A stretch of 16,574 nucleotides of DNA, taken from a virus. Lineage: Duplodnaviria; Heunggongvirae; Uroviricota; Caudoviricetes. Of the stretch, positions 1 to 16,574 are shown piece by piece. The DNA is taken from positions 64,001-80,574 of the IMG/VR virus record IMGVR_UViG_3300032156_000005; one strand, 5' to 3'. The notes beneath the pieces were generated by a model that searched no databases, was not told the origin of the DNA, and worked only from the letters and a program-made list of their open reading frames with translations. Position numbers and translations under genes: made by a program. Position 1 is the first letter of the stretch. Each line of letters begins with the position of its first letter.

Positions 1-2
1 GA

Positions 3-173
3 CTTAGAGTGTGTTGGACTGCCATCGAAAGCAACTACATTTTTACGGACATGCCAAAAGAAGAAAGCATCGCCCGATGCGAACTCCTGGATAGTATGGC
101 TCTTAGGACTAATCTTGACTCGCCCGAACAGCAGTACATCAATGACATAACCCGTCAGAATAAATTCAAATGA
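3..173 (+). CDS. 3' end of hypothetical protein (truncated by window edge)
   Basis: Frame open from position 3 (LRVCWTAIESNYIF...RQNKFK) to TGA 171-173, which overlaps the ATG at 170 (ATGA coupling). Confidence 0.7.
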   Translation, partial: LRVCWTAIESNYIFTDMPKEESIARCELLDSMALRTNLDSPEQQYINDITRQNKFK

Positions 174-643
174 GTACCAGAAAGTTTCAATCTGCCGATC
201 TTAACTACATCTTGGATATTGATCTCAAGTGTTTTGGCGACAACTGGGAATACCATCAGTGGAGAGAGACGGTTCAGGATGCTAATTGCGGTATCCTGAT
301 TGGAACACACAGGAGTACACCAGTGGGGTTTATTACCTGGACCAGCAAGGATCCAGAAATTCTACGCCTGGGTGTTAAACCTGACTACCAGCATCAAGGT
401 ATTGGATCCCAACTCCTTCAGACGGTTGAAATTTTGCTTGCAAAACAAGGTATCAATGAAGTGAGGCTCCCTATAACTGAGAGTCTTGTATTGGGTTCAG
501 GTAAACTCCTAAATTGGCTACTCAAGCGTGGTTATTCAGCAGGTTGCTTGTTGCGTGGTAAAGGACTGTATGCAGGTGTAACTGAGGATAAGATCGAATT
601 TCGCAAACTTCTAGTGGAGGTGACAAAGAGTGAGATTAAGTAA
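170..643 (+). CDS. GNAT family N-acetyltransferase (RimI-like)
   Basis: Acetyl-CoA motif A (ILRLGVKPDYQHQGIGSQLL) and RimI-like N-terminus (DLNYILDIDLKCFGDNW). Confidence 0.9.
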   Translation: MSTRKFQSADLNYILDIDLKCFGDNWEYHQWRETVQDANCGILIGTHRSTPVGFITWTSKDPEILRLGVKPDYQHQGIGSQLLQTVEILLAKQGINEVRLPITESLVLGSGKLLNWLLKRGYSAGCLLRGKGLYAGVTEDKIEFRKLLVEVTKSEIK

Positions 644-920
644 GTTAAATTGTCGCATGAATCGCCAGGACTTTAATGACACACGCACAGACGGTTCACA
701 CAGGTATACCAAAGCTGAACGCGGAGAGATCTATAACCAATTAGCAAAGAAATTTCTACGGGAAAAGGGGATTATTGGACCAAAGATTCCTGGACAATGG
801 ACTTACAACGACATTACTGTGACCGCTCACACCCGTTCAGAAGCTAGAGCTATGCTAAAAATGGAACTTGGACTAAAACGTCTACCCGTTGGAGCCAAGA
901 TTGAAAGGGTTATTGTATGA
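630..920 (+). CDS. Hypothetical basic protein
   Basis: GTG start 9 nt after GGAGG (616-620); ATG 657 is an alternative start. Stop overlaps next ATG (ATGA). Confidence 0.7.
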   Translation: MRLSKLNCRMNRQDFNDTRTDGSHRYTKAERGEIYNQLAKKFLREKGIIGPKIPGQWTYNDITVTAHTRSEARAMLKMELGLKRLPVGAKIERVIV

Positions 921-1132
921 TTAAACTTATTTCGGATAGACTTAAAGATGCTGAGTTAACGGGGGCCGTGCTGCTAAATATTTTTGACCATCTTGAAACG
1001 GTGATGTTAGACTCTAATTCAGGGCAATCCGCAATAACCTTGGGATACTTAAATCCAGAGGATACGCTAGAGGAAGGCACCTTTGTGCCGACAATTAACC
1101 TAGTATTAACTCGTTACCAAAAGCCGGACTGA
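917..1132 (+). CDS. Hypothetical protein (71 aa)
   Basis: Coupled at both ends (ATGA, TGATG). Confidence 0.7.
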   Translation: MIKLISDRLKDAELTGAVLLNIFDHLETVMLDSNSGQSAITLGYLNPEDTLEEGTFVPTINLVLTRYQKPD

Positions 1133-1932
1133 TGGACTATCCAACAAATGTGCATATCGAGACGACGGGTAGGTGTAACTCACGTTGCACCTTTTGTCCG
1201 CACAGTATATCTCCACGTCGAAATATGGATATGCAACCTGCCCTATTCAATAAGATACTAGGGGATCTTAAAGATATCCCACAACCATTTATACTCACGC
1301 CATTTAAGTTGGGCGAGCCAATGCTCGATCCATTCTTTTCCCGTAGATTGCTTCAAATCGAGCAGGAATTGCCTAATGCATTGTTTGAGATACACACAAA
1401 TCTCAATAAACTACCAAAAGATTTGATCTCTAGCCTACGGCGATTACATAACGTTAAGCATCTTTGGATTTCATTGAATCATTACACGAAACAAAGTTAT
1501 AAAGAGACAACCGGCCTTGATTTTGAAAAGACCGTTGCCAATATTCATAAGTTACTGGCAGCTAATTTGCCTCATAAGATTATGATCGGTCGTGTCGCAA
1601 CGTATGACATTGAAGACCAGAAGTGGAAAAAGTGGGTAGAAGAGACATTCCCATCCGCCCCCGCAGTCGTTATGGTACGCGGAGACTGGTGTACTCACGC
1701 CGATTTTCCATTATGGGCAAATCCTACCGGCGCGTGTAAACGTACCTGGGAAGTCTCTATTTGCTGTGATGGCAGGGTGGCACTATGTTGTATGGATGGC
1801 CTCTGTGAATATCCACTTGGTGACGTTAAAACCCAGCATGTTTTGGACGTATTTAATTCTCCCACAGCGAAGACAATGCGTAATATGACGCATCGACTAT
1901 GGAAACCATGTTCTACCTGTACCTTTATGTGA
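1132..1932 (+). CDS. Radical SAM protein with C-terminal SPASM/twitch domain
   Basis: CxxxCxxC (CNSRCTFC), GEP motif (LGEPMLDP), C-terminal C..DGRVALCCMD...GDV...CSTC auxiliary-cluster pattern. Confidence 0.9.
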   Translation: MDYPTNVHIETTGRCNSRCTFCPHSISPRRNMDMQPALFNKILGDLKDIPQPFILTPFKLGEPMLDPFFSRRLLQIEQELPNALFEIHTNLNKLPKDLISSLRRLHNVKHLWISLNHYTKQSYKETTGLDFEKTVANIHKLLAANLPHKIMIGRVATYDIEDQKWKKWVEETFPSAPAVVMVRGDWCTHADFPLWANPTGACKRTWEVSICCDGRVALCCMDGLCEYPLGDVKTQHVLDVFNSPTAKTMRNMTHRLWKPCSTCTFM

Positions 1933-1941
1933 GGAGATAGC

Positions 1942-3198
1942 ATGTTTGACAGTATATGGACGTTTATTCAAAGCAACTCCTTCTTTAGTGGTGGTGCTGT
2001 ACTAGCTGTACTCGGTGGTATACTCGTATACGCTAGGAGCATTCCAGGGTATCTCTGGACGTGGTCTAAAAATCGTTTAGTTACTGAAATTGACGTACCG
2101 GACAGGGACGAAGCTTTCAAGTGGATGGATATTTGGTTGTCTCAGCATCCATACAAAAAACGTTGTCGTTGGTGGACAGTCCATACAAGACGCCAGCGTG
2201 ATTTCGATGACGGGATCCAACAAGGTTATCGCGAGCGGAAAATTCCAAAGATCATCCTATCACCCGCCCCTGGGGTACACTTTTTATTCTACAAAAGTAA
2301 GTTAATGATTTTGTACCGTGAACGTAAGGATACACAAGGTAAGGGAGACACCGCCGCATTAGGTTTCCGCGAGACATTCACTATTAAACTGTTCAGCCGG
2401 AACAAACAGGTTGTCTACGACTTGTTGGAGGAAGCCCGTTGTGCCGCTAATCCGTTAGACGACGAGCGTCTACGAATTCTTCGACCCGATTACAATGAGT
2501 GGAGCGAAGTGACAAAGCGTTTATTACGCCCATTAAAATCCGTCATACTTGAAGGTGATTTGAGTGGTAGACTTTTAACTGACGTTCGGACCTTCCTTGA
2601 GTCAGAGGAATGGTATAACTCAATTGGGATCCCCTACAGGCGTGGGTATCTATTGTCTGGCCCTCCTGGTAATGGGAAGAGTTCGCTGGTTACTGCAATT
2701 GCGTCCGAATTGCGTTTGGATATTTGCACCTTAAATCTTAGTAACCACGGTCTTAATGACGAAAAACTAACTGAATTAATGGCGAATGTACCCATAAACA
2801 GTTTAGTTTTAATCGAGGATATTGATTGTGTTTTTCATGCACGTAAGAAGGTTGACGATTTGGAGTCTGTAACCTTTTCGGGATTGTTGAACGCTATTGA
2901 TGGTGTTATGTCGAGTGAAGGTCGGTTACTGTTTTGTACAACCAACCACAAAGAAGTCCTGGATCCGGCTCTAACTCGCCCAGGTCGTATAGATGTGGAT
3001 ATTGTGATTGACAATGCCACCCGTGTACAAGCCTCTCAATTATTCATTCGATTTTTTCCAGACATGGCTGATCTTGCAGAGGGCTTTGGCGAGAAGATAA
3101 TGCATGCGCCCGTTTCAATGGCACACTTGCAAGGACACCTTTTGAAATATCGAAACGACCCACTTACAGCCCTTGCCACTCCGATTAGTGAAGCCTAA
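1942..3198 (+). CDS. BCS1: BCS1-family membrane-anchored AAA+ ATPase
   Basis: N-terminal TM helix (FFSGGAVLAVLGGILVYA); BCS1_N-like segments (EAFKWMDIWL, LSPAPGVHFLFYK, RETFTIKLF); GIPYRRGYLLSGPPGNGKS Walker A; LIEDID Walker B; VTFSGLLNAIDG; TTNH..LDPALTRPGRID; C-terminal SMAHLQGHLL. SD GAGGAG at 1931. Confidence 0.88.
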   Translation: MFDSIWTFIQSNSFFSGGAVLAVLGGILVYARSIPGYLWTWSKNRLVTEIDVPDRDEAFKWMDIWLSQHPYKKRCRWWTVHTRRQRDFDDGIQQGYRERKIPKIILSPAPGVHFLFYKSKLMILYRERKDTQGKGDTAALGFRETFTIKLFSRNKQVVYDLLEEARCAANPLDDERLRILRPDYNEWSEVTKRLLRPLKSVILEGDLSGRLLTDVRTFLESEEWYNSIGIPYRRGYLLSGPPGNGKSSLVTAIASELRLDICTLNLSNHGLNDEKLTELMANVPINSLVLIEDIDCVFHARKKVDDLESVTFSGLLNAIDGVMSSEGRLLFCTTNHKEVLDPALTRPGRIDVDIVIDNATRVQASQLFIRFFPDMADLAEGFGEKIMHAPVSMAHLQGHLLKYRNDPLTALATPISEA

Positions 3199-3228
3199 TT
3201 GGTATGAAATTTGCACTACAGGATCAAT

Positions 3229-4080
3229 ATGAAACACATCTTAGTTATTCTCGCATTACTGATCGCTAACGTTGCTTTTTCGCAGCAACCTGAGTCTCTA
3301 AAGAAACATGTTGAGTTTCTCGCATCCCCAGAACTAAAGGGCCGGAAGGCCGGTTCTGAGGGATGTAACAAGGCTGCGGATTACATAAGTCAGCAGTTAA
3401 AACAGATGGGATACACGCCTGAATTTCAGGATTTTACGATGGGGAGGTCTAAGACAAAAAATGTTCTAGCCGCCAGAGTCGGACCCCTAGATTCAGTGAT
3501 CGTTGTCGGGGCACATTATGACGCTGTGGGTCCGATTCGTAACTCGTTCTGTCCCGGTGCCGATGATAATGCCTCTGGAGTTGCGGCAGTTTTGGAACTC
3601 GCCAAGATGCTAAAAACAAGTCGCCGTACTATCCTATTTCTCTTCTTCTCGGGGGAAGAGGACGGACTGATCGGATCCGCATACTATGTAAAGCACCCTA
3701 AATATCCGAACAATAAGACAGTGTTCATGCTCAACCTCGACATGATCGGGTATCTGAAGGCCAATCCGCAGGCCAGCATCCCTGATGTCCATAAACTCTT
3801 GAAGGCTCTTTATATCGAATACCCATTCGCACCGGGTATAGTTATTTTAGGGGGTACCGATAGCGACCAGGAATCGTTTGCGAACATTGGCATACCAGTT
3901 GCATTCCTTCATACTGGCTTGCATCCATACTACCACAAGGTGGGGGATACTTCGGATAAGTTGAATTACGCGGGGATGGAACAAATTGTTAAATTCTCAT
4001 ATGATTTAATAAAAGCACTTGAAAATCACGATCTACCAGACTATAATATAACAGGGAGAAAAATCTATGGCAAGCGTTAA
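3229..4080 (+). CDS. Secreted M28-family (M20/M25/M40 clan) metallo-aminopeptidase
   Basis: Signal peptide MKHILVILALLIANVAFS; Zn ligands in GAHYD, GADDNASG, SGEEDG, NLDMIG, YHKVGDT. ATG 3229 preferred over TTG 3211. Confidence 0.92.
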   Translation: MKHILVILALLIANVAFSQQPESLKKHVEFLASPELKGRKAGSEGCNKAADYISQQLKQMGYTPEFQDFTMGRSKTKNVLAARVGPLDSVIVVGAHYDAVGPIRNSFCPGADDNASGVAAVLELAKMLKTSRRTILFLFFSGEEDGLIGSAYYVKHPKYPNNKTVFMLNLDMIGYLKANPQASIPDVHKLLKALYIEYPFAPGIVILGGTDSDQESFANIGIPVAFLHTGLHPYYHKVGDTSDKLNYAGMEQIVKFSYDLIKALENHDLPDYNITGRKIYGKR

Positions 4081-4315
4081 ATACTATGGTCTCGAACGAG
4101 AATTCGAGCAAAACTGGGTTAAGTGTGGTCTTGTTGGCGTCACAACCGGACAGACTTATAGCGAAGTGCGGGCAGCACTGGACTTATTGGAGGGTTTCCG
4201 AGTGGTCCCCGTCGAACAACCTGCGGATTGGGCCGGTGTTTTTAACTCCGGGCGTATCATGGAACTCACAACACTTTGCACAGCGATCAGAATCCTGTGT
4301 ACCAAGGAAGTATGA
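4067..4315 (+). CDS. Hypothetical protein (82 aa)
   Basis: SD GGGAG upstream; overlaps neighbours at both ends. Confidence 0.7.
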   Translation: MASVKYYGLEREFEQNWVKCGLVGVTTGQTYSEVRAALDLLEGFRVVPVEQPADWAGVFNSGRIMELTTLCTAIRILCTKEV

Positions 4316-4479
4316 AAGACGACCGGAAGAATAAAGATTTCCTCGAATACATTTGCTGCCCGACAGCTATGAACATGTCGTTAGAGGCCGTTATACTCTG
4401 GATTCAACAGAATTTGTATCCAGAGGATGTTTTTAGTGCTGAATCTCTTAGGGATTGGGCCGGGGACTTCGACGACTAA
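4312..4479 (+). CDS. Hypothetical acidic protein (55 aa)
   Basis: ATGA overlap at 4312-4315; stop TAA 1 nt before the MTase ATG. Confidence 0.65.
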   Translation: MKDDRKNKDFLEYICCPTAMNMSLEAVILWIQQNLYPEDVFSAESLRDWAGDFDD

Positions 4480-4480
4480 T

Positions 4481-5263
4481 ATGCATCAAGTAATTTGTAC
4501 CGACGCTCTGAAGTTACTCTCGACGATTGATTATGTCCGCATGATAATGGCGGATCCTCCGGACAACATTGGCTTAAAATATGCCACATACAAGGATAAA
4601 AAAGCCACAAAGGATTACCGAGATTGGCTGGCTCAGGTTATTGAATTAGCAACGGCTAAGTGTGATATATTCTGGCTGTCTTATAATGCGAAATGGACAT
4701 TTGCCGTCGGTCGAATAGTGTCTGAACTAATGGATAAGTACCAGGGTCTGCAAGCTAAACCCTGTGTGCAAGTCTTCACATTTGGGCAGCATAATCAGCA
4801 TGACCTGGGAAATAACCACAGACCACTAGTACGTATTACACAGGAGAATACTGTACTATACCCAGACGCAATACGAGTACCGGCTTGGAGACAGGAACAT
4901 GGTGACTCTCGCGCAGATCCACGAGGGCGCGTCCCCAGCGATGTTTTCGATGTCCCGAGGGTAACTGGTAATTCCAAGGAACGCCGTAGTTGGCACCCAA
5001 CTCAATTGGGTGAACGGTTAGTTGAGAGGTGTGTTAAGTTAAGTTGTCAACCGTATGATACGGTGGTTGACCCGTTTGCAGGGACAGGAACCACACTACG
5101 AGTTTGTAAGCGATTGGGTGTATCCTGTACGACCAGCGATATCGACCCTGAATACTGTAAGAAGATTGCCGAGGAAAACAATCTACAACCGGCGATTACC
5201 AATTTCTGGCCAAATGGTCGGTGGTATGCTGGAAATGGCACGGGACTTGCACATGGAGTATAA
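4481..5263 (+). CDS. Orphan beta-class DNA N6-adenine/N4-cytosine methyltransferase
   Basis: Motif IV-like DPPDNIG near the N-terminus, HPTQLGERLVERCV, motif I VVDPFAGTGTT near the C-terminus. ATG 4481 preferred. Confidence 0.88.
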   Translation: MHQVICTDALKLLSTIDYVRMIMADPPDNIGLKYATYKDKKATKDYRDWLAQVIELATAKCDIFWLSYNAKWTFAVGRIVSELMDKYQGLQAKPCVQVFTFGQHNQHDLGNNHRPLVRITQENTVLYPDAIRVPAWRQEHGDSRADPRGRVPSDVFDVPRVTGNSKERRSWHPTQLGERLVERCVKLSCQPYDTVVDPFAGTGTTLRVCKRLGVSCTTSDIDPEYCKKIAEENNLQPAITNFWPNGRWYAGNGTGLAHGV

Positions 5264-5265
5264 GC

Positions 5266-5454
5266 ATGCAAAACTCTAACTACTACATGTATGGAAACTC
5301 ACACTGTTGGCACTGTGGTTTGGTTTATGCCGACGAACAGCTAAAAGGTATTCTACAGTCAGAGTGTCCGCGATGCGGATGCTTGACAGCTAGATTCACA
5401 CCAGTCACTGACGATTTAGAATCAATAATGGGGCCATGTAATGAGATGGACTGA
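5266..5454 (+). CDS. Small Zn-ribbon protein
   Basis: CWHC...CPRC; SD GGAG at 5255. Confidence 0.7.
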   Translation: MQNSNYYMYGNSHCWHCGLVYADEQLKGILQSECPRCGCLTARFTPVTDDLESIMGPCNEMD

Positions 5455-5698
5455 ACTCGTGAAGAACGGTTGTCCAGATTGTGGTAGTTCATATTCACAA
5501 CTTTGTATGAATCAGATAATCGTTTGCTCTACTTGTGGTTGGGCGATACTAGAAGAAGAGGTCGAAGGGTGGATTTCTGGTGTAGAAGAATACCGTGTAT
5601 GTAATTATCGTGGTGCTTTTGTCGCCCCTGAGACTTGTGATTTAGATAGTATGGAATGCTCTAATTGTGGAAATATGACTTGCGAGGAGATAGTATGA
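5441..5698 (+). CDS. Cys-rich Zn-ribbon protein
   Basis: CPDC, CSTC and CSNC knuckles plus extra Cys. Confidence 0.7.
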   Translation: MRWTELVKNGCPDCGSSYSQLCMNQIIVCSTCGWAILEEEVEGWISGVEEYRVCNYRGAFVAPETCDLDSMECSNCGNMTCEEIV

Positions 5699-5931
5699 GT
5701 AATGTACTAGATTTTACTGGAAATCCAATTGAAGCTGGCGACGTTATTGCCTACCCGGTACGACGTGGTAGTGACATGTGGTTACGTACCTTGCGTGTCT
5801 CGCATATTGAAACTATCAGATCGACCGTGCCCATCTACCATATCTGTGGATCAAATGATACGGGTAGGACTGTGAAATTGGAAAATGCAGATCGCTGTAT
5901 AGTCATTAATAAGGCCGTCAAACTTGGATAA
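5695..5931 (+). CDS. Hypothetical protein, SH3/KOW-like phage type
   Basis: SD GAGGAG at 5684, ATGA overlap; DFTGNPIEAGDVIAY opening typical of small beta-barrel phage proteins (fold inferred). Confidence 0.7.
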   Translation: MSNVLDFTGNPIEAGDVIAYPVRRGSDMWLRTLRVSHIETIRSTVPIYHICGSNDTGRTVKLENADRCIVINKAVKLG

Positions 5932-6217
5932 GCAGGTGAGTGAATTATACTGGGACGCGGGCGAAAGCGACCAAAGTTTTTTCGACCGGGTGGATTCATT
6001 TGGTGGATGGCCACTCGGTTTTAGCTACGTAGCCGCTTTTCATTGTTGTAACCAACATCGACCAGTAGAATTTTGTAATCAAAGACGACAGACCGAGTGG
6101 TGGACGTCCATCTATTCTGCGGACGATTATTACTGGTTTAGGATGTCAGAGACGTTCAAGCAAAATGTTAAAAGTAGTTACATAGATCAGTTTAAGAGGA
6201 AAATACAACGTCTGTGA
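5924..6217 (+). CDS. Hypothetical protein
   Basis: TTG start overlapping upstream stop; GTGA coupling downstream. Confidence 0.6.
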   Translation: MDKQVSELYWDAGESDQSFFDRVDSFGGWPLGFSYVAAFHCCNQHRPVEFCNQRRQTEWWTSIYSADDYYWFRMSETFKQNVKSSYIDQFKRKIQRL

Positions 6218-6444
6218 ATGACCATGATCCAGTTTGGGGCACTACCGCTGGCCGCGATATCATACTCTATGTATTGAGGGACCTGCGGCGGCAAATTGCT
6301 AATTATATTGGTAGTAAGCCTAGATACATCTTGGACGTGGCAAAGGAATCCGATTGTGATTATCGACCTATTACTCTCAGTATCCGTGAACTACGACTCT
6401 TGAGATACGCTCTTAGTGTCGCACTGGGTGAAGAACGAATTTAA
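6214..6444 (+). CDS. Hypothetical protein
   Basis: GTGA overlap; fills the operon gap. Confidence 0.65.
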   Translation: MNDHDPVWGTTAGRDIILYVLRDLRRQIANYIGSKPRYILDVAKESDCDYRPITLSIRELRLLRYALSVALGEERI

Positions 6445-6490
6445 CGCCAAAGCAATATTATCAAATAGACACATATATTGGAGATAACAA

Positions 6491-6805
6491 ATGCCTCAGT
6501 ATGATTTTACTTGTCAGAAATGCGAATACACGTGGACCGACCTTCAACGTTTTGATGATCCACCACCTAAGTGCCCAGAATGTAAGTCCAAAGACACCAT
6601 GCGGCACTTCCCATGCCCGGCTGTACATATCTTCTATTCTCCCTGTCATCCAAGGCATAAACGTGGTATGGTAGGACAGAAGCCACCAAAACTGACACCA
6701 CAATTTCGGGAGAAGACCCTTGCGAAGCGAAAAACTAGAATTCAAGCCGACGACACGATTCAACCCCGAAAATCTAAGTCGCGCAAATCAAAAGATTTGG
6801 ATTAG
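6491..6805 (+). CDS. FmdB-family Zn-ribbon protein with basic tail
   Basis: MPQYDFTCQKC...CPEC signature; SD GGAG at about 6480. Confidence 0.85.
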   Translation: MPQYDFTCQKCEYTWTDLQRFDDPPPKCPECKSKDTMRHFPCPAVHIFYSPCHPRHKRGMVGQKPPKLTPQFREKTLAKRKTRIQADDTIQPRKSKSRKSKDLD

Positions 6806-7181
6806 TTCGTGCGGCAAGTATCGTATTAGGTGGCGAAATCAATACAAGCGTGTTGATATGTTGCCACGTTACTACGCCCTAAAACTCAGCAAGACATCAG
6901 ACGACCGATATTATTGGGATTTTGCTCTGGAACGCCGACCATACAAAACGTATAAAAAAGCATACCAAGCCTGTTGTAAATCAGCAGGTATCGTGCTAGT
7001 GGAAAAACCACAGCGTAAACGTATATGTCGTGGGCGAGAAATTTGGGAGGATATTCCAGCAAGTTTAGTGGCTCCAGCCAATATTCCGAGAAAGAAGAAG
7101 GTTGTGGCACCAAAATTGCAGGATCTACCAGTGCAGAAACGACGCGGACGACCCAAGGGATCTAAAAACAAGGTAAAATAA
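6720..7181 (+). CDS. Basic hypothetical protein with C-terminal AT-hook
   Basis: KRRGRPKGSKNK at the C-terminus. Start uncertain: TTG 6720 gives an 86-nt overlap; ATG 6858 is the alternative. Confidence 0.7.
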   Translation: MRSEKLEFKPTTRFNPENLSRANQKIWISSCGKYRIRWRNQYKRVDMLPRYYALKLSKTSDDRYYWDFALERRPYKTYKKAYQACCKSAGIVLVEKPQRKRICRGREIWEDIPASLVAPANIPRKKKVVAPKLQDLPVQKRRGRPKGSKNKVK

Positions 7182-7828
7182 TGTATTCAAAAGAACAGAT
7201 TGCGGCGGCCCTGGATTACACGATCATTAAGCCAACAACAAGCCAGTTTGATGTTGTAGAGGCGTGTAAATTGGCAGAACAGGAGAAGTTCGCGTCCGTC
7301 TGTGTTAGGCCGTGTGACGTTAAGTTGGCTGCTAACTTTAATGCACCCATCTCTACAGTTATTGGTTTTCCACATGGGAGCAATACTCCAGAGATTAAAC
7401 GCTTGGAGGCTCAACAAGCGATCAAGGATGGTGCCAGTGAATTAGACATAGTTATGAATTATTCGCGTTTTGCTGATAATTATCAGAACTATGTTGAAAA
7501 TGAATTGCAGCATATTCTCGGGAATCGGCCCTTGAAGGCGGTGATTAAAATAATTTTAGAAGTCTGCTACTTAACCCACGAACAAATTACCGCTGCGTGC
7601 CAACTAATTCAACGATTCCCTTGTGTGTCGTATGTGAAGACATCAACAGGATTTGGACCATCTGGTGCCAAGGTCGAATCGATTGAAGCCATGAAGCGCG
7701 GCATTGAGGGGTCGGCACTACAGATTAAGGCTAGTGGATCCATACGCACTTATGAAGACGTTGCAAAGTATCTTGATCTTGGTTGTACTCGAATCGGTTG
7801 CTCAAAGTGGAGTGAAATATGCAGTTAA
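7181..7828 (+). CDS. deoC: Deoxyribose-phosphate aldolase (DERA)
   Basis: ALDYT, FASVCV, TVIGFPHG, GASELDIVMN, KIILE, catalytic KTSTGF, IKASGSIR, GCTRIG motifs. Confidence 0.95.
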   Translation: MYSKEQIAAALDYTIIKPTTSQFDVVEACKLAEQEKFASVCVRPCDVKLAANFNAPISTVIGFPHGSNTPEIKRLEAQQAIKDGASELDIVMNYSRFADNYQNYVENELQHILGNRPLKAVIKIILEVCYLTHEQITAACQLIQRFPCVSYVKTSTGFGPSGAKVESIEAMKRGIEGSALQIKASGSIRTYEDVAKYLDLGCTRIGCSKWSEICS

Positions 7829-8655
7829 ATGAACCCATGCGTCTAAGGCAATGTCGCTACGGACCAATGCTCTATCTGTCCACTGACCAATATATCGGTC
7901 AGGCCCTGGATAAATATGGTGAATTCTCCGAGGGGGAGGTCCATCTGTTTAGACAGATTGTTAAGGAAAACTGGACAGTATTAGATGTAGGTGCGAATCA
8001 CGGGGCTCACACAGTTGCCCTGGCAAAGTTGGTGAGTCAGTGGGGGCATGTCCATGCATTTGAACCACAACGAATTCTGTTCCAAATTGCTTGTGCAAAC
8101 GTGGCACTAAATGCGTTACCCAATGTCTATATGCACAACGTCGCCGTCGGTAGTGCTCCTGGCGTGTTGCATGTTCCACGTGTCGAGTATACACGTGCCA
8201 GTAACTTTGGAGCAGTAGAACTCGGGGATTCTGGCGAACCAGTGCCAGTGATTACTCTAGATTCACTAAATCTAGAGTCCTGCCATTTTATTAAGGCAGA
8301 CGCAGAGGGTATGGAAGGTGAGATTGTTGCTGGTGCAGGAACATTAATATCACGGTTTAAACCAATCTGGTACGTTGAGAATGACCGGGAGGACAAGTCC
8401 CCGAGTTTAATCCAGCAGATGTGGGATCTAGATTATGAACTGTTCTACCATTTACCGTACTACTTTAATGGATATAACTACAGCGGACAAACTGAGAATA
8501 TCTATGGCGGGACAATCTCGGTAAATATGCTGTGTGTCCCACGGACCAGTACATGCAGTTATAATATGCGGACATTAACAATTCCGGAAGGATGCTTCCC
8601 TATTACTAGCATCGCGGACACTTGGAAAACTGTGTATGAATCGTCTAAGAAATAA
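7819..8655 (+). CDS. FkbM-family SAM-dependent methyltransferase
   Basis: VLDVGANHGAHT, VHAFEPQ, FIKADAEGME, PIWYVEN motifs. Confidence 0.92.
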   Translation: MQLNEPMRLRQCRYGPMLYLSTDQYIGQALDKYGEFSEGEVHLFRQIVKENWTVLDVGANHGAHTVALAKLVSQWGHVHAFEPQRILFQIACANVALNALPNVYMHNVAVGSAPGVLHVPRVEYTRASNFGAVELGDSGEPVPVITLDSLNLESCHFIKADAEGMEGEIVAGAGTLISRFKPIWYVENDREDKSPSLIQQMWDLDYELFYHLPYYFNGYNYSGQTENIYGGTISVNMLCVPRTSTCSYNMRTLTIPEGCFPITSIADTWKTVYESSKK

Positions 8656-9178
8656 CCTATGCTATCTTAGTGGTGCGATGGAGTTTATGCCAGACTTTGG
8701 CGCAGACTGGCGTAAAAAGTTCAGGTCGGACTTATCTGATTTGGGCTTGGTATTCCTGGATCCTACAGATAAGCCGATTGATGCAATAGACGAGCCCACA
8801 CTATTGCAAAAGATCAAAGTCGCCCGCGAACTTGAAGACTATGAGACAATCGCAAGCGGGCGTGTCGTCCGTCATATCGATCTGAGAATGTGTGATATGG
8901 CGGGGATTGTGATTGTCAACCTTGATCTGGAGACACCAACCTGTGGTACTTGGGAGGAAATATATGATTCCAATCGGTCAAAGAAACCCATATTAGTACG
9001 TTGTGTCCAGGGTAAGAAGTATGCCCCAGCGTGGTTATTCTGGACGCTGCCACACCAGCATATTTTTTCGACCTGGGAGGAGATTTATACCTACCTCCGA
9101 AATGTTGATTCCGGCGTGGATAATGAATCGTATGGTCGGTGGTTATTTTTTGACCTGACAGGGGAAAAAGTTCGATGA
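8636..9178 (+). CDS. Nucleoside 2-deoxyribosyltransferase-like / N-glycosidase protein
   Basis: YLSGAME..DWR, FLDP, DLRMCD..IVIV, CGTWEEI (catalytic Glu position), KKPILV. Confidence 0.85.
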   Translation: MNRLRNNLCYLSGAMEFMPDFGADWRKKFRSDLSDLGLVFLDPTDKPIDAIDEPTLLQKIKVARELEDYETIASGRVVRHIDLRMCDMAGIVIVNLDLETPTCGTWEEIYDSNRSKKPILVRCVQGKKYAPAWLFWTLPHQHIFSTWEEIYTYLRNVDSGVDNESYGRWLFFDLTGEKVR

Positions 9179-9378
9179 ACGTAGACCAGATATTAGCCGA
9201 TGCAAAGGCAATACTTATATGTAACTCGTCCAGACATACAAGTATGGAGCAAGGTGATTTATCACCCGTCATTGAGGCCAATGACTGGTGGCTCTATTGG
9301 GGGGATAAGTCATACCACCTTGGTAATATGACTGAACAGGAAGCAAGAAATTCCGCCGCATTGAAAATTTCTACTTGA
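9175..9378 (+). CDS. Hypothetical protein (67 aa)
   Basis: ATGA overlap; its stop TGA lies inside the -35 box TTGACA. Confidence 0.65.
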   Translation: MNVDQILADAKAILICNSSRHTSMEQGDLSPVIEANDWWLYWGDKSYHLGNMTEQEARNSAALKIST

Positions 9379-9402
9379 CAAGCCTAGATTCCATGCTATT
9401 AT
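9375..9402 (+). promoter_or_regulatory. Sigma70-type promoter P1 (extended -10), likely leaderless
   Basis: TTGACA (9375-80), 16 nt spacer, TATTAT (9397-9402) preceded by TGc. The ATG at 9409 is at the expected +1 and has no SD. Confidence 0.75.
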
Positions 9403-9408
9403 AGTAGT

Positions 9409-9936
9409 ATGAGAACACTCAAGCGACGACCAGCCAGCGGTTTTGTCCAATATCCAAAGGACTTCGTTAAACGAATTGTCGATGGATCTGCAAGATTTCG
9501 CACAAAATGCGATATGCTTGTTGGACCATGTGCTTGTGGCGTTGTACACCAGGAGGGTGATGCCTGGGTCAAGGAGGCCCTGTCTGATTATGCCGCTGAA
9601 TTCGAGCAATTAACTCTCGCACCCGATGATACCGGTGTCATCCATATGCCTAGGTACTGGTCCCCTCCTAGGGGGCATTCTGATTGTACTGTCCTTTTGG
9701 GTCTGTGCCCTTGTGGTAAGCACCACACTGGGAACGAACCCTGGATTAGAGGGTTGGTATCCCGGCATGCAGCCAAGCTTGTTGGTTGTATTGATATACC
9801 AGACTCAGTCGAGGACTCAATTGACGACCCCGAACCCGTGCTAGACGGCTCTGGTGGGGCCTCATCTGGTTGTGATTGCCCCGCGTGTCGTAGACGCCGC
9901 GCTCGAAGTCTGGAACTTGGACGCAGTGAAATTTAA
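9409..9936 (+). CDS. Protein with duplicated C-x6-C-x-C-x3-H motif and C-terminal CxCxxC-Arg run
   Basis: CDMLVGPCACGVVH..WVK..AA and CTVLLGLCPCGKHH..WIR..AA repeats; CDCPACRRRRAR. Confidence 0.8.
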   Translation: MRTLKRRPASGFVQYPKDFVKRIVDGSARFRTKCDMLVGPCACGVVHQEGDAWVKEALSDYAAEFEQLTLAPDDTGVIHMPRYWSPPRGHSDCTVLLGLCPCGKHHTGNEPWIRGLVSRHAAKLVGCIDIPDSVEDSIDDPEPVLDGSGGASSGCDCPACRRRRARSLELGRSEI

Positions 9937-10232
9937 TGAGACTCAAAGAACTTTTTAATTCCTGCCCGCAAGAGGCACATAGTTTTTGCACCCGCTTAAT
10001 AGGAATGACAAAAGTGTTCACAGTACTCGAACTAAACAACGGAGAACTCTACGTTGAAACTGAAGACTTGGATGACGAAGGTGTGACCACCGTAGAAATG
10101 CTCCACAGTGATGATAGAAAATCTTTTCAGTTAATTTCTCGGTCGCGCTCGGGGGACCTGTATAATGAAATGCGCCCCTATGCTCGTGACACTAAGTACC
10201 CTCTTTTTAGTATGGTTGATTTAAATGCCTAG
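9936..10232 (+). CDS. Hypothetical protein
   Basis: TAATG coupling with the upstream gene. Confidence 0.7.
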   Translation: MRLKELFNSCPQEAHSFCTRLIGMTKVFTVLELNNGELYVETEDLDDEGVTTVEMLHSDDRKSFQLISRSRSGDLYNEMRPYARDTKYPLFSMVDLNA

Positions 10233-11277
10233 CTTTGAACGAGCTTATCCGATGCCCCCTGGATCACATGTGAGTCGTGTTGCAGACGATACATGTAATA
10301 TACAACAGATCAGACCCAATCATGTGGTAGCGACTATCTCGCATGTTGATGGTTTCGATGGCGTCAGAATTCGCCTGCCTGACGGTGAAAGCTTCTGTCT
10401 AGACGTACATTATACGGATTTAGTGGCAATTGACGCTGAAATTACTCATCGTCTTAATGGACCATATATGGTTCCTATTTCGATGAATCCACGTTATACT
10501 ATTGGATACGATCAGACACTTTCGGAGCAACATCCAATCGATACCGCAAGGACGGCACAGTATTCCAGTATGATTCGTGGAGTAATGGAATCGGGATTCT
10601 TTCGGAACCTCAATATGCAGTGGGCTGCCCCCGAGAGAACTACACCGAGTAGCCCGCCTGAAAGCCGGCAAACTCGCAGAGGATCGACAATTCGACGGAC
10701 GCCGCATAGAAATTATCTGACGTTGATGCCACATTCAAGTTACAAAGAAACAGCGGCGTGTCTTGCCGACTCGGATCTTAAACTTATGCGTGTTGTTGTA
10801 CTCCGTGTCCTTCGGGCTTTGGAGGGCGGGTCAGCCTATAATAATGCGGCAGTACAACTTTGGGTTAATCACAAGCAATCTCTTGTTCGGTATGGTATTG
10901 CCATTGCCATTGAACTACGATCACGCGGTTTTAAGGACACGTCACTGGAAAAATTACGCGACCACTATGAGCCGGGTGACCATGTAAAACCACATTGGGT
11001 TGCCTGGGAGCGTCTGCGTGACTCGCATCGTGCCTACTTAACCCTCAGAGACGAGCGTAGGATCGCTACACAGCGTATTAACCATGCTGGATGGGCATCG
11101 AGAATTGAGTTTTGCGCCCGCGTGGGTATGCAAGCAAAACGATGCTGGATACTTGAAGACATCCAGGAGATCAGACACTCCACACCCAATTCACCATCCC
11201 GGCCCAATTTCTACACACAGCATTGGGTTATCACCCCTGCCGAACACTTTATCTACCCGGAAGAGGCTACATGCTAA
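10225..11277 (+). CDS. Fusion: unknown N-terminal domain, linker, degenerate pyrimidine-dimer DNA glycosylase-like (MSMEG_6728-type) domain
   Basis: TLMPHSSYKETAACLAD..MRV..LRVLRAL, AVQLW..H..SLVRYGIAI..E..RGFKDT, PHW...SHRAYL follow the MQTFLPY..RLGKQRVE..HPA..MW..RG..DT..PPW..SHR family pattern. Confidence 0.75.
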   Translation: MPSFERAYPMPPGSHVSRVADDTCNIQQIRPNHVVATISHVDGFDGVRIRLPDGESFCLDVHYTDLVAIDAEITHRLNGPYMVPISMNPRYTIGYDQTLSEQHPIDTARTAQYSSMIRGVMESGFFRNLNMQWAAPERTTPSSPPESRQTRRGSTIRRTPHRNYLTLMPHSSYKETAACLADSDLKLMRVVVLRVLRALEGGSAYNNAAVQLWVNHKQSLVRYGIAIAIELRSRGFKDTSLEKLRDHYEPGDHVKPHWVAWERLRDSHRAYLTLRDERRIATQRINHAGWASRIEFCARVGMQAKRCWILEDIQEIRHSTPNSPSRPNFYTQHWVITPAEHFIYPEEATC

Positions 11278-11663
11278 ATATAAAAGCACTAATCGATCTC
11301 GTCAATGGGCTACGCGGACTAGTCACGGAGCCGGTACGAAGTGAAATAGCACATCGCATGGCAGCTATGGTTGCCGTTGCCCTGCATGACTCGGAAAACT
11401 ATAAATCCTGGCTTATAAAAGACAAGTTTCAATTTTTTAGGGCTTGTGATATTGTTAATTTGGAGAGATGGGTTCCAGATACGCTCCAGATTGAACCAAC
11501 AAAATTGTCAGAATTTTGTAGCAGATGGATGTCGTGTAACTTATTTCGATTGCGTAATGACCCCTCTTCCGAGTGGCGTCCTATTACACCCGAGCAAAAT
11601 TCACTCCGGGTTACAATGGTGGAGGAATTACAAACACTGGCACTTGACAACTCTAAGAAATAG
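11271..11663 (+). CDS. Hypothetical protein (130 aa)
   Basis: ATG 11271 with GAGG upstream, overlapping the previous stop. Confidence 0.7.
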   Translation: MLNIKALIDLVNGLRGLVTEPVRSEIAHRMAAMVAVALHDSENYKSWLIKDKFQFFRACDIVNLERWVPDTLQIEPTKLSEFCSRWMSCNLFRLRNDPSSEWRPITPEQNSLRVTMVEELQTLALDNSKK

Positions 11664-11671
11664 TGTATAGT
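11644..11671 (+). promoter_or_regulatory. Sigma70-type promoter P2 upstream of the paralogue array
   Basis: TTGACA (11644-49), 16 nt spacer, TATAGT (11666-71); ATG at 11680 without a clear SD. Shares ACTTGACAAnnCTA with P1. Confidence 0.72.
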
Positions 11672-11679
11672 TATGGTAT

Positions 11680-12003
11680 ATGACGATACCCAATCGACTA
11701 ACTCAGATATTGAACGGGCTCTCTGCACCGGCGGTTTACAGCTTAGTGGTCGCACTGGGGCGAGAGAACGTATACGTTCACTGGAAGGGTCAACGGATCT
11801 TTTTGAGGGATTTGGTTCGCAAGGAGGACGTGGCTTGGAGGATGGCGAGGGACACAGACATGATCTTATTCTGGGGTGGTCCCCCAACGAAAAGAATGTG
11901 TTACTGGGGGAATCTACATACATTAGCCGTAGATCATGTACGAACTTATTTATGCCATCGAACGATCGTCGAGCTATACCGTGCGATGGGGGTGACACCA
12001 TGA
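11680..12003 (+). CDS. GGPP-family paralogue 1 (107 aa)
   Basis: ILFWGGPPTKRMCYWGNLHTLAVDHV; ATGA-coupled to the next gene. Confidence 0.85.
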   Translation: MTIPNRLTQILNGLSAPAVYSLVVALGRENVYVHWKGQRIFLRDLVRKEDVAWRMARDTDMILFWGGPPTKRMCYWGNLHTLAVDHVRTYLCHRTIVELYRAMGVTP

Positions 12004-12329
12004 GTATTTACAAAAAATTAGAGCAGAAGATGCATAATCTCTCTGCAAGCCGGGCTGCAAATTACCTGAATTATAGCTTTGACGCTGGGTTTGAGGAGTT
12101 GGAGATGAATGGACTCGTGTCGTCCCCAATCCAATTAATGAGCGATCTACCTGGGTTGCACCCCGTGCCGGCACGCGAGGTTGCACCCATATCTTTTTGG
12201 GGCGGACCACCGGGAAAACAACGCTGGTATGACGGCAGTCTTTTAACGGTGTTGATAGACCACATTCTACGGGCGTCAGAGAACGGCAATAAAAGTTTAC
12301 TTGAGCGATTTTTGACACTATACACATGA
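12000..12329 (+). CDS. GGPP-family paralogue 2 (109 aa)
   Basis: PISFWGGPPGKQRWYDGSLLTVLIDHI; true start ATG 12000 (ATGA, GGGGGTG upstream) rather than 11673. Confidence 0.85.
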   Translation: MSIYKKLEQKMHNLSASRAANYLNYSFDAGFEELEMNGLVSSPIQLMSDLPGLHPVPAREVAPISFWGGPPGKQRWYDGSLLTVLIDHILRASENGNKSLLERFLTLYT

Positions 12330-12676
12330 GAAAAAAGAATCCACTCGCACAAGCAGAATCTTTGTTGGGGCATTTTGAACCGGTGAATGTGGACTGTGCT
12401 TACACTTTAACGTATGCTCTAGGGCACCACGACACTGAATTTTTGTTGCTCAGTCCGAATGCTATAACAACTGCTAGGCAGATATATAACGGTTCGGCAT
12501 ATAGTAAATTGGCGAAAAAAATACCAATCAAATTTTACGGTGGACCCCTGGGTGGCGGTAAATGGTATACTGGCACCTTGCATACATTTTTGATTGACTG
12601 CATCGCGGCTAAGATCCAAATGGAGGGCTTTGAAAAAACCCGCCAGATACTGAGGATGAAGAGTTGTCCATTCTAG
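12326..12676 (+). CDS. GGPP-family paralogue 3 (116 aa)
   Basis: PIKFYGGPLGGGKWYTGTLHTFLIDCI. Confidence 0.85.
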   Translation: MRKKNPLAQAESLLGHFEPVNVDCAYTLTYALGHHDTEFLLLSPNAITTARQIYNGSAYSKLAKKIPIKFYGGPLGGGKWYTGTLHTFLIDCIAAKIQMEGFEKTRQILRMKSCPF

Positions 12677-12993
12677 ATCAACTGCATGAGTATCATCTCG
12701 GTTTAACTGTTGAACAGTTTACTAGAAATATGCATGTAATGGGTGCCAGTACAGAACCACTAGTCATACCTGCATTCAGACACTGTGTTGTGTGGGAGTT
12801 AGATTCCACATCATTCGCATTGGCCAGGGCGATACGCATCCCATGCACTTTTTATGGCGGACCACCACAATCGCATGGTATGTTTACAGGTACACTACTA
12901 ACAATGTTCCTGGATAGATTGTTGACCGCGATTAAGTTCCATAACTTTGATGCAATCGATAGATTTCTTCCGAAGACACAGTATGGCATTTGA
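12664..12993 (+). CDS. GGPP-family paralogue 4 (109 aa)
   Basis: PCTFYGGPPQSHGMFTGTLLTMFLDRL; TTG start with GAGG 8 nt upstream. Confidence 0.85.
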   Translation: MSILDQLHEYHLGLTVEQFTRNMHVMGASTEPLVIPAFRHCVVWELDSTSFALARAIRIPCTFYGGPPQSHGMFTGTLLTMFLDRLLTAIKFHNFDAIDRFLPKTQYGI

Positions 12994-13312
12994 CACTCAC
13001 TTGTTGGCTGAACTCTCTGACATCAGTGCCTATGAGGCATTCGACCTACTCTGTACAGAATTTTCATTGGGAGGGTCGTGCATTAGTTTTATTCGCACAA
13101 GAAATCGTGCGGAAGTACGAACGTTTCTTACTGCTAATTACCTGCAAGGAGTATCGGCCTCTGACGTCGGCCCCATTGAATTTTGGGGTGGACCACCACA
13201 GAAAAAGAGTTACTATTCCGGGACACTACTAACATATCTTTTTGACGCAATCCTACACAGCCACGCTCTCAATGGAAACTACGCAGAACTCATTCAAAAT
13301 GAAGCGGATTAA
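12983..13312 (+). CDS. GGPP-family paralogue 5 (109 aa)
   Basis: PIEFWGGPPQKKSYYSGTLLTYLFDAI; ATG 12983 chosen by length and overlap parity. Confidence 0.85.
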   Translation: MAFDTHLLAELSDISAYEAFDLLCTEFSLGGSCISFIRTRNRAEVRTFLTANYLQGVSASDVGPIEFWGGPPQKKSYYSGTLLTYLFDAILHSHALNGNYAELIQNEAD

Positions 13313-13628
13313 TTTTACACTACTGAATAATAGATTCAAGAACCTAAACGCCCTGGACGCATTGGAATTGATTTGTTGGACATTCCAAGGGAGTGAAGCG
13401 TGGATAACATACAAAGGTGCCAGGACTAAGGTACTTGACCTGTATGACGACATTACAATCCCCACATTTCTGGCCTCGGAGGTGAGTATACAATTTTATG
13501 GCGGACCACCCACGGTAAAACGATGGTGGCAGGGCACCCTATTGACGCTGTTAATGGACCGCTTTCTCTATTCGTATTCAATTAAAGACTTCAAAAAAAT
13601 TCACATCGCTTTAAAAGTGCCAGCATGA
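13299..13628 (+). CDS. GGPP-family paralogue 6 (109 aa)
   Basis: SIQFYGGPPTVKRWWQGTLLTLLMDRF; ATG 13299. Confidence 0.85.
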   Translation: MKRINFTLLNNRFKNLNALDALELICWTFQGSEAWITYKGARTKVLDLYDDITIPTFLASEVSIQFYGGPPTVKRWWQGTLLTLLMDRFLYSYSIKDFKKIHIALKVPA

Positions 13629-13933
13629 GATCCATTTCCGAATATGAGCGTACTTTTAGTCATATTTCAGTTGGTTTGGCATTAGATTTGCTCAATGATC
13701 TACAGGTATCCGATGATCGCATATTGGCCTATCACCCCGGAGAAGAGAAAATTACGATTACAACGGCACCAGAGTATTGCGCTAAAATTAATCCGGCATA
13801 TCTCGCATCTAGTGTTGGACCCATTCAATTCCTTGGGGGACCACCAGGAAGAGAAAATTGGACCGACGGAACTTTATTAACATTTGTTATGGACAAGGTC
13901 ATGTACAGAGACGCAATGAGGGCGGCGAGTTAA
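13625..13933 (+). CDS. GGPP-family paralogue 7 (102 aa)
   Basis: PIQFLGGPPGRENWTDGTLLTFVMDKV; ATGA overlap. Confidence 0.85.
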   Translation: MRSISEYERTFSHISVGLALDLLNDLQVSDDRILAYHPGEEKITITTAPEYCAKINPAYLASSVGPIQFLGGPPGRENWTDGTLLTFVMDKVMYRDAMRAAS

Positions 13934-13934
13934 G

Positions 13935-14099
13935 ATGGGACACACATACCGACGTAACGACGACTATAGTTATAAACAGGACCATCGTGTACGGGACGAA
14001 AAGAAGTTGAAAAAACTAAACAAAAAGTTGCAAAAACTCACCAATCGGAAGCAACTCTTGGTGGCACCAGTCATTCAAGAGGGTACGGAATTAGTTTAA
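13935..14099 (+). CDS. Small Lys/Arg-rich protein (54 aa), absent from the ORF track
   Basis: MGHTYRRNDDYSYKQDHRVRDEKKLKKLNKKLQKLTNRKQLLVAPVIQEGTELV; starts 1 nt after the upstream stop and exactly fills the gap. Confidence 0.65.
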   Translation: MGHTYRRNDDYSYKQDHRVRDEKKLKKLNKKLQKLTNRKQLLVAPVIQEGTELV

Positions 14100-14111
14100 C
14101 ACGGAGAAAAT

Positions 14112-14369
14112 ATGCGAGAGTATGTAATGACAGTTGAAACCCGCGAAGGGGACGTATTCAAGGGAATTTATTCACATACGCCCACCCTGGATCAGGTACT
14201 TGTTGGTATAAGGTCCGGCGATAATCCGTCCAGTATTGAAAGGCTGGTCACAGTTGTGACTTCCGCAAAGTATTGGCCGAGCACGGTTATTGTGCGATAT
14301 GTTGAAGTGGTGCGGAGTGGGGCGTCAATCATCGGTAAGATCATCTTTAACGTACAGCGAGGAAGTTAA
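14112..14369 (+). CDS. Hypothetical protein
   Basis: SD GGAG at 14103; TAATG coupling downstream. Confidence 0.7.
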   Translation: MREYVMTVETREGDVFKGIYSHTPTLDQVLVGIRSGDNPSSIERLVTVVTSAKYWPSTVIVRYVEVVRSGASIIGKIIFNVQRGS

Positions 14370-14908
14370 TGGGACTCTTTTTCAAGGATTATACCTGCCC
14401 AAAGTGTGGAAAAGTATCCAGGGTAGTGAAATGGATTACACCAACCTGTCCATACTGTATGCCAGTTGTTATACCAAACTATGACATTATTGGACGTGTG
14501 ACTCCAGTCGGACTTAATGCGACACAAGTAGGTCTATACAGGGCTGGCTTGTCTTTCACCGGTGCCCACGTCTGCGAGTCAGAACAGCATCCTGATTTAA
14601 TGAGGATGGCTACACGACATGCCAAATATCAAGCTGACCACCGGCAACAGGGTCATCAACTTTTTGACTCGCGTGTAGCAGAGTTACGTAAGACGGTGAA
14701 TACACAGTCATTTGCTGAAATCGCCGCTGAATCGTGGGAACGTCAGAAGGACGCTACACCACTTGCTTTGGGTGTAGAGATGTTCGCATGCTGGGCGGCT
14801 AGTCCAGGGCATTGGGGTGTTGCCAGCAAAAAGCATAAGTATTTTGGATGTGACATGGCACTTGGAAGTAATAATATTTGGTACGCTTGTATTATCACAG
14901 GAGATTAG
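14369..14908 (+). CDS. Zn-ribbon + CAP (SCP/Tpx-1/Ag5/PR-1) domain protein
   Basis: CPKC..CPYC N-terminus; ATRHAKYQA...GHQLF..R, FAEIAA, W..SPGH, FGCDMA..WYA CAP-like motifs. Confidence 0.78.
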   Translation: MGLFFKDYTCPKCGKVSRVVKWITPTCPYCMPVVIPNYDIIGRVTPVGLNATQVGLYRAGLSFTGAHVCESEQHPDLMRMATRHAKYQADHRQQGHQLFDSRVAELRKTVNTQSFAEIAAESWERQKDATPLALGVEMFACWAASPGHWGVASKKHKYFGCDMALGSNNIWYACIITGD

Positions 14909-14909
14909 C

Positions 14910-15074
14910 ATGAGCAGATCTATCAACATCGAATGGAAACGGGCTGCACGACGAATTGACGCCCCTGACGTCAAGAAATGGTACAAGAAATTCATTAAGC
15001 GCCGAAACCGCCGCAAAGCCAAACAAGATCCAGATTCACGCGATAAACCATTAGACCCTTGGAGTATTGATTAA
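14910..15074 (+). CDS. Small basic protein (54 aa)
   Basis: SD AGGAG at 14899; MSRS...KKWYKKFIKRRNRRKAK...DPWSID. Confidence 0.7.
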   Translation: MSRSINIEWKRAARRIDAPDVKKWYKKFIKRRNRRKAKQDPDSRDKPLDPWSID

Positions 15075-15075
15075 G

Positions 15076-15684
15076 ATGGAAACGATTGAAAGTCTGGCGT
15101 CAATTTTATTGGATGCCGCATTAACTGAGAATGGGATTGCGTATGTGCATGAACACGTAGACGCATGGGATCTTGATGCCCTCAAATATTCGATGGGATT
15201 GTATACTATCTGCTATAAGAGTGACGGGGATAAATGTATATGTACTCCAATCTCACCCACCTCTCCAGAGACCTTGACTAGACTATTACGTATGATTAGT
15301 CAGCAAGTTACATTGGTCAAGAATCGAGGATACAAAGACGTCAAGGTCATGGTGGAGGTTGAGCGGGATGACGGGGGTATGGTCTTGATTCTTCGGGTAG
15401 CATCGACTAGCACCACTGGGGCAGAACAACTTGGTTCTTTAGGTCGAGAGCTAGAGACTGAATTACTGTACCAGAAGACAAAGAAATTTGGCGGTAATAC
15501 CGAGGAGTTTGATAAGAAAAATACGAAAAACGACTGGGTGGCGTATATATCTGCCTATGCTGGTAGGGCGGCGGCGAATGTTGCCCGGAATGAACGTGAA
15601 GGTTGTGAGTTTCGTGCAAGCATGTTGAAGGTTGCTGCTTTGGCAATCTCGGCAATTAGGTCCTATGATAAGGGGTATTGTTAG
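15076..15684 (+). CDS. Unknown N-terminal domain + MazG-like (all-alpha NTP-PPase-fold) C-terminal domain, copy 1
   Basis: ELLYQKTKKFGG..D...DWVAYI...FRASMLKVAALAISAI pattern. SD GGAG at 15061. Confidence 0.65.
   Translation: METIESLASILLDAALTENGIAYVHEHVDAWDLDALKYSMGLYTICYKSDGDKCICTPISPTSPETLTRLLRMISQQVTLVKNRGYKDVKVMVEVERDDGGMVLILRVASTSTTGAEQLGSLGRELETELLYQKTKKFGGNTEEFDKKNTKNDWVAYISAYAGRAAANVARNEREGCEFRASMLKVAALAISAIRSYDKGYC
15661..15683 (+). repeat. 23-bp perfect direct repeat, copy 1 (TCCTATGATAAGGGGTATTGTTA)
   Basis: Identical to 16166-16188. Confidence 0.95.
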
Positions 15685-15932
15685 TGGAAAATTTAAAGAA
15701 TGAACTCTGTGCGGCATTGGCTGCCAAACTTGAGAAGGTTGGAATTAGATCGACAATCGAGCCATTTCCATATAATCCATTACTTGATATGGCGTATACC
15801 CGATCGTTTGACACGCGTCCCGCAACTATTAGTTGTATGCGCGACGCTGGGTTTAATGATCTAGTCAAAGATGTCCAGTACGTTGAATGGAATGATGTAA
15901 AATCTGCGGTAACATTGACGGGGAGGTTTTAA
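15684..15932 (+). CDS. Copy 2, N-terminal part (frame A); continues by -1 frameshift into the 15923-16189 frame
   Basis: GTG start overlapping TAG; MENLKNELCAALAAKLEKVGI aligns ungapped with METIESLASILLDAALTENGI of copy 1. Confidence 0.7.
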   Translation: MENLKNELCAALAAKLEKVGIRSTIEPFPYNPLLDMAYTRSFDTRPATISCMRDAGFNDLVKDVQYVEWNDVKSAVTLTGRF

Positions 15933-16189
15933 CAATTTCACTTACAACTGGTCTACCACACATCCACCGAATCTCAAAAACGATGCGTGGTGAGATTGAG
16001 TGGCAAATGGATCATCAGGCAGTAACACCAGAATGTAAAGCAACATCTATCGAAGATTGGCACAAACTTATTAAAGACCAACTAGAAGGCACCCCCACCG
16101 AGAATGACTATGCCTATCGTTGTAGTCTTGTAAAGGTTGCAGCGTATGTGATTTCAGCCCTAAACTCCTATGATAAGGGGTATTGTTAA
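15923..16189 (+). CDS. Copy 2, C-terminal MazG-like part (-1 frame; the ORF track starts it at ATG 15983)
   Basis: EVLTISLTTG..GEIEWQ..DW..YRCSLVKVAAYVISALNSYDKGYC matches copy 1, including residues upstream of ATG 15983. Confidence 0.7.
   Translation, partial: EVLTISLTTGLPHIHRISKTMRGEIEWQMDHQAVTPECKATSIEDWHKLIKDQLEGTPTENDYAYRCSLVKVAAYVISALNSYDKGYC
16166..16188 (+). repeat. 23-bp perfect direct repeat, copy 2
   Basis: Identical to 15661-15683; extends to 27 nt with one mismatch. Confidence 0.95.
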
Positions 16190-16332
16190 TGGCACCTTGG
16201 TATATTATTGCTTGGCGTTTAATTTGGTATCTTCCACTTTGTCTTTCTGGTTTTCTATTCTGTTGCGTGGTTGGAGTCATGTACGGACCTCAAGCAGGAT
16301 TGGATGAATACGATGATCTGTACACGATGTGA
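16189..16332 (+). CDS. Small predicted membrane protein (47 aa), absent from the ORF track
   Basis: TAATG coupling, AAGGGG SD in the repeat; MAPWYIIAWRLIWYLPLCLSGFLFCCVVGVMYGPQAGLDEYDDLYTM is hydrophobic with an acidic tail. Confidence 0.65.
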   Translation: MAPWYIIAWRLIWYLPLCLSGFLFCCVVGVMYGPQAGLDEYDDLYTM

Positions 16333-16534
16333 TGGCACCGGTTTTCTAAATCTACATCAAGTAGATATGAATACTCTCGACCGTTTTTATGCCGAGTATG
16401 ATTTTAGAATTATATTTGACTGGATGAAGGACAATCTTAGCGACGTGCAACTTTGTGATTGTTGCGGGGACGGCGAGGGGTGGTATTATATGCCGGGGCT
16501 ACATCATATAAGTGAGATACCAGATTGTATTTAG
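16304..16534 (+). CDS. Small protein with DnaJ-like CxxCxGxG Zn motifs
   Basis: CTRCDGTG and CDCCGDGEG; start 16304 or 16313. Confidence 0.65.
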   Translation: MNTMICTRCDGTGFLNLHQVDMNTLDRFYAEYDFRIIFDWMKDNLSDVQLCDCCGDGEGWYYMPGLHHISEIPDCI

Positions 16535-16574
16535 CCTTATTACTACTGTGTGTCGTCCGAGTAGAATCCATTGA

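Follow-up and report, generated by a model that had tools for sequence, protein, structure and literature searches.

The window analysed here (16,574 nucleotides, positions 64,001 to 80,574 of the virus record IMGVR_UViG_3300032156_000005) comes from an uncultured sediment phage and carries a cassette of seven overlapping plus-strand genes at 11680-13933, with products of 102-116 aa. We show that these genes, designated og1 to og7, are seven real genes translated in succession, and that their products are diverged paralogues of one previously undescribed alpha/beta domain of about 108 residues. The family is restricted to a clade of uncultured phages whose virus records, several being only fragments, measure 56-175 kb. 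The best explanation of function, to which we assign a probability of roughly 40%, is that the cassette would supply a panel of specialised small binders built on a common scaffold, of the type used in host take-over or counter-defence.

Gene layout, promoter and neighbourhood

The first cistron, og1 (11680-12003, 107 aa; all seven genes are on the + strand), lacks a Shine-Dalgarno sequence. The ATG of og2 (12000-12329, 109 aa) overlaps the og1 stop codon as ATGA, and the same type of junction joins og3 (12326-12676, 116 aa, consistently basic) to og2 and og7 (13625-13933, 102 aa, acidic) to og6. At the other three junctions, og4 (12664-12993, 109 aa), which starts with TTG, overlaps og3 by 13 nt, og5 (12983-13312, 109 aa, consistently acidic) overlaps og4 by 11 nt, and og6 (13299-13628, 109 aa) overlaps og5 by 14 nt. 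Start-to-start spacing is 316-338 nt. Every item of the layout that a previous sequence-only reading had described, from the seven consecutive ORFs to the three ATGA junctions and three overlaps of 11-14 nt, was present when read directly. Most cistrons after og1 also have no Shine-Dalgarno sequence, their start codon overlapping the preceding stop, and this reading supports coupled translation of the cassette genes. The whole virus record holds exactly seven copies of the family. Rfam, tRNA and repeat scans returned nothing apart from the family motif itself. Two other candidates were rejected: GGACCACC, at the GGPP codons, as a DNA-level element, because relatives use other codons, and an antisense ORF (11429-12001), because it is not maintained open in relatives.

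A sigma-70-type promoter, TTGACA-N16-TATAGT (11644-11671, + strand), matches 11 of 12 consensus positions. Its -35 element (TTGACA, 11644-11649) lies within the final codons of the upstream gene, and its -10 element (TATAGT, 11666-11671) ends 8 nt before the og1 ATG. Only 6 sites as good were found in the 80.5 kb record. The promoter that had been proposed for the cassette is conserved in relatives, as a site matching at least 10 of 12 positions was located upstream of og1 in 19 of 31 related arrays versus 4 of 116 control windows. In 17 of the 31 arrays, 6-8 nt separate the end of the -10 element from the og1 ATG (8 nt in 12, 6 nt in 4 and 7 nt in 1), and og1 has no Shine-Dalgarno sequence. 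Such a distance would imply a leaderless mRNA, and the message from which og1 is translated is probably leaderless or nearly so. The cI mRNA that phage lambda makes from P_RM is leaderless, and the cassette similarly has an ATG at the predicted transcription start. Among the datasets listed as containing the array sequence there was no RNA dataset, the sole entry being a sediment metagenome, possibly the source sample.

The upstream neighbour, o146 (11271-11663, + strand; approximately 130 aa from the ATG at 11271, within an ORF open from 11223), directly precedes the array in all nine other records in which it was detected. Eight of these were detected by BLAST, with 35-63% identity, and the ninth (G004) falls below the BLAST threshold. 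In these relatives the array is collinear, starts with og1-og2 and lies directly 3' of the o146 gene. No Pfam, PHROG or Atlas match was obtained for o146, and an upstream 350-aa gene gave no match when used as a query for related loci. Downstream, beginning 2 nt past the og7 stop, a gene for a 54-aa basic peptide (13935-14099, + strand) probably shares its transcript with the cassette, and the peptide has 56-70% identity with counterparts in the closest relatives (G003, G008 and G009). Other neighbours include genes for a DNA methylase, an FkbM methyltransferase, a DeoC aldolase, and deoxyribosyltransferase-like, DenV-like glycosylase and MazG-like proteins. This placement among DNA-modification and repair genes makes a nucleic-acid role possible and is a point against a panel of binders. 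A BCS1-like AAA ATPase was present in the eight records with the canonical og1-7 and was not found in the two divergent, incomplete records. Bcs1 is heptameric; we make no claim of a functional link, as shared ancestry explains the co-occurrence.

The protein family, its orthogroups and its fold

All seven products share the core F-x-G-G-P-P, x7, G-x-L-x-T-x3-D, with a conserved Ala ahead of it; members of the family are about 100-125 aa long. The C-terminal core noted in the sequence-only reading was confirmed, and nine residues are invariant in the window copies (A56, F64, G66, G67, P68, G77, L79, T81 and D85 in og1 numbering), at an overall identity of only 17-25%; the alignment of the seven contains no stretch of 7-10 conserved columns. 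When conservation was counted in 191 sequences from all seven orthogroups, the same nine positions (A59, F67, G69, G70, P71, G80, L82, T84 and D88 in profile numbering) were approximately 100% conserved, and each orthogroup bore its own signature residues. The polar T84 and D88, invariant in all seven, suggest one shared ligand or interface, an observation that counts against separate binders. The first two helices follow the pattern L-x2-L-[ST]-x3-A-x2-L-L. The variable segments are paralogue-specific yet conserved among orthologues, so the proposal of a conserved scaffold with variable segments held.

The likeness of the seven greatly exceeds what chance would give. A profile of the seven copies detected tandem homologues in nine other virus records (E 1e-6 to 1e-31), and 313 cluster representatives of the family, metagenomic in origin, were found in 1.84 billion proteins. 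No characterised domain was matched, and the family remains unassigned as was first surmised: Pfam gave no match for the 7 members (E<=1) or for 130 members (E<=0.05), PHROG gave no family match for the cassette proteins, and the profile found nothing among PDB sequences at E below 0.09. Cultured phages yielded no match by DNA search or by tblastn with og2. A motif scan of species-representative genomes gave three matches, all due to chance and none with profile support. Atlas feature searches offered Peptidase_M61 for og2 (0.95) and DDE_Tnp_ISL3 for og6 (0.92). The seven copies contain no HExxH and no PF05299 match, and the og6 lead likewise lacked profile support; as the two leads disagree and neither is supported by a profile, both were rejected as noise.

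In a tree across 10 genomes, copies grouped by array position and not by genome, with og1 and og2 each forming one clade, and label clustering was equally low in 0 of 200 shuffles. All 177 database homologues retrieved belong to the seven orthogroups. Values of pN were 0.23-0.50 versus 0.64-0.93 for pS, which is saturated, and this comparison indicates that all copies are under purifying selection. The duplications are ancient, and the cassette is an old, ordered one that has not been expanding in recent times. The earlier suggestion of diversifying copies, each tuned to a different target allele, is not supported by the positional clustering, the seven shared orthogroups and a pN well below the saturated pS. 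Arms-race genes do not usually show such stable orthogroups and purifying selection, and this too speaks against a panel of binders.

Complete natural arrays have 7, 6, 5 or 4 members; they always begin with og1-og2 and are collinear. The 6-member arrays lack og4, which is the orthogroup most frequently lost in relatives, and the 5-member arrays lack og3 and og4. No tandem array of more than 7 members was seen among the related arrays. In G009, og5 and og6 are fused in frame into one 215-aa ORF; this is the sole such case and could be an artefact of assembly. Of the fixed seven-gene set under purifying selection that the earlier reading had considered, the selection was borne out and the fixed number was not, as arrays range from 4 to 7 members.

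Structural models were obtained with AlphaFold2 for og1 (pLDDT 92.5) and og6 (pLDDT 95.3, pTM 0.88). Both have six helices and four strands in two beta-hairpins, with the GGPP turn in the second hairpin, and the order of elements is H-H-EE-h-h-EE-H-H in each, the middle two helices (h) being short. This common order in two confident models supports one predicted fold for the paralogues, in agreement with the paralogy that had been proposed. Neither model had a match at E<=0.001 or TM>=0.5 in Foldseek searches of PDB, AFDB clusters and BFVD or in an ESM Atlas shape search. With VIA-align wide, the best Z scores for the two models were 5.0 and 4.2, against a noise level for this tool of Z 7-8. 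Chains of the death fold, a six-helix antiparallel bundle, fill much of both lists at Z 3.0-5.0, below that noise level, with alignments of 61-77 residues (rmsd 2.9-4.4) to the helical part of the models, and the PIAS1 SAP domain aligned at Z 4.2 over 58 residues (rmsd 3.2), also below it. Unlike death-fold and SAP bundles, the models have two beta-hairpins that carry all the invariant residues and have no counterpart there. Death, CARD and DED Pfam profiles were not matched by the 7 members (E<=1) or by 130 members (E<=0.05).

An open frame overlying og1

As the sequence-only reading had noted, og1 is overlain by a longer ORF (11673-12329, + strand; 218 aa), which starts, in the frame of og2, with the ATG at 11673, spans all of og1 in its -1 frame and then runs into og2. 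From its sequence, this ORF may be a long og2 isoform and includes a candidate dual-coding stretch. The og2 frame is without stops over og1 in six genomes (G000, G003, G004, G006, G008 and G009), in which the equivalent frame of the other members contains 3-17 stops. By codon resampling, the probability of 0 stops per genome ranged from 0.02 to <5e-5. As synonymous sites are saturated, the genomes come close to independent trials for this test, and the second frame is open beyond chance across diverged genomes. Seven more metagenome arrays are stop-free over og1, giving 13 arrays in all; L106 is also stop-free but is the same contig as G009. Long forms account for 16 of 47 og2 database representatives.

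These features resemble those of overprinted viral genes (PMC8227390) in that the second frame is stop-free over an existing gene and the predicted peptide overlying og1 is poorly conserved and of low complexity. Unlike in such genes, the second frame of the cassette continues into the next paralogue. If translated, the frame overlying og1 would add a long N-terminal extension to og2.

Possible functions and what the cassette offers

In the non-structural regions of phage genomes, small genes that follow a host-type promoter typically encode early factors directed at the host. In the panel of binders that we favour, host RNA polymerase would express all copies jointly and probably early, a timing that we infer only from the host-type promoter. 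On the predicted leaderless mRNA, ribosomes would be handed from cistron to cistron. The invariant hairpin-helix core would be a common scaffold or a common docking site, and the paralogue-specific N-terminal and middle surfaces would give each copy its own partner. The copies would act in parallel and not as an obligate seven-membered ring, because relatives have 6, 5 or 4 members; the suggestion that seven copies would suit a ring is thereby weakened.

The main rival, which we regard as rather unlikely, is that the paralogues assemble as quasi-equivalent subunits into one hetero-oligomer, for example a ring or a stack. The core would then serve as an interface repeated from subunit to subunit or as a ligand site common to all, and gene order and coupling would yield near-equal amounts. 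Many diverged phages do share these orthogroups in an unchanged order, no tandem run of more than seven members was seen, and the core is invariant in all paralogues, including its polar T and D. However, complete arrays of six (no og4), five (no og3 or og4) and four members exist, and we know of no phage hetero-heptamer as a precedent. The overlapping stop and start codons of neighbouring genes also fit a complex, but overlapping genes are common in phages regardless of function. Similarly, the in-frame og5-og6 fusion in G009 would suit a complex but is unique and may reflect misassembly. Charges are complementary, with og5 and og7 acidic and og3 basic. Tight translational coupling together with these charges is a combination that would suit a complex and so weighs against a panel of binders. 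A predicted complex of og5 and og6 scored 0.07 versus a mark of 0.32, which is not evidence either way.

Hetero-heptameric rings of paralogues are known from eukaryotic Sm/Lsm proteins and 20S proteasome rings. Like these, the cassette has seven diverged paralogues of approximately 100 residues that share a conserved motif and would be made together. The Sm fold consists of one (N-terminal) helix and a strongly bent five-stranded beta-sheet, whereas the order of elements in the cassette models is not Sm-like. A further difference from such rings is that natural cassette arrays of 4-6 members occur.

A more elaborate and improbable version is a single modular assembly of up to seven quasi-equivalent subunits, with a modelled fold that is absent from structure libraries and a composition switched at the 5' end. 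Leaderless transcripts from the cassette's own promoter would yield og1 and short og2. Read-through transcripts from upstream would use the ATG 7 nt earlier and yield a long og2 that replaces og1, its first ~110 residues being read from the -1 frame of og1.

We consider it very improbable that the products are nucleic-acid binders serving the adjacent DNA-modification and repair genes, for instance as a coat or mark on phage DNA or as a block to host nucleases at the DNA. The neighbourhood from DNA methylase to MazG-like genes would fit this role, but in phage genomes such proximity is by itself weak evidence. The N-terminal two-helix pattern and the weak likeness to a SAP-type bundle would fit as well, but the structural likeness is at noise level and there was no SAP, HeH or Rho_N profile match. 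Net charge is not consistently positive, og5 and og7 being acidic. A chance run of ORFs or decaying, functionless duplicates, for which the absence of any annotation is the sole argument, is refuted by homologues in other phages (to E 1e-31), purifying selection, confident folds and the conserved promoter.

Whether tandem paralogues form one complex or have several specificities is also a question for SUKH (Smi1/Knr4-type) proteins, which are small alpha+beta proteins containing a beta-hairpin with a glycine-rich turn. SUKH immunity proteins stand in tandem in bacterial toxin loci and DNA viruses, with as many as six diverged paralogues in an array, and Zhang, Iyer and Aravind (2011, PMC3113570) leave that question for them. 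The cassette resembles these arrays in its tandem diverged paralogues and in the small size, alpha/beta make-up and glycine-bearing hairpin turn of its modelled products. The SUKH core comprises four helices plus six strands, the latter in a beta-hairpin and a four-stranded meander (PMC3113570), unlike the six helices and two hairpins of the cassette models. No match to SUKH/SMI1_KNR4 Pfam was obtained with the 7 members (E<=1) or with 130 members (E<=0.05), and no SUKH structure was among the fold matches listed, an absence that does not exclude the family. Unlike SUKH toxin loci, the cassette has no toxin gene nearby.

To our knowledge, ordered arrays of small paralogues are a common feature of large phages, with a function known in almost no case. 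The cassette provides a clean case for study, since a well-sampled family of 313 cluster representatives resolves into seven orthogroups and both fold models are very confident, yet match nothing in any structure library searched. Its conserved promoter layout predicts a leaderless polycistronic mRNA. In statistical terms, the stop-free frame over og1 is a solid candidate for overprinting within an array of paralogues, and in these phages gene callers systematically report the long ORF and miss og1. The natural arrays of 7, 6, 5 and 4 members form a ready-made deletion series for distinguishing a complex from independent effectors.

The array, its protein family and its predicted fold

The seven-gene feature is real. 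The array genes (og1 to og7 by position, 11680-13933, 102-116 aa) have the sizes, three ATGA junctions and three overlaps of 11-14 nt exactly as stated in the sequence-only reading, and a profile built from the seven proteins detected exactly seven copies in the record to which the window belongs. The seven proteins share 17-25% identity and nine positions that are invariant in the alignment. No family match was obtained for any of them in Pfam or PHROG at E<=1, the family profile found no solved structure by sequence, and no homologue was found among cultured phage records; the family, which had been described as unassigned, remains so. When 1.84 billion cluster representatives were searched exhaustively with the profile, 313 relatives were recovered, 115 of them at E<=1e-10 and none of them named; the best 150 of the 313 were approximately 100-145 aa long, or were ORFs of greater length (maximum 261 aa) carrying the domain at the C-terminus. 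When 130 family members were scanned for known families, only singleton noise matches were observed. Family names returned by an Atlas feature search were likewise rejected as noise, as two paralogues were assigned to different families.

AlphaFold2 models of og1 (pLDDT 92.5, pTM 0.84) and og6 (pLDDT 95.3, pTM 0.88) share one predicted succession of secondary-structure elements, in which two helices are followed by a hairpin, two short helices, another hairpin with GGPP as its turn, and two final helices. Neither model had a significant structural neighbour in the PDB, AFDB clusters, BFVD or the ESM Atlas. In an all-against-all VIA search the best scores were Z 5.0 and 4.2, and the weak matches, mostly death-fold and SAP helical bundles, fell below the stated noise level of Z 7-8. 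As neither sequence nor structure searches gave a match, the family is new and absent from the catalogues, and at the available sensitivity its fold has no match; the predicted fold may be new.

Across 191 sequences, A59, F67, G69, G70, P71, G80, L82, T84 and D88 (profile numbering) were conserved at approximately 100% in all seven groups. The N-terminal helices and middle differed between orthogroups and were conserved inside each, with signatures such as R-x-V-N-Y-L-x-Y-x-F in og2, A-Q-A-E-S-L-L-G-H-F-K-P in og3, W-E-L in og4 and D-L-Y-D in og6; og5 and og7 were always acidic and og3 was basic. The proposed scaffold with variable segments thus holds, with the variable parts fixed within each orthogroup, and the proteins present a common core with seven individually conserved faces. 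At the DNA level, GGACCACC occurs at the GGPP codons in five of the seven copies (11866-13870), and CCA is the commonest proline codon of this phage. Relatives use other codons for GGPP, so the repeat reflects the phage's codon choice and was ruled out as a DNA-level signal.

Genomic setting, age and natural variants

The window is the final 16.5 kb of an 80.5-kb IMG/VR record that is an estimated ~60% complete, and the window DNA was present in a single sequencing run, a sediment metagenome. Every sizeable gene is on the + strand. The array is preceded by genes for a GNAT acetyltransferase, a radical-SAM/SPASM enzyme, a BCS1-type AAA ATPase, an M28 peptidase, an N6/N4 DNA methylase, a DeoC aldolase and an FkbM methyltransferase, together with a deoxyribosyltransferase-like gene and a DenV-like glycosylase. 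On its downstream side come small ORFs and MazG-like genes. The window is a non-structural, auxiliary region of a large phage genome. A common order was found in nine related records: NDT-like, o67, o175, o98, DenV-like, o146, array, o54, o85b, o179, MazG. The ORF o146 (11271-11663; ~130 aa, family unassigned) is always immediately 5' of the array, whose -35 box lies within its last codons. The gene o54 (13935-14099), present in the closest relatives, encodes a basic 54-aa peptide and starts 2 nt past og7. Together with the array, these two genes may form one functional unit.

The AAA ATPase gene (1942-3198) is conserved far better than the array, with 58-82% identity among relatives. It was present in 8/8 records with canonical og1-7 and not found in two divergent, incomplete records; jumbo phages of Caulobacter and Brevundimonas carry relatives of it at ~30% identity. 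In record G008, the deoxyribosyltransferase-like gene (L026:922-1460) was matched as a pair of overlapping segments, each in its own frame, a pattern suggestive of a frameshift or an assembly error.

A back-translated motif scan yielded nine further virus records (56-175 kb) and 80 metagenome loci, and the profile identified tandem arrays of 5-7 members in all nine. In a maximum-likelihood tree, 66 members clustered by array position and not by genome, a clustering equalled in 0/200 shuffles of the position label. The og1 and og2 proteins each formed a single clade over all ten genomes, and the og3-og7 clades were recovered among the eight closer genomes. Orthogroup-specific profiles placed each of the 177 database proteins retrieved in one of the seven orthogroups, with margins mostly of 20-130 bits. 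Window copies were 31-66% identical to their orthologues, and pN was 0.23-0.50 versus a saturated pS of 0.64-0.93. The duplications therefore took place before these phages diverged, and every copy has been retained by purifying selection ever since; the cassette is an old, ordered one. Position-wise orthology and purifying selection contradict the diversifying arsenal that had been suggested, an outcome the sequence-only reading had itself named as contrary evidence.

The set is under purifying selection but is not fixed at seven. Among the ten virus records, seven had 7 members, two had 6 (without og4) and one had 5; the 21 metagenome arrays with flanking sequence at both ends had 7 (n=7), 6 (n=7), 5 (n=6) or 4 (n=1). 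Order was collinear throughout and og1-og2 came first in every array. The variants 1-2-3-5-6-7 and 1-2-5-6-7 recurred, an og4-like copy replaced og5 in one lineage, and more than seven members in tandem were not seen among the arrays examined. Record G009, alone among ~40 arrays, carries an in-frame, linkerless og5-og6 fusion of 215 aa (L027:4306-4950, - strand) that keeps an internal ATG at the og6 start, and which may be real or an assembly error. Several relatives also have a single, very diverged family copy 2-9 kb 3' of the array (L026 ~11135-11546; L023 ~8489-8876; L025, copy 6 of G007; also L064 and L066), a position that the window's record does not reach.

Expression signals and the reading frame over og1

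The promoter-like site proposed at 11644-11671 was confirmed as real; only six sites of such quality occur in the whole 80.5-kb record. A site of at least 10/12 preceded og1 in 19/31 arrays versus 4/116 control windows. The distance from the -10 box to the og1 ATG was 8 nt in 12 arrays, 6 nt in four and 7 nt in one, with no room for a Shine-Dalgarno sequence. We therefore infer that the transcript begins at the ATG or immediately beside it and that the array mRNA is leaderless, a promoter layout conserved among the relatives' arrays. The same layout was found at a second, near-consensus promoter (9375-9402; TTGACA-N16-TATTAT with an upstream TG), which ends 6 nt before ATG 9409, the start of a conserved 175-aa ORF. 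In most later cistrons a Shine-Dalgarno sequence is also missing and the start codon overlaps the stop of the gene before it, implying termination-reinitiation coupling. The host-type promoter suggests early expression.

Gene callers miss og1 and call instead a 218-aa ORF in the og2 frame (11673-12329, + strand), which is stop-free from 11673 to 12003, over the whole of og1, continues into og2 (12000-12329) and begins 7 nt before the og1 ATG. This ORF does hide the first member, as had been noted, but it is not a mere nuisance, since the frame is kept open across relatives. Stops were absent across the whole of og1 in 6/10 virus records, versus 3-17 stops in the same frame of other members. 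The probability of zero stops was 0.02 to <5e-5 per genome by synonymous codon resampling and 0.0001 to 0.26 by permutation of each gene's own codons; genomes approximate independent trials because synonymous sites are saturated between them. Seven further metagenome arrays, all canonical 1-7 or 1-2-3-5-6-7, also had zero stops, giving 13 diverged open arrays (L106 also had none but is the same contig as G009 and was not counted). Long forms made up 16/47 og2 database representatives. Outgroup arrays had 1-14 stops, and the open frame is a property of one subclade. The extension peptide shows little conservation and has a high content of G, R, S and T, and og1 pS was not clearly below that of other copies; openness, not a particular sequence, seems to be under selection.

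The in-frame ATG lies 4-22 nt 5' of the og1 ATG. In the window and G003 it is 1 nt past the -10 box, and therefore absent from that promoter's transcript and usable only on read-through from o146. In G004 it is 6 nt past the -10 box and would itself be a leaderless start. In G006 it forms an ATGA junction with the o146 stop. The og1 region is a statistically solid candidate for dual coding, which could yield a long og2 isoform or -1 shifted og1-og2 chimeras, or deliver ribosomes to og2.

Candidate functions

The nearest analogy in kind is with tandem arrays of SUKH immunity proteins, for which the original authors likewise weighed a single complex against several specificities (PMC3113570). 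The SUKH core has six strands (PMC3113570), unlike the og1 and og6 models. A hetero-oligomer of the array proteins would be consistent with translational coupling, invariant polar core residues, complementary charges and the single og5-og6 fusion; a complex prediction for og5 with og6 was counted neither for nor against it. However, the natural 'deletions' to six, five and four members are hard to reconcile with an obligate hetero-heptamer and weaken the proposal, which we consider rather unlikely; a looser or modular assembly is conceivable. A role on nucleic acid linked to the DNA-modification genes nearby, for which the evidence consists of gene context and the noise-level SAP-like similarity, is improbable. 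We tentatively favor, with a probability of roughly 0.4, a panel of specialised binders, as the phage-only distribution, host-type promoter, seven conserved faces and tolerated loss of single members fit this reading. The panel would present seven faces on a common scaffold, all produced together soon after infection.
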